Source: Bacilli bacterium (GTDB lineage Bacteria > Bacillota_I > Bacilli_A > RFN20 > CAG-826). Taken from it: 64,000 nt of DNA. The stretch is from contig JAXFZD010000018.1 in the NCBI GenBank assembly GCA_034185265.1, positions 13,388 through 77,387 on the forward strand, read 5' to 3'. A model generated the notes under the pieces. That model was given only the letters and a program-made list of their open reading frames with translations. It was not told the DNA's origin and made no database searches. The first letter of the stretch is position 1. Every line of letters starts with the position of its first letter. Positions 1 through 64,000 of the stretch are shown here, one piece after another. Position numbers and translations under genes: made by a program.

Positions 1-215
1 TCTTTACGTCTTTTGAAATCGATTATACGATAACGGTTTTTATTTCCTCCACCGATATGACGGCAGGTGATTACTCCTTGGTTGTTACGACCGCCTGTTT
101 TCTTTTTAGGGGCGAGAAGGGACTTTTCAGGAGTAGATTTTGTGATTTCCTCATACGCTGAGCTCACCATTTGACGGCGAGAAGGAGTATAAGGACGGTA
201 TGTTTTAATAGCCAT
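1..215 (-). CDS. rplB: 50S ribosomal protein L2 (5' part; runs off the window)
   Basis: Manual translation [16 protein letters not shown]...[32 protein letters not shown]; follows rplW in S10 operon order. Confidence 0.97.
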
Positions 216-277
216 TTTCTTTTATCTCCTATATTGGATGCTTTATCTATATCTTATATATATAGAAGGGTGATTCC

Positions 278-685
278 TTACTCTGCAAATAAGTCAAGTG
301 CGGTACCTTCTTCAAGAGTAACGATTGCTTTCTTGAATCCAGGGATTGTTCCTTGGTAACGTCCGCCTCTAGTAGTTAGCTTAGCTCTTTTGTGAACGAC
401 TTTGACGTCGACTACTTTGACTTGGAAGATGCGCTCGAAGGCATCTTTGATTTCAATTTTGTTGGCTTTGTCAGCAACTTTGATTGTTACTTTGTTTGCA
501 TTTTGCATTAAAGCCATAGTTTTTTCAGTGATCAATGGTTCGCGAATAACTTCGAAATCATGAGCAACTGGAGCAGCGAAGGCTTTCTTAACTTCTTCGA
601 CTACTTCTTTTTTAGCCTTTTTAGGAGCTCTAGTTTTCTTTGGAGCTTCTTCAACTGGGGCTACAACTTCTTTTTCGTCAGCCAT
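278..685 (-). CDS. rplW: 50S ribosomal protein L23 with ~40-aa N-terminal low-complexity extension
   Basis: PLITEK...ANKIEIKDAFERIFQVKV...KKAIVTL motifs; operon position. Confidence 0.95.
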   Translation of the reverse strand: MADEKEVVAPVEEAPKKTRAPKKAKKEVVEEVKKAFAAPVAHDFEVIREPLITEKTMALMQNANKVTIKVADKANKIEIKDAFERIFQVKVVDVKVVHKRAKLTTRGGRYQGTIPGFKKAIVTLEEGTALDLFAE

Positions 686-686
686 A

Positions 687-1325
687 TTACTTTAAAGCCT
701 CCTCTACTTTCTTAATGGATTCTTTGCTGATGAGGATGAATTCATATTTGAGAACATCGTAGACAGCAATGTTGTTTTCTTCTACTAAAGCAAGTTCTGG
801 AACATTTCTTGCAGAGAGGATTAAGTTTTCGTTTTCTTCGTCAGTGACTAAGAGAACTTTCTTATCCTTTAATCCTAATTTGTCGAGTTTAGCGACGAAT
901 TCTTTAGTAGAAATCTTATCTAATTTAAGGGAATCAACGACGACGATTCCTTTTTTAGCTTTTTCAGAGAGAACTCCTTTTAATGCAAGGGCGTGTTCTT
1001 TCTTGTTTTGGGATAATTTGTGGTTTTGTCTTCCATCTGGTCCCCAGACGATTCCACCACCGACCCAAACTGGAGATTTGCAATCACCGGATCTTGCTCT
1101 ACCGGTTCCTTTTTGTCTCCATGGTTTCTTATTAGTTCCATGAACTTCGTGTCTCTTTTTGGCTTTTGCTGTATCTTGACGGCAATTTGCTAAGTAGACA
1201 GTAACAGCATCATGGATAACTTGATCATTTGCTTTAACTCCGAATACTGCAGCAGAGACATCAACTGTTCCGGCTTCAGCACCTTCGAGAGTGAGAACTT
1301 TTAAGCTAATTTTCTTTTCAGCCAT
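687..1325 (-). CDS. rplD: 50S ribosomal protein L4
   Basis: KKPWRQKGTGRARSG...SPVWVGGG motif. Confidence 0.98.
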   Translation of the reverse strand: MAEKKISLKVLTLEGAEAGTVDVSAAVFGVKANDQVIHDAVTVYLANCRQDTAKAKKRHEVHGTNKKPWRQKGTGRARSGDCKSPVWVGGGIVWGPDGRQNHKLSQNKKEHALALKGVLSEKAKKGIVVVDSLKLDKISTKEFVAKLDKLGLKDKKVLLVTDEENENLILSARNVPELALVEENNIAVYDVLKYEFILISKESIKKVEEALK

Positions 1326-1327
1326 GA

Positions 1328-2023
1328 TTATTCTCCTTTCTTTTCTTCTTCTTTCCTATAGGAGACTAATTCTTTAACTTCTGGTTTTTTGAATTGAGTC
1401 TTCTTTGGAGAGCGAAGAACAACAAGTGATTTCTTTGGTCCTGGGACACCACCCTTAACAAGGATGTATCCTTCGGCTGGGTTAGATTCAACAATTGTGA
1501 CGTTCATAACTGTTGCTTGAGCTGGACCCCAGTGTCCGCCCATCTTCTTTCCTGGGATAACACGGTTGTTATCTCTACCGTTGTTGGCTAAGGAACCGAT
1601 TCCTCTATGATATCCACTACCATGACCTTTTGGACCAATGTGGTAATGATATCTCTTGATGACACCAGTATATCCGTGACCTTTGTGAGTTCCGACTAAG
1701 TCGATGACTTCACCGGTTTGGAATAATGAGGCGTCAAGGGTTTCACCAACGTTCTTGGAATAGATTTCATCACCTTTTAATTCACAGATGTGAGCTTTTG
1801 GTGAAACGTTAGCTTTCTTGAATGCGCCAAGTTCGGCTTTGTTTGCTCTAGATTCTTTCTTATCTTCGTAACCGATGACTAGAGCTTCATAACCATTCTT
1901 TTCGATTGTTCTTTTATCAAGGACAACGTTTGGTAAGACTTCGATTACTGTGACTGGATACATTGTTCCGTCTGGTGCAAAGACCTCAGTCATTCCTACT
2001 TTTCTTCCTAATAAAGATTTCAT
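1328..2023 (-). CDS. rplC: 50S ribosomal protein L3
   Basis: LLGRKVGMT...PVTVIE...HGSGYHRGIGS...PGKKMGGH...VKGGVPG. Confidence 0.98.
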   Translation of the reverse strand: MKSLLGRKVGMTEVFAPDGTMYPVTVIEVLPNVVLDKRTIEKNGYEALVIGYEDKKESRANKAELGAFKKANVSPKAHICELKGDEIYSKNVGETLDASLFQTGEVIDLVGTHKGHGYTGVIKRYHYHIGPKGHGSGYHRGIGSLANNGRDNNRVIPGKKMGGHWGPAQATVMNVTIVESNPAEGYILVKGGVPGPKKSLVVLRSPKKTQFKKPEVKELVSYRKEEEKKGE

Positions 2024-2037
2024 AATTCGAGGCCTCC

Positions 2038-2349
2038 TTATAACTTAATATCGATTTCGACACCATTTGGAAGATTTAATCTTCTTAATTGATCGAATGT
2101 TTCCTTTCCTGCTCCCTCAAGATAGACAAGTCTCTTGTGGGTACGGATTTCGAATTGTTCACGGGCATCCTTATATTTGAAGGTTGCACGGAGAATTGTA
2201 TATACCTGTTTCTCAGTAGGTAGTGGGATTGGACCCTTAACTTTAGCGCCGGTTTTTTTTGCTACTTCAACAATTTTCTCTACTGCAACTTCAAGAATCT
2301 TGTGATCGTAAGCCATCAAACGAACACGGATCGCTTTTTCTTTTGCCAT
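2038..2349 (-). CDS. rpsJ: 30S ribosomal protein S10
   Basis: [10 protein letters not shown]...GPIPLPT...[12 protein letters not shown]. Confidence 0.98.
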
Positions 2350-2476
2350 GAATTTTCCTCCTTTGTAATACTTTCAGGCTTCTGGAGTCTACTCTGCGCG
2401 AATTCCCCGAACACCTTTTCATGACAACGCCTGTTGGTGTATCGGCAACCTCTCGCTTCCTCGTAAGCGCCAGCGA
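2350..2476 (-). promoter_or_regulatory. rpsJ (S10 operon) 5' leader, probable cis-regulatory RNA
   Basis: GC-richer leader GAAGCGAGAGGTTGCCGATACACC...GGTGTTCGGGGAATT, resembling the conserved Bacillota rpsJ leader (recalled, not aligned); ends in AAGGAGG RBS. Confidence 0.65.
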
Positions 2477-2481
2477 AATAA

Positions 2482-2510
2482 AATATACGCATATACGTGC
2501 GAGGTGTCAA
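2482..2510 (-). promoter_or_regulatory. SigA promoter of the S10 operon
   Basis: TTGACA (2510-2505), 17-bp spacer, TATATT (2487-2482). Confidence 0.85.
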
Positions 2511-2642
2511 GAAAAAATTTACAAAAATTTATTCGATAAAATCTATATTTTTGCAATTTCTTTAAACTTTAAATAAAAATAATGGCGAATTTGCCACTAT
2601 TTATTGAATTTTTATGCTTCATGCACAAAAATGAGTTATTTT

Positions 2643-3299
2643 TTACCTTCTAAAGCTTTTTTTTCTATCGTATTCTAAACGTGAGTTATATGAATAGATA
2701 CAGCCGCAATATGTCTGTGAATATAAACCATAATGGTTTTTCATCTCTCTTCCTTCATCTATTCCCTTATTCTTTTTAAAATCGCTATAGAAATATTTTG
2801 TATGACTATGGTTAGCTTCAAGTTTCGCTCCGATCTCGTTCATTTTTTGAGAAGATTTCTGTCTAGAGATGGACATAACCGTAGTGAAATAATCAAAGTT
2901 ATGTTGTTCTGCGTAATCGTAAGCATTACTCATTCTTTCTTCATAGCAAGCAAAACATCTTAAACTTCCTTCCGGATACTCTTTTAAAGGTTCTAAAACT
3001 CTTTTTGTGTATTCTTCGTTGTCGTAACTAGGAACGATTAAATTGACAAAATATCCATAGTCTTTTTGGATGTAAGTTAAAAGCTTTTTAAGCTCTTCTA
3101 ATCTACGTTGATATTCCTCGCTAGGATAGATATTTGAGTTGTTATAATAAATAGTTACATCAAAATGTGGACAAAGAAAAACTATAGGAAAACAAGAGCA
3201 AGGCCCACAGCAAGCATGAAGAAGTAAAGTTGGCTTTTTATCGGAAGAAATCTTCTTTATTTCTTCTAAAGATTTTAAATAATAATTGACCTTTTCCAT
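2643..3299 (-). CDS. queH: Epoxyqueuosine reductase QueH (DUF208)
   Basis: LLLHACCGPC, CFACY and YCGCIYS Cys motifs; operonic with queA and tgt. Confidence 0.92.
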   Translation of the reverse strand: MEKVNYYLKSLEEIKKISSDKKPTLLLHACCGPCSCFPIVFLCPHFDVTIYYNNSNIYPSEEYQRRLEELKKLLTYIQKDYGYFVNLIVPSYDNEEYTKRVLEPLKEYPEGSLRCFACYEERMSNAYDYAEQHNFDYFTTVMSISRQKSSQKMNEIGAKLEANHSHTKYFYSDFKKNKGIDEGREMKNHYGLYSQTYCGCIYSYNSRLEYDRKKSFRR

Positions 3300-3310
3300 T
3301 TAAAATTTTC

Positions 3311-4369
3311 TTAATTTATACTTGTTTTAGGATCACACTTTCCTTCTATAAACATTGCGTCTCCAAAGGAGAAAAATCTATATTTTTCTTTAACTGCGTG
3401 CTCATATAATTCTAGAGTAAATTGACGTCCAACCATAGCAGAAATTAACATGATTAAAGTCGACTTTGGAAGGTGGAAATTTGTGACTAAAGCATCGATG
3501 GCTTTAAATTCATATCCAGGACTAATAAAGATTGAAGTTGAGGATTTTTCTTCCTTAAAAACTCCAAATTTTGAAATATTAGATTCTAAAGTTCTGACTG
3601 AAGTTGTTCCAATAGCAATAATTCTTCTGCCTTCTGCTTTAGCTTTATTAAGTTGTTCTGCAGCTTCCTTACTTATTTCATATTCTTCGCTATGCATTAC
3701 GTGATCTTTAGTATCGGTAACTTTTACAGGTCTAAATGTCCCTAAGCCGATATTTAAAGTAACATCAACTACTTCTGCACCTTTTTCTATAATCTTATTA
3801 AATAGGTCTTCCGTAAAATGAAAACCTGCTGTTGGCGCCGCTGCAGAGCCAGGAACTTTTGCATAAACAGTTTGATAGTCATTATTGTCTTCACACTTCT
3901 TTTTTATATAAGGAGGTAAAGGCATGCTTCCCAGTTCTTCAAGAACTTCTAAAAAGATTCCGTTGCAAGAAAAATGAAAATGTCTAATTCCTTCTGGAAA
4001 TACTTTAGTGCATGTTGCGATTAGCTTTCCTTCTCCAAAAGAGCATTCACTGCCTTCTTTAACAGCTTTTGCTCCTCCAACTAAACATTCCCAGTTATTA
4101 TCTCCTTTAAGTTGTTTAAGAAGAATAAGTTCAACTCTTCCTTTAGTTGCTGTTTTTATTCCTATAAGTCTAGCCGGAATGACTTTTGTGTTATTTCTAA
4201 CTAAAACATCTCCTGGTTTTATGAATTCTAAAATATCAAAAAAGTGTAAATCTCTGTAAGAATGTGCAGAAACGTCAACTTTTAATAGTTTACATTGATC
4301 TCTTTTTTTAAGAGGAAATTGAGCGATTAGCTCTTCTGGAAGATAATAATCAAACAAATTTATATCCAT
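3311..4369 (-). CDS. queA: S-adenosylmethionine:tRNA ribosyltransferase-isomerase
   Basis: FDYYLPEELIAQFP, PLPPYI, YQTVYA...AAPTAG, TNFHLPKST, YRFFSFGDAM; start moved to ATG at 4369 (MDINLFDY), 1 nt after the tgt stop. Confidence 0.97.
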   Translation of the reverse strand: MDINLFDYYLPEELIAQFPLKKRDQCKLLKVDVSAHSYRDLHFFDILEFIKPGDVLVRNNTKVIPARLIGIKTATKGRVELILLKQLKGDNNWECLVGGAKAVKEGSECSFGEGKLIATCTKVFPEGIRHFHFSCNGIFLEVLEELGSMPLPPYIKKKCEDNNDYQTVYAKVPGSAAAPTAGFHFTEDLFNKIIEKGAEVVDVTLNIGLGTFRPVKVTDTKDHVMHSEEYEISKEAAEQLNKAKAEGRRIIAIGTTSVRTLESNISKFGVFKEEKSSTSIFISPGYEFKAIDALVTNFHLPKSTLIMLISAMVGRQFTLELYEHAVKEKYRFFSFGDAMFIEGKCDPKTSIN

Positions 4370-4370
4370 A

Positions 4371-5501
<1,131 letters not shown>

Positions 5502-5625
5502 TTAGTGGAAAGTGATACTAAACGCACCTAAAAATGAACTTAGTAAATTAAAAAATGGTTTAGAACAACCACTTTTTTAGATAAGAAATATATCAATTTC
5601 TCAAAAAATAACGGGGATTTGCGGG

Positions 5626-6216
5626 CTAATACATAAATTTAAGGACTTTTAGAACCATGTCCTTATTAACAACATTATCTGGAAGAGGAGTAATTCCTTT
5701 TACGTCAAAATTCTTTTTCTTAAGTATCGCCAAACCTTCTTTTCCTCTATACCAATAACGCAATCCAGTTGTTTCAAGCTTGTTTGCGTCAGTTAAAGGA
5801 GCCCACTTAGTTGGTAAGTAGAACATTTGATTTCCTCTTAACATAAAGTTTTGAGGTTCCCAATCAAGAGCAACTTTAGAGAATCTAGCAAATCTATATA
5901 AAGCGAATAGACTTTCAAAATAGATGTCGTCTAAAGGTCCTCTAGAAAGAACAGTTAGAACATCATCTTCTGGGAAATAATCGAAAACAATAATCTTTGC
6001 TTCATCATCGTGAAAACAAATCTTAGCCATGTTAATTCCAGCATGTTTCAACACCTTATAATTGTTCATAGCTTCCTTAAAGCCTTCGTTATAAACACGA
6101 ATTAAATAAACTCGTTCAGACCAAGTTGCGATATAAGTGACATGATCTTCGTGTACAGCTTTTGTCTCTGTAATAACGAATTTTTTGTTTTTTATTATTA
6201 GTGATTCCCCTACCAT
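5626..6216 (-). CDS. Hypothetical protein, weak protein-kinase-like fold resemblance
   Basis: 196-aa ORF; LDWEPQNF segment resembles a degenerate catalytic loop. Confidence 0.5.
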   Translation of the reverse strand: MVGESLIIKNKKFVITETKAVHEDHVTYIATWSERVYLIRVYNEGFKEAMNNYKVLKHAGINMAKICFHDDEAKIIVFDYFPEDDVLTVLSRGPLDDIYFESLFALYRFARFSKVALDWEPQNFMLRGNQMFYLPTKWAPLTDANKLETTGLRYWYRGKEGLAILKKKNFDVKGITPLPDNVVNKDMVLKVLKFMY

Positions 6217-6352
6217 ACTTAAATATTATCAAAAAATAGAGGCTTAGTAAATCATACAAAATCATATATTTTAATCATATTTTAATAAAAAAGAGATATT
6301 TTTTTATTTTTTTATATAGAAATGAGACAGTCTAATAAGTAAACTAAAGCAT

Positions 6353-6847
6353 ATGAAAACATTGATTCTTCTTTCAGCAGTACCTGGATCAGGAAAATCT
6401 ACCTGGGCTAAGCAATATCAAAACGAGCACCAGAATGTTTTTATCGTTTCTTCTGATGAGATACGTTTAGAACTCACAGGAAAAGCTCAATCCTTTTCAA
6501 AAGAAGATATGGTCTGGAAACTTTATCTTCAAAGAATTAATGAATATGCGGAAAAATACGATGATGTGACGGTTATCGCGGATTCAACCAATTTACAAAA
6601 TCAATATAGAAAATTCTATCACGATAACACACCACTATTTGATAAGCACATCCTTGTATTATTTAATATACCTTACGATATTTGTTTACTTCAAAATAAC
6701 CTTAGGCCTGAGGGAAAAATCGTTCCTCTCTATGCAATGGAAATGCTTCACAAAGAATTTGAAGAGCCTACTAAGGAAATCATAGATTTATATGATGAAT
6801 ATCGAGTAATCGGACAATCGTTTATTTCAGAAAGTTTAAAAAAATAA
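6353..6847 (+). CDS. P-loop kinase (AAA_33 / polynucleotide-kinase-like)
   Basis: N-terminal PGSGKSTW Walker A, SSDEIR, IADSTNL motifs. Confidence 0.8.
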   Translation: MKTLILLSAVPGSGKSTWAKQYQNEHQNVFIVSSDEIRLELTGKAQSFSKEDMVWKLYLQRINEYAEKYDDVTVIADSTNLQNQYRKFYHDNTPLFDKHILVLFNIPYDICLLQNNLRPEGKIVPLYAMEMLHKEFEEPTKEIIDLYDEYRVIGQSFISESLKK

Positions 6848-6875
6848 TCGGCAAATCGCCGATTAATTTTTTTAT
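6845..6875. terminator. Bidirectional intrinsic terminator
   Basis: TAATCGGC-aaatc-GCCGATTA hairpin between convergent genes, T-tract downstream. Confidence 0.75.
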
Positions 6876-6889
6876 TTTGCAAATATTAA

Positions 6890-7879
6890 TTATCTTTCTT
6901 CAGATACTTTCTTAACTCTGCTTGGGAATAATGTGTAGTATAAGAAGATGCAAGCAACTAAGAGAACAATTCCACCTAAGACATAACCAGTGATAGCGAA
7001 TTCTCTCCAGTCAGCATAGTTAACACTAAGAGTTGTAGTAATCTTTTGTCCTAATAAAGAATTGGTTGGTCCTTTAAGAGCACTTGATCCGTTGTACCAG
7101 TAGATTCCGAGTAATCCAGCAAATACAATTGCTAATCCGTTAAGACCTAAAGCAGCAATATATCCAAATGAAGCTGGTCTATCAGAAGAAGCTTTCTTAT
7201 CAGCTCTGTTTGCTAATAAGTAAGCAAGACAGGAAACAACTGTACAAATAATAGCGATTAAAGATAAGTAAGCAAGTTTGCTAACATAGATATTCTTTGC
7301 TTCGGCATTGAAGTTAGCTTGTCCTTTTGTGACTAAATATCCAAGTCCTTGAACTAATAATAAAGAAAGGTCAACAGCAAGTAAAACACCAGAAAGAATC
7401 TTTAAAGACTTTGCTTGAGTTCTTTCTTCTTGGAAAAGACGAACAAACGGAATACAGGTAGCAATTGTGATGACAACACCAACAATAGCAAATACTGTAA
7501 TAACAAAACCTGTGTTAACAGAAGGAGAGAAATTAGATGAAGTTAAACGATATAACCAAATTGCATTTAAGAAAGCAAAGATTGCTAATACAAATCCTAA
7601 AGCAACGTAGCAAGAGAAACTTCTGACTACTAATCTATCATCAGACTTAAAGTTTGAAAGGATTGAGAAAAGTAATCCAACTAATGAAACTAAGCCAGCA
7701 GCTAAGCCGAGAACACCTAATTCCATAAATAATGCATAGGAAACTCCCATTCCACCTTCTTGGGCAATCATGGATGGAGAAACAACTAATCCGGCCCAAA
7801 CGCCTAAGAAAATAAATCCAGCACTTAGCATTAAAAATAAGACAACATTAATTAATCTAACAGTCGATGAATACTTCAT
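6890..7879 (-). CDS. Multi-pass membrane protein, unknown function
   Basis: 329 aa with about 8 hydrophobic segments. Confidence 0.75.
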   Translation of the reverse strand: MKYSSTVRLINVVLFLMLSAGFIFLGVWAGLVVSPSMIAQEGGMGVSYALFMELGVLGLAAGLVSLVGLLFSILSNFKSDDRLVVRSFSCYVALGFVLAIFAFLNAIWLYRLTSSNFSPSVNTGFVITVFAIVGVVITIATCIPFVRLFQEERTQAKSLKILSGVLLAVDLSLLLVQGLGYLVTKGQANFNAEAKNIYVSKLAYLSLIAIICTVVSCLAYLLANRADKKASSDRPASFGYIAALGLNGLAIVFAGLLGIYWYNGSSALKGPTNSLLGQKITTTLSVNYADWREFAITGYVLGGIVLLVACIFLYYTLFPSRVKKVSEER

Positions 7880-7979
7880 TTGTTCTACCTCTTTTCTTTT
7901 AATAGAAAAACCGCCTAAAATTTAGCGCTCAAATATTTAAAACTATCTTTAAAAGATAGTCAACTTTCTTTTTATTTTT

Positions 7980-9140
7980 TTAAAGATTTTCTACAGCCGC
8001 CATTGCGGAAATAAGTGTCCAAGAAAGATTGTAACCACCGCACTTACCATCTATATCAATGATTTCTCCTAAAAGTATAACGGAGTGGTCTTTTTTAAGC
8101 TTAAGATCGTCTTCCATTTCAGAAATTTCCACACCACCCGAGGAGACATGGCTATCGATAAAATCATAATTAGATTTATAAGTAAATTTGAAAGAACAAT
8201 TATGGCTATTAAATAGTGATTTTTCGTGTAAATAAGTGGGTTTTGCAGTGATTTTGCTTAAAAATCCAGCAATTTTAGGCTCAAATAACGATTCATAATT
8301 TGTAACTTTATCTATAGATGATGTTCCACTAAAACCATCAATTTTTTCTTCTAAAAACTTAGGATAAATAAATATTTCAGCTCTCTTATTTTCTCTAACT
8401 AAAATCCTAGAAAGATTAAAAATAACCATTCCGCTTAGCCCGTCTTTCTTGAACAAAACCTCTCCATCTTCACAAAAGACAGGTTTATTATCAACAAATG
8501 CTCTAACATTAGCTTTTAGTCGGCATCCATCAAGCTCTGGAGCTTGCTCAAATGTCTTTATAGGACACAAAACAGGTAAAAGAGGTTTTACATCAATGCC
8601 TTTTCTTTTAACCAAGTCTAAACAATATCCATCACTGCCAAGATTCTTTCCGGATTTTCCTCCAGCAGCAAAGACTAAATAATCATATGACGTTTTTATT
8701 GTTTTTCCTTCATGTTCATAGATAATTTCATCTTTATTATAGTCAAGAAATTTAGCGTTTATTAATACACGTATCCCCTCTTTTTTCAAATTTGAGCATA
8801 AAATATTAACAAATGATGCAGCTGAATTTGATACCGGGTATCCTAATCCTTCCTCATTAAAATGGACTAAAATTCCAAGAGAAGTTAGGAATTCATTTAA
8901 TTTAGAAACAGGATATTTTTTAATATATTTTTCTATCCAAGAAGAATTATTAAAACACTCTTTATCTAGATTGGCATTCAAACAATTGCAATGTCCATTA
9001 CCTGTTGCGAGAAGCTTTTTTCCAACCTTTGCTTCTTTTTCTAAAAGAAGAATATCGTATTCAGGATGTTTTCTTTTTAACAATAAAGAAAAATATATCC
9101 CTGATGCTGAACCGCCAATAACAACAATTCTTTTACACAT
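7980..9140 (-). CDS. HI0933/YhiN/BaiN-family flavoprotein
   Basis: IGGSASG FAD motif, GKKLLATGNGHCN, GEIIDIDGKCGGYNL. Confidence 0.9.
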   Translation of the reverse strand: MCKRIVVIGGSASGIYFSLLLKRKHPEYDILLLEKEAKVGKKLLATGNGHCNCLNANLDKECFNNSSWIEKYIKKYPVSKLNEFLTSLGILVHFNEEGLGYPVSNSAASFVNILCSNLKKEGIRVLINAKFLDYNKDEIIYEHEGKTIKTSYDYLVFAAGGKSGKNLGSDGYCLDLVKRKGIDVKPLLPVLCPIKTFEQAPELDGCRLKANVRAFVDNKPVFCEDGEVLFKKDGLSGMVIFNLSRILVRENKRAEIFIYPKFLEEKIDGFSGTSSIDKVTNYESLFEPKIAGFLSKITAKPTYLHEKSLFNSHNCSFKFTYKSNYDFIDSHVSSGGVEISEMEDDLKLKKDHSVILLGEIIDIDGKCGGYNLSWTLISAMAAVENL

Positions 9141-9162
9141 GAATATATTTTACTTTTAATTA

Positions 9163-10506
9163 TTACTTTGATAAATAGGTATCTAACTCCCAAGGAGTAA
9201 TTAGCATACGATACTTTTCCCATTCAATATCTTTGGCTGTAACATACTTAGTGAATGTATGTTCTCCTAAGACATCAAATATCAATGGATCTGCTCTCAT
9301 TTCCTTTAGGGCGTCTTTAAGATTTTCTGGTAAATTCATGATACCCATTGCTTCTCTTTGCTCTCTAGTTAAAGCGAAAATGTTGTCATATACTGGAGGA
9401 ATGCAGGTTTTTTCAGTATTTTTCTTAATTCCCTCAAGTCCTGCACCAAGAATAACCGCAAGAGCTAAATATGGGTTTGCTGTTCCATCAACTTGTCTTA
9501 ATTCTGTACGAGTTGCGTTTCCTCTAGCGGCTGGAATTCTAATCATTGAAGATCTATTTGAATCAGACCAGCAAATATAACAAGGGGCTTCATAACCAGG
9601 AATAATTCTCTTATAGGAGTTAACAGAAGGATTGGTAATGGCTGCCATGCTTCTCGAATGTTTAAGAATTCCACTAATCCACTTTCTAGCAGTCAAGGAT
9701 AATTTCATTGGATCTTTTTCATCGTAGAATACATTTCTTCCATCTTTATCACATAAAGAACAGTTTGTATGCATACCTGAACCATTGATTCCAGCGATTG
9801 GCTTTGGCATAAATGTAGCAAAGTAGCCGTGTTTTCTAGCAACAAATTTAACAACTTGTTTAAATGTTTGGACATTATCACAAGCTTCAATTACGCTAGC
9901 AAACCTGAAGTTAATTTCTTCTTGGCCAGGAGAAACTTCATGGTGAGCTGTTTGAATTACAAATCCCAATCTTTCTAATTCTAGAGCAATATCTCTTCTA
10001 ACATATTCAGCACCATCAATTGGACTTAAATCGAAATAAGATCCATTATCTACAGGCTCAACCATTGGTTTTCCATCTTTATCCATCTTAAATAAGAAGA
10101 ATTCAGGTTCAAATCCAACATTTAAAGCTGTAAATCCCATCTTTTGCATTTCTTTTACTTGTTTCTTAAGTATATATCTGGGATCTCCAGCAAATGGTTT
10201 TCCATAACTTGTGTAAACATCGCAAATTAATCTAGCGACTTTTCCATATGTTTGATCTTCGAAATCAAGAATTAACCATGTATCTAAATCTGGTCTTAAG
10301 AACATATCGGCTTCTTTAATTCTCACGAATCCTTCAATTGAAGAACCATCAAACATTATCTTATTGTCTAATGCATCTTCTAATTGACTAACAGAAATTT
10401 CTACGGCTTTGATTGTGCCTAAAATGTCCGTAAATTGTAAACGAATATAGCCAACTTTTTCTTCCTTAGCCATCTTCATTATTTGAAGTTTTGTGTATTT
10501 TGCCAT
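9163..10506 (-). CDS. glnA: Glutamine synthetase type I
   Basis: FDGSSIEGF, HHEVSPGQ.EI, FMPKP..G.NGSGMH, SYKRIIPGYEAP; start at ATG 10506 behind AGGAG. Confidence 0.97.
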   Translation of the reverse strand: MAKYTKLQIMKMAKEEKVGYIRLQFTDILGTIKAVEISVSQLEDALDNKIMFDGSSIEGFVRIKEADMFLRPDLDTWLILDFEDQTYGKVARLICDVYTSYGKPFAGDPRYILKKQVKEMQKMGFTALNVGFEPEFFLFKMDKDGKPMVEPVDNGSYFDLSPIDGAEYVRRDIALELERLGFVIQTAHHEVSPGQEEINFRFASVIEACDNVQTFKQVVKFVARKHGYFATFMPKPIAGINGSGMHTNCSLCDKDGRNVFYDEKDPMKLSLTARKWISGILKHSRSMAAITNPSVNSYKRIIPGYEAPCYICWSDSNRSSMIRIPAARGNATRTELRQVDGTANPYLALAVILGAGLEGIKKNTEKTCIPPVYDNIFALTREQREAMGIMNLPENLKDALKEMRADPLIFDVLGEHTFTKYVTAKDIEWEKYRMLITPWELDTYLSK

Positions 10507-10628
10507 AATTTTGCTCCTACAAAAAGAAAACATCCGTATTTTCCACCGGTAAAGCTATTTTTACAACTGTTTTTTGAAAATATTTTTTAAAGTATCGAAT
10601 TTATCGAAACAATTTTGGGAGTAAAATC

Positions 10629-11284
10629 TTACTCTTTTGTCTTAGGCGCTTTGTAGATAATGAACTTTCTTGTTAAATAGTTGAATGTCATTGTAACAAT
10701 TGTTCTAATACCTAAGATAACAATCCAAGCGATAAATGTCTTGATTTGGCCGTTAGCTCCGAACATTTTTTCGAAGTTAAATCCACCTAAAATATCAATA
10801 TTTAAAGATGTCCATTCAATACAGAACATGTAGCCGATGAACTGTATGACAGCGCCAACTAGTAAACCTAAGAACGCAAAACCAGTAAATATAAGGCTTC
10901 CTTTTAAAGATCTTGCCTTCTTTTCACTCTCTTCTTGGACATTTCTAAAGCCCCAAATTGTAGATAAAGACCATGTGGCTGGGGTAGCTATAATAAAACC
11001 GACAATAGAAATAACAAACATAATCATAAATGCAATGATATGGTTGTTAAACTCTGCCGCTTTATTAGATGCCATTGATGTTAGCCATCCTTCGACAGCT
11101 AAATCAATTATTGTTCCATAGACTCCAATAATAACGAATCTAATAATTTCAGCAAAAAGATTAGAATCTTTGTCCTTAACTTTCTTTACTGGTTCTTTGG
11201 ATTCAGGTTCTTCGATTACTTCTTGCTTTTCTTCAGTTTCAACCGTTGGTTCTTCCTCGACTTCTTCTGAAACTGGGGTTATTT
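10629..11284 (-). CDS. GtrA-family membrane protein with acidic N-terminal linker; no canonical start of its own
   Basis: The frame stays open upstream of the tracked ATG (11075): ITPVSEEVEEEP...NLFAEIIRFVIIGVYGTIIDL, a GtrA-type first helix; C-terminal FNYLTRKFIIY is also GtrA-like. Confidence 0.7.
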
Positions 11285-11521
11285 TTTCGCTACTTTTTTT
11301 TTAGAAGCTGCGGTTGAAGATGCATGGATCTTTCCAGCATTCTTTCCTTTAGAAGCGTGTACTAAAACTGTACCTTCTTGGTTTTCAGAAAGAGTGTTAG
11401 CATATTCCATAGCTTGTTCTTTTGTGTCAAAGAGTTTGATTACTTTGTCACCGCCAGCAAATTTGATTGTCCATTTGCCATCTTTGGCTCTTTTTGAAAC
11501 GTGATAAACTTTTGTTGCCAT
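11279..11521 (-). CDS. DUF2188-like small protein
   Basis: YHV....GKW.IK..G......F.TKEQA...A......G.VLVH...GK pattern; GAGG RBS. Confidence 0.75.
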   Translation of the reverse strand: MATKVYHVSKRAKDGKWTIKFAGGDKVIKLFDTKEQAMEYANTLSENQEGTVLVHASKGKNAGKIHASSTAASKKKVAKK

Positions 11522-11609
11522 AATTTTTTACCTCGGTCAATATTTTACTCACTTTGAAATTTTTTTGTAGATATTTGGAAAATTTATTTAAATCCTATAT
11601 ATTATATGC

Positions 11610-12479
11610 ATGCGCGGATTTATAGTAGTTAACTCTTTCCAAGTTATTCCACCTATTCAATACTGTATAGATAGAATAATTTATGAATTTAGGAAAAGTG
11701 ATTTAGAAATAGAAATCAAAACAACTTTCGACATTTTAGTCGAAATTAGAGAAAACAGATTTGGCAAATATGACTTTGCTCTTTTTTATGATAAAGAAAC
11801 TGAAGTTTGTTCTTTATTAGAAAGTAAAGGCGTAAGAGTTTTTAATCCTTCGAAATCCATTGAAGAGTGTGATGACAAATACACAACTTATAAAGTTTTG
11901 AAGGCTCATAAAATACCTCAACCAGATACAATGTTGAGTCCATTAAATTACTCAAATCTGTTAAATGATGCAATTTTGTACAAAATTAAAGAATATTTTG
12001 GATTTCCATTAGTCATAAAAGAAGTCCATGGATCCTTAGGAAAGAAAGTTTATTTAGTTAATAACATGAAAGAATTTGCCGAAAAGGAGCAAGAAATTGT
12101 TAATTCAAAGCATATCTTCCAGAAATTTATTAAATCTTCTAAAGGCGTTGACTATAGAGTTCTTATTTTAGGGCATAAAGTTGTAGGTTGTATAAAAAGA
12201 GAATCCCCCAAAGATTTTAGATCGAACCTTTCTACAGGAGGTCAAGCTTCTCAAGTTGAGCTACCAAAAGAATTTACTGCTTTGGCAATTAAAGTTTCTA
12301 AAATTCTTAATTTAGATTATTGTGGGGTTGACTTACTTGTAGATGAAGATGGTTCTCCTTTAGTTTGCGAAGTTAATTCAAACGCATTCTTTAGAGGCTT
12401 TGAACAGGCAACAAACATCAACGTCGCTAGAAAGATAGTTGACTACATCATAGAGGTTATTTCTAATGAGAATAAATAG
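11610..12479 (+). CDS. RimK-family ATP-grasp ligase
   Basis: DDKY.T...L, FPLVIKEVHGSLGKKV, DYRVLILG, DFRSNLSTGG, GVDLL...VCEVNS. Confidence 0.88.
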   Translation: MRGFIVVNSFQVIPPIQYCIDRIIYEFRKSDLEIEIKTTFDILVEIRENRFGKYDFALFYDKETEVCSLLESKGVRVFNPSKSIEECDDKYTTYKVLKAHKIPQPDTMLSPLNYSNLLNDAILYKIKEYFGFPLVIKEVHGSLGKKVYLVNNMKEFAEKEQEIVNSKHIFQKFIKSSKGVDYRVLILGHKVVGCIKRESPKDFRSNLSTGGQASQVELPKEFTALAIKVSKILNLDYCGVDLLVDEDGSPLVCEVNSNAFFRGFEQATNINVARKIVDYIIEVISNENK

Positions 12480-13431
12480 TAAAAAGATTATCTCCATCAA
12501 TGGATTTAATTGCAAATACCATATTTGGGGTCAAGACGAGACAAACCCTATCATTATTTTTGTTCATGGCGGCCCTGGCCTTCCAATTAGACATAAAATA
12601 AAAAAGAATTTTAAAGATTTAACTGATAAATATACTTTAGTTTGTTATGACCAAAGAGGCACAGCTGGTTCATATTCTTCTTCTATGAAGCAAGAAGATC
12701 TGACTTTAGATAAGTTAATTAGTGACTTAGTTAGACTTGCAGAATATTTCCTCAAAACTTCTGCCACCGATAAAATCTATTTAATTGGAGAATCATTTGG
12801 ATCTTTAATCTCCGTAGGAGCTTTAACTAAAGCACCTCAACTTTTCTCTGGATACATTGGTGTTGGTCAATATACTGACACAATCGAGATGCTAAAAGAA
12901 CAATATCGCCTTCTTAAAGAAGAATGTGAAAAAAATAGAGATGGCTATGTTTTAGATTTCTTAAATACACTTCCAGAATTAACAAATAAAATTACCTGGA
13001 ACGAAGAACAATGTAATAAATTTATTTCTTATCTATATAAGATTCTTGATTACGGTAGACAAGATCAATGGAAGAAAGCTGTTGTTAAACCGCTAAGAAA
13101 AACATGGGAATTTACTAGAAAAGAAAAAAGACAAATCAAATTTGGAAGAGATCTTTATCATAAAGCAATGGGTTATCAATGCTATTCAGTTAGAAATTTC
13201 GGGCTTAAATTTGAATGTCCATTTTATGCCCTAAGTGGTGAAAAAGACTTCACAACCCCGATATCTTTATCGAAATCGTATGTTAAAAACGAAATTAATG
13301 CTCCAGATCATAAGTTTGTAACTTTCGAAAATTGTGGTCATTCATGCATGTTTGAACAACCCCAAAGATTCATGGTCTTAGTTAGAAAATTCTTCTCTAA
13401 CTATAGACAAAATATGTTTGAAAAAGATTAA
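12466..13431 (+). CDS. Alpha/beta hydrolase (proline-iminopeptidase-like)
   Basis: HGGPG, YDQRG, GESFG nucleophile elbow, C-terminal D and GH. Confidence 0.85.
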   Translation: MRINSKKIISINGFNCKYHIWGQDETNPIIIFVHGGPGLPIRHKIKKNFKDLTDKYTLVCYDQRGTAGSYSSSMKQEDLTLDKLISDLVRLAEYFLKTSATDKIYLIGESFGSLISVGALTKAPQLFSGYIGVGQYTDTIEMLKEQYRLLKEECEKNRDGYVLDFLNTLPELTNKITWNEEQCNKFISYLYKILDYGRQDQWKKAVVKPLRKTWEFTRKEKRQIKFGRDLYHKAMGYQCYSVRNFGLKFECPFYALSGEKDFTTPISLSKSYVKNEINAPDHKFVTFENCGHSCMFEQPQRFMVLVRKFFSNYRQNMFEKD

Positions 13432-14513
13432 CTTACGTAATTTAAATAAGCCTTATAAGCTTCAATTAATAAATCTTTATCGGATTGATAGGAGAGGGTT
13501 CTGATTGCATCTTCTATATTTAGATAGAAGGCATCTTGTACCTCTTCTTTTTGTATCTTTGTAGGTCTTTGATTACTTTGTCCAACAAAATACTTAACTT
13601 CTTTTAAAATGCCTTTTTCAGGTGAAAAATAAACTGATTTCATGAAAATATCGAGGACGTGTATGCGAATTCCGGTTTCTTCAAACACTTCTCTTTTTAA
13701 TGATTCTTTTTCTGATTCATCATTTTCTTCCCTATGACCTTTAGGCAAAGCATAGTGACCACCAGCCATATGTTCGATTAATATTTTGAATTCATCATTG
13801 ATGATCACACCACCGATAGAAAGATCTTTCTTTCCAAAAATATTGCATAAAGTATTAATCTCTTCGTCATTTAGTCCGATAGATTCACAATATTCCTCCG
13901 CTGTGCCGTATCTATTTAAAAACGCATCATAGAACTCTCTAAGATAAAAAATATTTGGCGTTAATAAAAATTCAGGAACCTCAGGTCTATTCTTTCTTGT
14001 ATCTATAGTCATATTAAATAGATATGGGAAAGAAAGCATGTAATCAGCGTTTATATCATTAAAACTAACTCCGTTAAGAAGTAATAAAAGGAAAGAGAAA
14101 ACTCCTGTTCTATCTTTCCCAGCATTGCAGTGTATTACTAAAGGCTTTGGAGAAGTAACAATTGCCTTAAGTATTTTTCTTGCTGAATAAGGATCTTCTA
14201 ACATCTCAAAATAGGATTCAATTCCATCATTATGAGAAGTTGGAATTCTGCCATTACCATTCACTTTTAATGAAACATAGCTGATTTTTGCGGAGTTTTT
14301 GAAAGGGTTTGGTAATTTTTCCTTTACTTCATCTTCGCGCAAATCTATGACAGATTTAATTTCTAAGTCTTCTATTTTCTTTATATCATTTTCAGTTGCA
14401 TAAGCTAAAGTAGCAGATCTATAAATGACTCCGAATTGAGCTGTTCCATAGGAGCACTCATATCCTCCTAAGTCTCTAAAGTTTTCAATTTGTTCAAAGT
14501 TATAACTACGCAT
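13428..14513 (-). CDS. Tyrosine-phosphatase-family domain fused to a C-terminal NUDIX hydrolase
   Basis: NFRDLGGY and HCNAGKDRTG (CX5R) motifs; C-terminal PKGHRE...REVFEETG Nudix box. Confidence 0.85.
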   Translation of the reverse strand: MRSYNFEQIENFRDLGGYECSYGTAQFGVIYRSATLAYATENDIKKIEDLEIKSVIDLREDEVKEKLPNPFKNSAKISYVSLKVNGNGRIPTSHNDGIESYFEMLEDPYSARKILKAIVTSPKPLVIHCNAGKDRTGVFSFLLLLLNGVSFNDINADYMLSFPYLFNMTIDTRKNRPEVPEFLLTPNIFYLREFYDAFLNRYGTAEEYCESIGLNDEEINTLCNIFGKKDLSIGGVIINDEFKILIEHMAGGHYALPKGHREENDESEKESLKREVFEETGIRIHVLDIFMKSVYFSPEKGILKEVKYFVGQSNQRPTKIQKEEVQDAFYLNIEDAIRTLSYQSDKDLLIEAYKAYLNYVS

Positions 14514-14527
14514 AGGGAGATTATATC

Positions 14528-14550
14528 AAAAAAAGAGGGATAACCCTCTT
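14528..14550 (-). terminator. Intrinsic terminator of mscL
   Basis: AAGAGGG-ataa-CCCTCTT hairpin with an A-run (U-tract on the minus strand). Confidence 0.7.
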
Positions 14551-14571
14551 AAAAAATGAATTCTTGATTTT

Positions 14572-15303
14572 TTATTTTTTTACTTCGCCTTTTTTAAGTT
14601 CAGCAAGAATTTGAGTTAACAATTCTTCAGTTGTTGGCTTTGGAGCCTCTGGTTCTGGTTCAACTGGTCTCTCTTCTGGATGCTTCTTGTAATATTCTTC
14701 TTTAGCTCTTTCCTTAAGTGCAGCATTCTTAGCTTGTACTCTAGCAATAGTTCTAATGATTAAGAATAAGACAAATGCGATTACTAAGAAGGAAATAATT
14801 GCGTTAACTAATGTTCCCCAATCAAGGATTGCGGCATTGTTGTAAACGTATTTACCACCATGAAGTGTGTATTTTCCAAGTAAAGCAGTTTGCATTGAGC
14901 CATATCCTGCGGTATCAGTGATAACGGCTGTTCCATCAGGGTTGATTGTACCAACATTACTTCCTTGACTTGCGGCAAATCTAATTACGACTGCTGTTAA
15001 TTGATCAGTTGTAAATACTTGTCCAACACCAGCAACGCCTGCTTGAGCAGAATTTGCAGCTGGTAATACAGTTACCCAACCTTTAATTCCACCAGGAATT
15101 TGCCATGTACAAACAGCAAGTAAGATGCTGACAACAGCTGTAACGATTGCTGAGAAAGCTCCGCCGATTACGACACCAACTGCCATATCGACAACATTTC
15201 CTCTAGAAATGAATTTTCCAAAATCTTTCCAGAAATTCTTTGTTGAGTTTACGGCTTTGTTGCCAATCTTCTTGGCACCCTTTTCTTTCTTTTCTTTTGC
15301 CAT
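14572..15303 (-). CDS. mscL: Large-conductance mechanosensitive channel with enlarged extracellular loop
   Basis: FGKFISRGNVVDMAVGVVIGGAF, WGTLVNAIISFLVIAF, EELLTQILAELKK. Confidence 0.9.
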   Translation of the reverse strand: MAKEKKEKGAKKIGNKAVNSTKNFWKDFGKFISRGNVVDMAVGVVIGGAFSAIVTAVVSILLAVCTWQIPGGIKGWVTVLPAANSAQAGVAGVGQVFTTDQLTAVVIRFAASQGSNVGTINPDGTAVITDTAGYGSMQTALLGKYTLHGGKYVYNNAAILDWGTLVNAIISFLVIAFVLFLIIRTIARVQAKNAALKERAKEEYYKKHPEERPVEPEPEAPKPTTEELLTQILAELKKGEVKK

Positions 15304-15743
15304 AATTTAACCTCCTGAAAAATCATAGCACAAACATCTCAAAATTCAATAAATCGAAGCATATATTTCCTATACATATTTATATATATAAAAGGTTAAA
15401 TTTAGTACTGAAAACACTACCTAACGTAAATCCACTTTAATTGAAAATTTTTTTTACTTTTTCCAATTTTAAATAAAACCATTACACGTATGCCCTCTTT
15501 TTTAGGTTTTAAAATTTATTCACACGTTTTTATAAAAATAAAATGGGCTTTTAATCGATTGAAAACGTATTTTTTTGTATCGTGTTATAAAAATTCCCCA
15601 CATATTTTTTTATATTGACACCTTATATTTAAACCAAAAAACTACTAAAAAAATCCAAAAGGTCGGTAAAACCCCATTAAACGAGTGAAAAATCAATTAT
15701 TTATTAATAAATAAGGGGGTAAAAAACGGGTAAAGTATTTCAT

Positions 15744-15771
15744 TTGATTTTTATTTTAATAGTGATATATT
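15744..15771 (+). promoter_or_regulatory. Putative nrdD promoter
   Basis: TTGATT, 16-bp spacer, TG-n-TATATT extended -10 about 80 bp upstream of the ATG. Confidence 0.45.
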
Positions 15772-15852
15772 TACCCCACTCGAAAATAAAGCGGGTATAA
15801 ACAAACTAGGTTATTCCTTGTTTTTTTAATACCCCAAAGGGAGAGAAGAGTT

Positions 15853-18243
15853 ATGTTAAAAGTTATTAAAAGAGATGGAACATTTGCCGATTTCGACATT
15901 AAGAAAATTGAGAGTGCAATTCAAAAAGCATTTTTTGCTGAACACAAGACAGTAAACCATGATGTTATTGAATTATTAGCTTTAAGGGTTACTGCTGAAT
16001 TTAATAAGAAAGTTTCTAATGAAACTATTGGAGTTGAAGATATCCAAGATGCAGTCGAAGTTGTCTTAATTCAATCAGGCTATGTTGATGTCGCTAGATC
16101 CTATATGGATTATAGAGGCAAAAGAACAGCAATTAGAAACGTAAAATCCACAGATTTAGACTTCAAAAAAGTCGTTGATTCTTACTTAAAAGTCGCCGAC
16201 TGGAGAGTTAAAGAAAATTCTACTGTTACTTATTCCGTTGGTGGATTAATTTTATCCAATTCTGGCGCTGTTACAGCTAATTATTGGCTTTCTGAAATCT
16301 ATGATAAGGAAATTGCTGATGCACACCGTAATGCAGACATTCATATTCATGATTTATCCATGCTTACAGGTTACTGCGCAGGTTGGTCATTAAAACAACT
16401 TATTCAACAAGGATTAGGCGGTGTTCCTGGAAAGATTACATCTGCTCCAGCAAAGCACTTAATGACCTTATGTAACCAAATGGTTAACTTCTTAGGAATT
16501 ATGCAAAATGAATGGGCTGGCGCTCAAGCATTCTCCTCTTTTGATACTTACTTAGCTCCATTTGTTAAAGCTGATCATCTTTCTTATAGAGAGGTTAAAC
16601 AATGTATTCAATCCTTTATTTTCGGTGTTAACACTCCTTCTAGATGGGGGACTCAAGCTCCATTTACTAATATTACATTAGACTGGACTGTTCCTGATGA
16701 CATGGCAAATTTACCAGCTATTGTTGGTGGAAAAGAAATGGCCTTCACATATGCTGATTGTAAAGAAGAAATGGCTATGGTTAATAAAGCATTCATCGAA
16801 TGTATGATTGAAGGTGATGCTAACGGAAGAGGATTCCAATATCCTATCCCAACTTATTCAATCACAAGAGAATTCGATTGGTCTGACACAGAAAACAACC
16901 GTCTTCTCTTCGAAATGACCGCTAAATACGGAACCCCTTATTTCTCTAACTACATCAATTCTGATATGAAACCAAGTGATGTCAGATCTATGTGTTGTAG
17001 ATTAAGACTCGACTTAAGAGAATTAAGAAAGAAATCCGGTGGATTCTTTGGTTCTGGAGAATCTACAGGTTCTATTGGTGTTGTTACTATCAATATGCCA
17101 AGAATTGCTTATTTATCAGTAGATAAAACTGACTTCTACGCAAAACTTGATAGATTAATGGATGTTGCTGCAAGAAGCTTACACATTAAAAGAGAAACAG
17201 TCTCTAAACTTCTCGAAGCTGGATTATATCCATATACAAAGCACTATTTAGGAGCTTTCAATAACCACTTCTCCACTATTGGTTTAGTTGGTATGAACGA
17301 AGCTTGCTTAAATGCTAGATGGATTAAAGCTGATTTAACAACTTCTGAGGCTCAAGCCTTCACTGAAGAAGTTTTAAATCATATGAGAGAAAGATTATCT
17401 GATTATCAAGAACAATATGGCGATCTCTATAATCTAGAAGCAACTCCAGCCGAATCTACAGCTTATAGATTAGCTAAACATGATAAGAAGAGATATCCAG
17501 ATATCATCACTGCTTCTATGGAAGGAGAAACTCCTTACTATACAAATTCAAGCCATCTCCCAGTTGGCTATACCGATGATATCTTCTCTGCTTTAGATAT
17601 TGAAGATAGATTCCAAACTCTTTATACATCTGGAACTGTTTTCCATGCTTTCTTAGGACAAAAATTACCAGATTACAAGTCTTGTATGAAATTAGTCAGA
17701 AAGATTGCTGAAAACTATAAACTTCCATATTACACAATGTCCCCAACTTATTCTATCTGTGCCGATCATGGATATATCACTGGTGAACAATATAAGTGCC
17801 CACATTGTGGAAAAGAAACAGAAGTCTATTCTAGAATCACCGGATACTATAGACCAGTCAAAAACTGGAATTCTGGTAAAGTCCAAGAGTTCAAACAAAG
17901 AAAAACATATGACGTTGAAAACCATAATTCCATCAACGTTCAAGAAGGCGATAATTGCAAAATTGAAGTAAAAGAAGCGGTTTCTGCACCGATTTTGGAT
18001 GAAATTGTCTTATTTACTTCCCCAACTTGTCCAAACTGCAAGATGGCAAAAATGCTTCTTGATAAAGAAGGAATTAAATATCACAACATCGATGCTACAA
18101 CCAATAAAGAACTTGCTGAAATATTCAACATCAAGCAAGCTCCAACTCTTCTTGTTCCAAAGAATGGTTCATATGAATCCTTCGATAATGCTTCTTTAAT
18201 TAGAGGATATATCGAAGAAGAAAAAAGAAACAAATTAAACTAA
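15853..18243 (+). CDS. nrdD: Anaerobic (class III) ribonucleoside-triphosphate reductase with ATP cone and C-terminal glutaredoxin/NrdH-like domain
   Basis: VIKRDG ATP cone; SMCCRL finger loop; CADHG/CPHCG zinc site; YSRITGYYRP glycyl-radical loop; C-terminal FTSPTCPNCKMAK...IKQAPTL. Confidence 0.95.
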   Translation: MLKVIKRDGTFADFDIKKIESAIQKAFFAEHKTVNHDVIELLALRVTAEFNKKVSNETIGVEDIQDAVEVVLIQSGYVDVARSYMDYRGKRTAIRNVKSTDLDFKKVVDSYLKVADWRVKENSTVTYSVGGLILSNSGAVTANYWLSEIYDKEIADAHRNADIHIHDLSMLTGYCAGWSLKQLIQQGLGGVPGKITSAPAKHLMTLCNQMVNFLGIMQNEWAGAQAFSSFDTYLAPFVKADHLSYREVKQCIQSFIFGVNTPSRWGTQAPFTNITLDWTVPDDMANLPAIVGGKEMAFTYADCKEEMAMVNKAFIECMIEGDANGRGFQYPIPTYSITREFDWSDTENNRLLFEMTAKYGTPYFSNYINSDMKPSDVRSMCCRLRLDLRELRKKSGGFFGSGESTGSIGVVTINMPRIAYLSVDKTDFYAKLDRLMDVAARSLHIKRETVSKLLEAGLYPYTKHYLGAFNNHFSTIGLVGMNEACLNARWIKADLTTSEAQAFTEEVLNHMRERLSDYQEQYGDLYNLEATPAESTAYRLAKHDKKRYPDIITASMEGETPYYTNSSHLPVGYTDDIFSALDIEDRFQTLYTSGTVFHAFLGQKLPDYKSCMKLVRKIAENYKLPYYTMSPTYSICADHGYITGEQYKCPHCGKETEVYSRITGYYRPVKNWNSGKVQEFKQRKTYDVENHNSINVQEGDNCKIEVKEAVSAPILDEIVLFTSPTCPNCKMAKMLLDKEGIKYHNIDATTNKELAEIFNIKQAPTLLVPKNGSYESFDNASLIRGYIEEEKRNKLN

Positions 18244-18268
18244 AGCCTTGGTGACAAGGCTCTTTTTT
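18244..18268 (+). terminator. Intrinsic terminator after nrdD
   Basis: AGCCTTG-gtga-CAAGGCT followed by TTTTTT. Confidence 0.75.
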
Positions 18269-18284
18269 ACTAAAGGAGTTAACT

Positions 18285-19184
18285 ATGTACGATACAATTG
18301 TTATAGGTGGTGGCCCCGCAGGAATGACCGCAGCTTTATATTTAAGAAGAGCAAATAAAACAGTTTTAATTATCGAAAAAGACGCTATTGGAGGACAAAT
18401 TGCCGAATCTCCTAGATTAGAAAACTTCCCTTCAATCTCTTCTATCTCAGGCATGGATTTTGCTAATAATTTATTTGAGCAAATCATGAACTTAGGAGCC
18501 GAATTAGAAATTGACGAAGTTAAAGAAGTAAATAAAAATAATGATAGCTTCACTGTTATTACCAAATATGGCAGATTTGAATCTAAAACCATCGTAATTG
18601 CTACTGGCTGCAAACATAGAAAACTAGGAATTGAAGGCGAAGATAGACTTGCTGGAAAAGGAGTTTCCTACTGTGCTGTTTGTGATGGAGCTTTCTATAA
18701 AGATAAAGATGTAGTTCTTATTGGAGATGCAAATACTGCCTGCCAATACGCTATTTCTTTAGCAGAAACTAGCAAAAACGTTTATTTAATCACCTTATTT
18801 GATAAATTCTTTGCTGATCAAATTCTTGTTGATAGAATTAAAAATCTTCCTAACGTATTTGTTTCTCATAACATGAATTCTATTTCTTTTAACGGAGAAA
18901 ACGCATTGGAATCCGTTACATTTAGAAATACTCAAACTAATGAAATAAAGACAATTCCTTGTGAAGGAGCTTTTGTTGCCATCGGACAAATTCCTTGCAA
19001 CGAAATCTTCTCTAAGTTTGTTGAACTAGAAAAAGGATTTATTGTAACTAACGAGCAAATGGAAACTTCTACTCCAAAAATCTATGCTGTAGGAGATTGC
19101 AGAGTTAAAAACGTTAGACAAGTAATAACTGCAACTAATGACGGAGCTATCGCAGCGCTATCTATAATTAATAAATTAAATTAA
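18285..19184 (+). CDS. trxB: Thioredoxin reductase
   Basis: IGGGPAGMTAA, GVSYCAVCDG redox CXXC, IYAVGD...RQVITA. Confidence 0.92.
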   Translation: MYDTIVIGGGPAGMTAALYLRRANKTVLIIEKDAIGGQIAESPRLENFPSISSISGMDFANNLFEQIMNLGAELEIDEVKEVNKNNDSFTVITKYGRFESKTIVIATGCKHRKLGIEGEDRLAGKGVSYCAVCDGAFYKDKDVVLIGDANTACQYAISLAETSKNVYLITLFDKFFADQILVDRIKNLPNVFVSHNMNSISFNGENALESVTFRNTQTNEIKTIPCEGAFVAIGQIPCNEIFSKFVELEKGFIVTNEQMETSTPKIYAVGDCRVKNVRQVITATNDGAIAALSIINKLN

Positions 19185-19876
19185 TTATCGTAGCCTCTTA
19201 AAGAAGCATATTTAACAAAGGGATTCACTATATCAAGGAATTCCTTTGCTTTTTTTAAATCAACTTCATGTAATCCTTCTTTAATAGTGTTTCGATCAAT
19301 AAATTTTTGTAAGAAATATTTCTCACTTCCTTCAAGCCACTCTGCAATATCTTTTATATCACTAAAAGAATGGAATTCTTCAATTAAAGTTGTTCTAAAT
19401 TCATAAGGAACGTGTCCTTCTTTTAGAAAAGAAACCGATTCATCTATTCGCGTAAGATCAACAAAATCTAAACCTACTGTTTGAGTGTAATTCTTCTTAG
19501 AATTCTTTATATCCATAGCGACATAATCTACTAACTTCTTATTAACTAAGTCTTTAAGAATTTTAGGATTATATCCATTTGTATCTAATTTAACTTTATA
19601 TCCTAAAGCTTTTATTGCTTTAATCTTTTCTTCTAAATCATCTAAAAGAGTTGGCTCTCCTCCAGTTATAGTTACTCCTTCAAGAATGCCTTTTCTTTTT
19701 TCTAAATAACTTAAAATATCTTCAAAAGGAATTTCTTTAGCCTCTTTTGGATGAACAACTAAAGAAGAATTATGACAAAAAGGACATCTAAATTGGCACC
19801 TACATGTGAATAAAGTAGCTCCAATTACAGAGTCATAATCAACTAAGGATAGTTTTTCAAATCCTACAAATTCCAC
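19181..19876 (-). CDS. nrdG: Anaerobic RNR activating radical-SAM enzyme
   Basis: CQFRCPFCHN (CX3CX2C), GVTITGGEPT, KLDTNG, VAMDIK, EFRTT; adjacent to nrdD. Confidence 0.88.
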   Translation of the reverse strand: MEFVGFEKLSLVDYDSVIGATLFTCRCQFRCPFCHNSSLVVHPKEAKEIPFEDILSYLEKRKGILEGVTITGGEPTLLDDLEEKIKAIKALGYKVKLDTNGYNPKILKDLVNKKLVDYVAMDIKNSKKNYTQTVGLDFVDLTRIDESVSFLKEGHVPYEFRTTLIEEFHSFSDIKDIAEWLEGSEKYFLQKFIDRNTIKEGLHEVDLKKAKEFLDIVNPFVKYASLRGYDN

Positions 19877-21216
19877 TATTTATTTAAATTCCCTAATATT
19901 TCTGTTACAGCATCAACAAATGTTGTTATATCTGTATATGTTCCTAAATTTCTTGGGAATTTAACTTCCTCACCTAAAGAATATGTATTTTTAAGATTAA
20001 CATCTACTCCAATTTTTACTGGCTCGAAACTTATATCAAAATCTAAGTCTGTAGGAAGCCCGCTAATATCCTTTTTAGCCCCTTCAATTACTGAGTCATC
20101 TATGTCAATTTTTGAGGCTGCTTTAATCTTAAAAAATGAATCAAATATGTTATTTTCATCAAAAGAGACGGAAATTGCAGAGTTTTCATCTAAATCTATC
20201 TTTTCCATTATCTCTTGTTTGTGCTCTTCTAAAGTTTCACAAGGGCAATCAACAAAAGTCATTTTAGCAAGATTGTCATAATTAATTGCTACACTCCCAA
20301 CATATTTCGAACCTTCTAAAACGAAGTCCATATATTCACTAAGTTCATCATAGAAATCTCCACTAAGAAGATCACTCATTGAACTATAGTCACCACTAAA
20401 TAGATTGAGCATTCCAAAATCAAATGACCCTATTACTTCAGAAAGGGATTTATCTTTTATTTGAATTGTATCGGGATCAATCTTGATCTTTCTAAATAAT
20501 CCAGCTATTAAAGAAACATCTTCGCTTTCTGGGAAAATCTCGGAAAGTATGTAGTCTATTTGAAGATTTTCTGAATTAATATAGACAACTCCATCTTTTA
20601 CGTAAGTTGCATAGCCAAACTTTCCATCTGGTTCAATTATAAGGCCTTCTTTATTTTCTCTTTTAAGGTTGAATTTAACGTTTTCTGAGTCTGCTTTAGC
20701 TGCTAATTTAAGCTGCTTAAGATCTTCAGCTTTAATATTTTCATTATTGAAAATTGATAAACCTTCTCCAGCATAACTAGCTACAATTTCAGGAATTTCT
20801 AGGTTAATAAAATCAACATAACTTTGTCCGGATTTTTTATCGATATCTAAATCCATCGCACCAGTGGTGTCGACTTTGATCTTATCTAAGGCTTTATTCT
20901 TCTCAATAGCTGACTTTAAAACACGTATTCCTTCTTCTTTGGAAACTCTTTGATCTGCGGAAGAACTTTCAACTTGCTCGCTTGATGAACTCTGAGTTTG
21001 TTCACTTGATGAACTTTGGACTTTTTCACTTGAAGAACTTTGAGTTTGTTCACTTGAAGAAAGAACTTCACTCGAATGAGAAGAAACCGAAGTTTCTGCA
21101 CTAGAAAAAGCAGAAGTTAAGCTTTCTTCAGATGTTGCTGGAGCTGGATTTCCGCCTCCGCCCCCACAAGAAGCTAATAAACATGCACTAGCTAATATCA
21201 ATAATTTTTTAACCAT
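19876..21216 (-). CDS. Lipoprotein with Ser-rich linker
   Basis: MVKKLLILASACLLASC lipobox, then GGGGG and Ser-rich repeats; start at 21216 behind GAGGG. Confidence 0.8.
   Translation of the reverse strand: MVKKLLILASACLLASCGGGGGNPAPATSEESLTSAFSSAETSVSSHSSEVLSSSEQTQSSSSEKVQSSSSEQTQSSSSEQVESSSADQRVSKEEGIRVLKSAIEKNKALDKIKVDTTGAMDLDIDKKSGQSYVDFINLEIPEIVASYAGEGLSIFNNENIKAEDLKQLKLAAKADSENVKFNLKRENKEGLIIEPDGKFGYATYVKDGVVYINSENLQIDYILSEIFPESEDVSLIAGLFRKIKIDPDTIQIKDKSLSEVIGSFDFGMLNLFSGDYSSMSDLLSGDFYDELSEYMDFVLEGSKYVGSVAINYDNLAKMTFVDCPCETLEEHKQEIMEKIDLDENSAISVSFDENNIFDSFFKIKAASKIDIDDSVIEGAKKDISGLPTDLDFDISFEPVKIGVDVNLKNTYSLGEEVKFPRNLGTYTDITTFVDAVTEILGNLNK
20961..21075 (-). repeat. Intragenic 24-bp tandem repeat encoding SSSSE(Q/K)(T/V)(Q/E) octapeptides
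   Basis: About 4 imperfect copies of TTCACTTGA(T/A)GAACT(T/C)TG... with 24-bp period. Confidence 0.8.
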
Positions 21217-21303
21217 AAACAACCCTCGCCGTAAGATTATCATACACTATAAAACGATAAAAATTTATTTCAATTGAAATAACTTATAAATTGAATATAA
21301 TTT

Positions 21304-23421
21304 TTGCCTATGAAAGCAATAATGGCATTACCAAAAAGAATATTTACCAAAGACCATATGTTTACTTTCTTAAGAGGAAGTGTGCCTTTTCTTATTTTGC
21401 TCATTGTTTCATGTTTACCTTTCTCCGTCTTCTTTAAATCATCAGGAATTACCGGCGGAGACGATATTATCTGGCATTTAGTTTATATTTATGACTACAC
21501 GTATGGCCTAGAAAATGGATTTAATGGAATTGGGCCAAACCATCTTTTATTAGGAACAGTTGCTCATAACACTTATCTGTTCTATGCTTCTGTCCCTCAT
21601 TTAATCGTTGCTTATTTATATGAAGGCTTTAAAGGAGTTGGGGCAACAATCACTGGGACAATGAAGTTTGTTGCCGTTCTTTCCGTATATCTTTCTGGAA
21701 TCTTCACTTATCTACTTGTGATGAAGATGACAAAAGGAAATAAATTCATCGCTTTAATAGTCGGGATAGCTTATATATTCCAGCCTTATAGATTATGGAA
21801 TTTCTTTTATAGAATGGCCTATAATGAAGGATTTGCTGAAGGATTTATCCCACTTTTATGGCTTGGCGTATACGGAGTAATGCATGACAAGAAATATAAA
21901 GTATCTAACTATCTTTGTATTATCTTTGGTTCTTCTTTACTTATTTTATCTCACCCATTCACTGCTTTAGTTGCAGGCCTTGGTGCTGGAATTATTATCT
22001 TAGTTAATGTCCTCCAATTTAAACGTATATTCACCGATAAATTCCACCTTATTTCAATATTTGTTTCTATTTGTTTAATCTTTGGATTAGTTGCTTGGTA
22101 CCTTCTTCCAATGTATAAAGCAAGATCTACTGGTTACTACAACTTAACGAATGAAGTAACGATGTGGACCAATGTCGAACACCTAATTGCGGATTTATCA
22201 AAAACGGGTAAATTCTCGGGATTTATAAACTTTGATTGGCTAAAAACTTGGCCAAAGACCTTATACGGAGATAGCACTTCTTCTTGGGCAATTGATTTAT
22301 TTGTATTCCCATCCTTCTCCTCTATTGGAATGGCCCTACTGATTTTCTTCCATAAGAAGAATAAAACAGCAATCGGAATTTGTGCTGGATTAATCTCTGT
22401 TCTAGCTATTCTTTTATTCTCTAGAAGAGAAGAAGTTATGATGGCTATGTTCGCAATGATTTTAGGTATGGCAGCCTTCGTTTTCTTTGAAAAGCCTGCA
22501 GAACCCGACTTATTTAATAAAAAAGACGTAGTTTCTATATTTAAAAACCCTGAATTATATGCTGTTATCTTCATGTTAGTTCTAGACTTATTCTGGTTAT
22601 ATAACGAAGCAATTTGGAAGATAACTCCAGCTGTATTTAGACAAGCTCAATTCCCATTCAGATTCTGGGGCATATTTGGATTTGTTGCTTTATTTGCCCT
22701 TGTTCTTATCTGTAAGCCATTCTACAAATCTCAATGGTTCAAGGGAGCAGCCTTAGTCTCTACTTGCTTCTTAATGTGCATTGCAATGGGACCAGCTGAT
22801 AAACGTATTGCTCTACATAATGGCGGTGTCTTCTATTACGATAACAAACTATATTCTTACGCCACATCTAGATCCAAGATTGGTGTTATGAACGAATACG
22901 TACCTCAAGTATTTAACGATTCTAAATATAGAAGTGAATATACAAATTCTCTTTATTATCACGTTAGAAGACAAGTAAAAGGCCAAACAAAGTGGACATA
23001 TACCCTTGAAGAATATAAAGCACCTGTTTTCCTTGAAGGAACTGGTACATCTAACGTTACTGCTCTTGATACACCAAACGCAACATATGATATTACAATC
23101 ACTTCAGAAACAGCTTTAATCCAAGTTCCTCAATTCTATTATGATGGGTATCAAGTCGATTTTATTGGCAAAAACTCCACAGATCCTTCATATTCTGTTA
23201 AACCAATCTATATGGATGGATTACTTGCCTTCAGCGGAAAGAAAGGAGATTACAACGTATATCTCCATTATGTAGGAATGAAATCATATAGAGCTAGCGT
23301 TCCACTATTCTTCATTTCTTTAGCTGGATGTGTAGCTTTAGGAATCGTTGGATATGTTGTTCCTAAAGTCATTAAGGCAAAAAAAGACTCTGATTTATAT
23401 GACAAAGAAGCTAATAACTAA
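21304..23421 (+). CDS. GT-C-type membrane glycosyltransferase-like protein (PTPS-related/YfhO-like)
   Basis: GDDIIWH, PYR...F.R.AYNE, QFPFRF, C-terminal PQFYYDGY motifs; 12 or more TM segments; start uncertain. Confidence 0.7.
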   Translation: MPMKAIMALPKRIFTKDHMFTFLRGSVPFLILLIVSCLPFSVFFKSSGITGGDDIIWHLVYIYDYTYGLENGFNGIGPNHLLLGTVAHNTYLFYASVPHLIVAYLYEGFKGVGATITGTMKFVAVLSVYLSGIFTYLLVMKMTKGNKFIALIVGIAYIFQPYRLWNFFYRMAYNEGFAEGFIPLLWLGVYGVMHDKKYKVSNYLCIIFGSSLLILSHPFTALVAGLGAGIIILVNVLQFKRIFTDKFHLISIFVSICLIFGLVAWYLLPMYKARSTGYYNLTNEVTMWTNVEHLIADLSKTGKFSGFINFDWLKTWPKTLYGDSTSSWAIDLFVFPSFSSIGMALLIFFHKKNKTAIGICAGLISVLAILLFSRREEVMMAMFAMILGMAAFVFFEKPAEPDLFNKKDVVSIFKNPELYAVIFMLVLDLFWLYNEAIWKITPAVFRQAQFPFRFWGIFGFVALFALVLICKPFYKSQWFKGAALVSTCFLMCIAMGPADKRIALHNGGVFYYDNKLYSYATSRSKIGVMNEYVPQVFNDSKYRSEYTNSLYYHVRRQVKGQTKWTYTLEEYKAPVFLEGTGTSNVTALDTPNATYDITITSETALIQVPQFYYDGYQVDFIGKNSTDPSYSVKPIYMDGLLAFSGKKGDYNVYLHYVGMKSYRASVPLFFISLAGCVALGIVGYVVPKVIKAKKDSDLYDKEANN

Positions 23422-23448
23422 TTCCTATACCTTACATTTATAAATTTA

Positions 23449-23479
23449 GCCGCTAATTAATGAAGATTAGCGGTTTTTT
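23449..23479 (+). terminator. Intrinsic terminator
   Basis: GCCGCTAAT...ATTAGCGGT followed by TTTTT, between convergent genes. Confidence 0.7.
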
Positions 23480-23544
23480 AAATCAAAAAAGGTGCGTTAT
23501 TATAAAAACAAGGCACCCGTATATTAATATTTGAGAATTTTAGA

Positions 23545-24663
23545 TTATTTAGATAAACCTTTCATGAAGAACATTTTGTTCTCTTTAGCAGTTGTTGTAG
23601 GTCTTCCTAAATCTTCTCTTGCTCCTATTGCACATTTAACTTCAATAAACGAGAGTTCATTTCTTTCTTTAGCTGCTTCTAAAGCTTTATCAAGTTCTTC
23701 GAAAGAATCTACTTTAACAATATTAGGATATCCACATCCTTTAGCAATATCGGTTAAAACTACTGAATTCATGACAGTTGGTTGACCGCCAACTGTTTCA
23801 TGAGCTTCATTATTGATAACAATATGAACTATGTTTTTTGGAGCATAAGCGCCTAATACTGCCATAGAGCCTAAATGCATTAAAGCTGCACCATCGCCGT
23901 CAATTATCCAAATCTTCTTTTCTGGTTTCTGTAATGCGACAGCTAAAGCAATACTTGAAGAATGTCCCATAGAACCTACAGTAAGGAAATCATGCTCGTG
24001 TCCTTGTTTATTAGCTTCTCTAATTTCAAAAAGTTCTCTAGAAGCTTTTCCTGTTGTAGAAACAATTGGATCTTCTTTAGAAACTTTCACAATATGTTTA
24101 ATAATCTCTTCTCTAAGCATATTGTAGTTGTTTGCATATTTAACTTTTCCTTCGAATTCTAAAGCGCCTTTTCTAACTACAAAGCCGACTTGCTTGCCTT
24201 CTTTTAATAAAGGAAGGAATTCTTCCATCTTAGCTTTAACTTCTTCTAAAGTTGTTTCTTTAGAAATAATCATGTAAGGAATATCCATAGTGTCTAATAA
24301 CTTACAAGTTATTTCACCTTGGAAAATATGTTGAGGTTCATCATGAACTCCAGGTTCCCCTCTCCAACCAATTACAAAAATACATGGGATTCCATATACT
24401 TTATCATTCATTAAAGAGGCTACAGGGTTAATTACGTTACCTTCTCCACTATTTTGCATATAGACAACAGGAGTTTTTCCAGTTGCTAGATGATATCCAG
24501 CGGCTAGTCCAACTGCGTTACCTTCATTAGCCGCAATAATATGATTTTTTCCATTTACTCCATAAGTGGAAATTAAATAATTGCATAAAGCTTTAAGTTG
24601 GCTATCTGGAACTCCAGTATAAAAATCAGCACCTAAAATCTCTACAAAATCCTTAACATTCAT
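23545..24663 (-). CDS. aepY: Phosphonopyruvate decarboxylase
   Basis: GVPDSQLK, AANEGNA, YMQNSG, DEPQH, GSMGH, GDGAALM ThDP motif, HETVGGQPT. Confidence 0.95.
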   Translation of the reverse strand: MNVKDFVEILGADFYTGVPDSQLKALCNYLISTYGVNGKNHIIAANEGNAVGLAAGYHLATGKTPVVYMQNSGEGNVINPVASLMNDKVYGIPCIFVIGWRGEPGVHDEPQHIFQGEITCKLLDTMDIPYMIISKETTLEEVKAKMEEFLPLLKEGKQVGFVVRKGALEFEGKVKYANNYNMLREEIIKHIVKVSKEDPIVSTTGKASRELFEIREANKQGHEHDFLTVGSMGHSSSIALAVALQKPEKKIWIIDGDGAALMHLGSMAVLGAYAPKNIVHIVINNEAHETVGGQPTVMNSVVLTDIAKGCGYPNIVKVDSFEELDKALEAAKERNELSFIEVKCAIGAREDLGRPTTTAKENKMFFMKGLSK

Positions 24664-25378
24664 AGTTGTTATACTCCTTGTAATTCTTATCTATTACTTC
24701 AAGTTCTTCTACAGAATCAATCTCAACAATCTGCTTAGAAGAAACTTCATGTACTTCTAAATCGACATTTTTGATTTCTTGATTCACTATATCATCCCAG
24801 AATAAGTCCTCATAAGTCCCTGGCTTTTTATAAGCTTCCATAATTGCGTCAGAAATAATTTTCATATCTTTATTGTAAAAATATGCAACTCCGCACATAT
24901 TGAAGCAATTTCTACCTACTTTACCAACTCGAATTATTCTTCCATTTTCATCTTGCTCAAATACCCAATCTTCACTAAGTCCTTCAACAAACTTCCCATA
25001 ATAACAGGATTTTTCTAACTTAGCTAAAAATATGGAAGGATCTGAAATACATAAATCAGCTTCACAAATAAAGCAATTCTTATTTCCAATAAATGGAATT
25101 GCTGCATGAATTGACGAAATATTGTTAATTTGTTGATATTCTTTGTTTTCTATTAAAGTCAAATTAGGGTATTTCGTCTCTAAATATTTAAACTGTTCTC
25201 CCTTATATCCAACTACAACATAAATATGTTCTACTTCTCTAAGAAGAAGACCTTTGATAACAGTTTCAATCATAGGAACACCAAAAACTTTAACTAGAGG
25301 TTTTGGAACATAGTTAGTTAATGGTTTCATTCTGGTTCCTAGACCAGCAGCCATAAGAATAGCTATTTCGTTCTTCAT
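24653..25378 (-). CDS. LicC/PntC-like sugar-phosphate/phosphonate cytidylyltransferase
   Basis: AILMAAGLGTRMKPLT..PKPL, NNISS, FWDD, EIDS..EL; lies inside the aep operon. Confidence 0.85.
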   Translation of the reverse strand: MKNEIAILMAAGLGTRMKPLTNYVPKPLVKVFGVPMIETVIKGLLLREVEHIYVVVGYKGEQFKYLETKYPNLTLIENKEYQQINNISSIHAAIPFIGNKNCFICEADLCISDPSIFLAKLEKSCYYGKFVEGLSEDWVFEQDENGRIIRVGKVGRNCFNMCGVAYFYNKDMKIISDAIMEAYKKPGTYEDLFWDDIVNQEIKNVDLEVHEVSSKQIVEIDSVEELEVIDKNYKEYNNYEC

Positions 25379-25379
25379 T

Positions 25380-26681
25380 TTATAATTCGTCAATAAGAGT
25401 AATAATTTGTTTAATAGGCATTAATCTATCATCAACTTCTTTAGCTCTATGATATTTTAAAATATCTTCAGCTGTTTCTTTCATTGCTGGGAAAGCACTT
25501 CTAGTAAGTTGATTAGCGTAAATAATAATATTTACTCCGTGAGCAGCTAATTCTTCATTGGTAATTGTATTAAATGAAGAAGGAACAACTACAATAGGAG
25601 TAAGTTTATCTTTTTCTCTAAATTTATCGCAGAACTCAAGAATTTCAGCAGGATCTTTTTTTCTCGAATGAATCATAATTCCATCTGCCCCAGCTTCTAC
25701 ATAAGCAAAAGCTCTCTTAAGAGCATCTTCCATTCCTACTTCAAGAATTAAAGATTCTATACGAGCAATAATCATGAATTCATCAGTTAATTTAACTTTC
25801 TTTCCAGCTGAAATCTTAGCGCAGAAATTTTCGATAGAATCTTGAGTTTGTTTGACTTCGGTTCCAAATAATGAATTCTTCTTTAAACCTGTTTTATCTT
25901 CAATGATAATTGCGGAAACACCCATTCTTTCTAAAGAACGAACTGTGTAAACAAAGTGTTCAGTTAATCCGCCTGTATCTCCATCAAAGATAATTGGTTT
26001 AGTTGTAACTTCCATTATATCGTCGATTGTTCTAAATCTAGAAGTCATATCTACGAGTTCAATATCTGGCTTTCCTTTAGCTGTAGAATCACATAAAGAA
26101 GAAACCCACATAGCATCAAATTGATCTAATTTTCCGTTTCCTGTATCTACAACAGTCTTTTCAGCAATTAATCCAGTTAATCCTGAATGAGCTTCAATAG
26201 CTTTAACAAAAGGACAAATCCTAATTAACTGTTTAAGTCTTTTTCTTCTATATTCAGGCATGGAAAGTTTTTCTTTTAAAATAGCATCAACTTTCTTTAC
26301 TTCTTCATTTCTTGTATAAGGAACTTCAATAAGTTCTCCTCCATAGCTAGAAAGAAGTTTAATTAAATGCTCTCTTAATACACTTTCTGGACCTTCTTTC
26401 CAGTTATCTCCATGGATTACATAATCAGGATGAAGTTCATTGATTATGTTGTCATAGTGCATATTCTTTTGAACTACAACTTTACTTACTCCAGGGATAG
26501 CTTCATACAATTTAATACGTTCTTCTAAAGAAATTGTAGGGAATTTGTTATATCTAATAGAAGCTTCATCAGAAAGAGCTCCAACAATAACATCACCATA
26601 TTTTTTAGCTTGATTAACGATATTAAGATGTCCATCATGAATGACATCAGTAACAAAACAAGTGTAAATAGTTTTAGCCAT
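25380..26681 (-). CDS. aepX: Phosphoenolpyruvate mutase with N-terminal cytidylyltransferase-like domain
   Basis: HDGH (HIGH-like) and HGDNW in the N-domain; EAHSGL, DGDTGG, EDKTGLKKNS PEP-mutase signature. Confidence 0.96.
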   Translation of the reverse strand: MAKTIYTCFVTDVIHDGHLNIVNQAKKYGDVIVGALSDEASIRYNKFPTISLEERIKLYEAIPGVSKVVVQKNMHYDNIINELHPDYVIHGDNWKEGPESVLREHLIKLLSSYGGELIEVPYTRNEEVKKVDAILKEKLSMPEYRRKRLKQLIRICPFVKAIEAHSGLTGLIAEKTVVDTGNGKLDQFDAMWVSSLCDSTAKGKPDIELVDMTSRFRTIDDIMEVTTKPIIFDGDTGGLTEHFVYTVRSLERMGVSAIIIEDKTGLKKNSLFGTEVKQTQDSIENFCAKISAGKKVKLTDEFMIIARIESLILEVGMEDALKRAFAYVEAGADGIMIHSRKKDPAEILEFCDKFREKDKLTPIVVVPSSFNTITNEELAAHGVNIIIYANQLTRSAFPAMKETAEDILKYHRAKEVDDRLMPIKQIITLIDEL

Positions 26682-26686
26682 AAATA

Positions 26687-27817
26687 TTAATTCTCCTTAT
26701 AAATAACCGGGATTTGCACGTTATTTGCTCTTAAAGCTTCTTCAAAAACAACAAAGAAGTCTTTTATATCTTGTTCATCTATTGCTCCTAAAGCACATAA
26801 TCTAAACATACCTTGCTTTTCAACTTTTCCAGGATAAATAGTAAATCCTCTTTCATAACAATAGTCATGAACCTTCATGAAATCCCAATTTGGATCGTCA
26901 GGATAAAGCGCAGCGACAACTAGTCCAGATTGTAGGTCTCTTCTAATAAAATCTTTAAATCCAAGTCTATCTAAACCTTTATGAATTTCATTAAAGACTC
27001 TAGTATGTCTAGCCCACTTCGCTTCTTCGCCTTCTTCATAATATTCTTTTAATCCTTGAATAGCAGCGTAGATAGTTTGAACTGGAGGAGTAAAGTTCAT
27101 TTCTCCAGTCTTTTCAAAGTAGTCATATTGTCTAAAAAGGTTGCAATAATAACTTCTTTTTGGATAATCTTTGCTCTTTTCTATTTCTTTTCTATTTCCA
27201 ATAATGAAAGATAATCCTGTCATAGCCATGATTCCTTTTTGAGCGCTAGCCATACAGAAATCGATGTTATCTTTTTCTATATCAATAGGAATCATTGCTA
27301 AAGATGAAGTTGTATCTACAGTAAATATAGCTCCGTATTTATGAGCGAGTTCACCTAATTTTCTAATTGGATTAAGTAACCCTGTTCCAGTTTCATTATG
27401 AGTTGTATGAACTATATAAATATCAGGATTATTCTTTAATGTTTCTTCAACAAGAGCTAAATCAGGTTGCTGATCAATAGGGAATTTTAAATTTATATGG
27501 GATAAACCATAATATTCGCAAATTTGAACAGCTCTATTTGAGTAAGCTCCATTATTTACAACTAAAACTTTTTTGCCTTCAGGTAATAATGAATTTAAAA
27601 CAATATCAATATTAATAGTTCCAGATCCGCAGAATAAAACAGTTGTATATTTTTCTAGATCTCCATGAACTATACGGGTGATATCTTTTCTTAATCCTTT
27701 CATAAGTCCAGCAAATTCTTTTTCTCTAGGACAAATATCAGGAACAACCTGAGCAAGTTTAACAGAATCCGTCGTTGTTGAAGGTCCTGGATTTAACAAT
27801 ATATTTCTTTTAACCAT
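26687..27817 (-). CDS. aepZ: 2-aminoethylphosphonate aminotransferase (class V PLP)
   Basis: LLNPGP, HNETGTG.LNP, SAQKG, FTPP, GFTIYPGK. Confidence 0.92.
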   Translation of the reverse strand: MVKRNILLNPGPSTTTDSVKLAQVVPDICPREKEFAGLMKGLRKDITRIVHGDLEKYTTVLFCGSGTINIDIVLNSLLPEGKKVLVVNNGAYSNRAVQICEYYGLSHINLKFPIDQQPDLALVEETLKNNPDIYIVHTTHNETGTGLLNPIRKLGELAHKYGAIFTVDTTSSLAMIPIDIEKDNIDFCMASAQKGIMAMTGLSFIIGNRKEIEKSKDYPKRSYYCNLFRQYDYFEKTGEMNFTPPVQTIYAAIQGLKEYYEEGEEAKWARHTRVFNEIHKGLDRLGFKDFIRRDLQSGLVVAALYPDDPNWDFMKVHDYCYERGFTIYPGKVEKQGMFRLCALGAIDEQDIKDFFVVFEEALRANNVQIPVIYKEN

Positions 27818-27949
27818 AATAGAAATAAACTCCTTTATTTCTTAATCGAAATAATTCTACTTTAATAAGAAGAAAAAATATAGAAAAAACAAGGAAGAAA
27901 ATGTTTAACAAAGAATAACAAAAGGAACATAATACTGCTCGTTTCAAGT

Positions 27950-29260
27950 TTGCTTATGATTCCTACATTAATTATTTCAATAATTACATTTGTAGCTATA
28001 TTAGCTTCTTTATTCTTTTTTCCTAAGTTAAAAATAGGAAGAATAAGCATTTCAACTTACTGGGTAATAGCGTTAATTGGAGCAATAATTCTTCTTTCTT
28101 GCTCTTTGGCTCCTATAGAAGAAGTATTTAAACAGTTAATTGCAGATACTAAAATTAATCCTTTAAAGATATTGGTTTTATTCTTCTCGATGACTTTAAT
28201 ATCGATTTTCCTAGATGAATTTGGTTTATTTAATGCTTTAGCTGAACTAACTGTAAGAAAAGCAAAAGGTAATCAATATATTCTTTTCTTTGCTTTTTAT
28301 GGTTTAGTTGCTTTACTTACTATATTTACTTCTAACGATATAGTAATTCTAACTTTCACTCCCTTTATATGCTTTTTCTGCAAAAGAGGTCATCTAAATC
28401 CTCTTCCTTATCTAATAGCTGAATTTACCGCAGCTAACACTTGGTCATTAATGCTAATAATAGGAAATCCAACAAATATTTTTCTAGCAACTTCAGCAAA
28501 TATAGATTTTATTGAATATGTTAAAGTTATGGCTTTACCTACTCTTTGTGCAGGAATAGTTGAATTAGGTTTGATATTTATTCTTTTTAGAAAGAAACTA
28601 AAAGAGAAGATAAGCGTAGATCATCCAGAAAAGATATTAATTGAGAATAAAGTTCTTTTGGTTACTGGCATAATTCATCTTCTAGTTTGTTTAGTTTTCT
28701 TAGTTATTTCTTCATATATAAAGATGGAAATGTGGCTAATTTCAGCTATATGCGCCCTCTCTTTACTAGTTTGCACTATATTTATTTCTTTCTTTATGAA
28801 GAAGAGCCAACATTATTTTCTTGGAGCAGCTAAAAGACTTCCTTATCCTCTTATTCCGTTTTTCCTTTCTATGTTTGTAATTGTTGTAGCCTTTAATTAT
28901 CAAGGAATTTCATCCAAGATAGCCTCTTTCTTTGGAACCAACAACGTTATTTGGATATACGGATATTCTTCATTTATTGCTTCTAACTTAATAAATAATA
29001 TCCCAATGAGCATCCTTTATTCTTCTATCTCTTCTTCGTTCACTGGAACAAATTATATAAAAGCAACATATGCTTCTATAGTTGGAAGTAATATCGGAGC
29101 TTTCTTAACTCCTATGGGAGCTCTAGCAGGAATTATGTTTACTTCTCTTTTAAATGAACATGATGTCAAATTCTCTTTCTCTAACTTCATTAAATATGGA
29201 ACTATAATTTCAATTCCGACTATCTCGATAGCCCTATTGATGCTTTTTGTGCTTCTTTAA
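27950..29260 (+). CDS. ArsB/NhaD/citrate-transporter (IT superfamily) permease
   Basis: FTSNDIVIL.FTP, IIGNPTNI, SNLINNIP, GSNIGA.LTP.GALAG; start at 27950 or 27956. Confidence 0.85.
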   Translation: MLMIPTLIISIITFVAILASLFFFPKLKIGRISISTYWVIALIGAIILLSCSLAPIEEVFKQLIADTKINPLKILVLFFSMTLISIFLDEFGLFNALAELTVRKAKGNQYILFFAFYGLVALLTIFTSNDIVILTFTPFICFFCKRGHLNPLPYLIAEFTAANTWSLMLIIGNPTNIFLATSANIDFIEYVKVMALPTLCAGIVELGLIFILFRKKLKEKISVDHPEKILIENKVLLVTGIIHLLVCLVFLVISSYIKMEMWLISAICALSLLVCTIFISFFMKKSQHYFLGAAKRLPYPLIPFFLSMFVIVVAFNYQGISSKIASFFGTNNVIWIYGYSSFIASNLINNIPMSILYSSISSSFTGTNYIKATYASIVGSNIGAFLTPMGALAGIMFTSLLNEHDVKFSFSNFIKYGTIISIPTISIALLMLFVLL

Positions 29261-29275
29261 ATTAATCAAAATTCA

Positions 29276-29326
29276 AACTTATTTATGAACTATTTATTAA
29301 TTAAGTGTTTAACTTGTTTATGAACT
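29276..29326 (+). promoter_or_regulatory. 16-bp direct repeat upstream of the XRE-DUF3990 gene (candidate operator)
   Basis: AACTTATTTATGAACT (29276-29291) and AACTTGTTTATGAACT (29311-29326). Confidence 0.55.
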
Positions 29327-29360
29327 GGTGCATAATATAGTTGTAATAAGGGGATAGTAT

Positions 29361-30215
29361 ATGGATTTGAAAAAAGAAATACTTGTTTTGTGTCAAACAC
29401 TGAATCTAACTGAAAAAGAACTCGGTAATGAAATAGGTGTTTCTTTTGAAACAATAAATAACTGGAAAAATAATAGAAAGGATATAGATCCTACAAATTT
29501 AGAGAATTTTTATTCCTATGCATATTCAAAGGGTATTAAATTCAATTTAATTTTTGAGCAATTACTCGTCGAAGAATATACAGAGGCCGATAAAATAGTC
29601 TTATTTCATGGTGCGAAAAAGCCTTTTTCTCTGCCCATCAACATCAAAGAAAATTCAAAAGAAAGGAATGATTTTGGAGTAGGATTCTATTTAGGATCAT
29701 CATTTGAACAGGCTGCAAACTATATTTCTTATCTTGATATAAATGATGTTTATGCTTTTGCACTCAACACAAAGAATTTGAAAATAACAAAATTTGATGT
29801 TAATAATGAATGGATGCTTGAAATTGCTTATTATAGAGGTTGGATTGATGAATATAAAAATAAATCATTGCTTAAAAAAATAATACGCAAAATAGAAAAT
29901 TCTGATGTTATAGTTGCTCCAATTGCCGATAATCGAATGTTTGATATCATTAACGAATTTGTCGAGAACACAATCACCGATGAACAGTGTAAACATGCTC
30001 TAGCAGCAACAAATTTAGGTTTTCAATATGTATTAAAAACTGATAAAGCTGTAGAACAAACGGAATTATTGAGAAAAATGTATGTCTGTAAAAAGGAAAA
30101 AGACAACTGCACAATGCAAAGAATATCATTGACCAACAACGGCCTACAGAAAGTCCGTATGGCTAGAATTGAGTATAAAAATAAAGGAAAATATATTGAG
30201 GAGCTTTTTAAATGA
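29361..30215 (+). CDS. XRE HTH fused to DUF3990 domain
   Basis: LTEKELGNEIGVSFETINNW HTH; LFHG...NDFGVGFYL...QA...DVIVAPIADN DUF3990 pattern. Confidence 0.8.
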   Translation: MDLKKEILVLCQTLNLTEKELGNEIGVSFETINNWKNNRKDIDPTNLENFYSYAYSKGIKFNLIFEQLLVEEYTEADKIVLFHGAKKPFSLPINIKENSKERNDFGVGFYLGSSFEQAANYISYLDINDVYAFALNTKNLKITKFDVNNEWMLEIAYYRGWIDEYKNKSLLKKIIRKIENSDVIVAPIADNRMFDIINEFVENTITDEQCKHALAATNLGFQYVLKTDKAVEQTELLRKMYVCKKEKDNCTMQRISLTNNGLQKVRMARIEYKNKGKYIEELFK

Positions 30216-30709
30216 AACAATTAGATTCTTTAGAAATTAAATTATGTCAATTACAAGGAAAACTTTTTGAAGCGTCAGTAAATAAAACTCCATATAGCTC
30301 CCCTGTTTTTATAAGACGTTTTATGTTATCCACTGTTGCTAATTCTTTTGACAACAAAAGTTTTTTATTCCAAACCATATCTTTTGAAGATTGCTTTGAT
30401 ATGATTGACATGGAGTTTGGCAAAACTTCCTATGGAAAAACTAAATACACAGCAGATCAAATGTTCTGGATTGGCTATATTTATAGATGCATTTCAATTA
30501 AATACAATTTAAGAAGTAAAGTTGTCTATCATCTATTTAACGCTGAAGATATAGTTAAGTTTTATAACATAGGACACACTTTTGATCCTGTTGACATGGC
30601 CGAAAGAATGATGGAAAGTATCAATTATGATACAAGGTCAAACTATGAAAAAAGTCTTTCTATAATGAGAAAACTTATTCAAGAAGAAAAGGAATCTAGC
30701 ACTATTTAA
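30212..30709 (+). CDS. Hypothetical partner of the DUF3990 protein
   Basis: 4-nt ATGA overlap with the upstream gene; SPVFIRRFM and FWIGYIYR motifs. Confidence 0.7.
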   Translation: MKQLDSLEIKLCQLQGKLFEASVNKTPYSSPVFIRRFMLSTVANSFDNKSFLFQTISFEDCFDMIDMEFGKTSYGKTKYTADQMFWIGYIYRCISIKYNLRSKVVYHLFNAEDIVKFYNIGHTFDPVDMAERMMESINYDTRSNYEKSLSIMRKLIQEEKESSTI

Positions 30710-30756
30710 AATAAAAAACCGGTAAATCCCGGTTAAAATTCTTAAAATCGCTGTTT

Positions 30757-32403
30757 TTAGTGTTTTAATTCATCACCAACTGGATTCTCAATAGAGTATC
30801 CAATATTAACTAAGTGATCAGCGACTCTCTCTAATTCAGCTAAGAAAGTTGAATGGAATGGGGAGAGCTCATTTTTACATTGATTATTCTTAATTCTAAG
30901 GAAGTGAGCGTTAGCAAGTTGGTCTTTAAGGGCATCAGCTTTAACTTCAACATCATGAAGTTTACGTAAATCAGATTTCTTTCTATCCATAAAGACTTTT
31001 TGGGATAAATCAAACATCTGTTTAAGAAGTTCTTCCATTTCTCCAAATTCTTTTTTGGCAGTTTCAGAGAAATCTAGATCCTCTTCTTTCATCTTTCTTG
31101 CTGTTTGTAAGAAGTTATAAGCGTGGTCTCCAATACGCTCAATGTCGTTAATAACGTGATAATATCCACCAATCTTCTCTTCATCATGAAGTCCAGCTTT
31201 AGTTGATAATCTAATTAAATAATCTGAGATAGCTCCATTTATAAAGTCTATATTTTCTTCTCTTTCTTCAAGTTCTTTTCCTCTAGATAAATCTTGATTA
31301 TTAATTACAAAAGAGAAGCCTAAGAAGAAGTTTTCTTTCGCTAGCATAAGCATAGAATTAATCTCTTCTTTAACCTGAATAATCGCGATTGACGGGGTAT
31401 TTAATAAGTTATTGTTAATATGATGAAGAGATTTCATCTTTCTCTCTTCTTCTTTATCTTTAATTAATTTAATTGATAATTTCTCTATTGGATTAATTAA
31501 AGGAAGCAAGATCGCTATATAAACTACATTATATATAATGGTGAATATAGCGAGCATCATACCTACATTTTCTGTAGGGAAAGAATTTAACCAATCAAAT
31601 AACGGAGCAGAAACTCCCCAAACTACACAAGTAGCAATCAAGGCTCCTAAAATACGACAAATAAACGTCGAATATGTAACTCGTTTAGAAAGCACATTTC
31701 CTTTTAATGCCGCTAATATAGTAGGCATCATAGCTCCAATAGTAGCTCCTAAAACTAAATAGAATCCACTAGAAAGTAAGCTTGGGTTAGCTTCAACCAT
31801 AACGATAACAATACCGTTAGTAGCACTAGAAGATTGAGTTATAGCAGTTAAAAGTGCTCCAAAAAGCATTAATAATAATGGGAAGTTAATATTAGAAAGA
31901 AGCGTTACAACAGCATTTTTAATCTCTACATTATTAAATGCATTTTTCATAGCCTCTAGACCAAAGAAGAGAATACCAAACCCAATTAAGATTTCTCCTA
32001 CGCTTTTTACTGTAGGAGATTTAAAAAATCCCATGACGAAGCCTACAAAAGCTAGTGCCATAAGGAACATAGAAAAACTAAATGAAGATAGAGACACCAT
32101 TAATCCAGTAACAGTTGTCCCTAAGAAGGCTCCTAGCATAACAGAGAAGCCTTGAGCAAAAGTCATAGCTCCAGCAGTAAGGAAACCAACAACCATAACT
32201 GTTGTTGCACCACTAGATTGAATTATTGCGGTAGTTCCCGCCCCAATGCCAACTGCAGCTATCCTATTATTTTGTATTTTCTTAAATAATCTTCTTATAG
32301 ATCTTCCAGCTGTAGTCTTTAGTCCGGTAGACATCATATTCATACCAGTAACAAAGACAACTAAGCCTACAAGAAGCTCAATAACTACTTTTGCAGTTTC
32401 CAT
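30757..32403 (-). CDS. Na+/Pi cotransporter family protein with PhoU domains
   Basis: Two QSSS/QSSG repeats; C-terminal DIERIGDH and LERVADH PhoU motifs. Confidence 0.9.
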   Translation of the reverse strand: METAKVVIELLVGLVVFVTGMNMMSTGLKTTAGRSIRRLFKKIQNNRIAAVGIGAGTTAIIQSSGATTVMVVGFLTAGAMTFAQGFSVMLGAFLGTTVTGLMVSLSSFSFSMFLMALAFVGFVMGFFKSPTVKSVGEILIGFGILFFGLEAMKNAFNNVEIKNAVVTLLSNINFPLLLMLFGALLTAITQSSSATNGIVIVMVEANPSLLSSGFYLVLGATIGAMMPTILAALKGNVLSKRVTYSTFICRILGALIATCVVWGVSAPLFDWLNSFPTENVGMMLAIFTIIYNVVYIAILLPLINPIEKLSIKLIKDKEEERKMKSLHHINNNLLNTPSIAIIQVKEEINSMLMLAKENFFLGFSFVINNQDLSRGKELEEREENIDFINGAISDYLIRLSTKAGLHDEEKIGGYYHVINDIERIGDHAYNFLQTARKMKEEDLDFSETAKKEFGEMEELLKQMFDLSQKVFMDRKKSDLRKLHDVEVKADALKDQLANAHFLRIKNNQCKNELSPFHSTFLAELERVADHLVNIGYSIENPVGDELKH

Positions 32404-32467
32404 ACGAGTATTATCATATCAAATATTTTCTTAAGTAAGTATTTGTTTTTATTTCTTTATATAAAGA

Positions 32468-32507
32468 AAGGAACCCTTTTGGGTTGGTCAACGCCTTTAG
32501 GGTTCCT
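32468..32507 (-). terminator. Intrinsic terminator of the surface-protein gene
   Basis: AGGAACCCT...AGGGTTCCT inverted repeat preceded by an A-run. Confidence 0.65.
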
Positions 32508-32526
32508 ATAAATGATTATCTAATGA

Positions 32527-34476
32527 TTATCTTTGTTTTCTACGTCTAATGAAGAAACATCCAGAAACAATTACTAAACAGCTCGCCATTATAATAGTAA
32601 CAATTATTACTGTAGAGTTGTCTTTATCGTTTAATCCGTTAACTAATTTAGCACCGTTTGAAACATCCCCAATAAAATCAGTGTTTGCTCCATGATTATT
32701 GACTGCCCAGTAGTACCTAGCCATTGCATTACCGACAGTTGTACCATCAGAAAAACCTCCAGAAGCTTGAGCTTTTGCTTTTAATGCAGCCTTTGTAGAG
32801 TCTAGTAATAAAGCGTAAACGCCGCTAATCTTGTCCCAAACATCTGCCACTCCATTGTTAACGCCATTTGCGTCACAAAGATTTGAAGTAATATCTAAGA
32901 AATATTGTGAAAAGGCTCCAGGTTGAGTTCTATCTAATGAATCGTTAACAGTGTAAGTAATTGCAATACTAGTCATTACTACGCTACCTTTTGTAACATC
33001 CTTGGCTAATTTAAAAAATGTTGCATTTTTATTTGTAAAATCGTAGGTCCATGTATTGCTTGAAACAGAAGCAGTAACTTTATTTACATTTGGATTAACA
33101 GAGGAACCATAATACATACTAAAGTATGTTGCATTACCGCTGTTTGCAGAAATCACAATTGTCTTAATTGTTCCTAAGGCTGTAATATTGGAAATATATG
33201 AATTCTTATCAAGAGCATTCATTTGGAATCCACCGTTGATATACCATTTTCCTTCGAAAGCTTGGAATTGAGTACCATTACCTACAACACCAGCTCTTTC
33301 ATTCTCATATGAATTATTAGAACCGCTTGACCAGAAAGTTGATGTGCTGGCATCTGATAAAGTTATTGTAGCGACATTTTCAACAGTAATATCTATTGTA
33401 TCAGATGAATCATTCAGTTCACCAAAATAAACCACGAATGAAGCACCATTATGTGACATAGTTAAGGCTGTTGATAAATCAAAGTTCGATTCAGATAACT
33501 TTAGACTAAATCCTTTAGAAATAAAGTCAGCATTTGACTCAATTGTATATGTTTCATCGGAATCGTCATCAAAACCAACAGTGATAACTAGATCGGTTAA
33601 ATCTAATGTTTGACCAACTCGGTAATCCTTTTTAATACTGCTTGCATCAACTAAGATAGCGTTAGGATTAACCTCGATAATGCTGACATTAACTTTTGTG
33701 GAACAAGTAAACTGAACTGCGGCCGGAGTATATTTAACAGTTACTTGTTGATTGTCAACAGCAGAAGAAGAATTGAAGCCTGCAAACTCAAACTTGGAAG
33801 AATTTGATGATGAATAAGTAACATCATCATATGTTTCGTCAGTATAGGTTACTCTTACAACAAGACCGCTCGGATCAAAAGCTTCTCCTATTTTATATTC
33901 TAACTTAGTTGGCTGCGTTTGAACGTCAACAGACGAAGGGGTTTTTGATGCAGCAACTTTCCAAACATAGTAGTTTGGATAATTTGATAAATTGGAAGAT
34001 GCATAAAATTTGGTGTTAGCACCATTTTGGCCTAAAAATCTATTATTAGTATTGTATAAAACTCCGGTTGTACTACCTGCACCATCCCCCACATGTAAAG
34101 TTGAGCCAGAAGCACCATGACCAAATGTAGCTCCATTTGTACCTGTTGCGGTAACATATTTATTTGAAGCCTCATTAAGCAATGTGAATGTGGTTCCGGA
34201 TTTAGTTACTTTATAGATAACCCAGTCTGCTTCTGTTGAAGAAGTTGCCACACTAGAAGTACTGCTAACACCAACAGATGGATTAGAACTTGACATTTGT
34301 GCCAATATTACGTTGTCCCCTGTTGATAAATCATCAATTGATGAAACTTTTGTGTATGTTTTATCTAAAGCAAAAGTCGGAATTACACCTTTGTTAGAAC
34401 TAACAGCAACACCTACGCCGATTGCCATAGCGAGACCTAACGCTGCGCCGACAATCCTCGTAAAAAATTTGTTCAT
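32527..34476 (-). CDS. Surface protein with bacterial Ig-like (Big_3) domains and C-terminal membrane anchor
   Basis: Signal peptide; PTKLEYKIGEAFDPSGLVV and KKDYRVGQTLDLTDLVI Ig repeats; C-terminal TM helix plus RRKQR; start at 34476 behind AGGAG. Confidence 0.8.
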   Translation of the reverse strand: MNKFFTRIVGAALGLAMAIGVGVAVSSNKGVIPTFALDKTYTKVSSIDDLSTGDNVILAQMSSSNPSVGVSSTSSVATSSTEADWVIYKVTKSGTTFTLLNEASNKYVTATGTNGATFGHGASGSTLHVGDGAGSTTGVLYNTNNRFLGQNGANTKFYASSNLSNYPNYYVWKVAASKTPSSVDVQTQPTKLEYKIGEAFDPSGLVVRVTYTDETYDDVTYSSSNSSKFEFAGFNSSSAVDNQQVTVKYTPAAVQFTCSTKVNVSIIEVNPNAILVDASSIKKDYRVGQTLDLTDLVITVGFDDDSDETYTIESNADFISKGFSLKLSESNFDLSTALTMSHNGASFVVYFGELNDSSDTIDITVENVATITLSDASTSTFWSSGSNNSYENERAGVVGNGTQFQAFEGKWYINGGFQMNALDKNSYISNITALGTIKTIVISANSGNATYFSMYYGSSVNPNVNKVTASVSSNTWTYDFTNKNATFFKLAKDVTKGSVVMTSIAITYTVNDSLDRTQPGAFSQYFLDITSNLCDANGVNNGVADVWDKISGVYALLLDSTKAALKAKAQASGGFSDGTTVGNAMARYYWAVNNHGANTDFIGDVSNGAKLVNGLNDKDNSTVIIVTIIMASCLVIVSGCFFIRRRKQR

Positions 34477-34945
34477 ATTTTTTCTCCTTTCTTTTGTTCT
34501 TTCTTGTCCAAGTGACAAAAAAGAATATGAACAACATGTTTAACCTAATCTTGTATTTCTTAACTTACGCTAACAAAAACAAGCTAAGTCAAAGTTGTTA
34601 ATCACTAAGAACTCTCTTGATCCCCATGGTCAAAATAATTATTAGTGACTTTTCTAGGAGATATCTTCTAACTAAAGACCAATGTGCACTTTTGTTCTTT
34701 TTTATTAGATATTTCCTATCGCTAAACTCTTTATATTCTTTCTCTTCTTGACCAGGGAAGAGACTTCCTTAAAGAGGTTTAACGTTCTTTATTATATAAA
34801 GAAGGATAATTAAAGCAAGGACTATAAACCTCTTAATCAGCCTACAAATAGTTATCCTCCTTATATAAAATTCAAATATCGCGGTAATTCACGGATGAAA
34901 ATCAAAAATATATAAAAAATAACCAAATTAAGAGATAATAAAAAT

Positions 34946-35521
34946 ATGAAAGAAAAAATGTTAAAAGGTGAGTTCTATGATTCTCTAGATAAAGAACTCA
35001 CAGAACTAAGAATCAAATCAAATAGATTATGTTTAGAATATAATTCTCTTCCTGAAGGAAACCCTAGAAGAGAAGAAATATTAAAAGAATTAGGAATTAA
35101 ATTAGGTAAGAATGTCTTCCTAAGAGGTCCTATATATTTTGATTATGGATGCTTTACCTCTATTGGAGATTATTCTTATGCTAACTTTAATCTAACTATA
35201 TTAGATGTCTGTCCAGTAAAAATAGGAAATAACGTCTTTATAGGAAGCGGAGTCTCCATTCTTACTCCTCTTCATCCATTAGAATATAAAGAAAGAAATG
35301 CCTATTTTAATGAAGAAGGAAAATTAACTAATAAAGAATATGGGAAACCTGTAACTATAGAAGATAACTGCTGGATAGGCTCTAATGTAACTATTCTTCC
35401 TGGAGTAACTATAGGAAGTGGTTGCGTAATTGGGGCTGGATCAGTAGTAACTAAATCAATTTCAGAAAACTCTCTAGCAGTAGGGAATCCAGCTAGAGAA
35501 ATTAGAAAAATAAATAACTAA
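34946..35521 (+). CDS. maa: Maltose/galactoside O-acetyltransferase
   Basis: EKMLKGEFY, FDYG, hexapeptide repeats, GKPVTIEDNCWIG...GNPAR. Confidence 0.85.
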   Translation: MKEKMLKGEFYDSLDKELTELRIKSNRLCLEYNSLPEGNPRREEILKELGIKLGKNVFLRGPIYFDYGCFTSIGDYSYANFNLTILDVCPVKIGNNVFIGSGVSILTPLHPLEYKERNAYFNEEGKLTNKEYGKPVTIEDNCWIGSNVTILPGVTIGSGCVIGAGSVVTKSISENSLAVGNPAREIRKINN

Positions 35522-35522
35522 T

Positions 35523-36437
35523 CTATTTAATAAGTTTATATCCTAGAAGTTCTTCGCTCTTTTTAATAACTTCATCTACACATAAATATTGCTTATCTAA
35601 GAACTTATTTTCTTTTGGATATCCTTTAAAAGAGAAGAATCTTCTTGGTCCATAGAAAGCTCCTTCTTTAGCATTTTTATCTAGAACTCTACAAATAGAT
35701 AAAGCGCTCTTCCATAAAGAATTTCCATATAATTTCATGAATATATTCACCATTTTAATGAATATCTTACTTTTATATGTTTTATAGAATAATCCTGTCC
35801 AAGTAACTCCTGGATGAACTAAATAATATTTAATATTGGATTCATCATTATCTAATAAATATTTAAATAAATAAGCATCTAGTAGCTTTGAATTAGAATA
35901 TCTAGTCATTCTAGAAACTTCTTCATTAGGAGTAAGCATATTTATATCATTTTTCGCCCAGGAAGCTGCTACAGAAGAAGTTATAACCATTTTAACTTCG
36001 TGATTAAGGCTATGAAGATAATCTAAAAGAAGACATGTAAGCATATAAGGACCGAAATAGTTAGTAGAAATAACTAGTTCTCTGCCTTCTTTTACTTGAT
36101 AAGGGAGTCTATAGACTCCAGCATTATGATAAAAGACATCTATATCAATCTGTTTATCAATTATTTCTTTAGCAAATTTCTTTATAGATTCTTCTTCACT
36201 TAGGTCAATTATCATTAAAGAAATAGATGAGGAAGGGAACTCAATTCTTAATTTATTGATAGCATCCTCACCTCTTTTTATATTTCTTGCACATAAAATA
36301 ACTTTCATACCTAAATATAAGCAGTATCTAGCAGACTCAAATCCAACTCCTGAATTGCCTCCAGTAATAAGGATTGTTTTATCTTTAACATCTTTAAAGT
36401 TAAATCTATTTAAAAACTTAATTGCACCTTTTTTCAT
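35523..36437 (-). CDS. Short-chain dehydrogenase (retinol-DH/WWOX-like SDR)
   Basis: ITGGNSGVG, NAG, YSNSK catalytic motif, HPG. Confidence 0.88.
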   Translation of the reverse strand: MKKGAIKFLNRFNFKDVKDKTILITGGNSGVGFESARYCLYLGMKVILCARNIKRGEDAINKLRIEFPSSSISLMIIDLSEEESIKKFAKEIIDKQIDIDVFYHNAGVYRLPYQVKEGRELVISTNYFGPYMLTCLLLDYLHSLNHEVKMVITSSVAASWAKNDINMLTPNEEVSRMTRYSNSKLLDAYLFKYLLDNDESNIKYYLVHPGVTWTGLFYKTYKSKIFIKMVNIFMKLYGNSLWKSALSICRVLDKNAKEGAFYGPRRFFSFKGYPKENKFLDKQYLCVDEVIKKSEELLGYKLIK

Positions 36438-36455
36438 AATCTATATTTTACTTCT

Positions 36456-36731
36456 TTATTCATTTTCATGTTCATATATATCTACAATTACGTTTTGTTT
36501 AAGTTCTTCAATATTCTCTATGATGATCTCTTTAATCTTTTTATAATTATTCCCATTTTCTTGAATTTGAGATCTCATTCTCTCAGCAATCTGCTTATCA
36601 AATCTATCAATAAAAAGAAGAAATACATGTAAATCCCCACTATTTTGATTAGAAATCGCTTTAAAAATCTTCATATATTCTTTATTAAGCGCTTTTAAAT
36701 CTTTCTTTTTGCAGTGTCTAGAATCAAACAT
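36456..36731 (-). CDS. Hypothetical protein
   Basis: 91-aa ORF overlapping the upstream stop by 1 nt. Confidence 0.55.
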   Translation of the reverse strand: MFDSRHCKKKDLKALNKEYMKIFKAISNQNSGDLHVFLLFIDRFDKQIAERMRSQIQENGNNYKKIKEIIIENIEELKQNVIVDIYEHENE

Positions 36732-37432
36732 TATTTCTTCCTTAAAATAAATAAGCGTCTAGTTTCTTTAGTTTCTCGTGGCCAGGCAAAATAATCTAGG
36801 CTCTCAACATCTAGATTATTTTTATTAAATAAAGAGATCCACTGATTATCGCTTAATGAGGTTAATCTAAGAACTCCATCTAAATATAAATATTTATCTT
36901 CTTCTAAATTTAAGTTTCTTTCTTTAGCTTTCTCTTTACTTAAAAAGTAATTTAGACCAATTACAAGCCTTCCTCCCTTTTTGATAATCCTAGAAAATTC
37001 TTTAAGAATATATTCACTAGTTTCTAAAGGAAGAACATCAAGAACATTAGAGCAAATGATTGCTTCATAAGCTTCATTTTCTACAGTGTTCAACCAATCT
37101 TCTTCTATTGAAAACGCATGTATGTCTGCCCTAAATTTATCTTTATAGAGATTGACTCTATTAATTATATTTTCTCCTAAATCAACAGCTGTAACGATTT
37201 TTGCTCCTTCTTTAGAAGCTATTATTGCTCCCCAAGCGCTTCCGCAGCCATAATCTAAAACCTTGTTGCAGTCCTTTAAAGAAGCTACAGCTTCATAAAG
37301 CTTTTTAGAAGGAGCTAATTCCTTATAGTCTTGTTCTTTTAAATTATCTAATTCTTCTTTATCTTCCTTAGACATAAGAAAAGCGTTATCCCAAAACTCC
37401 ACTAGTTTCTTATTAACGCTTTCTTTATTCAT
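36731..37432 (-). CDS. Class I SAM-dependent methyltransferase
   Basis: VLDYGCGSA motif I, IICSNVLDV, IKKGGRLVI. Confidence 0.88.
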   Translation of the reverse strand: MNKESVNKKLVEFWDNAFLMSKEDKEELDNLKEQDYKELAPSKKLYEAVASLKDCNKVLDYGCGSAWGAIIASKEGAKIVTAVDLGENIINRVNLYKDKFRADIHAFSIEEDWLNTVENEAYEAIICSNVLDVLPLETSEYILKEFSRIIKKGGRLVIGLNYFLSKEKAKERNLNLEEDKYLYLDGVLRLTSLSDNQWISLFNKNNLDVESLDYFAWPRETKETRRLFILRKK

Positions 37433-37504
37433 AATAAATTTTAAGGTAAATAGAAACTAAAATCTCCGCAAATCCTTTATATAAATCTAAGAATTACGTA
37501 AATC

Positions 37505-40045
37505 TTAGTTATAGTTAGGCTCGACATTATTTTCGTAATCTTGCATAACAGATGGTTTTAAGCGGACATGTAAGAAGCTAATTTGCCCAACTTCAATTGT
37601 ACGAGCATCAAATATAACTAATTCATCAACTCCATCAGTATCTAGGAAATAATAGTCTACGCTTGCTCTAGTTCCTTTAGTCCAGGAAGAATAACAATTT
37701 AAGTATTGGTCGTATAAATAAGAAGCGCCTTCAGATATAGATTCATATCCTAATTGCTGAGCGATTTCTGGTCCTATTTCAATAAAGTATCTAGCGCAGG
37801 TTTTACTTCTAACATCAATATTATTAGAAATATAATCCGCAATAGAAAGATCTCCTAAAAGATTACAAACCGCATCAATAGCTGTATTTTTATCACTTAT
37901 ATATTCGGCTCCATAATTAGAATAAGGTAATTCATAATCTACTCCACCGAGAACAGTAATTGGTTCATATTCTTGAGGAACATTAGAGAAATGAAGTTCC
38001 ATGCCTTTATATACAAAACAATTCTCATCAGTTAGTGGGATGCTCATATCAAAATCTAGATAGAATTTCTTATCGTCATCAAGATAACTATGGATATTAT
38101 CGCCTTCATTAGCCTCATATGTTCCCCATAAATAAACCTCGGATATGTCATGGCAGTAAACCGGAACAGGAATTGTTGAAAGTTCACCATTAAGATATTT
38201 AGATAAAGCTGAATCAGTAAATCTAAGAATGTAGAAAGTAAGTTGATATGAAGATAAAGAAGAATCATCAAAGATAATTGCATCTTCCGCTCGATCGTCT
38301 ATTTTATGAACAAATACATTGTTATTTGATGTAAAAGTCCATGCTTCTGCATAATAAGACATGTATGTTTTCTTTATAGAAAGAATGGCTTCTTCTAGTG
38401 TTTTTGCTCCTTCAACATCTTCAATTATCTTATCGTTATATCCTAGAATATATCCTCTATTTATATCTAAAGCTGTCTTACCGCTGAAATATTTACCAGG
38501 ATCATTTTCTTTTAAAACATGACTAAGAACTTCTAAAACGTCTTTTTCTCCAGGATTAAAGTTTGCATTTAAAGAAGAATAAGGTAAGTCAAAATCAATT
38601 CCATTATCAACTATGATTTTGTTATATTTAGAAGGTTCTGCAGGAACGGTGCATCCAATAACTATTTGATTAGTGCTTCTAGAAATAGAAATAAATATCA
38701 TAGAATTATCAATTAACATCATGGTATAGACTTCTACGCCTTGCTGACTTTCATTAGAAACAAGGCCATTATCAATAAGTAATTGAACAAAAGCATCGTA
38801 ATCAGCATTACTTGCTCCGGTAATCTTAATATTTACACTTTTATATTGTCCTTCTACGTCACTTCTATTACTTTCATATGTAATATCTTCTTTATTAGAG
38901 AAGACAATCCAATCAAATCCTGTAATATTTTTAATGTCGTGATAAGGCCACTCGTGTTTATCTTCTTCCTCTTCTCCACTATCTCCTCCACTGAGTAAGT
39001 GATACATTAACTCATCGCCGTAGACAGAGCTAGCTTGTCTATAAATAGATTCAATTACGCTAGAATCAGTAAATGGAGCAGAGAAATATCCTTCTGGATT
39101 AAGATCTGTATTATTTAAACCAAAGTCTTTAAAAAGAAGCTTAGCTATTTCTAAAGATTGTTGAGTTGAACCATCAACTCTTTTTAATACATTATTCTTA
39201 TACCATCTTTGGTTGTCTCTATATATGTCTACTCCTTCATTTATATAAGAATCTAAAGTAGGATGAGATGCATCTTTATATACTTTTCTACTTGCTTCGT
39301 AACGGCATTTTCTCCATTCAACTAGGTTACTATTGCCTACTTCTGCGTAGTTATATTCATAACTAATGCCTGAATGGAGATAACTTAATTCAGTTTCTTC
39401 TCCATAATCATATAAAGCGAGTTTAAAGTTATTATCATTCTTAGAGAAATCATAATCTAATAGCATGTAGGCATATTTTGTATATTTATATGAATCGCTT
39501 CCTTTATTAAGGACAACATTCATTCCTACATTAGCGCTAATTAAATCATTATCATCAATATTTACACAAACTGAAAAATTGAAGTTATATTGAAGTTTAT
39601 TTGCTTCAGATTGAGTTTCATCTTTTTTTCCAGTTTCTATATCGATATAAACAGCACCAACTATATTGTGAGCATATTTAGTTCCAAAAGAATATGAAGC
39701 ACCAATATTCTCATAAATCGCCTTAAGATATTTAAATTGAATTAGAGGAGGAGTATCAAAATCTATTTGATCTTCTATTCTTTCATCTTCTTGTGCTCCA
39801 ACGAAAAAAGGCTGCAAAACGGACATATCTTCATCAATATCGATAGATTTTTTAGGATTTACTAAATTTCTTCTACCATGAGAAATATTAGATAAAGAAG
39901 CTTCAACTCCTTTAAAAGCTTTATCTACTTTTTGATATTTAGTTGACGCTCCTCCGCCTCCACCAGAAGATCCTCCGCCTCCGCAAGAAGCTAAAGAAAG
40001 AAGTACACCTAAGACTAAAACACATGTGCTTTTGAATTTATTCAT
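37505..40045 (-). CDS. Large lipoprotein with duplicated C-terminal domain
   Basis: LLSLASC lipobox plus Gly-rich tether; GGAGG RBS; internal repeat. Confidence 0.8.
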   Translation of the reverse strand: MNKFKSTCVLVLGVLLSLASCGGGGSSGGGGGASTKYQKVDKAFKGVEASLSNISHGRRNLVNPKKSIDIDEDMSVLQPFFVGAQEDERIEDQIDFDTPPLIQFKYLKAIYENIGASYSFGTKYAHNIVGAVYIDIETGKKDETQSEANKLQYNFNFSVCVNIDDNDLISANVGMNVVLNKGSDSYKYTKYAYMLLDYDFSKNDNNFKLALYDYGEETELSYLHSGISYEYNYAEVGNSNLVEWRKCRYEASRKVYKDASHPTLDSYINEGVDIYRDNQRWYKNNVLKRVDGSTQQSLEIAKLLFKDFGLNNTDLNPEGYFSAPFTDSSVIESIYRQASSVYGDELMYHLLSGGDSGEEEEDKHEWPYHDIKNITGFDWIVFSNKEDITYESNRSDVEGQYKSVNIKITGASNADYDAFVQLLIDNGLVSNESQQGVEVYTMMLIDNSMIFISISRSTNQIVIGCTVPAEPSKYNKIIVDNGIDFDLPYSSLNANFNPGEKDVLEVLSHVLKENDPGKYFSGKTALDINRGYILGYNDKIIEDVEGAKTLEEAILSIKKTYMSYYAEAWTFTSNNNVFVHKIDDRAEDAIIFDDSSLSSYQLTFYILRFTDSALSKYLNGELSTIPVPVYCHDISEVYLWGTYEANEGDNIHSYLDDDKKFYLDFDMSIPLTDENCFVYKGMELHFSNVPQEYEPITVLGGVDYELPYSNYGAEYISDKNTAIDAVCNLLGDLSIADYISNNIDVRSKTCARYFIEIGPEIAQQLGYESISEGASYLYDQYLNCYSSWTKGTRASVDYYFLDTDGVDELVIFDARTIEVGQISFLHVRLKPSVMQDYENNVEPNYN

Positions 40046-40218
40046 AATTATGCCTCCAACACATTTATACCATTTATAAAATATAAAACAATTAGAAATC
40101 TTTTATTTAACTAAAAATAAACCTAGATTTTCATAAATCCAATAATTTCTATTCATACTAGTTAGACATAAAGAAAAGCCACCCGAAGGCAGCTAATCTT
40201 TAATTAACTTAATCTTAA

Positions 40219-42000
40219 TTAATTAAATTGAGAATTGTAGATCTCGCAGTAGAGTCCACCAAGTTTCATTAAGGAATCATGGTTTCCAGTTTCTACGATG
40301 TTACCATCTTTCATAACAAAGATGAGATCAGCATTCTTAATTGTAGAAAGTCTATGTGCAATAACGAAGCTTGTTCTTCCTTTTGTTAAGGAATCCATTG
40401 CCTTTTGAATTAAGATTTCAGTTCTAGTATCAACGTTACTAGTAGCTTCATCAAGAATTAACATTGGAGCATTTTCAGTCATTGCTCTAGCAATAGTAAC
40501 AAGTTGTTTTTGTCCTGCAGATAAGGCACTTTCTTTTTGAATAACTGTGTCTAATCCGTTTGGAAGAGTATCTACGTAGTGTTTTAAGTTAGTTTCTACA
40601 AGGATTTCTTGTAATCTATTTTCATCAACGTTCTTTAAGTTATAAACAATGTTTTCTCTTAAAGTTCCGTTAATTACCCAAGTTTCTTGGAGAATCATAC
40701 CAAAGATGTCTCTAAGTTCGCTTCTAGACATATCTTTAATAGAAACGCCATCAACTAAGATATCACCACTTGTAAGCTCGTAGAATCTCATAAGAAGGTT
40801 AACTAATGTAGTTTTACCTGCACCAGTAGGACCGATAATAGCAACTTTCATACCAGGTTTAATCTTACCTGAGAAGTTTCTAATTGTGAGTTTTCTTGGA
40901 TCATATCCAAAGCAGACATCTTTGAATTCTACTTCGCCGCGGATATGGCTATGATCAAGGAGAACTGGCTTAGCACTATCATCATCGAGTTCTTCCTTTT
41001 CAAGGAAGTTGAAGACTCTGTTACATGCAGCACTTCCAAGTTGGATTGTAGAAGAAGCTTGACCGATTTGAGCAAGAGGTTCTTGGAATAAGGAGACATA
41101 AATAATGAATCCGGTGATAACACCAACGTCATTAATTGATCCGTTAGCGAATAATAATCCTGCGCAAATTAAAACAGCACCATAAGTTAAATAAGAGACA
41201 AATGACATAGCTGGTTCGATAAGTCCACCAATAGCTTGGGACTTATATAAAGCGGAACCAAGAAGGTTATTTTTCTCTTTGAATTCAGCAATTTTCTTGC
41301 TTTCAGCATTAAATGCTTTGATAACGAGTTGTCCTGAATAGTTTTCTTCAACTGTAGAGTTAACTTCACCGAGGATTTCTTGAGTTTGATCAAATAAAGG
41401 TAGTGATTTCTTGAATGTAATAAAAATGATAACTAACATGATTGGAAGAGAACAGAGGACAACTAAAGCCATTTGCCAGCAAGCAAGGAACATGGCGATA
41501 AGAACACCAATAAGCATTACACCAGATTGGACTAACATACTTACAGAGTTTTGTAAGGAGATAGATAAAGTATCTACATCGTTAGTCATAATGGAGAGAA
41601 TGTCACCGGTTTGGGTTGTATCAAAGTAATCTAAAGGCATCTTATTGATCTTACAAGAGATCTCTCTTCTTAAATCTTTAGAGAACTTTTGGATGATTGT
41701 GTTAAGAATAAAACCAGAGATAAATCCAGTTAAGAAAGCTACACCAATATAGATAACTAAAGTAATGCCGTAGCGAGTTACGTTATCTAAATTGACGTGG
41801 AATACTCCAGTAAAATTAGTTGGAGGAATAAGTTCGTTAGTTAATCTACGAATTGTTCCTGGAGTAAGAATTGTAAAGACGACGGAAGCAATAAGTAAAA
41901 GGATAGAAACGAGGAAAGGAATATAGTATCTACGGAATGCTTTTACAAGGCTTCCCATTTTGCTTTTCTCTTTTGGAGCTGCGTTTACTTTGTTACTCAT
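40219..42000 (-). CDS. ABC exporter ATP-binding/permease subunit
   Basis: 6 TM; GPTGAGKT, LSAGQKQ, LILDEAT, IAHRLST. Confidence 0.95.
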   Translation of the reverse strand: MSNKVNAAPKEKSKMGSLVKAFRRYYIPFLVSILLLIASVVFTILTPGTIRRLTNELIPPTNFTGVFHVNLDNVTRYGITLVIYIGVAFLTGFISGFILNTIIQKFSKDLRREISCKINKMPLDYFDTTQTGDILSIMTNDVDTLSISLQNSVSMLVQSGVMLIGVLIAMFLACWQMALVVLCSLPIMLVIIFITFKKSLPLFDQTQEILGEVNSTVEENYSGQLVIKAFNAESKKIAEFKEKNNLLGSALYKSQAIGGLIEPAMSFVSYLTYGAVLICAGLLFANGSINDVGVITGFIIYVSLFQEPLAQIGQASSTIQLGSAACNRVFNFLEKEELDDDSAKPVLLDHSHIRGEVEFKDVCFGYDPRKLTIRNFSGKIKPGMKVAIIGPTGAGKTTLVNLLMRFYELTSGDILVDGVSIKDMSRSELRDIFGMILQETWVINGTLRENIVYNLKNVDENRLQEILVETNLKHYVDTLPNGLDTVIQKESALSAGQKQLVTIARAMTENAPMLILDEATSNVDTRTEILIQKAMDSLTKGRTSFVIAHRLSTIKNADLIFVMKDGNIVETGNHDSLMKLGGLYCEIYNSQFN

Positions 42001-43754
42001 AAGCCTAATTCCTCCTTACTTAATTGTGATAATGCGATTTCTTGATAAACTGGGCAATTTCTAACTAAATCGTAGTGTTTACCAATACCGACCATTTGTC
42101 CGTGATCCAAGACAACGATTTGATCAGCATCCATGATTGTTCCAACTCTTTGAGCAATAATTACTCTAGTTGTATCTGGAAGCTTTTCAGCAATACGACC
42201 TCTAACGACTTTATCAGTTCTATAGTCAAGAGCTGAGAAAGAGTCATCAAAGATTAAGATTTCAGGTTTTGTTGCAACAGCACGGGCGATACATAATCTT
42301 TGTTTTTGTCCACCAGAGAAGTTAGTTCCTCCTTGAGCAACTTCGGAATCATATCCATTTCTCTTATTCATAACAAAGCCATCAGCATCAGCAATTTCTG
42401 CTGCCCATCTGACATCTTGGAGAGACATATTAGAATCTTTTAAAGCGATATTCTCTTTAATATTTCCTTTAAAGAGGAATCCTCTTTGAGGAGCATATCC
42501 AATACGATCTCTTAAATCTTTTTGTAAAACATCTTTAACATTAACTCCGTCGACAAGAACTTCACCACTTGTGCAGTCTGCCATACGAGGAATCATATTG
42601 ATAATTGTGGTTTTTCCACTACCTGTGGCACCGATAAAGGCAATTGTTTCTCCTTGTTTGACCTTAAAGGAAATATTGGAAACAGCTTCTTTTTCAGATC
42701 CAGGATAGGCAAAACCAACGTTTTTGAATTCGATTGTACCTTTTTCTTTAAATTCAACAGGTTTGTCTGTATCAAGAATGGAAACTTCATGAACGATAAC
42801 TTCATCGATACGTCTTGCACAAACTATAGCTCTTGGCCAAATGACGATAAGAGTAACAATAAGGATGAAGGACATAACGATTTGGTTAGCTAACATAACA
42901 AATCCGTTTGTTTGAGAGAATGCTTCACTAGCTTTTGAAGCATCTAATCCGTTAATTACATAGGCACTTACCCATAAGATAGAGAGTGAAAGACCCATCA
43001 TAACTAACATAACGAGTGGGGTAAATACAGAAATTACTCTACCTGTAAAGATTTGAACTTTGGTAAATGAAACGTTAACTTGCTCGAATTTTTCTTCTTG
43101 ATAAGTTTCGGCGTTAAATGCTCTAACGACTCTAACACCAGTTAAATTTTCTCTAGAAGAAACGTTAAGAAGGTCAGTTAGTCTCTGAACGATCTTATAT
43201 TTTGGGGTAACCATCATTAATAAGATAACGACGGAAGCAACAAGAATAACTAACCAAATAGCAGTTACTATTGTTAAAGAAGCGTTGGCATTTTGAACTA
43301 AAAGAATAACAGACCAGACCATAGTAACAGGTGCTAAGAATGCAGTCTTTAAGAATGTAAGCCAAGCAAGGTGGACATTTTGAATGTCGTTTGTAGTTCT
43401 AGTAATCAAAGATTCTGTAGAGAAGGAAGCAAAATCAGAAAGAGCAAATTCATTAACTCTTTTATAGAGCTTTTCTCTAAGAGCTGTTACTGTACTACTA
43501 GCAGTTGCACTAGCTACAAAACGAATAACGATTTGGACTAACGCCATTAAGACAGCGCAAAGGATCATATAGAAACCATAACGCCAAATCATATCAACGC
43601 CTTTAGTTTTGCTAGCTTGAACTGCTGCTGTGAGCAAACTGATGTTAGTAACAATTTGCATCATGAAGAAAACTTCAGCTAAAGTTAAAAGCAATATGAA
43701 AAATACACATAGCCAATCTTTAACCTTCAAGTTTTTGAAGAGTAGTTTAAACAT
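41997..43754 (-). CDS. ABC exporter ATP-binding/permease subunit (degenerate-site partner of a heterodimer)
   Basis: GATGSGKT, FSGGQKQ, LIFDDS and IAQR degenerate Walker B/switch. Confidence 0.95.
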   Translation of the reverse strand: MFKLLFKNLKVKDWLCVFFILLLTLAEVFFMMQIVTNISLLTAAVQASKTKGVDMIWRYGFYMILCAVLMALVQIVIRFVASATASSTVTALREKLYKRVNEFALSDFASFSTESLITRTTNDIQNVHLAWLTFLKTAFLAPVTMVWSVILLVQNANASLTIVTAIWLVILVASVVILLMMVTPKYKIVQRLTDLLNVSSRENLTGVRVVRAFNAETYQEEKFEQVNVSFTKVQIFTGRVISVFTPLVMLVMMGLSLSILWVSAYVINGLDASKASEAFSQTNGFVMLANQIVMSFILIVTLIVIWPRAIVCARRIDEVIVHEVSILDTDKPVEFKEKGTIEFKNVGFAYPGSEKEAVSNISFKVKQGETIAFIGATGSGKTTIINMIPRMADCTSGEVLVDGVNVKDVLQKDLRDRIGYAPQRGFLFKGNIKENIALKDSNMSLQDVRWAAEIADADGFVMNKRNGYDSEVAQGGTNFSGGQKQRLCIARAVATKPEILIFDDSFSALDYRTDKVVRGRIAEKLPDTTRVIIAQRVGTIMDADQIVVLDHGQMVGIGKHYDLVRNCPVYQEIALSQLSKEELGL

Positions 43755-43946
43755 AGCTTCTCCTTTCTAAAATAGCTTATATAAAGAAATAGATTATAAA
43801 TAATCTTTTCCTTTAAAAAACATGTCCTGCATTATACCATTCTCAACTATCTTTACAAGAGAACTTAAAATTTAAAAATAGATAAAAAAAGCCAGTTTTT
43901 GCAAAAGGAGGCGACCCGTATATTCAAATTCTTTAAAAATGAATTT

Positions 43947-44684
43947 TTAATTTTTGCCAAATAGTAAAGCAGAAACTGCCAAAATCTGAGATCTTGAGAG
44001 ACTTCCAGTCATTTCATATTTAACAGATAAATCATAAAGAGTTATATAATTTCCGCTAATTGAAGCATAAAAACCGCCAAATACTTTGTTTATATTGCTT
44101 CCACTTAATTCATAAAGATATCCACCAAAAGCATTTTTAATTTGATTCCCTCTTATTTCATAGACAGGGCCAGATCCTTCTAACTTAACTAGATTACCTT
44201 CAATCCTATAGTAAACATTGTTTCGCATGTCATAAATACGATTTTCATCAACTCTAAGTAATGGTCCATAGCCAACTTGTTTTACATAAACTGTAGAGAC
44301 ATCGTAAATGGAAGATGATCTATTAGATAAAGAAGATCTAGAAACGTATTCAACTTTATCTTTAACTGGTTTTTTCTCTTCTAGTTTAACTTCTATTGGG
44401 GTCTCTTTAACATTCTCTTTAGGAGTTTCTTTAATATGTTCTTCGCCCTTATTATTGATTTCTTCTGTAATCACCTGAGAATTTCTTTTCTTTTTTGCAA
44501 AATATCTAGCAGTATATAAAGCAATAGAAAAGATTAAACATAGGACTCCTAGGATAAGTAAAGTTAGAGCTAAAGCGGATACTTTATTGTTCTTATCTAG
44601 ATGATAAACAAGCATATATCCACCATAAATAGTTCCAAATATGCCAAATACTGCAATAGCCCAATCAAAATAATATCTTCTCAT
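43947..44684 (-). CDS. Membrane protein with C-terminal short beta-repeat domain
   Basis: 2 N-terminal TM helices, charged linker, ~16-aa repeats (YRIEGN, YEIRGN, YELSGS, ASISGN). Confidence 0.65.
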   Translation of the reverse strand: MRRYYFDWAIAVFGIFGTIYGGYMLVYHLDKNNKVSALALTLLILGVLCLIFSIALYTARYFAKKKRNSQVITEEINNKGEEHIKETPKENVKETPIEVKLEEKKPVKDKVEYVSRSSLSNRSSSIYDVSTVYVKQVGYGPLLRVDENRIYDMRNNVYYRIEGNLVKLEGSGPVYEIRGNQIKNAFGGYLYELSGSNINKVFGGFYASISGNYITLYDLSVKYEMTGSLSRSQILAVSALLFGKN

Positions 44685-44895
44685 GTTCTTTTTTATTTTA
44701 TCAAAGAAACAATTTTTATTCTTCTAAAACCGCCAAAAAATAAAAGGCATTTTAACACTCCCAAGTTATGTAGAACTTATTTCGGCTTGTTTTTATAAAG
44801 TAATTAACAGCTCCAAGTAACTTTATAGTAGTGAATAAAAAGTTTGCACCAGTCGTCTATAAAACATGACTTTCCAAATTTGTTAAAGGAGAATA

Positions 44896-45834
44896 CTATT
44901 CGTCTTTTTCTTTTTTATTCTCTTCTATAGATTCTTCTATTTCTTTAACTTCTTTAGTTAGCTTTTTAAGAGTTTTCTCGTCTCTTTTCTTACTCATTTC
45001 GTTATAGAAGTTAACAATTAAAGAAGTAAATACTGCTACAACAGCAATCCCGCTTATTCCTAATATAACAGAAAGAATTCTTCCTAAAGTTGTTACAACA
45101 GAAACATCTCCAAATCCTATAGTAGTTATAACTGAGAATGAGTACCATAAACCATCTACATAGCTTTTCATCTTAGGTTCAATTAAGGTGAAATATAAAG
45201 AACAAAGTATGATTAAAATTAATAAAGCAGAGAAAATTTCTTTAACCAAAGACTTTCTAATGACATCACTAATAACATCAGCTTTAAGCTTTTTTGAATA
45301 AGGAAATAAGATATTTTTATTTGTTGCAACTAAGATCATTGCAGTAAAACATAAAACTATAAAATTCGAATTACTGACAGTTGTGGCGTGTTTTGCATAG
45401 ATTGCGGGGAAAAAGAAGACAAAAGAGAACAAAAACGCGAGAACTATTTCTTCAATATTTAAGATTATCATCTGAGCAGATTTCTCTCCTCTAAGCTTTA
45501 ACAAACAACGCACAATAATAGTTAAAGAATATCCAAACATTGAAGAAATTAAGAAATAGATATTGATTTTAGTTAAAGATACTAAGAAAGCTAAAACAAA
45601 GATAAAACAAGTCATGAATATATTCTCAAACATATTCTTTTTATAGTTATTTATATGCATGAAAATACGGTTAATTCCTAAACAAACAATCGAAGTAGCT
45701 AGAGTATAAATACAAGCAGAAGTATCAGACACCGATAAAGCAATCGTAGTTATACAAACAGCAATTGCAAATATTCCAAACATTAAACCTAGATAATGAG
45801 GAACATTTCTCGTATAAGTTACACCTTTTTCCAT
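44896..45834 (-). CDS. Potassium channel family protein
   Basis: DGLWYSF..ITTIGFGD selectivity filter flanked by TM helices. Confidence 0.88.
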   Translation of the reverse strand: MEKGVTYTRNVPHYLGLMFGIFAIAVCITTIALSVSDTSACIYTLATSIVCLGINRIFMHINNYKKNMFENIFMTCFIFVLAFLVSLTKINIYFLISSMFGYSLTIIVRCLLKLRGEKSAQMIILNIEEIVLAFLFSFVFFFPAIYAKHATTVSNSNFIVLCFTAMILVATNKNILFPYSKKLKADVISDVIRKSLVKEIFSALLILIILCSLYFTLIEPKMKSYVDGLWYSFSVITTIGFGDVSVVTTLGRILSVILGISGIAVVAVFTSLIVNFYNEMSKKRDEKTLKKLTKEVKEIEESIEENKKEKDE

Positions 45835-45955
45835 ATCTATCTACAATAAAATTATAAACGTATTATATATCTAACTTATTAAATTAGGTATAAATCCCTT
45901 AAGAGACTATAGTTTTCATTTCTATATACAATAGAATAAAGATAGTTATCTTAAT

Positions 45956-48265
45956 TTATTGGATAGTTTTTAAATAAGCATCTAATTTATCTAATTCAAA
46001 CCAATTTTCAAAAGGAAGGGAATAATCAATTTCAACTCCTTCATCATTAGAAATATATTTATCTCCCTGTTTAAGTTGAAGATTTATTGGGGAAGATAAT
46101 TTATAAGTTAATCCTGAAGAATCAACTCTATTAGCGACTGCACAACTTCCTCCAGCAGATTTCTCCCCTATTATCTTTGCGTATCCGTTATTTTTTGCTA
46201 GTGCAGCAAATTCATTTCCAGCAGAGAAATTTGCACCACAAAGAAGGTAGAAATTATATTTTCCTTGGAAAGAATCCCCATCTCCTCCATAAGTGCCATC
46301 TCCATTTAAATCTACTTTATAGTGGAAATCTAATAAAGATCCATCCATTGTATTTCTATAAGTTATACATGGATCTAAAGTCATAAAGGCAGCTAGATAA
46401 GGAATACATCTAACTTCTCCGCCTATATTTCCTGTTAAATCTATAACAATATTCTTTATTTCTTGGTGTTTTTTAATATCATTAAAAGCCACGCAGAATG
46501 CATAATATGGGCAATCATTTAACGCTCCCATGACTTTTGCTTGAGCTTCTTCATATGTTTCTGTTTTATAAACTGCGCTATTATATCCTTCAACTGGGAA
46601 TTTAGAGCCTGTACTATGAATAAATAGATGGAATCTAATATAGGCTGTTTCTCCACTAATTGCATAAGCATTTAGATTTCCAGAAGTTGATTTCATATTT
46701 CCGAGTCTAGAAACTTCATCATAATAATCCTTATTACGTTTTCCTTGATATTCCTTATTTTTTTCTAAAATATAAGAGGAAATTGGAGAAGAAGAATAAA
46801 CAGATTCTCCTCCATTCATTGAGGAATGTATGTCATCTATGTAGAAATTTATAAGTTTATCGAAGGCATTTTCATATTCCATAACATCTAGAGAAAGTAA
46901 ACCGCTTTTAAGCTCCTCATTCTCATTAATTAACTTATTTACATCGAGTTTTTCTTTTAATCCATATGTATAATCAAAGCTAAGTCTAAGTTCATCATAA
47001 CCTATCTTTGCAACAGCTAAACTTCTTTTACCTAAGCCATAATTAGTTTTTCTTTTATTAATCATTGTAAAGAAAGTATCGCTTATTGCGTCTTCCAGAT
47101 CTCTACTTTCTGTGAAAGTTTGGGCTCCAGTAAGATTTATAACTTTTTCATCTTCATTCCAAGAGAAGGCATAATGCATACCATTTTTCGCATTCATCGT
47201 CCCTTTTTTATCATTAAATAAAGATAGCGTTACGACTATTTGATTTTCTTTAGTTGAACTAGAAAGAGCCCCTTGGAAGCGATATATTTCATCACTTAAT
47301 ACATTTTCTACTTTCTTTAACGGAGTAGGAGCTTCACTAACTGTAAACATCCATGAAGAATTATAATCTCCACTTCTAGCATAAATTGAAGTGTACATAT
47401 TTCTCATCGCTGCATCAGAAAAATAATCGACCCCGTTATAGCAAACTCCAGCATTTACTGGACCCATTATAAGAGTATTAGCAACATTAATTGGAATATA
47501 TAAATGATGATCTTGGCTCACAATATCCATGTTATAGTCATCTAAATCTATTGTAATGTCTTTACCTTTTTCAAGTACTTTAGTCTTCTCAGAACCTTGG
47601 TAGATTTTGATGTTATTATTTGTTATATCTCCATCAATTCCATTATTAGTTCCTATCGTATCTCCATAAAAAGAAGTGGGATTTACAATAGAAATCGTAT
47701 TTTCATCCGCGTTAAACACCATTTTTCCGTTATCTTCAATTCTGGAATAAATAAATTCATTTTCCTCTTCTCCTTCAATGAATTTTCTATTCCTTTCAAT
47801 ATAAGGTTTAATCGCATAATGAAATTCATTCATGTCTATATAAGGAACATCGTCATAATCTTTATGAAGATAAGTTCTTAAGGAGGCTATTGAATCTTTA
47901 TCACTTAAACTCCTCATATAATATTTACTATCTGGATTAGATAATTTAATTAATCTACGAGTTTGATTGTCTTTATATGAATATGAACAAACTTTGCAAG
48001 TATGAGTTGTATATCCGTCATGCTCATAAGTAGGAGGAGTTACTTCATCAATAAAAATATGTTCTCCTTTATCACTTACTACATCACATCCACAAGTTGC
48101 TTTATGATAATGATAAATCTCATCATGACTCCACTCTTTACTATATGTATGTTCATGAAGTGAGCTAACTTCGCTAGAAGATGATTTGGAGCTAGGAGAA
48201 GAACACGCTACTAAAGGTAAAATTAGAGAAACAAGAATAATAGGTAATAATTTATTTCTTTTCAT
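45956..48265 (-). CDS. S41-family peptidase lipoprotein
   Basis: LVAC lipobox; His/Cys motif HEHTY...HTCKVC; IVIDLTGNIGG, FSAGNEF, IIGEKSAGGSC. Confidence 0.85.
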   Translation of the reverse strand: MKRNKLLPIILVSLILPLVACSSPSSKSSSSEVSSLHEHTYSKEWSHDEIYHYHKATCGCDVVSDKGEHIFIDEVTPPTYEHDGYTTHTCKVCSYSYKDNQTRRLIKLSNPDSKYYMRSLSDKDSIASLRTYLHKDYDDVPYIDMNEFHYAIKPYIERNRKFIEGEEENEFIYSRIEDNGKMVFNADENTISIVNPTSFYGDTIGTNNGIDGDITNNNIKIYQGSEKTKVLEKGKDITIDLDDYNMDIVSQDHHLYIPINVANTLIMGPVNAGVCYNGVDYFSDAAMRNMYTSIYARSGDYNSSWMFTVSEAPTPLKKVENVLSDEIYRFQGALSSSTKENQIVVTLSLFNDKKGTMNAKNGMHYAFSWNEDEKVINLTGAQTFTESRDLEDAISDTFFTMINKRKTNYGLGKRSLAVAKIGYDELRLSFDYTYGLKEKLDVNKLINENEELKSGLLSLDVMEYENAFDKLINFYIDDIHSSMNGGESVYSSSPISSYILEKNKEYQGKRNKDYYDEVSRLGNMKSTSGNLNAYAISGETAYIRFHLFIHSTGSKFPVEGYNSAVYKTETYEEAQAKVMGALNDCPYYAFCVAFNDIKKHQEIKNIVIDLTGNIGGEVRCIPYLAAFMTLDPCITYRNTMDGSLLDFHYKVDLNGDGTYGGDGDSFQGKYNFYLLCGANFSAGNEFAALAKNNGYAKIIGEKSAGGSCAVANRVDSSGLTYKLSSPINLQLKQGDKYISNDEGVEIDYSLPFENWFELDKLDAYLKTIQ

Positions 48266-48497
48266 AATAGCTGCCTCTTTTTTTGCATTTTAATTGTATT
48301 TCACGGATGAATTTGAGACAAATAGAATATTTCCGATTTAGAAATTTTTCTGAAAACATATAAAAAAGGCGCCCAAATTATTTGACTGCTAAGTGATTAA
48401 CTAAGAACCAATTATTTGATTAAAATTCAAGCGTTCTATATTAATATCAATAGAGATGGCATAACGCAAAAATGTAAAACCTTCTTGATTCAATATT

Positions 48498-49673
48498 TCA
48501 TCTCTTGTGTAACGCAAGACGGTATATTTCTAGCATATCTTCATAGGAAAGAGACTTATATCCAGATATAGTCTTAGTTTTATTTAAAGAACAACGCTCA
48601 GCTAGATAAAGTAGATCTGGTTCTTTAATTCCTAGTTCTTCTAATGAGGTTGGCATTCCTATACTCTGATAATATTCTTCTTGTTTTTTAATTCCTTCTA
48701 AGATAGCTTTATCATCATTTCCTTCTATATCCCAAATTTCATTTACGTATTTTATAAATCTTTCTCTTGCATATTTATAAACATATCTTGCCCAAGAGCA
48801 CCATAAAGCTGCTAAACCAGCTCCATGAGCTATATTAGGATCAAGGGCACTTAACTCATGCTCGAGTTGATGAACCGCCATAATCATTTCTCTTCCGGCA
48901 TGAGTTAATCCATTATGAGCAAGACTAGAAGCCCACATTAATTCAGCTCTAGATTCATAATCCATTGGGGATTTGCGGGCTTTTTTACCAAATTTAAACG
49001 TAGATTTGATTACGCTTAATGCAATTTCATCAGTTAAATAGCATTCCCCGGGAGAAAAAAATCTTTCAATTGTGTGCATCGCAATATCAACTATTCCACA
49101 AGAAGTTTGATAAGGGGAAACACTATAAGTAAGCTCAGGATTTTCAATTGCAAAATCAAATCTATTAAAGTCACTTGCAAATCCTTTTTTCTCTTTAGTT
49201 TTCAAATTTGAAATGACACAAGAATTAGACATCTCACTTCCGGCTGCTGAAATAGTAAGTATTGCTCCTTTTCTTAATGTTCTAACGGGCTTTTTGATAT
49301 ATCTATGGAAATCCCAAACATCAACACCGGGTTCAGCTATGCCATGGGCAATATCTTTAGCAGTATCTAATACAGATCCTCCCCCAATAGCCAAAATAAA
49401 ATCAACTTCTTCTTTAATTCCTAATTTAATTCCTTGATAGACTAATTCAATATCAGGGTTCGCCTTGACTCCATATAATTCAACAAAGTTTATTCCTTCT
49501 TCTTTTAGAGAATTTATAACCAAATCGTATAATCCTATTTTTTTAATTGAACCCCCACCATAAACAATCATGACTTTATGTGGCTCATAATCTTTTAAAA
49601 TTTTCCCAATTTTCTTTTCTTCGTCTTTCCCAAAAAATACTTTGGTTGGTGTGTAATAAACAAAATTATTCAT
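48498..49673 (-). CDS. Iron-containing alcohol dehydrogenase (butanol dehydrogenase-like)
   Basis: YGGGSIK, AIGGGSVLD, HQLEHELS...AHGAGLA. Confidence 0.92.
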   Translation of the reverse strand: MNNFVYYTPTKVFFGKDEEKKIGKILKDYEPHKVMIVYGGGSIKKIGLYDLVINSLKEEGINFVELYGVKANPDIELVYQGIKLGIKEEVDFILAIGGGSVLDTAKDIAHGIAEPGVDVWDFHRYIKKPVRTLRKGAILTISAAGSEMSNSCVISNLKTKEKKGFASDFNRFDFAIENPELTYSVSPYQTSCGIVDIAMHTIERFFSPGECYLTDEIALSVIKSTFKFGKKARKSPMDYESRAELMWASSLAHNGLTHAGREMIMAVHQLEHELSALDPNIAHGAGLAALWCSWARYVYKYARERFIKYVNEIWDIEGNDDKAILEGIKKQEEYYQSIGMPTSLEELGIKEPDLLYLAERCSLNKTKTISGYKSLSYEDMLEIYRLALHKR

Positions 49674-49688
49674 ATTCTAATCTAGCTC

Positions 49689-50714
49689 TTATTTGTGCGT
49701 ATCTTTTACAAATTCCAATAATTCTTTGACTTCTTCTTCCGTTGTAACAAAAGAAGTTACAAATCTTATTGTCGTTGCTTCTTTTTCTTCGCTCCACTTC
49801 TCGCATCCATACTTGTTTATATATATAAGAGCTTCTTCTTTGGGAAGAGAAACGAAAATTTGATTAGTTGGAGATTCTAGAGTTTTGATTCCTAATTCTT
49901 TAAAACCTTGTTTAACAAGATCAGCCATCTCGTTCGAATGTTTGGCTAATTCGAAATATAATCCATCTTTAAAAGCTTCTTCAAACTCAATCCCAATTAA
50001 ATATCCTTTAGAAAGCATAGCTCCTTTATTCTTTATGTGATATCTATAGTCTTTCTGAAGATCCTTGTTTATAACAACTAAAGCTTCTCCAATCATTAAA
50101 CCGTTTTTAGCTCCTCCAACATAAAAGGCGTCGCACAAAGATGCTAATTCCTGCGGTTTAATGTCATTTTCTGCAGAAGTTAGTGCATTCCCTAATCTAG
50201 CGCCATCTATATAGAGGTATAATCCAAGTCTCTTACAAGTATCATAGAGAGCTTTTAATTCTTCTTTTTTGTAAATCGTTCCGTACTCAGTTGAATTAGA
50301 AATATAAACTACTTTGGGTTTGACCATATGTTCATCACATTGTTTATTAACCGCTTCCTCAACTTGAGCAGGTAAAATCTTTCCATTTGAATTAGTCAAA
50401 AGGAGTAATGAAAAACCGCTCCCCGAAATCGCACCAGTTTCGTGAACATTGATATGAGCACTATCAGCACATATCACTCCTTCATAGTGCCTTAAAGCAG
50501 AAGAAAGAAACACCATATTAGTCTGAGTGCCTGTAGTTAAAAAGACAACCTCAGCATCAGGAACTCCAAAAATTTCCTTAATATATTTCTTGGCCTTATC
50601 GCTATGGTAATCAAGACCATAGACTTCATTGTTTTCATAATGAAAACGACTAATTGCTTCGATAATTCTTGGGTGCGCTAGAACGCTATAATCATTTTTA
50701 AAAGATGTAGACAT
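49689..50714 (-). CDS. Low-specificity threonine aldolase family
   Basis: FKNDYS, GTQTN, HINVHETG, STEYGT, IDGARL, GGAKNG. Confidence 0.9.
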   Translation of the reverse strand: MSTSFKNDYSVLAHPRIIEAISRFHYENNEVYGLDYHSDKAKKYIKEIFGVPDAEVVFLTTGTQTNMVFLSSALRHYEGVICADSAHINVHETGAISGSGFSLLLLTNSNGKILPAQVEEAVNKQCDEHMVKPKVVYISNSTEYGTIYKKEELKALYDTCKRLGLYLYIDGARLGNALTSAENDIKPQELASLCDAFYVGGAKNGLMIGEALVVINKDLQKDYRYHIKNKGAMLSKGYLIGIEFEEAFKDGLYFELAKHSNEMADLVKQGFKELGIKTLESPTNQIFVSLPKEEALIYINKYGCEKWSEEKEATTIRFVTSFVTTEEEVKELLEFVKDTHK

Positions 50715-50788
50715 ATATACTCCTGGAATAATTTAACACCAAGAAAATAAAAATCTAGCAATTTAATTAAAAGATTATTTACATATAT

Positions 50789-51904
50789 TTATATATTAAA
50801 TAAAGATATATCAATTAGTCGTTCAGCTTCAGTCCCACCGGCATGATGCCCTTTAAAATGTTCTTTGTAAGTGAACTCTTTAGAAGCATAAATTCCGTAT
50901 TCTTTTACAGCTATAGCAAGATAATCTCCAAAAGTATCAAGAACTCCTTTAGCTGGTTCCCCTTCTCCAAAAAGCTTTAAATCTAACACTTCTTTTTTAC
51001 TTAATAATTCAAAGTAATTTCCGTAGTATTTGTTAAATAACTCCGCAAATTCCGCTTCTTTTCCTCGTTTTACGAAAAATGACGAAGCTCTTTTTTCCAT
51101 GGAAATCGCCTTATCTAATAGAGAATACAAGTCTTCATGTTCGCATATATCAAAGCGCTTATAGTTTATATGTCCATGATCTGCTAAAAATATAAATACT
51201 GTGTCAGGATTATCTTTAACAACCTTTCTTAAAAACTTCTCTGATTTATGAACTTGATAACGAGAAATACAAGAATCTATACCAAATCTATGCATTTCTC
51301 TATCAGGAGAATCCCAATAAAAATAAACAAAACAGTTATCATTTTCTTTCAAGATTTTATTTAGCTTTTTCCTTCCTTGATGAAGTAATGTTTTAGGTCC
51401 ATCGCCTGTAATAGGATATCTCATTAAATAATAAGATTTAGTAACTTTATTTTCTTCGATTAATTCACCTATTTTTCTAGTAGGAAAATATCTATCCGCA
51501 ATACTTTGTTCTCCTTCTTTAAGAAGAGATTCGTGAGTATTGTAGTCTCTACTCATAAACAAAATAACATTTTTATCATAATCTTTAAAGTATGTGTCCC
51601 AAGCAATCCAGCCCGTTTCTATGGGATATTTTCCAGTTAAGAAAGCTGTTGTGGCAGCTGCGGTTGTCGGCGGAAAAGTTGAATTTATAGTTGTTACGTA
51701 GTTCTTTCTAATAAAAGAATCTTCTTTAAGATGCATTCTTGTAATGTTTTGTCCCATTCCATCAAATAGAACGGCAACAACCTTTTTATGGCCTTTTAAT
51801 AATTTATCTACTTCAGGAATGGAATCATGAAAGGTTTCTACTCCAAAACATTTAAGTATGGAGTTAGATAGATTTACTAATGAATTTTCATTGAATGCTT
51901 TCAT
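50789..51904 (-). CDS. Alkaline-phosphatase superfamily / type I phosphodiesterase
   Basis: LFDGMG, STFPPTT, D..MH..G, ADHG, GHHAG. Confidence 0.88.
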   Translation of the reverse strand: MKAFNENSLVNLSNSILKCFGVETFHDSIPEVDKLLKGHKKVVAVLFDGMGQNITRMHLKEDSFIRKNYVTTINSTFPPTTAAATTAFLTGKYPIETGWIAWDTYFKDYDKNVILFMSRDYNTHESLLKEGEQSIADRYFPTRKIGELIEENKVTKSYYLMRYPITGDGPKTLLHQGRKKLNKILKENDNCFVYFYWDSPDREMHRFGIDSCISRYQVHKSEKFLRKVVKDNPDTVFIFLADHGHINYKRFDICEHEDLYSLLDKAISMEKRASSFFVKRGKEAEFAELFNKYYGNYFELLSKKEVLDLKLFGEGEPAKGVLDTFGDYLAIAVKEYGIYASKEFTYKEHFKGHHAGGTEAERLIDISLFNI

Positions 51905-51957
51905 ATTTTTTCTCTACTTATCAATAATTTTATTAATAAAAATTATTTTTGCCTTGT

Positions 51958-53457
51958 TTAGAATCTATAAATCTTTGAATATTTGTTATTTAGATATTCT
52001 AGGAAGGCTTTAGGTGAAAGGTCTTCTCCTGTAATTTCTTTTAACCATTCTTTTGGTGTAAGAAGATTTGCATGAATGAATACATGATTTTTTAGCCAAT
52101 CTTTAATTGCGGCAAAATTACCTTCTTCTACGTATTTATTAAATGGAATTTCTTTCTTCATGGTTTGTAAATACATTGCGTTATAACAGTTACCTAGCGA
52201 ATAAGAAGGGAAATAGCCAAATCCGCTTGACCAGTGAACATCTTGCAATACTCCTACTGAATCATTAGGAACATCTACACCTAAATATTCTTTATATAAA
52301 GAGTTCCATTTAGCGGGAATATCATCTAATTTAACTTGGTTATGACATATAAGCTTTTCGATTTCATAACGAATTATAATGTGTAAAGCATAAGTAACTT
52401 CATCAGCTTCGGTTCTAATTAAAGAAGGTTTAACTATATTTACTGCTTCATAAAGTTCTTCCTCACTTACATCAGGGAATTCTTCTTTAAAAATTTCTTT
52501 AAATTTTGGATAAATAAGATGGATGTATTCTCTACTTCTACCGATTACATTTTCATAAAATCTAGAAACAGATTCGTGCATTCCACTAGTTATGTAATCG
52601 TTAATGAAATGTTCATAATCTTCATCTCTTTCATTTTGCATAAATATCGCATGCCCACCTTCGTGAATAGTAGAGAAAATAGAAGAAACAAACTGATTTT
52701 CATAATAATGAGTTGTGACTCTAGCGTCATTTTTCGCTACATCCATAGTAAAAGGATGTTCAGTTGTAGTTAAGGCCCCTCGAGAAAAGTCATATCCGTT
52801 AAGTTCTAATAAATAACGTGAAAATGCTTCTTGCTTATGAACTGGAACATGTCTATCCAAGAAATCTTCTCTAATTACATGCTTAGAATTTTTTATCTTA
52901 TTTAGTAATTCTAATAAACCTTCTTTAAGTTCAGCAAAAAATGGATCTAAATCTTCTTGAAGCAAACCTTCTTCATGGTCATCTAGAAGAGAATCATAAT
53001 AATCATCAAATTTATTTTCTCTATAAGAAACTTCTTCCTTTTGAATAGAAATTATTTTCTTTAAGGAATCTTTAAATAAAGAGAAATCACTGCTGTTTTT
53101 AGCATCAAACCAGTCGCTATATGCCTTAGAAAAGATTGCAGATCTCTTTAAATTAAATTCAGGAGTTATATTCTTTTCTTTAAGATATTTCTTGTAAAGT
53201 TTATCAATTAAGGCCTGATCTGCAGGGTTTTTGAGTTCTTCTTTATGATTATTAAGATCTACAATGAGTTTTTTAGTTTCTTCGTTATTAAGAATTTTAA
53301 ATAGTTCATTATCGAGAAAATTTAGAACATCGCTTTCTTCTTCTCTACCTTTTTCAGGAACAATAGTTTCAAAATCAAAATAGATGATACCTAAAGCGTG
53401 TCTATATAACTTTGCTAATTTTAATGTTTCTTTAAGTTTGTTTAGTTTTTCTTCCAT
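51958..53457 (-). CDS. M32 carboxypeptidase (carboxypeptidase Taq-like)
   Basis: HPF, HEGGH, HESVS, IRTEADE, QDVHW, GYFPSY. Confidence 0.95.
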   Translation of the reverse strand: MEEKLNKLKETLKLAKLYRHALGIIYFDFETIVPEKGREEESDVLNFLDNELFKILNNEETKKLIVDLNNHKEELKNPADQALIDKLYKKYLKEKNITPEFNLKRSAIFSKAYSDWFDAKNSSDFSLFKDSLKKIISIQKEEVSYRENKFDDYYDSLLDDHEEGLLQEDLDPFFAELKEGLLELLNKIKNSKHVIREDFLDRHVPVHKQEAFSRYLLELNGYDFSRGALTTTEHPFTMDVAKNDARVTTHYYENQFVSSIFSTIHEGGHAIFMQNERDEDYEHFINDYITSGMHESVSRFYENVIGRSREYIHLIYPKFKEIFKEEFPDVSEEELYEAVNIVKPSLIRTEADEVTYALHIIIRYEIEKLICHNQVKLDDIPAKWNSLYKEYLGVDVPNDSVGVLQDVHWSSGFGYFPSYSLGNCYNAMYLQTMKKEIPFNKYVEEGNFAAIKDWLKNHVFIHANLLTPKEWLKEITGEDLSPKAFLEYLNNKYSKIYRF

Positions 53458-53731
53458 TTTCTTCTCCCTGTCTTTTTAAAGTTGATTATTCTATCACATT
53501 AAATTTATTTAGGAAGAAAAGTACGTATAAACTATCTTATATTATCTTTTATAAGAAATGTCTTTACTCCTATATTCTCTATATTCGTTTTCTACATTAG
53601 AAGCAAAAATATTATCAACTGATTCGAAGTAACTAAAAGAAGGGGCTGTTAATAAACCTATAAAAAAGTCATTAATAAAGGCTAAGACATAATCTCTACA
53701 TACTTTGTCGTTTTCTCGCCTGTTCGCAAAT

Positions 53732-53756
53732 AAAAAACCGAGATTTTACACTCGGT
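53732..53756 (-). terminator. Intrinsic terminator after peptide gene 1
   Basis: ACCGAG-attttaca-CTCGGT with an A-run; related copies near 54133, 54906, 55451 and 56022. Confidence 0.75.
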
Positions 53757-53777
53757 CATGATTAAATAATTAAAGTA

Positions 53778-54071
53778 TTAATGTGGGCAGTAATTATCTC
53801 CCCATTTGTGGCCACAACTTTTACAAGTGGATATATTGCCGTCTTTTACAACATTGTTACTACCACATTTTGGGCAATCAAACGGATTGACTTTATCGCC
53901 AATATCGGAAATAACGCTACATGCGCCTCCGCCAGCGACAACTTTTAGTTGTTCATCAGTAAGTTCAACGCCTTCTTCTTTTGCTAATGCTAAAAGTTCT
54001 TCATGATTTTTGCACTCTTTTACTTTAGCGATTTGTTCTTCAGTTAAACCTTTTAGTAATTCTTTTTCCAT
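53778..54071 (-). CDS. Nif11-like leader / zinc-ribbon peptide 1
   Basis: MEKELLKGLTEEQIAKVK...ELTDEQLKVVAGG leader; core CPKCGS...CKSCGHKW; AAGGAG RBS. Confidence 0.85.
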   Translation of the reverse strand: MEKELLKGLTEEQIAKVKECKNHEELLALAKEEGVELTDEQLKVVAGGGACSVISDIGDKVNPFDCPKCGSNNVVKDGNISTCKSCGHKWGDNYCPH

Positions 54072-54096
54072 TTTCAAGTTCTCCTTTATTAGTTAT

Positions 54097-54131
54097 ATGT
54101 TATCACAGGGTTTGTCACAAATGTGCCACAA
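54097..54131 (-). promoter_or_regulatory. Conserved promoter box, copy 1
   Basis: TTGTGGCAcatTTGTGACA, 7 bp, TGaTAACAT. Confidence 0.75.
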
Positions 54132-54210
54132 TAAACCGAGATATTTCATTCTGTTTAATTTTGTAAAGTAATTTATTTTTTTCTGATTAAAAACTTAGTT
54201 AGTGCAGATA

Positions 54211-54495
54211 TTATTTATTAACAATCCAAACAAAACCACAATCTTTACAGGTGTTATTCCACCATTCTGCAATAGAATTTTCATTATATTTGGTTTTTAT
54301 GCTGCGAGAACCGCATTTTGGGCAGATAAAAGTTGGTGTGCTTGTGCAAATTCCACCATTAACAGCTTCAAGTTGTTCTTCGGTGAGTTTAATATCTTCT
54401 TCTTTGGCTAAGTTCAATAACTCTTCTTGATTCTTACATGCTTTGACTTTAGCGATTTGTTCTTCGGTTAAACCTTTTAGTAATTCTTTTTTCAT
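54211..54495 (-). CDS. Nif11-like leader / zinc-ribbon peptide 2
   Basis: Leader ending LTEEQLEAVNGG; core CPKCGS...CKDCGFVW; AAGGAG RBS. Confidence 0.85.
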   Translation of the reverse strand: MKKELLKGLTEEQIAKVKACKNQEELLNLAKEEDIKLTEEQLEAVNGGICTSTPTFICPKCGSRSIKTKYNENSIAEWWNNTCKDCGFVWIVNK

Positions 54496-54575
54496 TTTCT
54501 AGTTCTCCTTTATTTGAAGTAATTTATTTTGTTAGATAAATCTTTTTGTACGATTCTAATACGTCCGTGTTTATA

Positions 54576-54845
54576 TTATAAAGACCACTCGTGACCACAT
54601 TGATTACATTTATAAGATGAGCAACCACTCACTTGATAAATTGGCAATTTTCTATAATCTTTTGAACCACATGCTGGACATTTAAAACTTGAGAAACATC
54701 CACCACCATTAACAGCTTCAAGTTGTTCGTCAGTAAGTTCAATACCTTCTTGTTTAACTAAGGCCAAAAATTCTTCTTGATTCTTACAAGCTTTAACTTT
54801 AGCGACTTGTTCTTTAGTTAAACCTTTTAATAGTTCCTTTTTCAT
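54576..54845 (-). CDS. Nif11-like leader / zinc-ribbon peptide 3
   Basis: Leader ending ELTDEQLEAVNGG; core CPACGS...CNQCGHEW. Confidence 0.85.
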   Translation of the reverse strand: MKKELLKGLTKEQVAKVKACKNQEEFLALVKQEGIELTDEQLEAVNGGGCFSSFKCPACGSKDYRKLPIYQVSGCSSYKCNQCGHEWSL

Positions 54846-54870
54846 ATCAAAGTTCTCCTTTGTTGGTTAT

Positions 54871-54905
54871 ATGTTATCACAGGGTTTGTCACAAATGTGC
54901 CACAA
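54871..54905 (-). promoter_or_regulatory. Conserved promoter box, copy 2 (identical to copy 1)
   Basis: TTGTGGCAcatTTGTGACA, 7 bp, TGaTAACAT. Confidence 0.75.
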
Positions 54906-54938
54906 AAAACCGAGCAATGACCGGTTATACTCGTTTGT

Positions 54939-55223
54939 TCAATTGTAATTTTCAATTTTATATCCACAGCTTTGACAGATATAATAGGTACCTTTGTCTT
55001 TAATATTATTACTACCACATCTTGGACAATCATATGGATTGATATAATCTCCAAAATCTGAAATAGCGCTACAAGCACCTCCACCACTAATGGCAGATAA
55101 TTGTTCTTCGGTTAATTCGATATCTTCTTCTTTTGCAAGTTTTAAAAGTTCTTCGTGATTTTTACATGCTTTAACTTTTGCAATTTGATCTCTGGTTAAA
55201 CCTTTTAATAATTCTTTTTTCAT
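54939..55223 (-). CDS. Nif11-like leader / zinc-ribbon peptide 4
   Basis: Start MKKELL at 55223 behind AAGGAG; leader ending ELTEEQLSAISGG; core CPRCGS...CQSCGY. Confidence 0.85.
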   Translation of the reverse strand: MKKELLKGLTRDQIAKVKACKNHEELLKLAKEEDIELTEEQLSAISGGGACSAISDFGDYINPYDCPRCGSNNIKDKGTYYICQSCGYKIENYN

Positions 55224-55246
55224 TTTCAAGTTCTCCTTTGCTAAAC

Positions 55247-55452
55247 ATATCTTATCACTATGGTTGCCACAAAAGTGCCACAAGAAAAGACCTCGTAAGA
55301 TGCCTAATCTATACTGGATAAGTCGTTTTGTCCAACTTCGGATAAGTGACTTTGGACGACGACAGTAGCTGTAGTTACACAAACTCACTTATCAAGAATT
55401 GCACAAAAGTCTCTATCCGTATTATGTCGTGATTTGATTCATTCGCGAACAA
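55247..55452. repeat. ~206-bp intergenic repeat, copy A (includes promoter box 55249-55283)
   Basis: Nearly identical to 55814-56020; promoter TTGTGGCActtTTGTGGCA, 7 bp, TGaTAAGAT. Confidence 0.9.
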
Positions 55453-55473
55453 AAACCGAGATATTTCACTCGG
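55451..55473 (-). terminator. Intrinsic terminator after peptide gene 5
   Basis: AAAAACCGAG-atatttca-CTCGG. Confidence 0.75.
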
Positions 55474-55506
55474 CTTTTCAATTGATTAAATTTAAAAATA
55501 GATAAC

Positions 55507-55791
55507 TTAGTCGGTGGATTTAATATTAAATTCTCTACCACAATCTTTGCACTTAAAGATGCTAACTTTATTACCAGAGTATTTGTTTTTAACATTAGTG
55601 CTTCCACATGATGGGCATGGCGGACAATTATCTGTGTTAGAACACGCTCCACCATTAACAGCTTCTAGTTGTTCGCTAGTGAGTTCCAAATCTTCTTGTT
55701 TAGCTAAAGCCAACAATTCTTCATGATTCTTACATGCCTTAACTTTGGCGATCTGTTCGTTAGTTAAACCTTTTAATAATTCTTTTTTCAT
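55507..55791 (-). CDS. Nif11-like leader / zinc-ribbon peptide 5
   Basis: Leader ending ELTSEQLEAVNGG; core CPPCPSCGS...CKDCGREF. Confidence 0.85.
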   Translation of the reverse strand: MKKELLKGLTNEQIAKVKACKNHEELLALAKQEDLELTSEQLEAVNGGACSNTDNCPPCPSCGSTNVKNKYSGNKVSIFKCKDCGREFNIKSTD

Positions 55792-55813
55792 GTTATGTAC
55801 TCCCTATTTATTT

Positions 55814-56020
55814 ATATCTTATCACTACGGTTGTCACAAAAGTGCCACAAGAAAAGACCTCACACGGAGGCCTCATCTATGTTGGATAAGTCGTTTTGTG
55901 CAAAACCGGATGAGTGACTTTGGACAACGGCAGTAGCTGTAGTTACACAAACTCATTTATCAAGAATTGCACAAAAGTCTCTATCCGTATTATGTCGTGT
56001 TTATAAGCATTCGCGAACAA
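55814..56020. repeat. ~207-bp intergenic repeat, copy B (includes promoter box 55816-55850)
   Basis: Nearly identical to 55247-55452; promoter TTGTGGCActtTTGTGACA, 7 bp, TGaTAAGAT. Confidence 0.9.
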
Positions 56021-56079
56021 GAAAAAACCGAACTTTTCCACTCAAAATTCATTCATCTAGCCGGGTTTTGCAGGGGTTT

Positions 56080-56598
56080 TTACAATTTTAGGTAAGCCGG
56101 CATCTCATCGCCTTCTTTGAAACTTTCCGGATATTCAACGAAACCAAAGGATGCGTAAAGGTTCTTGGCCGCTTCGTTCTCTAACTCGTAATAGAGTGTG
56201 ACATATGCCCCTGGTCCGGCAGGCTGAGAACGGAAGAATTCGAGGATTTGTTGTAATGCCTCTTTTCCATAGCCGCGTCTTTGGTGGTGGCGGTCAATCA
56301 TAAGGCGCGCAATATGGTAAGAAGACTTGATGAAGGGAATCGGATTATCCTCTAAATAGGAATCGCGATCTCCAAAATAGCAAAGCAAGGTAAAACCGAC
56401 GATCTTCTTCCCGAAATAAATAGCAAAGGGCCAAGTCGGAACATTCTCCGTGGTGTTGAGATAAGCATGGGCCAAACTAAGCGTATTGGTCGCGATGAAA
56501 TTTCTTTGTTCTTTGTTCACTTGGAGGTGGATGACCCTCCAATAGTTATCCCATGTAACCTATTCCAAATGGATTTTAGGGGTTTCTTGTGTTTTCAT
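56080..56598 (-). pseudogene. GNAT acetyltransferase (spermidine N-acetyltransferase-like) with in-frame TAG at codon 13
   Basis: MKTQETPKIHLE*VTWDNYWRVIHLQVNKEQRNF...RLMIDRHHQRRGYG...NEAAKNLYASFGF; TAG at 56562-56560; visibly GC-richer than neighbours. Confidence 0.75.
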
Positions 56599-56703
56599 GC
56601 CTTCATTATAAATAGTTTTTTAGGACTTTAACAAGAAATCAGGGTTTGAAAGCAAAAAAGCCGCCATTCCTGACGACTTCTATTCAAACTGCCAAGGACG
56701 ATC

Positions 56704-56750
56704 CGTTTTGTCCAACTGAGGAACAACGACTTCGGACTACGACAGTAACA
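56704..56750. repeat. Diverged partial copy C of the intergenic repeat
   Basis: CGTTTTGTCCAACT...GACTTCGGACTACGACAGTA aligns to CGTTTTGTCCAACT...GACTTTGGACGACGACAGTA in copy A. Confidence 0.75.
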
Positions 56751-57016
56751 GGTATTTATGGTGGATCTGAAGTGTTACGATAATAACCCGCTACCTCTTA
56801 CATTTTCAGGACAATATAACTCATTTCCCCGTTTTTATTTCAGGTTCCACTATTATTAATGTTTCAAAACACCAATTTAATGTATTGAAATGTCAAATAA
56901 TTGGCGTTTTATACTAAGTTATTAGTATATTTCTATTTTTTTGTCTCTAATTATCAATATTCAATAATAATTGCAAAAAGGGACATTAGACTTTGCTTGA
57001 CACTATCATAGAAATA

Positions 57017-57916
57017 CTATAGCGAATTATCTCCATCCAAAATACACTTCAACTCTTCTTTTACATATGCAATATCGCTATTAGATAATAATGGAATAAT
57101 CTTTTGAATTTGGTTTGCGGTTTTATTCCACCACTGCAGTTTCTCTAAAAGCTCAATCGTTTCATCATCAAATCTTTTTCTAATAACTCTTGCCGGATTG
57201 CCTACCACAACTGAATATGGAGGAATATCAGAGGCCACTACTGCATTAGCCCCAATAATACATCCGTCCCCAACATGCACACCTGGAAGGAATGTGACGT
57301 TTTGCCCAATCCAAACATCGTTGCCAATAACCGTGTCACCCTTATAAGCCAAATCTTCTTTTTTGGGGGGATCTTGTTTCCAACCATTAAATATATAAAA
57401 AGGGTAAGTAGATACCGAATTCATTTGATGATTTGCGCCGTTCATAATGAACTCTACTCCTTTGCCTATTTGGCAAAACTTGCCAATGATCAATTTATCA
57501 CCGATAAAATCATAATGATGAGTGACATGTCTTTGGAAATTCTCTCCATCAAAATAAGTATACTCACCAACGGTAATGTTTGGGTTAGCAATCACTGTTG
57601 GTTTGACATACACCACACTTTCATCACGAGATTTTAATGGGTGAATCTTTCTCCAATCTGGTTTATCGGCTTTATCCGCTTTAATCATCAATTCTTCACT
57701 TTCAGCATCTGATAAATCTAAAAATTCGTTCGCATTAACTTTGAAAATGATTATTAATTTAAGAACAATATCAAAAGATATATCGGTTTGGCCTGTCTCT
57801 ATCTTATTAATCATCGATTTATGAGTGTAACCAAGAGCCTCTGCAAATTCTTGCTGAGTCATATTGTTTTCTAAACGAATCTTTTTGATTCTATCTCCTA
57901 ATACTTTGTACGCCAT
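57017..57916 (-). CDS. XRE HTH fused to Vat/CatB-family (streptogramin A-type) O-acetyltransferase
   Basis: IKKIRLENNMTQQEFAEALGY...INKIE.G HTH; HHYDFIGDKLIIGKFCQI...NGANH...STYPF...GDTVIGNDVWIG. Confidence 0.85.
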   Translation of the reverse strand: MAYKVLGDRIKKIRLENNMTQQEFAEALGYTHKSMINKIETGQTDISFDIVLKLIIIFKVNANEFLDLSDAESEELMIKADKADKPDWRKIHPLKSRDESVVYVKPTVIANPNITVGEYTYFDGENFQRHVTHHYDFIGDKLIIGKFCQIGKGVEFIMNGANHQMNSVSTYPFYIFNGWKQDPPKKEDLAYKGDTVIGNDVWIGQNVTFLPGVHVGDGCIIGANAVVASDIPPYSVVVGNPARVIRKRFDDETIELLEKLQWWNKTANQIQKIIPLLSNSDIAYVKEELKCILDGDNSL

Positions 57917-57928
57917 AAATGTCTCCTT

Positions 57929-57979
57929 TTTAATTTGATCGAATTCGACCCCTTAAACCCATCGAAATTGACCAGTTTA
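57929..57979. repeat. Two tandem copies of the kilA-N internal palindrome
   Basis: ATCGAATTCGAC (57938-57949) and ATCGAAATTGAC (57961-57972) with TTAAA-like flanks; compare GGGTCGAATTCGACCC at 58587-58602. Confidence 0.7.
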
Positions 57980-58798
57980 CTTCTTTTCAATCCTCTTTAA
58001 TGATTTAACATTATTCTTATTGAATAATTCTTTTTCTCTATTTGCTTCTTTATTAAGAAGAACTAGTCTTTCTTGCTGAGATAGTTTTTGAGCAATTAAC
58101 ATTGAGCTCAAATACTCAAGGTTGCTAAGAATCGCTAACTCAATAGTATTTGCGTAATCTCTGATATTGCCTTCTTTATTTTGATTCATATCTCTCCACT
58201 CTTTTGCGGTTTTACCAAACAGCGCAACATTTAATAAATCTGCTTCACTAGCGTAAATAAAACTCTTTTGTACATTTGTTAATTCAACAGGAACCAAATA
58301 TTCCTTAACAGCATCAGTATGAATGAGATAATTTAACTTTGTTAATAATCTCTTACCATTCCATTCAAGTTGTTCTGATTCTTGAACTTTTAATCTTTGG
58401 AACTCCTTGATGATGTATAGTTTTACTTCTGCAGAAATCCAAGACGCAAATTCAAGAGCAATATCGTGATGGGCAAAAGTACCACCATTTTTAGTTGGTT
58501 TTGTCCTAATTCCAATTGCATTAAATTCATTAATCCACCTAGTTGGTGACATAGTAAATGAATTCTTGCCAGACTCCGCTAATAGGGGGTCGAATTCGAC
58601 CCGGTTAAAATTTGGATTATTCAGCGTTTCCCAAATTCCAAGGAACTCTAGGGATGACCTAAGTCTCATCCAGTTTTTGACAACATCTTTAGGCTCTTTT
58701 GCGTTTTTAGCTCTTGCAATATCAGTAAGACTAATATAATCATCATCCCCAATACCTGTGACATTAATATCAATATTTTTAACAGTGATTTTATTCAT
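57977..58798 (-). CDS. KilA-N domain DNA-binding protein
   Basis: DYISLTDIAR, NWMR, EFLGIWE.LNNPNF..VEFD, GGTFAH.DIALEFASWIS. Confidence 0.9.
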   Translation of the reverse strand: MNKITVKNIDINVTGIGDDDYISLTDIARAKNAKEPKDVVKNWMRLRSSLEFLGIWETLNNPNFNRVEFDPLLAESGKNSFTMSPTRWINEFNAIGIRTKPTKNGGTFAHHDIALEFASWISAEVKLYIIKEFQRLKVQESEQLEWNGKRLLTKLNYLIHTDAVKEYLVPVELTNVQKSFIYASEADLLNVALFGKTAKEWRDMNQNKEGNIRDYANTIELAILSNLEYLSSMLIAQKLSQQERLVLLNKEANREKELFNKNNVKSLKRIEKK

Positions 58799-58931
58799 AA
58801 AATGGTTCTCTTTTTATCAATCCTATTCTACCATATTTTAAAAATATATTCTACTTATGTATAAGGAAAAATCCTGATTTTTCAGGACTTCTTCTGCTTG
58901 TTTTTACTATATTTTTACCTAAATCCTTATG

Positions 58932-58985
58932 TTTTGGACTTGGGTAGCTGTAGTTGTCTAAACTCCTTTTTCCTCAGTTGTCTAA
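58932..58985. repeat. Diverged partial copy D of the intergenic repeat
   Basis: TTGGAC...GTAGCTGTAGTT....AAACTC shared with copies A and B. Confidence 0.6.
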
Positions 58986-59087
58986 TTTTCGCTTTCCTCT
59001 AAAAGCAATAAAAAAGCCACCCCGGGAAACGAACACGCTAAACATGTTTATGAAAAAGTGTGTTTTATAAATATGCCACGATTTTTT

Positions 59088-59591
59088 TCACGTTAATAAT
59101 TGTTGTAAGGAGTTAATAAATTCGTCTCCTTCTTTTCTACTAGAGAGAATGACTACGAGTTTAGCGCTTTTATATTTTTCTAAAAGCAATAAAACTCTTG
59201 GCCTTGTATTTTCGAACCAATTAATAATCCACTGTTTAAATTTTGGATCAAATACATCTTCTTTCCAAGGGATGTCTGGTCTGGACTTTCCAATTCTAGA
59301 TTCAGCACCTTCTAGACATACTTCGAGAGGGTAATCTAAGAACACTATTGTATCAGCCCTTTGCATTCTTATCTCGTATGTTCTTGAATAATCACCATCA
59401 ATTATCCATGAATCTTTAGAAAGTAGTTCGCTGAGTTTTGTATCAAACTCTTCACGAGTTATGTGTGTTCTATCTTTTTTCCAAAAAATATTATCAAGAT
59501 GGTATAAAGGCAACTTCAAAATATCTCTTAGTTTGCAAGACATACTAGATTTACCAGCACCACTTGGGCCAACTACTAGAACTTTATTCAT
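59088..59591 (-). CDS. Adenylate-kinase-like P-loop protein (FlaR-like)
   Basis: GPSGAGKS, HLDNIFW, WIIDGDY, ADTIVFLD. Confidence 0.85.
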   Translation of the reverse strand: MNKVLVVGPSGAGKSSMSCKLRDILKLPLYHLDNIFWKKDRTHITREEFDTKLSELLSKDSWIIDGDYSRTYEIRMQRADTIVFLDYPLEVCLEGAESRIGKSRPDIPWKEDVFDPKFKQWIINWFENTRPRVLLLLEKYKSAKLVVILSSRKEGDEFINSLQQLLT

Positions 59592-59905
59592 TAGAATATT
59601 TTCGTTAAAATGCTATCTTTTCTTGTGTCAATAATGTCATAAATAACAACATTATCATTTTCAACTTTGCAAAGAATTACATATCTTCCATCGTGAATAG
59701 GCATTTTCCTTACCTTAATATCTCTAATTAAAAGGCCTGGTACTTCAGGATATTTATTAAGAAAGGATGATAAGGATTTGATTGCATTTATCATTTCTTC
59801 ATAAAGGTGATTAGCGGCATCGCTAGATACATTATTCACAAACAAAACACATTCTGTGATGCTTGAATATGCTTTTTGAGTAATGATAATAGAATAATTA
59901 TTCAC
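59591..59905 (-). CDS. RelE/ParE-family toxin
   Basis: 104 aa; YSIIITQKA...IKSL...RYVIL.KV....V.IYDIIDTR; overlaps the upstream antitoxin. Confidence 0.75.
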   Translation of the reverse strand: MNNYSIIITQKAYSSITECVLFVNNVSSDAANHLYEEMINAIKSLSSFLNKYPEVPGLLIRDIKVRKMPIHDGRYVILCKVENDNVVIYDIIDTRKDSILTKIF

Positions 59906-60164
59906 GACCTAAAATCCTTTTTAAAGCAGCATCAAGTTCATCAACACTATAATATTTGGCGCCATTCTTTTGTTCTAATTCAATATCAAGAAGTCTTTCT
60001 TTTAATTCTAAAAGAGCCTGTTTCTTTTCAAAAGCCTCAATGGACATAACAACAAGATCACCTTCGCCATTTTTTGTTAAATAGATTGGTTCACCAGTGG
60101 CTTTACATTTTTCTGATATGTCGTTATATTGGTTTCTTAAAGATGTAGATGGCATAATTGTCAT
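59898..60164 (-). CDS. Phd/YefM-family antitoxin
   Basis: PSTSLRNQYNDISE.C..TGEPIYLTKNGEGDLVVMSIEAF; start at 60164 behind GGAGG. Confidence 0.88.
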   Translation of the reverse strand: MTIMPSTSLRNQYNDISEKCKATGEPIYLTKNGEGDLVVMSIEAFEKKQALLELKERLLDIELEQKNGAKYYSVDELDAALKRILGRE

Positions 60165-60185
60165 AACATATCCTCCTTGTGATAA

Positions 60186-60214
60186 TATTCTATCATAATA
60201 TTGATATGTATACA
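60186..60214 (-). promoter_or_regulatory. Promoter of the TA operon
   Basis: TTGTAT, 17-bp spacer, TAGAAT with TG extension; repeated AATATTAT boxes overlap it. Confidence 0.55.
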
Positions 60215-60228
60215 ATCAAATGTATGAG

Positions 60229-60285
60229 AAAAGGGGGTGTTCGAAAACTCATGAATGAAAAATGAGTGAAAGGACACCCCTTTTT
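60229..60285 (-). terminator. Inverted repeat/terminator downstream of the enoate-reductase gene
   Basis: AAAAGGGGGTGT...ACACCCCTTTTT. Confidence 0.6.
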
Positions 60286-60298
60286 ACTTAATCACAAT

Positions 60299-62350
60299 TC
60301 AGATTTTCATCGCTACCTCGTAGGCTCTCCAAATTACACTTCTAAGATTACCTACTTGTAAGCAGTCACCAACAAGGTAGACATTATTTCCTTTCTCCAC
60401 AAGTGGAGTAGAGATATAACCAACAGAAGAAATAACTGAATCACATTTGATTTCGTTATCTTTTCCTTCTTTATCGGTGACGATAATTGAACCATCTTTA
60501 ACTTCTTTAAGTTTGCATTCAAGATAAACAGGAACTTTCTTCCAAGCAAAATATTCTCTTAGATAGGAGGAGTTTGCTAGACAAACACCTGGTTGAGATA
60601 CTAAATCGTCTTTCATCTCAACGATGAGAGGATGTTTGCCTTGAAGTTCAAGTTCATAAGCGATTTCTGAACCAGTTAAACCACCACCGATAACTGCCAC
60701 AGCATCGCCGACTTTCTTACCATTAAGGTATTCACAAGCTTCAACCATCTTTTCTTTACCGGGGATATTTAAGATACGTGGTTTACTACCAGTTGCAACA
60801 ACAATAGGTTCACCTTTAAATTGAGCAATATCTTTAATTTCATCGTTAAACTTCACTTCAATTTGAAGCTTTTCCATTTGATAACGATACCAAGCAAGTA
60901 AATCTCTAAGTTTGCCTTTATAAGATTCACTACTGGCTGGAATAAAGATTCCGCCTAACTTATCAGTTTTTTCATGAATAATTGGATTATGTCCTCTAAG
61001 TTTTAACACTCGAGCAGCTTCCATACCGCCTATTCCACCACCGATGATATGAATGGTTTTGGCATTCTTGGTTGGAACGATTTTATGTTTGTTCCATTGC
61101 ATCATTTCAGCATTAACTGCGCATCTAGATAAATGGAGGGAATCACCTAATGATTGATCATTTGGCACACCTTTATAGTGGCACATATTGAAACAACCAT
61201 TATGGCAAAGGATACATGGTCTAATTTCTTTTTCCTCATCATTAATAACTTTAGTAAACCATTCAGGGTCTGCAAGGAAATTTCGAGCAAAACCGACACC
61301 ATCGAGTTTACCTTCTTTAATACTTTTCGCGCCTGCTTCTAATGACATTCTACCAGCACAAACAAGTGGAATATCAACATATGGTTTTAGTTTTTCAACA
61401 TATTCTAAGTTACAATTTTCAGGCATATAGATTGGTGGATGAGCCCAATACCAAGCATCATATGTGCCATTATCGCAGTTAAGCATGTCATAACCAGCTT
61501 CTTGAAGAAGCTTGGCTGCTTTGATTGATTCGTCAAAATCTCTACCAACTTCTTTATATTCTTCGCCTGGAAGAGCACCTTCTCTAAAGCCTTTAGTTTT
61601 ACTAACAACTGAATATCTTAAAGATACTGGGAAATCATCCCCACATTCTTTTTTAATTGCTTTAACGATTTCAATGGCAAAGCGATATCTATTTTCTAAT
61701 GAACCACCATATTCATCTTCACGTTTATTGACATATTTTAAAGTGAATTGGTCTAAGAGATAACCTTCATGAACAGCGTGGATTTCTACTCCATCAACAC
61801 CAGCATCTTTGCACATCTTGGCACTTTTAGCGAATGCTTGAATAAAGAATTCGATTTCTTTTTTAGTCATTTCTCTAGATGGAACTTTATCAGACCATCT
61901 ATTTGGAGATGGAGATGCAGTAGCACAAATCTTCTCAAGATTCATGAACGGTTTAGCAATGACTCTTAAAGGTTTATGAGTGTAGAGAGTTTCCATCATT
62001 TTACTGATAGTGAAACTTCTACCAAAACCTGCGGTTAATTGAATGAATAGCTTCGCTCCAGTTTTATGGAATTCAGGCATCCATTTTTTAAGGTCTTTGA
62101 ACATCTTTTTGTTCTTATATAACCATTGACCAAACATTGGGTTATAGACAGGTTGACAGCCAGGTAAGAGTAAACCACAATTATTGTTTGCGACATCCAT
62201 GATGAATTTTGCCCCATCTTTATCAAAGTGGTTAATTTCCATCCAACCGAAAAGATCGGTACCACCCATGGATGTTAAAACGATTCTATTTTTAATTTCG
62301 CAATTTCCTATTTTCCAAGGAGTAAGCAATGGTTCTAATTCTTTTCTCAT
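60299..62350 (-). CDS. NADH:flavin oxidoreductase / 2-enoate reductase family (OYE TIM barrel, Fe-S, FAD domain)
   Basis: KNRIVL, EIHAVHEGYLLDQF, EYGGSLENRYRF, CILCHNGC...CAVN, IGGGIGGMEAA. Confidence 0.9.
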   Translation of the reverse strand: MRKELEPLLTPWKIGNCEIKNRIVLTSMGGTDLFGWMEINHFDKDGAKFIMDVANNNCGLLLPGCQPVYNPMFGQWLYKNKKMFKDLKKWMPEFHKTGAKLFIQLTAGFGRSFTISKMMETLYTHKPLRVIAKPFMNLEKICATASPSPNRWSDKVPSREMTKKEIEFFIQAFAKSAKMCKDAGVDGVEIHAVHEGYLLDQFTLKYVNKREDEYGGSLENRYRFAIEIVKAIKKECGDDFPVSLRYSVVSKTKGFREGALPGEEYKEVGRDFDESIKAAKLLQEAGYDMLNCDNGTYDAWYWAHPPIYMPENCNLEYVEKLKPYVDIPLVCAGRMSLEAGAKSIKEGKLDGVGFARNFLADPEWFTKVINDEEKEIRPCILCHNGCFNMCHYKGVPNDQSLGDSLHLSRCAVNAEMMQWNKHKIVPTKNAKTIHIIGGGIGGMEAARVLKLRGHNPIIHEKTDKLGGIFIPASSESYKGKLRDLLAWYRYQMEKLQIEVKFNDEIKDIAQFKGEPIVVATGSKPRILNIPGKEKMVEACEYLNGKKVGDAVAVIGGGLTGSEIAYELELQGKHPLIVEMKDDLVSQPGVCLANSSYLREYFAWKKVPVYLECKLKEVKDGSIIVTDKEGKDNEIKCDSVISSVGYISTPLVEKGNNVYLVGDCLQVGNLRSVIWRAYEVAMKI

Positions 62351-62352
62351 AA

Positions 62353-62796
62353 CTATTCTCCAACGATGACTGTGCCATCTTCTTTAACTTCAATCTTGTC
62401 ACCAGTTTTTACAAAATCTAAGAATTCTTTTCCAAGTCTATCAATCGCGATAACTTTGGAGTCTTCCCAAATTCGTGCTAAAACAATACCTGATGCTGCA
62501 AGAGAATCAATGGATTCAGAGAATAAGAAGCAAGCAGGCGCAATACCCATTTGGCAAACAGTTTGAATAACTAATCCACCAGTTGTAGAACCAATAGTAA
62601 TTGGTAAGCAAAGTGCTTTGTTAGTGATATTAACACCAAATAAGTCTTTATTATTTTGATCGGAAACATAGACTTCTTTAGCATTCTTTAATGCGCTTTT
62701 TTGGAAGGAAGCTAGAGTATTAAAACCTTGATGAGAAACAGCGGCTTCGCCAACCCAGTTTCCCCCAGCAATAACACGGCCTTTAAATTCTTTCAT
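62353..62796 (-). CDS. Aconitase X swivel subunit (DUF126)
   Basis: FKGRVI.GG...GEA.VS, ITIGSTTGG, DSLAASG, VKTGD.IEV..DG; start at 62796. Confidence 0.85.
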   Translation of the reverse strand: MKEFKGRVIAGGNWVGEAAVSHQGFNTLASFQKSALKNAKEVYVSDQNNKDLFGVNITNKALCLPITIGSTTGGLVIQTVCQMGIAPACFLFSESIDSLAASGIVLARIWEDSKVIAIDRLGKEFLDFVKTGDKIEVKEDGTVIVGE

Positions 62797-62797
62797 T

Positions 62798-64000
62798 TTA
62801 TTTACCAGCCTTTCCGACAACAAAGTCTAAGATTTCTTGATCTTTAGCATATCTAGCACATGAATAGGTTCTAAGTTTATTGGAACTTGTATAAATCCTA
62901 CGTGCTTTCGTTAACGGATTATTCGTATACATAAGCGGACATATAGTGGTTAATTTAACACCCGTCGCCATCAATTCTTCATATTTTGGAGTTGCTTTAA
63001 ATTTATTGGCGATATCAGGAGCAGTAGTCATAATTGTTCGAACAACGACTTTCTTCTTTCCTGTTTCTTTAAGTCCTTGAACGATTCTATCTGTCCAACT
63101 ATTAAGTTGAGTAAATGTTAAATGTGGGCAACCAATAAAGACTAGATTTCCTTTCTTTTCTGGCCTTTTCCACATAATTGGATAGGAGCGATACACTCTT
63201 TCGATTTCTTCATCATCAATGACATATTCTATTGCATCTTTTAAGACAAGTTTTTCACCAAGTCTTTTTGCTTCTGGGGTTAAGCCATCGATATGGTATA
63301 AACCAACTGCACCATTAGAGGCAGTGGCAGCACCAAAGTCTTTTAAATAACCCACTACTTCATCATTAATTTCGTTACCAAGGAATTTATCTAAACCAAT
63401 AACATATGGAACATCTTCCATGACTTTCATGCCAATGGCAGATCCAAGGATTTGAGCTTCTGGTAATTTTTTACATTTAATGATAATTTTCCATTTGGCT
63501 TTTCTTCCTTCATCAGTGATAAATCCAAATTCTGGGACATATCCTAAAATAGAACCAAAAAGTTCAATCATCCCTGAATTACGATTACATCTTGCACCTA
63601 AAACTGAGTTAGCAAAAACAACCGCGCTTGATTCAGCCCAAGACAAGATGTCTCCTTCTTTTGGAGTGTTACCAATTTCAGGGAGATAGGCCGCACAAGA
63701 GAAGGCATTAGAATCTTTAAGACCAACTTTTCGCATTTGTTCTTCATACATTGCTTGTTTGGCGTACATAATTTTTGAAAACACGAGTTTCTCAAGAAGA
63801 TTACATTTCACATTTTCATAATCAATTGGTCGAGGATCGACAGTGAATTTGCCTTTTGTTGTGATGCCAGCTTGGATGAGTTGGTCCATAGTTGAAAATA
63901 ATGGTTTTAATAACTTAATACCAAAGCTAGTTACTAAATGACCATCGTCATGAGTGACTTTCACTAATCTTGGTGCACCAAAAATATCACCAAACATGAC
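62798..64000 (-). CDS. Aconitase X catalytic subunit (DUF521), 5' end beyond the window
   Basis: SCAAY...WAESSAVVFANSVLGARCNR, GAVGLYHI.G.TPEA, IGCPH, TSSNK. Confidence 0.88.
   Translation of the reverse strand, partial: VMFGDIFGAPRLVKVTHDDGHLVTSFGIKLLKPLFSTMDQLIQAGITTKGKFTVDPRPIDYENVKCNLLEKLVFSKIMYAKQAMYEEQMRKVGLKDSNAFSCAAYLPEIGNTPKEGDILSWAESSAVVFANSVLGARCNRNSGMIELFGSILGYVPEFGFITDEGRKAKWKIIIKCKKLPEAQILGSAIGMKVMEDVPYVIGLDKFLGNEINDEVVGYLKDFGAATASNGAVGLYHIDGLTPEAKRLGEKLVLKDAIEYVIDDEEIERVYRSYPIMWKRPEKKGNLVFIGCPHLTFTQLNSWTDRIVQGLKETGKKKVVVRTIMTTAPDIANKFKATPKYEELMATGVKLTTICPLMYTNNPLTKARRIYTSSNKLRTYSCARYAKDQEILDFVVGKAGK

Follow-up and report, generated by a model that had tools for sequence, protein, structure and literature searches.

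A tandem array of five zinc-ribbon-like precursor genes with Nif11-like leaders, and a candidate maturation and export cluster elsewhere in the genome of a Bacilli bacterium

Known precursor peptides with Nif11-type leaders are linear molecules on which ring-forming enzymes act. In the prochlorosin system, Nif11-type ProcA genes are scattered, away from the single ProcM enzyme and one C39 exporter. The Blp system of Streptococcus pneumoniae and the pln system of Lactiplantibacillus plantarum combine double-glycine (GG) leaders, a C39 ABC exporter, a two-component system, and direct repeats before the peptide operons. According to the account in PMC6363468, 30 prochlorosin substrates occur in Prochlorococcus MIT9313. 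The same account cites Haft and co-workers (2010) for NHLP/Nif11-class systems with a paired ABC exporter (TIGR03796, TIGR03797, and TIGR03794). It also describes a C39 domain, LahT150, that cuts nine Nif11-type precursors with diverse cores from a Lachnospiraceae strain; LahA1-9 and LahT of Lachnospiraceae bacterium C6A11 are encoded in one cluster, and cutting in vitro occurred whatever the core (PMC6363468).

We analyzed a 64-kb stretch (64,000 nt; here called the window) of a Bacilli genome (1.17-Mb draft, 87.6% complete). The following five genes are arranged in tandem in the window.

55507-55791, minus strand: precursor gene 1, 94 aa; leader at residues 1-48, ending in GG; core starting ACSNTD, then CPPCPSCGS...CKDCG (ORF listing and alignment)
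54939-55223, minus strand: precursor gene 2, 94 aa; ATG within a longer GTG frame; core GACSAISDFGDYINPYD-CPRCGS...CQSCG (ORF listing and alignment)
54576-54845, minus strand: precursor gene 3, 89 aa; core GCFSSFK-CPACGS...CNQCG (ORF listing and alignment)
54211-54495, minus strand: precursor gene 4, 94 aa; core ICTSTPTFI-CPKCGS...CKDCG (ORF listing and alignment)
53778-54071, minus strand: precursor gene 5, 97 aa from the ATG or 99 aa from an upstream TTG; core GACSVISDIGDKVNPFD-CPKCGS...CKSCGHKW (alignment)

The ORFs and their alignment agreed with the original prediction of five paralogous genes (89 to 97 aa) at 53778-55791, which share a GG leader of about 48 residues and differ in cores of the form CPxCGS...CxxCG. 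The leaders had a mean pairwise identity of 0.79, compared with 0.28 for the cores. Thirty positions were invariant within residues 1 to 48, including the terminal GG, and eight in the core (C-P-x-C-G-S and C-x-x-C-G). The residue after the second knuckle was F, I, W, W, and W in genes 1 to 5, respectively; the isoleucine had been assigned to a "gene 4," which is correct when counting by plus-strand coordinates and corresponds to our gene 2 (54939-55223). Gene 2 was also the nearest paralogue of gene 5 in the window (67 to 69% identity by tblastn). A repeat search of the window detected five copies (63 to 84% identity) of a 215-nt unit consisting of the leader and its upstream region, indicating that the array is a real tandem duplication rather than a chance arrangement. 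The neighbors of the array are metabolic or miscellaneous genes, and the ORF listing contained no immunity-like or small membrane-protein ORF inside the array or in its flanks, which argues against a classical self-toxic bacteriocin.

A Nif11 leader had been proposed for these proteins, and the proposal stood as to kind (i.e., a double-glycine leader of the Nif11 sort) but only partly as to family assignment. Scores against Nif11 PF07862 (cut-off, 23.8) were 22.8, 20.6, 20.1, 15.2, and 24.1 bits; only one of the five passed (24.1 bits), gene 1 falling short at 22.8 bits, and the alignments covered only the C-terminal half of the model. As in the NHLP/Nif11 class, the paralogues have the same long, apparently helical GG leader and different cores; unlike members of that class, all five failed TIGR03798 (13.0 to 20.2 bits; cut-off, 32.3). 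On these scores, the leaders are best called Nif11-like and divergent. The LahA precursors are similar in having, by description, Nif11-type GG leaders with diverse cores, and the present family also occurs in rumen Lachnospiraceae; they differ in that lah is a lanthipeptide cluster.

For the core, the proposed Cys4 zinc ribbon was favored by zinc-ribbon-like knuckles and structural likeness, while every zinc-ribbon model scored below its cut-off. The best was PF08271 (Zn_Ribbon_TF), with 27.4 bits and, for gene 2, 26.3 bits (cut-off, 29); other models (e.g., PF09723 and PF08274) scored lower, and those of NCBIfam were also below cut-off. An AlphaFold2 (AF2) model of the gene 5 product, of modest confidence (mean pLDDT, 62; pTM, 0.31), contained three leader helices, a disordered segment at residues 47 to 61 (pLDDT below 50), and three strands at residues 61 to 90 (block-mean pLDDT, 64 to 80). 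Local matches found by Foldseek were Cys4 zinc ribbons (L37ae, PhnA-like, and TFIIB), superposing at ~1 Å over 27 to 30 residues, with a best E value of 0.25 and no match at E ≤ 0.001. Sequence and model together support a zinc-ribbon-like Cys4 mini-domain with putative metal binding. Such a core would set the family apart from the NHLP/Nif11 class, in which the core is a linear peptide, and from the prochlorosins, whose cores are linear Ser/Thr/Cys peptides. Judged from these features, the products of the five genes are most likely export-tagged mini-proteins with a zinc-ribbon-like body.

Homologues form a large family, with 470 clusters at 50% identity (E ≤ 1e-10) hosted by rumen Bacilli and Lachnospiraceae. 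No functional name for it was found in the profile libraries (including Pfam and NCBIfam) or in the other sources consulted, in line with the suggestion that it might be undescribed. We collected 256 unique precursors; gene 5 was the seed of the locus search, so the sample is biased toward its relatives. Among these, the first cysteine lay 1 to 3 residues past the GG in 243, in short-core and zinc-ribbon forms alike, and 39 to 56% of residues at the four positions after it were Ser or Thr. Cores with 5 or 6 cysteines were present in 225 of the 256, and two CxxC pairs 13 to 25 residues apart in 231, of which 205 had an aromatic residue after the second knuckle. The first knuckle contained Pro in 91%, Gly in 80%, and Ser in 63%; the second contained Gly in 78%. 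The orthologous group of gene 5 is large and well conserved (119 other clusters among the matches listed; 69 to 82% identical). Within 14 gene 5 orthologues, the leader had a dN/dS of 0.13, compared with 0.17 in the linker and 0.18 in the ribbon. The loop between the knuckles, described at first as hypervariable, is thus variable between paralogues but not within this orthologous group, where purifying selection acts on the core (dN/dS, about 0.18).

Searching the genome by tblastn and alignment yielded 12 precursors with the same leader, namely, the five of the array on contig C18, six on C25, and one on C9; the terminal GG of the leader was invariant in all 12. The seven further paralogues had escaped the original prediction, as had the Cys after the GG, the promoter motif common to the precursor genes, the purifying selection on the core within orthologues, and the relatives with short cores near the candidate maturase. 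That prediction did hold that the window encodes no maturase or exporter and that the enzymes lie elsewhere, and the genome agreed on both counts. Within the 64 kb we found neither a peptide maturase nor a C39 exporter. Only one radical SAM protein is encoded in the window, at 19181-19876; it is NrdG, the activase of ribonucleotide reductase (196 bits; cut-off, 131), and was rejected as a maturase. Genome-wide, Peptidase_C39 matches were confined to C9 and C17, and the sole SPASM match was on C9. Lanthionine synthetase profiles for LanC and LanM (PF05147 and TIGR03897) were silent in this genome and equally in control genomes, so that their silence here is uninformative.

The C9 precursor has a short core and is embedded in a conserved gene cluster. 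The order is histidine kinase, response regulator, HipA-like protein (397 aa), precursor, radical SAM/SPASM protein (464 aa), 129-aa membrane protein, ABC1 with a C39 domain, and ABC2. Pfam scores were 80.7 bits for Radical_SAM, 34.7 for SPASM, and 110.8 for Peptidase_C39 (cut-off, 22). Both exporter proteins matched the NHLP/Nif11 class best by far, ABC1 with NHLM_micro_ABC1 (836.4 bits) and ABC2 with NHLM_micro_ABC2 (664.9 bits), although the scores were just under the equivalog cut-offs (853.3 and 709.4, respectively). The small membrane protein matches the first 65 residues of the HlyD-type protein of that class; unlike its counterpart, it is cut down to 129 aa. The output domain of the response regulator had no LytTR match and looks, from its sequence, like an OmpR/SARP-type winged helix.

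The radical SAM/SPASM protein adjoining the C9 precursor matched the maturase families PapB (72.4 bits; cut-off, 340; E = 3.8e-20), StsB (74.5; cut-off, 625), and rSAM_nif11_3 (71.8; cut-off, 725); its nearest solved relatives were SkfB (E = 4e-8, the best) and CteB (E = 5e-4). By these comparisons it is outside every named maturase family, which, together with the HipA-like kinase as a conserved neighbor, makes a new peptide chemistry possible. The system resembles the sactipeptides and ranthipeptides (SkfA/SkfB; CteA/CteB, thermocellin; PapA/PapB, freyrasin) in combining a radical SAM/SPASM enzyme, here putatively leader-dependent, with Cys-bearing cores. It departs from them in that all enzyme matches are far below the family cut-offs and in that a HipA-like kinase gene accompanies the enzyme; we know of no such partner in sactipeptide or ranthipeptide systems. 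Moreover, the only universally conserved candidate donor is the single Cys by the cleavage site, the remaining Cys residues being in metal-knuckle motifs.

This last point bears on an alternative in which the four "ribbon" cysteines would be donors for thioether bridges made by the radical SAM/SPASM enzyme, as in those peptides, and the product a zinc-free, multiply bridged hairpin. Such a reading would accommodate a genome whose only peptide-type maturase is a radical SAM protein with a full SPASM domain related to the thioether-forming SkfB and CteB, the 5 or 6 cysteines of most cores, and the subthreshold zinc-ribbon matches. We regard it as improbable. The knuckles have the classical metal-binding form (C-P-x-C-G in 80 to 91%; C-x-x-C-G in 78%), the second is followed by an aromatic residue as in folded ribbons, and the AF2 model places both on beta hairpins, for which solved Cys4 ribbons give superpositions of ~1 Å. 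In addition, the short-core substrates beside the enzyme have a single Cys, so that the ribbon cysteines are dispensable for the enzyme.

Is the C9 enzyme linked to the precursors beyond this genome? In one draw of 41 related genomes, precursors were found in nine and an orthologue of the radical SAM gene (72 to 77% identity) in eight, and all eight also carried precursors; the ninth precursor genome (76% complete) had one weak, leader-only match. Neither gene was found in the 16 genomes that represented other genera of the order. The orthologue was therefore found only in precursor-carrying relatives, and the candidate maturase is tied to the precursors. The cluster order was kept in the six other species fetched, one of them rearranged, and the HipA-like gene was present in four of the six clusters. 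A short-core precursor, with a single cysteine and a conserved end of the ...RKI(D/E)S type, adjoins the enzyme (or, in the rearranged cluster, the export genes) in the genome of the window and in four of the six. Two Lachnospiraceae records place a zinc-ribbon precursor ~1.2 kb from an enzyme orthologue (65.6% identity).

Zinc ribbons are normally intracellular, and three homologues are labeled automatically by JGI as [quoted passage not shown] Both points would suit uncut, unexported cytoplasmic proteins (e.g., regulators or nucleic acid binders) in which the Nif11-like part is simply a domain. We consider this highly improbable in light of the invariant GG, the finding of the enzyme only in precursor holders (8 of the 41 genomes), and the same leader on a short-core peptide inside an exporter cluster. 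Furthermore, tandem arrays with divergent cores and up to 27 copies per genome (matches in one genome of the 41-genome draw) are usual for diversifying peptides that are secreted but not for housekeeping factors.

A genome-wide pattern scan identified a direct-repeat promoter motif before four of the five array genes, which is listed here with other noncoding features of the array.

55832-55849, minus strand: direct-repeat promoter motif TGTGGCAC-N3-TGTGACA, before gene 1 (genome-wide pattern scan)
55265-55282, minus strand: direct-repeat promoter motif, before gene 2 (pattern scan)
54887-54904, minus strand: direct-repeat promoter motif, before gene 3 (pattern scan)
54113-54130, minus strand: direct-repeat promoter motif, before gene 5 (pattern scan)
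55854-55874, minus strand: terminator-like hairpin, directly upstream of the gene 1 promoter motif
54908-54926, minus strand: terminator-like hairpin and T-run, after gene 2
53736-53757, minus strand: terminator-like hairpin and T-run, after gene 5
55299-55455, minus strand: noncoding 157-nt repeat, upstream of gene 2 (repeat search)

The motif lies ~60 nt ahead of the start codons, and at gene 3 a third repeat (TGTGATA) follows one helical turn further on. The T-run after gene 2 leads directly into the gene 3 motif. Because the scan found a motif before gene 3 but none of its own before gene 4, genes 3 and 4 probably share a two-gene transcript that begins with gene 3. The whole genome contained 23 motif hits (about 17 distinct sites), including 10 distinct sites that lie before 10 of the 12 precursor genes. 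At other rumen Bacilli-type loci, the motif occurred at 116 of 218 precursor genes, in 110 of these 57 to 61 nt before the start codon, and 116 of 127 hits preceded precursors. It also stands ahead of genes for large secreted proteins, so that the regulon extends beyond the peptides. The 157-nt repeat, which has no Rfam match, has a second copy upstream of gene 1 (55867-56023; 89% identity) and further partial copies elsewhere on C18 and on C25. Contigs matching genes 5, 3, and 1 at ≥95% identity were present in bovine gut metatranscriptomes from three studies, one of 302 nt spanning 54505-54806 (gene 3); DNA can, however, be present in RNA libraries such as those that yielded these contigs.

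We think it probable that the five genes are stand-alone precursors whose products are processed in trans and exported, with the maturation, export, and control genes on another contig. Each product would consist of a three-helix Nif11-like leader of 48 residues and a core. The N-terminal extension of the radical SAM/SPASM enzyme, which we take to be a leader-recognition domain, would probably read the leader, and the enzyme would probably act on the conserved Cys and the Ser/Thr-rich stretch just past the GG, where the HipA-like kinase may also act. The C39-peptidase ABC exporter pair would then cut past the GG and export the core, in which a short modified N-terminal tail would lead into a mini-domain of ~30 residues that resembles a Cys4 zinc ribbon. 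Relatives with short cores, encoded near the enzyme, have the tail only and may be the system's own signal. The kinase and response regulator of the cluster most likely activate the whole set of precursor genes by way of the TGTGRCA direct repeats. As in the prochlorosin system, the precursor genes are scattered, apart from a single candidate modifying enzyme, which here is a radical SAM/SPASM protein instead of a LanM lanthionine synthetase.

The Blp and plantaricin regulons likewise combine a kinase and regulator with common promoter repeats, and this system is also similar to them in having one short peptide, maybe an inducer, beside several longer effector peptides. It differs from them in its 48-residue, Nif11-like leaders, its radical SAM enzyme, the lack of immunity genes with the peptide genes, the lack of a LytTR match in the regulator, and low scores for Bacteriocin_IIc, the class II bacteriocin model (11.6 to 13.7 bits; cut-off, 27.1). 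TIGR01847 was listed for three of the five proteins at 12.0 to 15.1 bits (cut-off, 15.7). The same layout, with the motif common to the precursor genes, fits another explanation: that the enzyme modifies only its short-core neighbor, perhaps a pheromone, and that the ribbon proteins are cut and exported unmodified, comparable to class II bacteriocins that borrow a leader in pheromone-controlled regulons. Since the immediate neighbor of the enzyme in Bacilli-type clusters is the ...RKI(D/E)S precursor, the zinc-ribbon forms might not be substrates, and C39 domains are reported to tolerate any core (PMC6363468). This explanation nevertheless seems rather unlikely to us, as the post-GG Cys and Ser/Thr-rich stretch are common to both forms, the linker bearing them is under purifying selection, and the Lachnospiraceae enzyme has a zinc-ribbon precursor close by. 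Conservation also extends over the entire 48-residue leader, compared with the roughly 13 residues that a C39 domain needs by the account in PMC6363468.

Processing in trans remains the reading that we prefer. More tentatively, and with considerable doubt, we suggest that these precursors may represent a new class of secreted, "zinc-stapled" mini-proteins of strict anaerobes, in which a leader-guided radical SAM enzyme, perhaps with the HipA-like kinase, would modify a short N-terminal tail attached to a Cys4 ribbon, and which could serve as an antagonistic arsenal or a set of signals. Nothing in the analysis pointed to RNA polymerase as a target, one of the options in the original prediction, or to any one activity. 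If the class is real, the metal ribbon would replace, in the reducing rumen, the disulfides of defensins and many aerobic bacteriocins, targets would be bound by surfaces formed from the diversified loops and tails, and a peptide-sensing two-component system would switch the paralogues on together. The scale is considerable, with 12 precursors encoded by a genome as small as 1.17 Mb. For genome annotation, the case shows that leader identity, co-occurrence, and a common promoter motif together allow "orphan" precursor arrays to be matched with a cluster far away. A folded, metal-binding exported core, if confirmed, would blur the boundary between modified peptides and small secreted proteins and would show how anaerobes stabilize extracellular peptides where disulfides do not hold.

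The array comprises five precursor paralogues on the minus strand (window 53778 to 55791), delimited from the ORF listing as follows:

55507-55791, minus strand: gene 1, 94 aa
54939-55223, minus strand: gene 2, 94 aa from an ATG within a longer GTG frame
54576-54845, minus strand: gene 3, 89 aa
54211-54495, minus strand: gene 4, 94 aa
53778-54071, minus strand: gene 5, 97 aa from ATG

In an alignment of the five proteins, 30 positions were invariant within the first 48 residues, i.e., the leader, which ends in GG, and only eight were invariant in the core that follows (C-P-x-C-G-S and C-x-x-C-G). The mean pairwise identity was 0.79 for the leader versus 0.28 for the core. A repeat search of the window recovered a 215-nt unit, consisting of the leader and the region upstream of it, in five copies (63 to 84% identity). 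Because this unit occurs five times, in addition to the alignment, the array is a real tandem duplication, and the original prediction of five leader-sharing paralogues with divergent CPxCGS...CxxCG cores holds. A noncoding repeat of 157 nt is present upstream of gene 2 (55299-55455) and of gene 1 (55867-56023), the two copies being 89% identical; partial copies also occur elsewhere on the same contig (C18) and on another contig of the genome (C25). Since an Rfam scan of positions 53300 to 56300 produced no match at an E value of ≤1, the repeat is not a known RNA, and it may have been left behind by a segmental duplication or be a small element with a mobile or regulatory role.

The leader had been read as Nif11-like, which family models bore out for a single protein. 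One of the five window proteins passed the Pfam Nif11 model (PF07862; 24.1 bits versus a cutoff of 23.8), the other four scored 15.2 to 22.8 bits, and the alignments covered the C-terminal half of the model only; none of the five passed NCBIfam TIGR03798 (13.0 to 20.2 versus 32.3 bits). No NCBIfam family claims any of the five proteins, which are thus left with no curated functional name. Gene 5 matched 1,012 proteins (E value of ≤0.001) in a collection clustered at 90%, none of which bore a name other than "hypothetical protein" or an automatically assigned JGI label. A profile search against 1.84 billion representatives at 50% identity retrieved 470 proteins at an E value of ≤1e-10 and 3,149 at ≤0.001. 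Among the best 150 of these matches, 96 were zinc-ribbon-like by pattern and about 13 more by eye, about 22 had a short core, and the remainder look truncated or frameshifted. The earlier suggestion was that these proteins are possibly an undescribed class; protein collections hold no functional name for them, and full-text searches of the main texts of openly accessible papers turned up no account of a family of this kind.

Zinc-ribbon models matched the core, every one below its cutoff (best, Zn_Ribbon_TF; 27.4 and 26.3 versus 29). The AF2 model of the gene 5 protein (48-row alignment; mean pLDDT, 62; pTM, 0.31) has three helices in the leader and three strands at residues 61 to 90 (block-mean pLDDT, 64 to 80); residues 47 to 61, i.e., the GG and the Cys-bearing tail directly after it, had pLDDT values below 50. 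A Foldseek search of this model against the PDB gave no match at an E value of ≤0.001, and its short local matches (27 to 30 residues; ~1 Å) were to the Cys4 zinc ribbons of L37ae, a PhnA-like protein, and TFIIB. These matches lend only modest support to a ribbon-like fold in the gene 5 model. The loop between the knuckles had also been described as hypervariable, and this applies between paralogues. In pairwise Nei-Gojobori comparisons of 14 gene 5 orthologues from different assemblies, the dN/dS values of the leader, tail, and ribbon were 0.13, 0.17, and 0.18, respectively, at dS values near 1.1, which are close to saturation; constraint on the tail equals that on the ribbon. Given these low ratios within orthologues, the diversity sits between paralogous groups, each of which is conserved.

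The genome is a 1.17-Mb draft (44 contigs; 87.6% complete). Using the five window proteins as tblastn queries, we detected 12 paralogues genome-wide (five in the window, six on C25, and one on contig C9), all of which have the leader and its invariant GG. The precursor on C9 has a short core, GCSASTKNNRRKLEN, and lies in the following cluster:

C9:38023-47788, single strand for all genes: complete peptide maturation and export cluster, in the order histidine kinase, response regulator, 397-aa protein, precursor, 464-aa radical SAM/SPASM protein, 129-aa membrane protein, C39 ABC exporter, second ABC exporter

Pfam matches in the cluster included Radical_SAM (80.7 bits), SPASM (34.7), and Peptidase_C39 (110.8). 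The exporter pair scored slightly below the NCBIfam cutoffs for NHLM_micro_ABC1 (836 versus 853) and NHLM_micro_ABC2 (665 versus 709), and the 129-aa membrane protein matched only the beginning of the HlyD protein from NHLP systems. The 397-aa protein had no Pfam match and was placed among HipA-like proteins by ESM Atlas (feature score, 0.98; structural TM, about 0.8). NrdG is the only radical SAM protein encoded in the window, and the C9 enzyme was the sole SPASM match genome-wide. These results uphold the earlier statements that the 64 kb hold no relevant maturase or exporter and that the enzymes are encoded elsewhere, the C9 cluster combining a precursor with the same leader, the radical SAM/SPASM enzyme, and both ABC exporters. 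The C9 cluster is likely the partner of the window's array. The enzyme has 1,657 relatives at an E value of ≤1e-20, with generic names throughout. Searches of the genome for LanC_like and LanM gave no matches, but the controls were equally silent, so these searches have no bearing on presence. Complex prediction for the enzyme and precursor 5 gave a score of 0.01 against a mark of 0.32, which speaks neither for nor against binding. The genome encodes a second C39-like protein (C17:55756-56967; 403 aa), which matches Peptidase_C39 in part (29.9 bits) and lacks ABC domains.

We examined co-occurrence in 41 genomes, i.e., the window's genome, 24 others of its genus, and 16 from other genera of the order. 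The precursor profile matched nine genomes, all of one genus (maximum, 27 matches in one genome), and a radical SAM orthologue (72 to 77% identity) was found in eight, every one of which (8/8) also carried precursors. The ninth precursor genome (76% complete) had one weak, leader-only match. As the genomes are related, this co-occurrence is a pattern rather than a statistical test. The cluster order recurred in six other species fetched, one of them rearranged, and four of these six clusters included the HipA-like gene. In two Lachnospiraceae records (loci L090 and L091), a zinc-ribbon precursor lies ~1.2 kb upstream of an enzyme orthologue of 65.6% identity, with a sigma-factor-like gene between them replacing the two-component system. 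In these loci, the enzyme and the precursor family are also accompanied by a 135-aa protein of unassigned kind.

A locus search (one genome per species) yielded at least 291 loci, of which 79 were kept; these came from rumen-type assemblies labeled Erysipelotrichaceae, Bacilli, or Bacillales, with six from Lachnospiraceae, including a Pseudobutyrivibrio record. The kept loci and those fetched earlier provided 256 unique precursors in which the leader was complete, a sample biased toward gene 5 relatives because the search was seeded with gene 5. The first Cys was located 1 to 3 residues after the GG in 243 precursors, and Ser or Thr occurred at 39 to 56% in the four positions behind it. Two CxxC pairs, 13 to 25 residues apart, were present in 231 precursors, with knuckle 1 being C-P(91%)-x-C-G(80%)-S(63%) and knuckle 2 being C-x-x-C-G(78%); an aromatic residue stood four places past knuckle 2 in 205 of these 231 (W, 161; F, 39; Y, 5). 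Five or six cysteines were counted in 225 of the 256. About 14 members, found beside the enzyme, had a short core with one Cys, acidic or polar residues in the middle, and a terminal sequence of the kind HRKIDS or HRKIES. A second short-core kind (P0350, P0357, P0359, and P0382), distinct from the HRKIDS type, has one Cys after the GG and a long acidic stretch rich in Asp, Asn, and Lys, and ends in a conserved P(I/V)(I/T/N)NPF.

A TGTGRCA-type direct repeat (the motif) lies upstream of genes 1, 2, 3, and 5, each with its own copy. Since the motif precedes every gene except gene 4 and since hairpins and T-runs separate the units, the sequence suggests that the array is transcribed as four units, one of which comprises genes 3 and 4. 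A genome scan for TGTGRYA-N4/5-TGTGRYA produced 23 hits at about 17 distinct sites (chance expectation of <1 by rough reckoning). Ten sites precede 10 of the 12 precursor genes, and further sites are found upstream of the HipA-like gene and of genes encoding large secreted proteins, which seem to belong to the precursors' regulon. The secreted-protein genes are located at C6:13820-15235, C25:24939-26339, C28:4662-6149, and C35:3703-5700; three of the products are paralogues of ~470 to 495 aa with signal peptides, the fourth is 665 aa long, and the C25 protein, the one scanned, had only a weak InlB B-repeat-like match. In other Bacilli-type loci, the motif was found before 116 of 218 precursor genes, starting 57 to 61 nt ahead of the start codon in 110 of these, and 116 of the 127 motif hits in those loci were before precursor genes. 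None of 16 Lachnospiraceae precursor genes was preceded by the motif, indicating that the system came under different control when it passed from one of the two bacterial classes to the other.

The C9 response regulator has a receiver domain, and on visual inspection, its C-terminal part resembles a winged helix of the OmpR/SARP type. Domains of this type are known to recognize direct repeats spaced by one helical turn, and we propose this protein as a candidate regulator acting via the motif. A sigma-54 reading of the motif (TGGCAC, five bases on TGAC) was rejected, as it does not fit the −12 element, with the consensus TTGC; a sigma-70 promoter scan found seven sites versus a mean of 9.7 in shuffled sequence, i.e., no excess. 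Bovine gut metatranscriptome contigs from three studies matched the array region at ≥95% identity. Contigs covered gene 5 nearly in full in three of the four RNA runs compared and partially in the fourth, gene 3 was covered by a 302-nt contig (one run), and gene 1 was covered over 227 and 100 nt (one run); intergenic bins lacking RNA-contig cover were not counted as transcript ends. These matches are consistent with transcription of the array, bearing in mind that RNA libraries can carry DNA.

Genes for GNAT acetyltransferases adjoin three precursor loci of the genome. As an immunity or modification partner, GNAT was rejected, homologues of those neighbors being present in only 0 to 6 of the 79 related loci; the XRE-fusion, KilA-N, and M32 neighbors were likewise rejected as partners (0 to 5 of 79). 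Just upstream of the array are genes for an XRE helix-turn-helix/hexapeptide-repeat acetyltransferase fusion (57017-57916) and an adjoining KilA-N domain protein (57977-58798), with homologues near precursors in 4 and 5 of the 79 loci, respectively; both genes may be of mobile-element origin. The six precursor genes on C25 (19829-31586) form a second, looser group, interspersed with an IS3-type transposase pair and a YoeB/YefM-like toxin-antitoxin pair, which were assigned by visual inspection of the translations, as well as with GNAT acetyltransferases and an XRE-hydrolase fusion, which were assigned by scanning, and the region looks like a flexible genomic island. We found no immunity-like genes near the arrays, which argues against a self-toxic bacteriocin.

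The best-supported reading is that the array belongs to a multi-precursor system processed in trans, the chemistry and function of which we infer throughout. A single radical SAM/SPASM enzyme and a single C39 exporter pair would recognize the one leader type, with the many stand-alone precursor genes being switched on together. The Cys and Ser/Thr stretch after the cleavage site is most likely the modification site because it is the sole core feature common to the short-core and zinc-ribbon forms and falls within the segment for which disorder is predicted. The ribbon, with knuckles of classical metal-binding form, would act as a folded passenger domain; extracellular Cys4-metal sites could survive in the anoxic rumen, where disulfides would not. 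Speculatively, the HipA-like neighbor and the Ser at the C terminus of most short cores are reminiscent of the kinases that phosphorylate certain lasso peptides on their final Ser.

In its architecture, the system matches the NHLP/Nif11 class, and similarities extend to prochlorosins and LahA. In a published study, the C39 domain of a Lachnospiraceae strain cut nine Nif11-type precursors whatever the core (PMC6363468). The present system differs from these in that its maturase belongs to no named family, it includes a HipA-like partner, its core is zinc-ribbon-like, and a single conserved Cys lies at the cleavage site. The exported products may, speculatively, serve in antagonism, signaling, or metal handling. 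The precursor family is large, apparently expressed, and open to experiment.

Follow-up and report, generated by a model that had tools for sequence, protein, structure and literature searches.

The promoters of four of the five peptide genes clustered in the window (here, the whole stretch of 64,000 nucleotides that was analysed) carry a 22-bp box of two direct repeats that recurs, with one geometry, at 17 promoters of the same assembly. We regard the box as the putative binding site of a transcription activator and infer that it defines a regulon. Most likely, it lets the only two-component regulator of the assembly switch on these 17 promoters together, and we consider it likely that the box is a class-II activator box of the SARP/PhoB type, probably serving as the output of a peptide-pheromone circuit.

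All five peptide genes are genuine open reading frames on the minus strand. The product of gene 1 combines a Nif11-like double-glycine leader with a Cys-rich, zinc-ribbon-like core, and that of gene 5 has 823 database relatives, one of which (75% identical) is labeled 'Nif11 family protein' at NCBI. Scored against TIGR03798, the model of Nif11-like leaders, four of the five window peptides reached 16.6-20.2 bits, below the cut-off of 32.3, and the fifth gave no match at E ≤ 0.01; a paralogue on another contig (C25) passed PF07862 with 29.0 bits vs a cut-off of 23.8. The features of the array are as follows, transcription starts being predicted throughout.

53736..53757, minus strand: terminator-like hairpin after gene 1
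53778..54071, minus strand: peptide gene 1, 97 aa from ATG; box begins 60 nt before the ATG
54097..54105, minus strand: extended -10 of gene 1 (TG, one base, TAACAT); predicted start A at 54090
54110..54131, minus strand: box of gene 1, 22 bp, two 11-bp units; weight-matrix score 37.9 bits; predicted to lie at -41 to -20
54211..54495, minus strand: peptide gene 2, 94 aa, without box
54576..54845, minus strand: peptide gene 3, 89 aa; box begins 60 nt before the ATG
54871..54905, minus strand: box (54884-54905) and extended -10 (54871-54879) of gene 3; predicted start at 54864
54908..54926, minus strand: terminator-like hairpin after gene 4, its T-run abutting the gene 3 box
54939..55223, minus strand: peptide gene 4, 94 aa
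55249..55283, minus strand: box (55262-55283) and extended -10 (55249-55257) of gene 4; predicted start at 55242
55507..55791, minus strand: peptide gene 5, 94 aa
55816..55850, minus strand: box (55829-55850) and extended -10 (55816-55824) of gene 5; predicted start at 55809
55854..55874, minus strand: terminator-like hairpin directly upstream of the gene 5 box

An earlier note on this DNA had described four promoters of identical geometry before the peptide genes, with 10 bp between the repeats and the -10 and with no -35. Both the coordinates and the pattern were recovered exactly: a 35-nt pattern (two TTGTGRCA 8-mers 11 bp apart, N7, TGNTAASAT) matched the window exactly four times, on the minus strand and with 0 mismatches, at 54097-54131, 54871-54905, 55249-55283 and 55816-55850, and none of 100 dinucleotide-preserving shuffles of the window yielded a match. 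Repeat 2 ends at position 19, the TG occupies positions 27-28 and the hexamer positions 30-35, which gives the claimed gap, and direct reading of the sequence revealed no TTGACA-like hexamer 16-18 bp upstream of the -10. None of the four box promoters was listed by a scan for two-hexamer consensus promoters, which returned 7 matches in total vs 8.7 expected; its match before gene 2 (54582-54553) was set aside as being at chance level. The same applies to the one extra match (59624-59642, three mismatches) obtained in the window with the repeat-only pattern at up to three mismatches, where 1.57 matches are expected. A scan of 50000-64000 against Rfam at E ≤ 1 gave no match. The box thus delineated consists of two 11-bp direct-repeat units, the first 8-9 bases of which are conserved (TTGTGRCA, plus a C in unit 1) and the last 2-3 free. 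Unit 2 ends 7 bp before the -10 hexamer and its conserved 8-mer 10 bp before it, and the hexamer usually has TG ahead of it. With the start predicted at a conserved A seven bases past the hexamer, the box would span -41 to -20 and replace the -35.

The genome-wide motif scan proposed in the earlier note was performed on the whole assembly (1.17 Mb, 87.6% complete). Allowing at most one mismatch, the pattern matched 16 times, vs 0 matches for a reversed-pattern control. A weight matrix, built from the same 17 sites that it scored, placed these 17 boxes of one geometry at 31.0-38.4 bits and the next best match at 8.7 bits; the gene 5 site was the best box of the genome (38.4 bits). A further match with two mismatches, at position 20412 of contig C10, had no -10 at the right place and was rejected as chance. 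In the alignment of the 17 sites, positions 1-19 are nearly invariant and C22, T27, G28, T30, A31, A34, T35 and A42 are also conserved, while most of the downstream positions and the 40 nt before the site hold about zero information. The units are 11 bp apart in all 17 sites, and 16 of these have the -10 hexamer beginning at position 30, the other at position 29; TG is found at positions 27-28 in 14 sites, the remaining three having a perfect TATAAT. Wherever a box precedes a peptide gene it begins 59-61 nt before the ATG (10/10), and 7 of the 17 boxes serve unrelated, non-peptide secreted or surface proteins with dissimilar flanks. The invariance of the box, its uninformative flanks and the seven sites at unrelated genes indicate a footprint rather than shared ancestry. 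Recent tandem duplication of peptide cassettes might by itself have made the four window copies alike, leaving the box with no function: genes 1 and 3 have promoters that agree in all 35 nt and beyond, and genes 4 and 5 have about 190 nt of upstream sequence in common at 85% identity. Between the two pairs (1/3 vs 4/5), however, conservation is limited to the repeats, the -10 and the ribosome-binding site; the seven further boxes stand at non-homologous genes, and the box is also present in other genomes, as detailed below. The repeats are indeed far more conserved than their flanks in this genome and in its relatives alike, contrary to the refuting outcome that the earlier note had named. The site alignment, the genome scan and the survey of 58 genomes already refute duplication as the sole explanation, and we give it next to no credence.

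As had been claimed, gene 2 is without a box, none being found before 54211-54495. The accompanying proposal that it rides on the transcript of gene 3 is upheld in part. The spacer between the two genes harbors no terminator-like hairpin, contig C25 holds a second two-gene unit behind a single box, and one RNA-library contig, covering 54505-54806, crosses the spacer and lends weak support; gene 2 probably shares a transcript with gene 3. Small shares of the region are present in nine bovine-gut and gut metatranscriptome runs. RNA contigs cover peptide-coding parts, for instance 53783-53933 and 53728-53892, with no differences from the sequence; since the four runs examined consist of assembled contigs, 5' ends are not readable from them. 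The bin 54105-54185, upstream of the predicted gene 1 start, had no cover in these four runs, an observation that we do not count as evidence.

The expectation that the motif could be used to find the missing machinery was borne out on another contig, C9, where two boxes flank a locus encoding a radical-SAM/SPASM enzyme, a C39-peptidase ABC exporter pair, a multi-pass histidine kinase and a response regulator, together with STAS and PP2C-kinase partner-switching genes. The response regulator is the only receiver-domain match in the whole assembly, and its stop codon lies 2 nt from a box. It is a protein of 253 aa in which a receiver domain (PF00072, 85.4 bits) precedes a SARP-like winged helix and a stub of a SARP activation domain. 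Its phospho-acceptor site (D53, T81 and K101) shows no variation among 20 homologues, its receiver scores best against those of the LytR/BtsR type, and its partner kinase is of the LytS type (PF06580). The family of its DNA-binding domain has one copy in the assembly. In public data, the regulator family comprises 2047 clusters (50% identity, E ≤ 0.001), and a 79%-identical homologue is named 'two-component SAPR family response regulator' at JGI. A winged-helix activator encoded elsewhere had been postulated, and the C9 regulator, with its OmpR-type winged helix and AfsR and EmbR as best structural matches, answers to that description.

The assignment of the DNA-binding domain relies on homologue matches, a profile search and the predicted fold. 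The C-terminal half of the regulator matched no Pfam family at E ≤ 10, BTAD included, and PF00486 (Trans_reg_C) found no match in the assembly; PF00486 was matched by 8 of 12 family members (homologues about 40-45% identical), with a best E-value of 3.2e-7. Searched singly against the PDB with phmmer, the C-terminal half retrieved AfsR and EmbR only, at non-significant E-values of 0.15-0.9, and a profile search placed AfsR first (E = 0.0043) and EmbR next (E = 0.005), both marginal. A model of the isolated domain (pLDDT 94.6) yielded six Foldseek matches at E ≤ 0.001, all of them AfsR or EmbR chains aligned over 144-151 columns, vs about 84 columns and E ≥ 0.008 for plain OmpR/PhoB domains. 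The full-length AlphaFold model, mediocre in its C-terminal half (mean pLDDT 72.9, tail below 50) and used for the overall OmpR-like match only, best matched OmpR/PhoB-family regulators such as DrrB, PhoP, PrrA and VanR. As judged from sequence and modeled fold, the C-terminal domain is a SARP-like winged helix of the OmpR type. Past the winged helix, the domain model shows only about 40 residues forming two short helices, the full BTA domain being absent; in Foldseek, the alignment with AfsR chains of 249-254 residues breaks off after 144-151 columns. With so few residues after the winged helix, the polymerase contacts that AfsR makes via its full activation domain cannot be assumed here.

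The box and the regulator also travel together across the genus. Among 58 genus genomes, which are related and thus non-independent samples, a regulator orthologue was detected in 16, the box in 17, both in 14 and neither in 39. With at most one mismatch, the box recurs in 16 genus genomes other than the present one, and the reversed-pattern control gave 0 matches in all 58; a match in genome G028 was dropped as chance. The two regulator-only genomes have two-mismatch boxes beside the regulator gene, and the three box-only genomes, in which no regulator orthologue was detected, are 74-86% complete. In five genomes (G000, G007, G058, G067 and G057), the regulator gene is closely followed by a box. 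Although TANNNT formed no part of the pattern used to search the relatives, it starts at position 30 in 12 of their 21 sites and at position 29 in 4 of them. What connects the regulator to the box is association, and another regulator could be missing from an assembly that is 87.6% complete.

According to PMC10936776, SARP sites consist of direct repeats with a spacing of 11 or 22 bp, in each of which the first 8 bp are contacted and the last 3 not, and the 22-bp afs box spans -40 to -19. On that account, the present box resembles the SARP boxes (the afs box of AfsR and the targets of ActII-ORF4 and DnrI) in its 11-bp direct repeats, in a 22-bp extent overlapping the -35 region, and in having about 8 conserved bases in each repeat ahead of 3 free ones; its predicted position is -41 to -20, vs -40 to -19 for the afs box. 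The distance quoted for SARPs to the -10 is 8 bp, whereas the conserved 8-mer here ends 10 bp away. The proteins differ as well: SARPs, which activate transcription when bound to their boxes as dimers, are actinomycete proteins with a full helical activation domain, whereas the present candidate comes from an uncultured rumen bacterium of the Bacilli and is a response regulator with a phospho-acceptor site, about 40 residues after the winged helix and no Pfam BTAD match; SARP targets are antibiotic pathway genes, whereas those here are exported peptides and surface proteins. Also alike are the pho box and other class-II sites of the OmpR/PhoB family, where a response regulator binds direct repeats that follow each other at a spacing of one helical turn and stand in for the -35 some 10 bp above the -10; WalR and CiaR provide further examples of such sites. 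The repeat sequence of the pho box is nonetheless different, and the present regulator departs from that family in its LytR/BtsR-like receiver, its LytS-type kinase and a DNA-binding domain closer to SARPs than to PhoB. Gram-positive peptide-pheromone regulons include Agr, ComDE and BlpRH, with LytTR regulators, and the lantibiotic autoinduction systems NisRK and SpaRK. The circuit proposed here would share their logic, in that an exported, processed peptide would signal through a multi-pass kinase to a response regulator, and the regulator would drive the pheromone operon along with double-glycine-leader peptides using one C39-ABC exporter. It differs in that the candidate pheromone needs a radical-SAM/SPASM enzyme. 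LytTR-regulated promoters have 9-bp repeats with a period of about 21 bp, in contrast to 11 bp here, and a search of the assembly with PF04397 (LytTR) gave no match; LytTR proteins were rejected as readers of the box. A literature search found no paper on receiver-SARP regulators, their sites or the box regulon.

Among the alternatives to activation by the C9 regulator, the one to which we give most weight, while still holding it improbable, is that the box is an operator, from which the same regulator or another protein bound over -41 to -20 would repress promoters that are self-sufficient. Extended -10 promoters can function without a -35, so that the present promoters, with TG at positions 27-28 in 14 of 17 sites and a perfect TATAAT in the other three, might be active alone, and the box occupies a region that polymerase must take. 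Yet the spacing between box and -10 does not vary by a single base pair in 16 of 17 sites, and relatives preserve it, as a face-specific contact with polymerase would require; steric blocking would not need it. The geometry further agrees with that of published activator boxes, and AfsR and EmbR, the closest folds, as well as PhoB-type regulators, activate from this position. Somewhat less probable still is that another protein reads the box, be it a regulator missing from the incomplete assembly or an HTH_3 (XRE-type) protein. In favor, three genomes have boxes but no detected regulator orthologue, and HTH_3 genes adjoin two of the peptide arrays, the candidates being the following.

57017..57916 of the window: HTH_3 gene
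contig C25: HTH_3 gene of 290 aa

XRE-type proteins, however, usually bind inverted repeats, unlike the direct repeats of 11-bp period seen here, and the response regulator adjoins a box in five genomes and co-occurs with the box in 14 of the 16 genomes that bear it; the incompleteness of the three box-only genomes also counts against a second reader. We deem it very unlikely that an alternative sigma factor, either the ECF-type sigma of contig C16 or sigma-54, recognizes these promoters. The presence of that second, ECF-type sigma gene, the partner-switching genes within the C9 locus, and the sigma-54-like TGGCAC that repeat 1 forms in 11 of 17 sites speak for it. Against it, a canonical, housekeeping-type TG-n-TAnnAT lies at a fixed distance downstream, and two identical direct repeats differ from a -35/-10 pair. 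For sigma-54 in particular, whose promoters have an invariant GG at -24 and GC at -12, no DNA-binding domain scored above cut-off in the 87.6%-complete assembly (best, 12.2 bits); 6 of 17 sites have GA for GG in repeat 1, and most show AC where the -12 GC would be; ECF sigma genes usually drive themselves, whereas contig C16 is without a box. Both were rejected as box readers.

Under the preferred reading, activation through a class-II box, the binder would be the C9 response regulator, the only one of the assembly. Once phosphorylated, two copies would bind head to tail, one per repeat, on the same face of the DNA, and would bring in the housekeeping RNA polymerase at a promoter which the polymerase reads poorly by itself; such recruitment has already been shown for PhoB and for the SARP AfsR. 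The input would probably be a small radical-SAM-modified peptide that the box-driven operon next to the regulator produces and exports; the neighboring multi-pass histidine kinase would sense it, resulting in positive feedback. The outputs would comprise 12 exported peptides with one common leader, five of them in the window, and seven operons for secreted or surface proteins. More tentatively, and with rather less than even confidence, we propose that these parts form a novel Gram-positive quorum-sensing circuit consisting of a radical-SAM one-cysteine peptide, an NHLM-type C39-ABC pair, a LytS-type kinase, a receiver-plus-mini-SARP regulator and the box output, in which the regulator would fire an arsenal of zinc-ribbon-like secreted peptides and surface proteins.

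The box offers a DNA target with which a large family of response regulators (about 2000 clusters, no studied member) can be tested, and an orphan peptide array becomes part of a defined regulon of 17 promoters for which sensor, regulator, maturase and exporter can be named. The 22-bp box and its regulator could be moved to a laboratory host so as to switch on and study the peptides, and the same transfer could test SARP-like activation with almost no activation domain. If the quorum-sensing reading is true, it would represent SARP-style 'sigma adaptation' outside actinomycetes, achieved with a mere stub of an activation domain and controlled by phosphorylation. Since this is apparently the only two-component system in very small rumen genomes, the functions that it controls are likely to be central to dealing with neighbors.

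A 35-nt pattern, comprising a 22-bp box of two 11-bp direct-repeat units (TTGTGRCA core) upstream of a -10 hexamer, had been noted with identical geometry ahead of four of the five small double-glycine-leader (Nif11-like) peptide genes of the window. Pattern search of the window returned the four copies exactly, without a mismatch (54097-54131, 54871-54905, 55249-55283 and 55816-55850), and no match in 100 shuffles of it; when the repeat part alone was searched with up to three mismatches, the one extra match was distant and at chance level. The peptide genes are as follows.

53778-54071, minus strand, peptide gene 1
54211-54495, minus strand, peptide gene 2, without a box
54576-54845, minus strand, peptide gene 3
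54939-55223, minus strand, peptide gene 4
55507-55791, minus strand, peptide gene 5

In line with the earlier note, pattern searches of the window found no box for gene 2, and direct reading showed nothing resembling a -35 hexamer at 16-18 bp above the -10; none of the four box promoters was among the matches of a two-hexamer consensus promoter scan. No terminator-like hairpin was found between genes 2 and 3, the spacer of which is crossed by a metatranscriptome contig (54505-54806). This contig is one of a set assembled from bovine-gut metatranscriptomes (four runs, three studies) that covers the peptide genes but does not resolve starts, strand or level. Gene 2 is probably carried on the gene 3 transcript, as had been proposed, with a parallel in a two-gene unit on contig C25 of the same assembly, where a second precursor also directly follows a box-bearing one and has no box of its own.

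Since genes 1 and 3 have identical promoters and ~190 nt of upstream sequence is common to genes 4 and 5, the window alone would leave room for duplication as the source of the likeness; between the two pairs, conservation is confined to the repeats, the -10 and the ribosome-binding site. That the four copies are alike merely by duplication was rejected on the strength of the genome-wide sites. Across the assembly (1.17 Mb, 44 contigs, 32.5% G+C, 87.6% complete), the repeat pattern yielded 16 matches with at most one mismatch, against 0 for a reversed control, and 18 with at most two, the -10 standing at the same place in 17 of these 18. A 22-bp weight matrix scored 17 sites at 31.0-38.4 bits and the next-best genome position at 8.7, a score gap rather than an independent test, the matrix being trained on those same 17 sites. 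Counted from the first base of repeat 1, positions 1-19 of the 17 aligned sites are nearly invariant, and the 40 nt upstream hold almost no information, so that the repeats are indeed more conserved than their flanks, one of the points on which the earlier reading hung. Further conserved positions are C22, T27, G28, T30, A31, A34, T35 and A42.

A leader-pattern scan of the genome revealed 12 precursor genes with one common leader, 10 of them with the box starting 59-61 nt ahead of the ATG. Ten of the 12 cores are Cys-rich and zinc-ribbon-like, and two, at G000:C9:44428 and G000:C25:26695 (both on the minus strand), are short: the double glycine is followed by 15-16 residues that include a single Cys and a basic tail. 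Only the C9 copy of these two candidate pheromones adjoins a radical-SAM enzyme. The remaining seven boxes stand ahead of genes for other proteins, listed here.

three paralogous secreted proteins, 466-495 aa
a surface protein, 1066 aa
an operon of a lipase-like protein and a lipoprotein
an S41-peptidase-like lipoprotein
a 397-aa protein of unknown family

The genome-wide motif scan, suggested earlier as a route to the missing machinery, led to contig C9, where two boxes lie within a single locus and a third at its end (elements in minus-strand order).

1, histidine kinase, PF06580 core, ~six membrane segments
2, response regulator, 253 aa
3, box, then the 397-aa protein
4, box, then a short precursor
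5, radical-SAM/SPASM enzyme
6, small HlyD-like fragment
7, C39-peptidase ABC exporter (TIGR03796, 836 bits, just below the cut-off of 853) and its partner ABC protein (TIGR03797)
8, STAS and PP2C-kinase genes, transporter
9, third box, ahead of the 1066-aa surface protein

Inside the exporter operon, a STAS protein and a PP2C-phosphatase/GHKL-kinase fusion (L018:8856-11011) form a partner-switching set. The assembly holds only two sigma factors, one housekeeping and one ECF.

The stop codon of the regulator gene and a box are 2 nt apart. The regulator is the sole receiver-domain match in the assembly, and its DNA-binding domain family is likewise single-copy. Pfam recognised the receiver domain alone, the C-terminal half being without a match; a 79%-identical homologue is named 'two-component SAPR family response regulator' by JGI. 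The C-terminal domain family comprises 2047 clusters at E<=0.001, with a Trans_reg_C match in 8 of 12 members tested. A PDB profile search placed AfsR (E 0.0043) and EmbR (E 0.005) on top, followed by OmpR/PhoB domains. With the domain model (pLDDT 94.6), Foldseek returned only six chains at E<=0.001, all AfsR or EmbR with 144-151 columns aligned, classical OmpR/PhoB domains aligning over ~84 columns at E>=0.008. Judging from the model, the regulator is a receiver fused to a 'mini-SARP' rather than to a full SARP, because only ~40 residues extend beyond the wing. The winged-helix activator of PhoB/OmpR or SARP type, predicted earlier to be encoded elsewhere, probably has its counterpart on C9 in a protein whose DNA-binding domain is closest in fold to AfsR/EmbR and whose binding to the box is predicted. 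No publication on receiver-SARP regulators, on the sites they bind or on this regulon came up in literature searches.

Among 58 genomes of the genus, which are related to one another so that counts overstate independence, a regulator orthologue (at least 63% identity) occurs in 16, the box (at most one mismatch) in 17, both in 14 and neither in 39; the reversed pattern had no match in any of the 58. The two regulator-only genomes carry two-mismatch boxes beside the regulator gene, and completeness is 74-86% for the three genomes that have only the box. In five genomes (G000, the assembly studied, G007, G058, G067 and G057), the regulator gene is closely followed by a box. Seven relatives contributed 21 sites; TANNNT, a motif outside the pattern searched for, begins at position 30 of 12 of these and at position 29 of 4 others. 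Same-leader peptides follow the box at 7 of the 23 sites listed in relatives. G007 (C5, C10) and G065 (C6, C12) each have two regulator copies, 65-70% identical to that of G000, and one repeat carries TTGTTGCA in several of their boxes; these boxes and the second copies may represent a diverging regulator-site pair.

The surroundings of the arrays hold further elements. A ~190-nt non-coding repeat on the minus strand (55284-55480, 55852-56040 and ~56640-56760) lies upstream of the boxes of genes 4 and 5, with 85% identity between copies; its central 70 nt are hairpin-rich, closing with a terminator-like hairpin that abuts the box. It gave seven blastn matches in the genome (five on the window's contig, one on C3, one on C25) and no Rfam match, and may represent either the gene of a small RNA or the boundary of a cassette. 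A 299-aa fusion of HTH_3 (XRE-type) and hexapeptide acetyltransferase is encoded upstream of the array (57017-57916, minus strand), and on C25 a peptide gene is followed by one for a 290-aa protein (L019:15247-16119) that has an HTH_3 domain and a weak hydrolase-like match in its C-terminal part. GNAT acetyltransferase genes beside the arrays (window 56080-56520; C25 L019:13087-13566 and L019:4023-4829) may serve peptide modification or immunity. A KilA-N protein and a ParE/Phd toxin-antitoxin pair adjoin the window array (57977-58798, 59591-60215), and a YoeB/Phd pair and an IS3-type transposase occur among the C25 cassettes (L019:12486-13060, L019:7026-8413). The peptide arrays seem to lie in accessory, possibly mobile, DNA.

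As other readers of the box, sigma-54 and a LytTR regulator are unlikely, none having been found in the assembly, as is the ECF-type second sigma factor, near whose gene there is no box. The box might instead be an operator through which promoters carrying a TG-extended -10 are repressed; such a -10 is present at 14 of the 17 sites, but the fixed spacing between box and -10 argues for activation rather than simple repression, and we consider an operator improbable. With a start assumed at the conserved A42, the box would span -41 to -20. A published account of SARPs (PMC10936776) describes targets whose direct repeats are spaced at 11 or 22 bp, the 3' one standing 8 bp away from the -10, a 22-bp afs box at -40 to -19, protomers touching the first 8 bp of their repeat but not the last 3, and a dimer engaging sigma region 4. 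Because the layout here matches that described there to within 1-2 bp, we favor, with reasonable confidence, an activator site of class II, at which the regulator, driven by phosphorylation, would dimerize head to tail on the two repeats and activate transcription.
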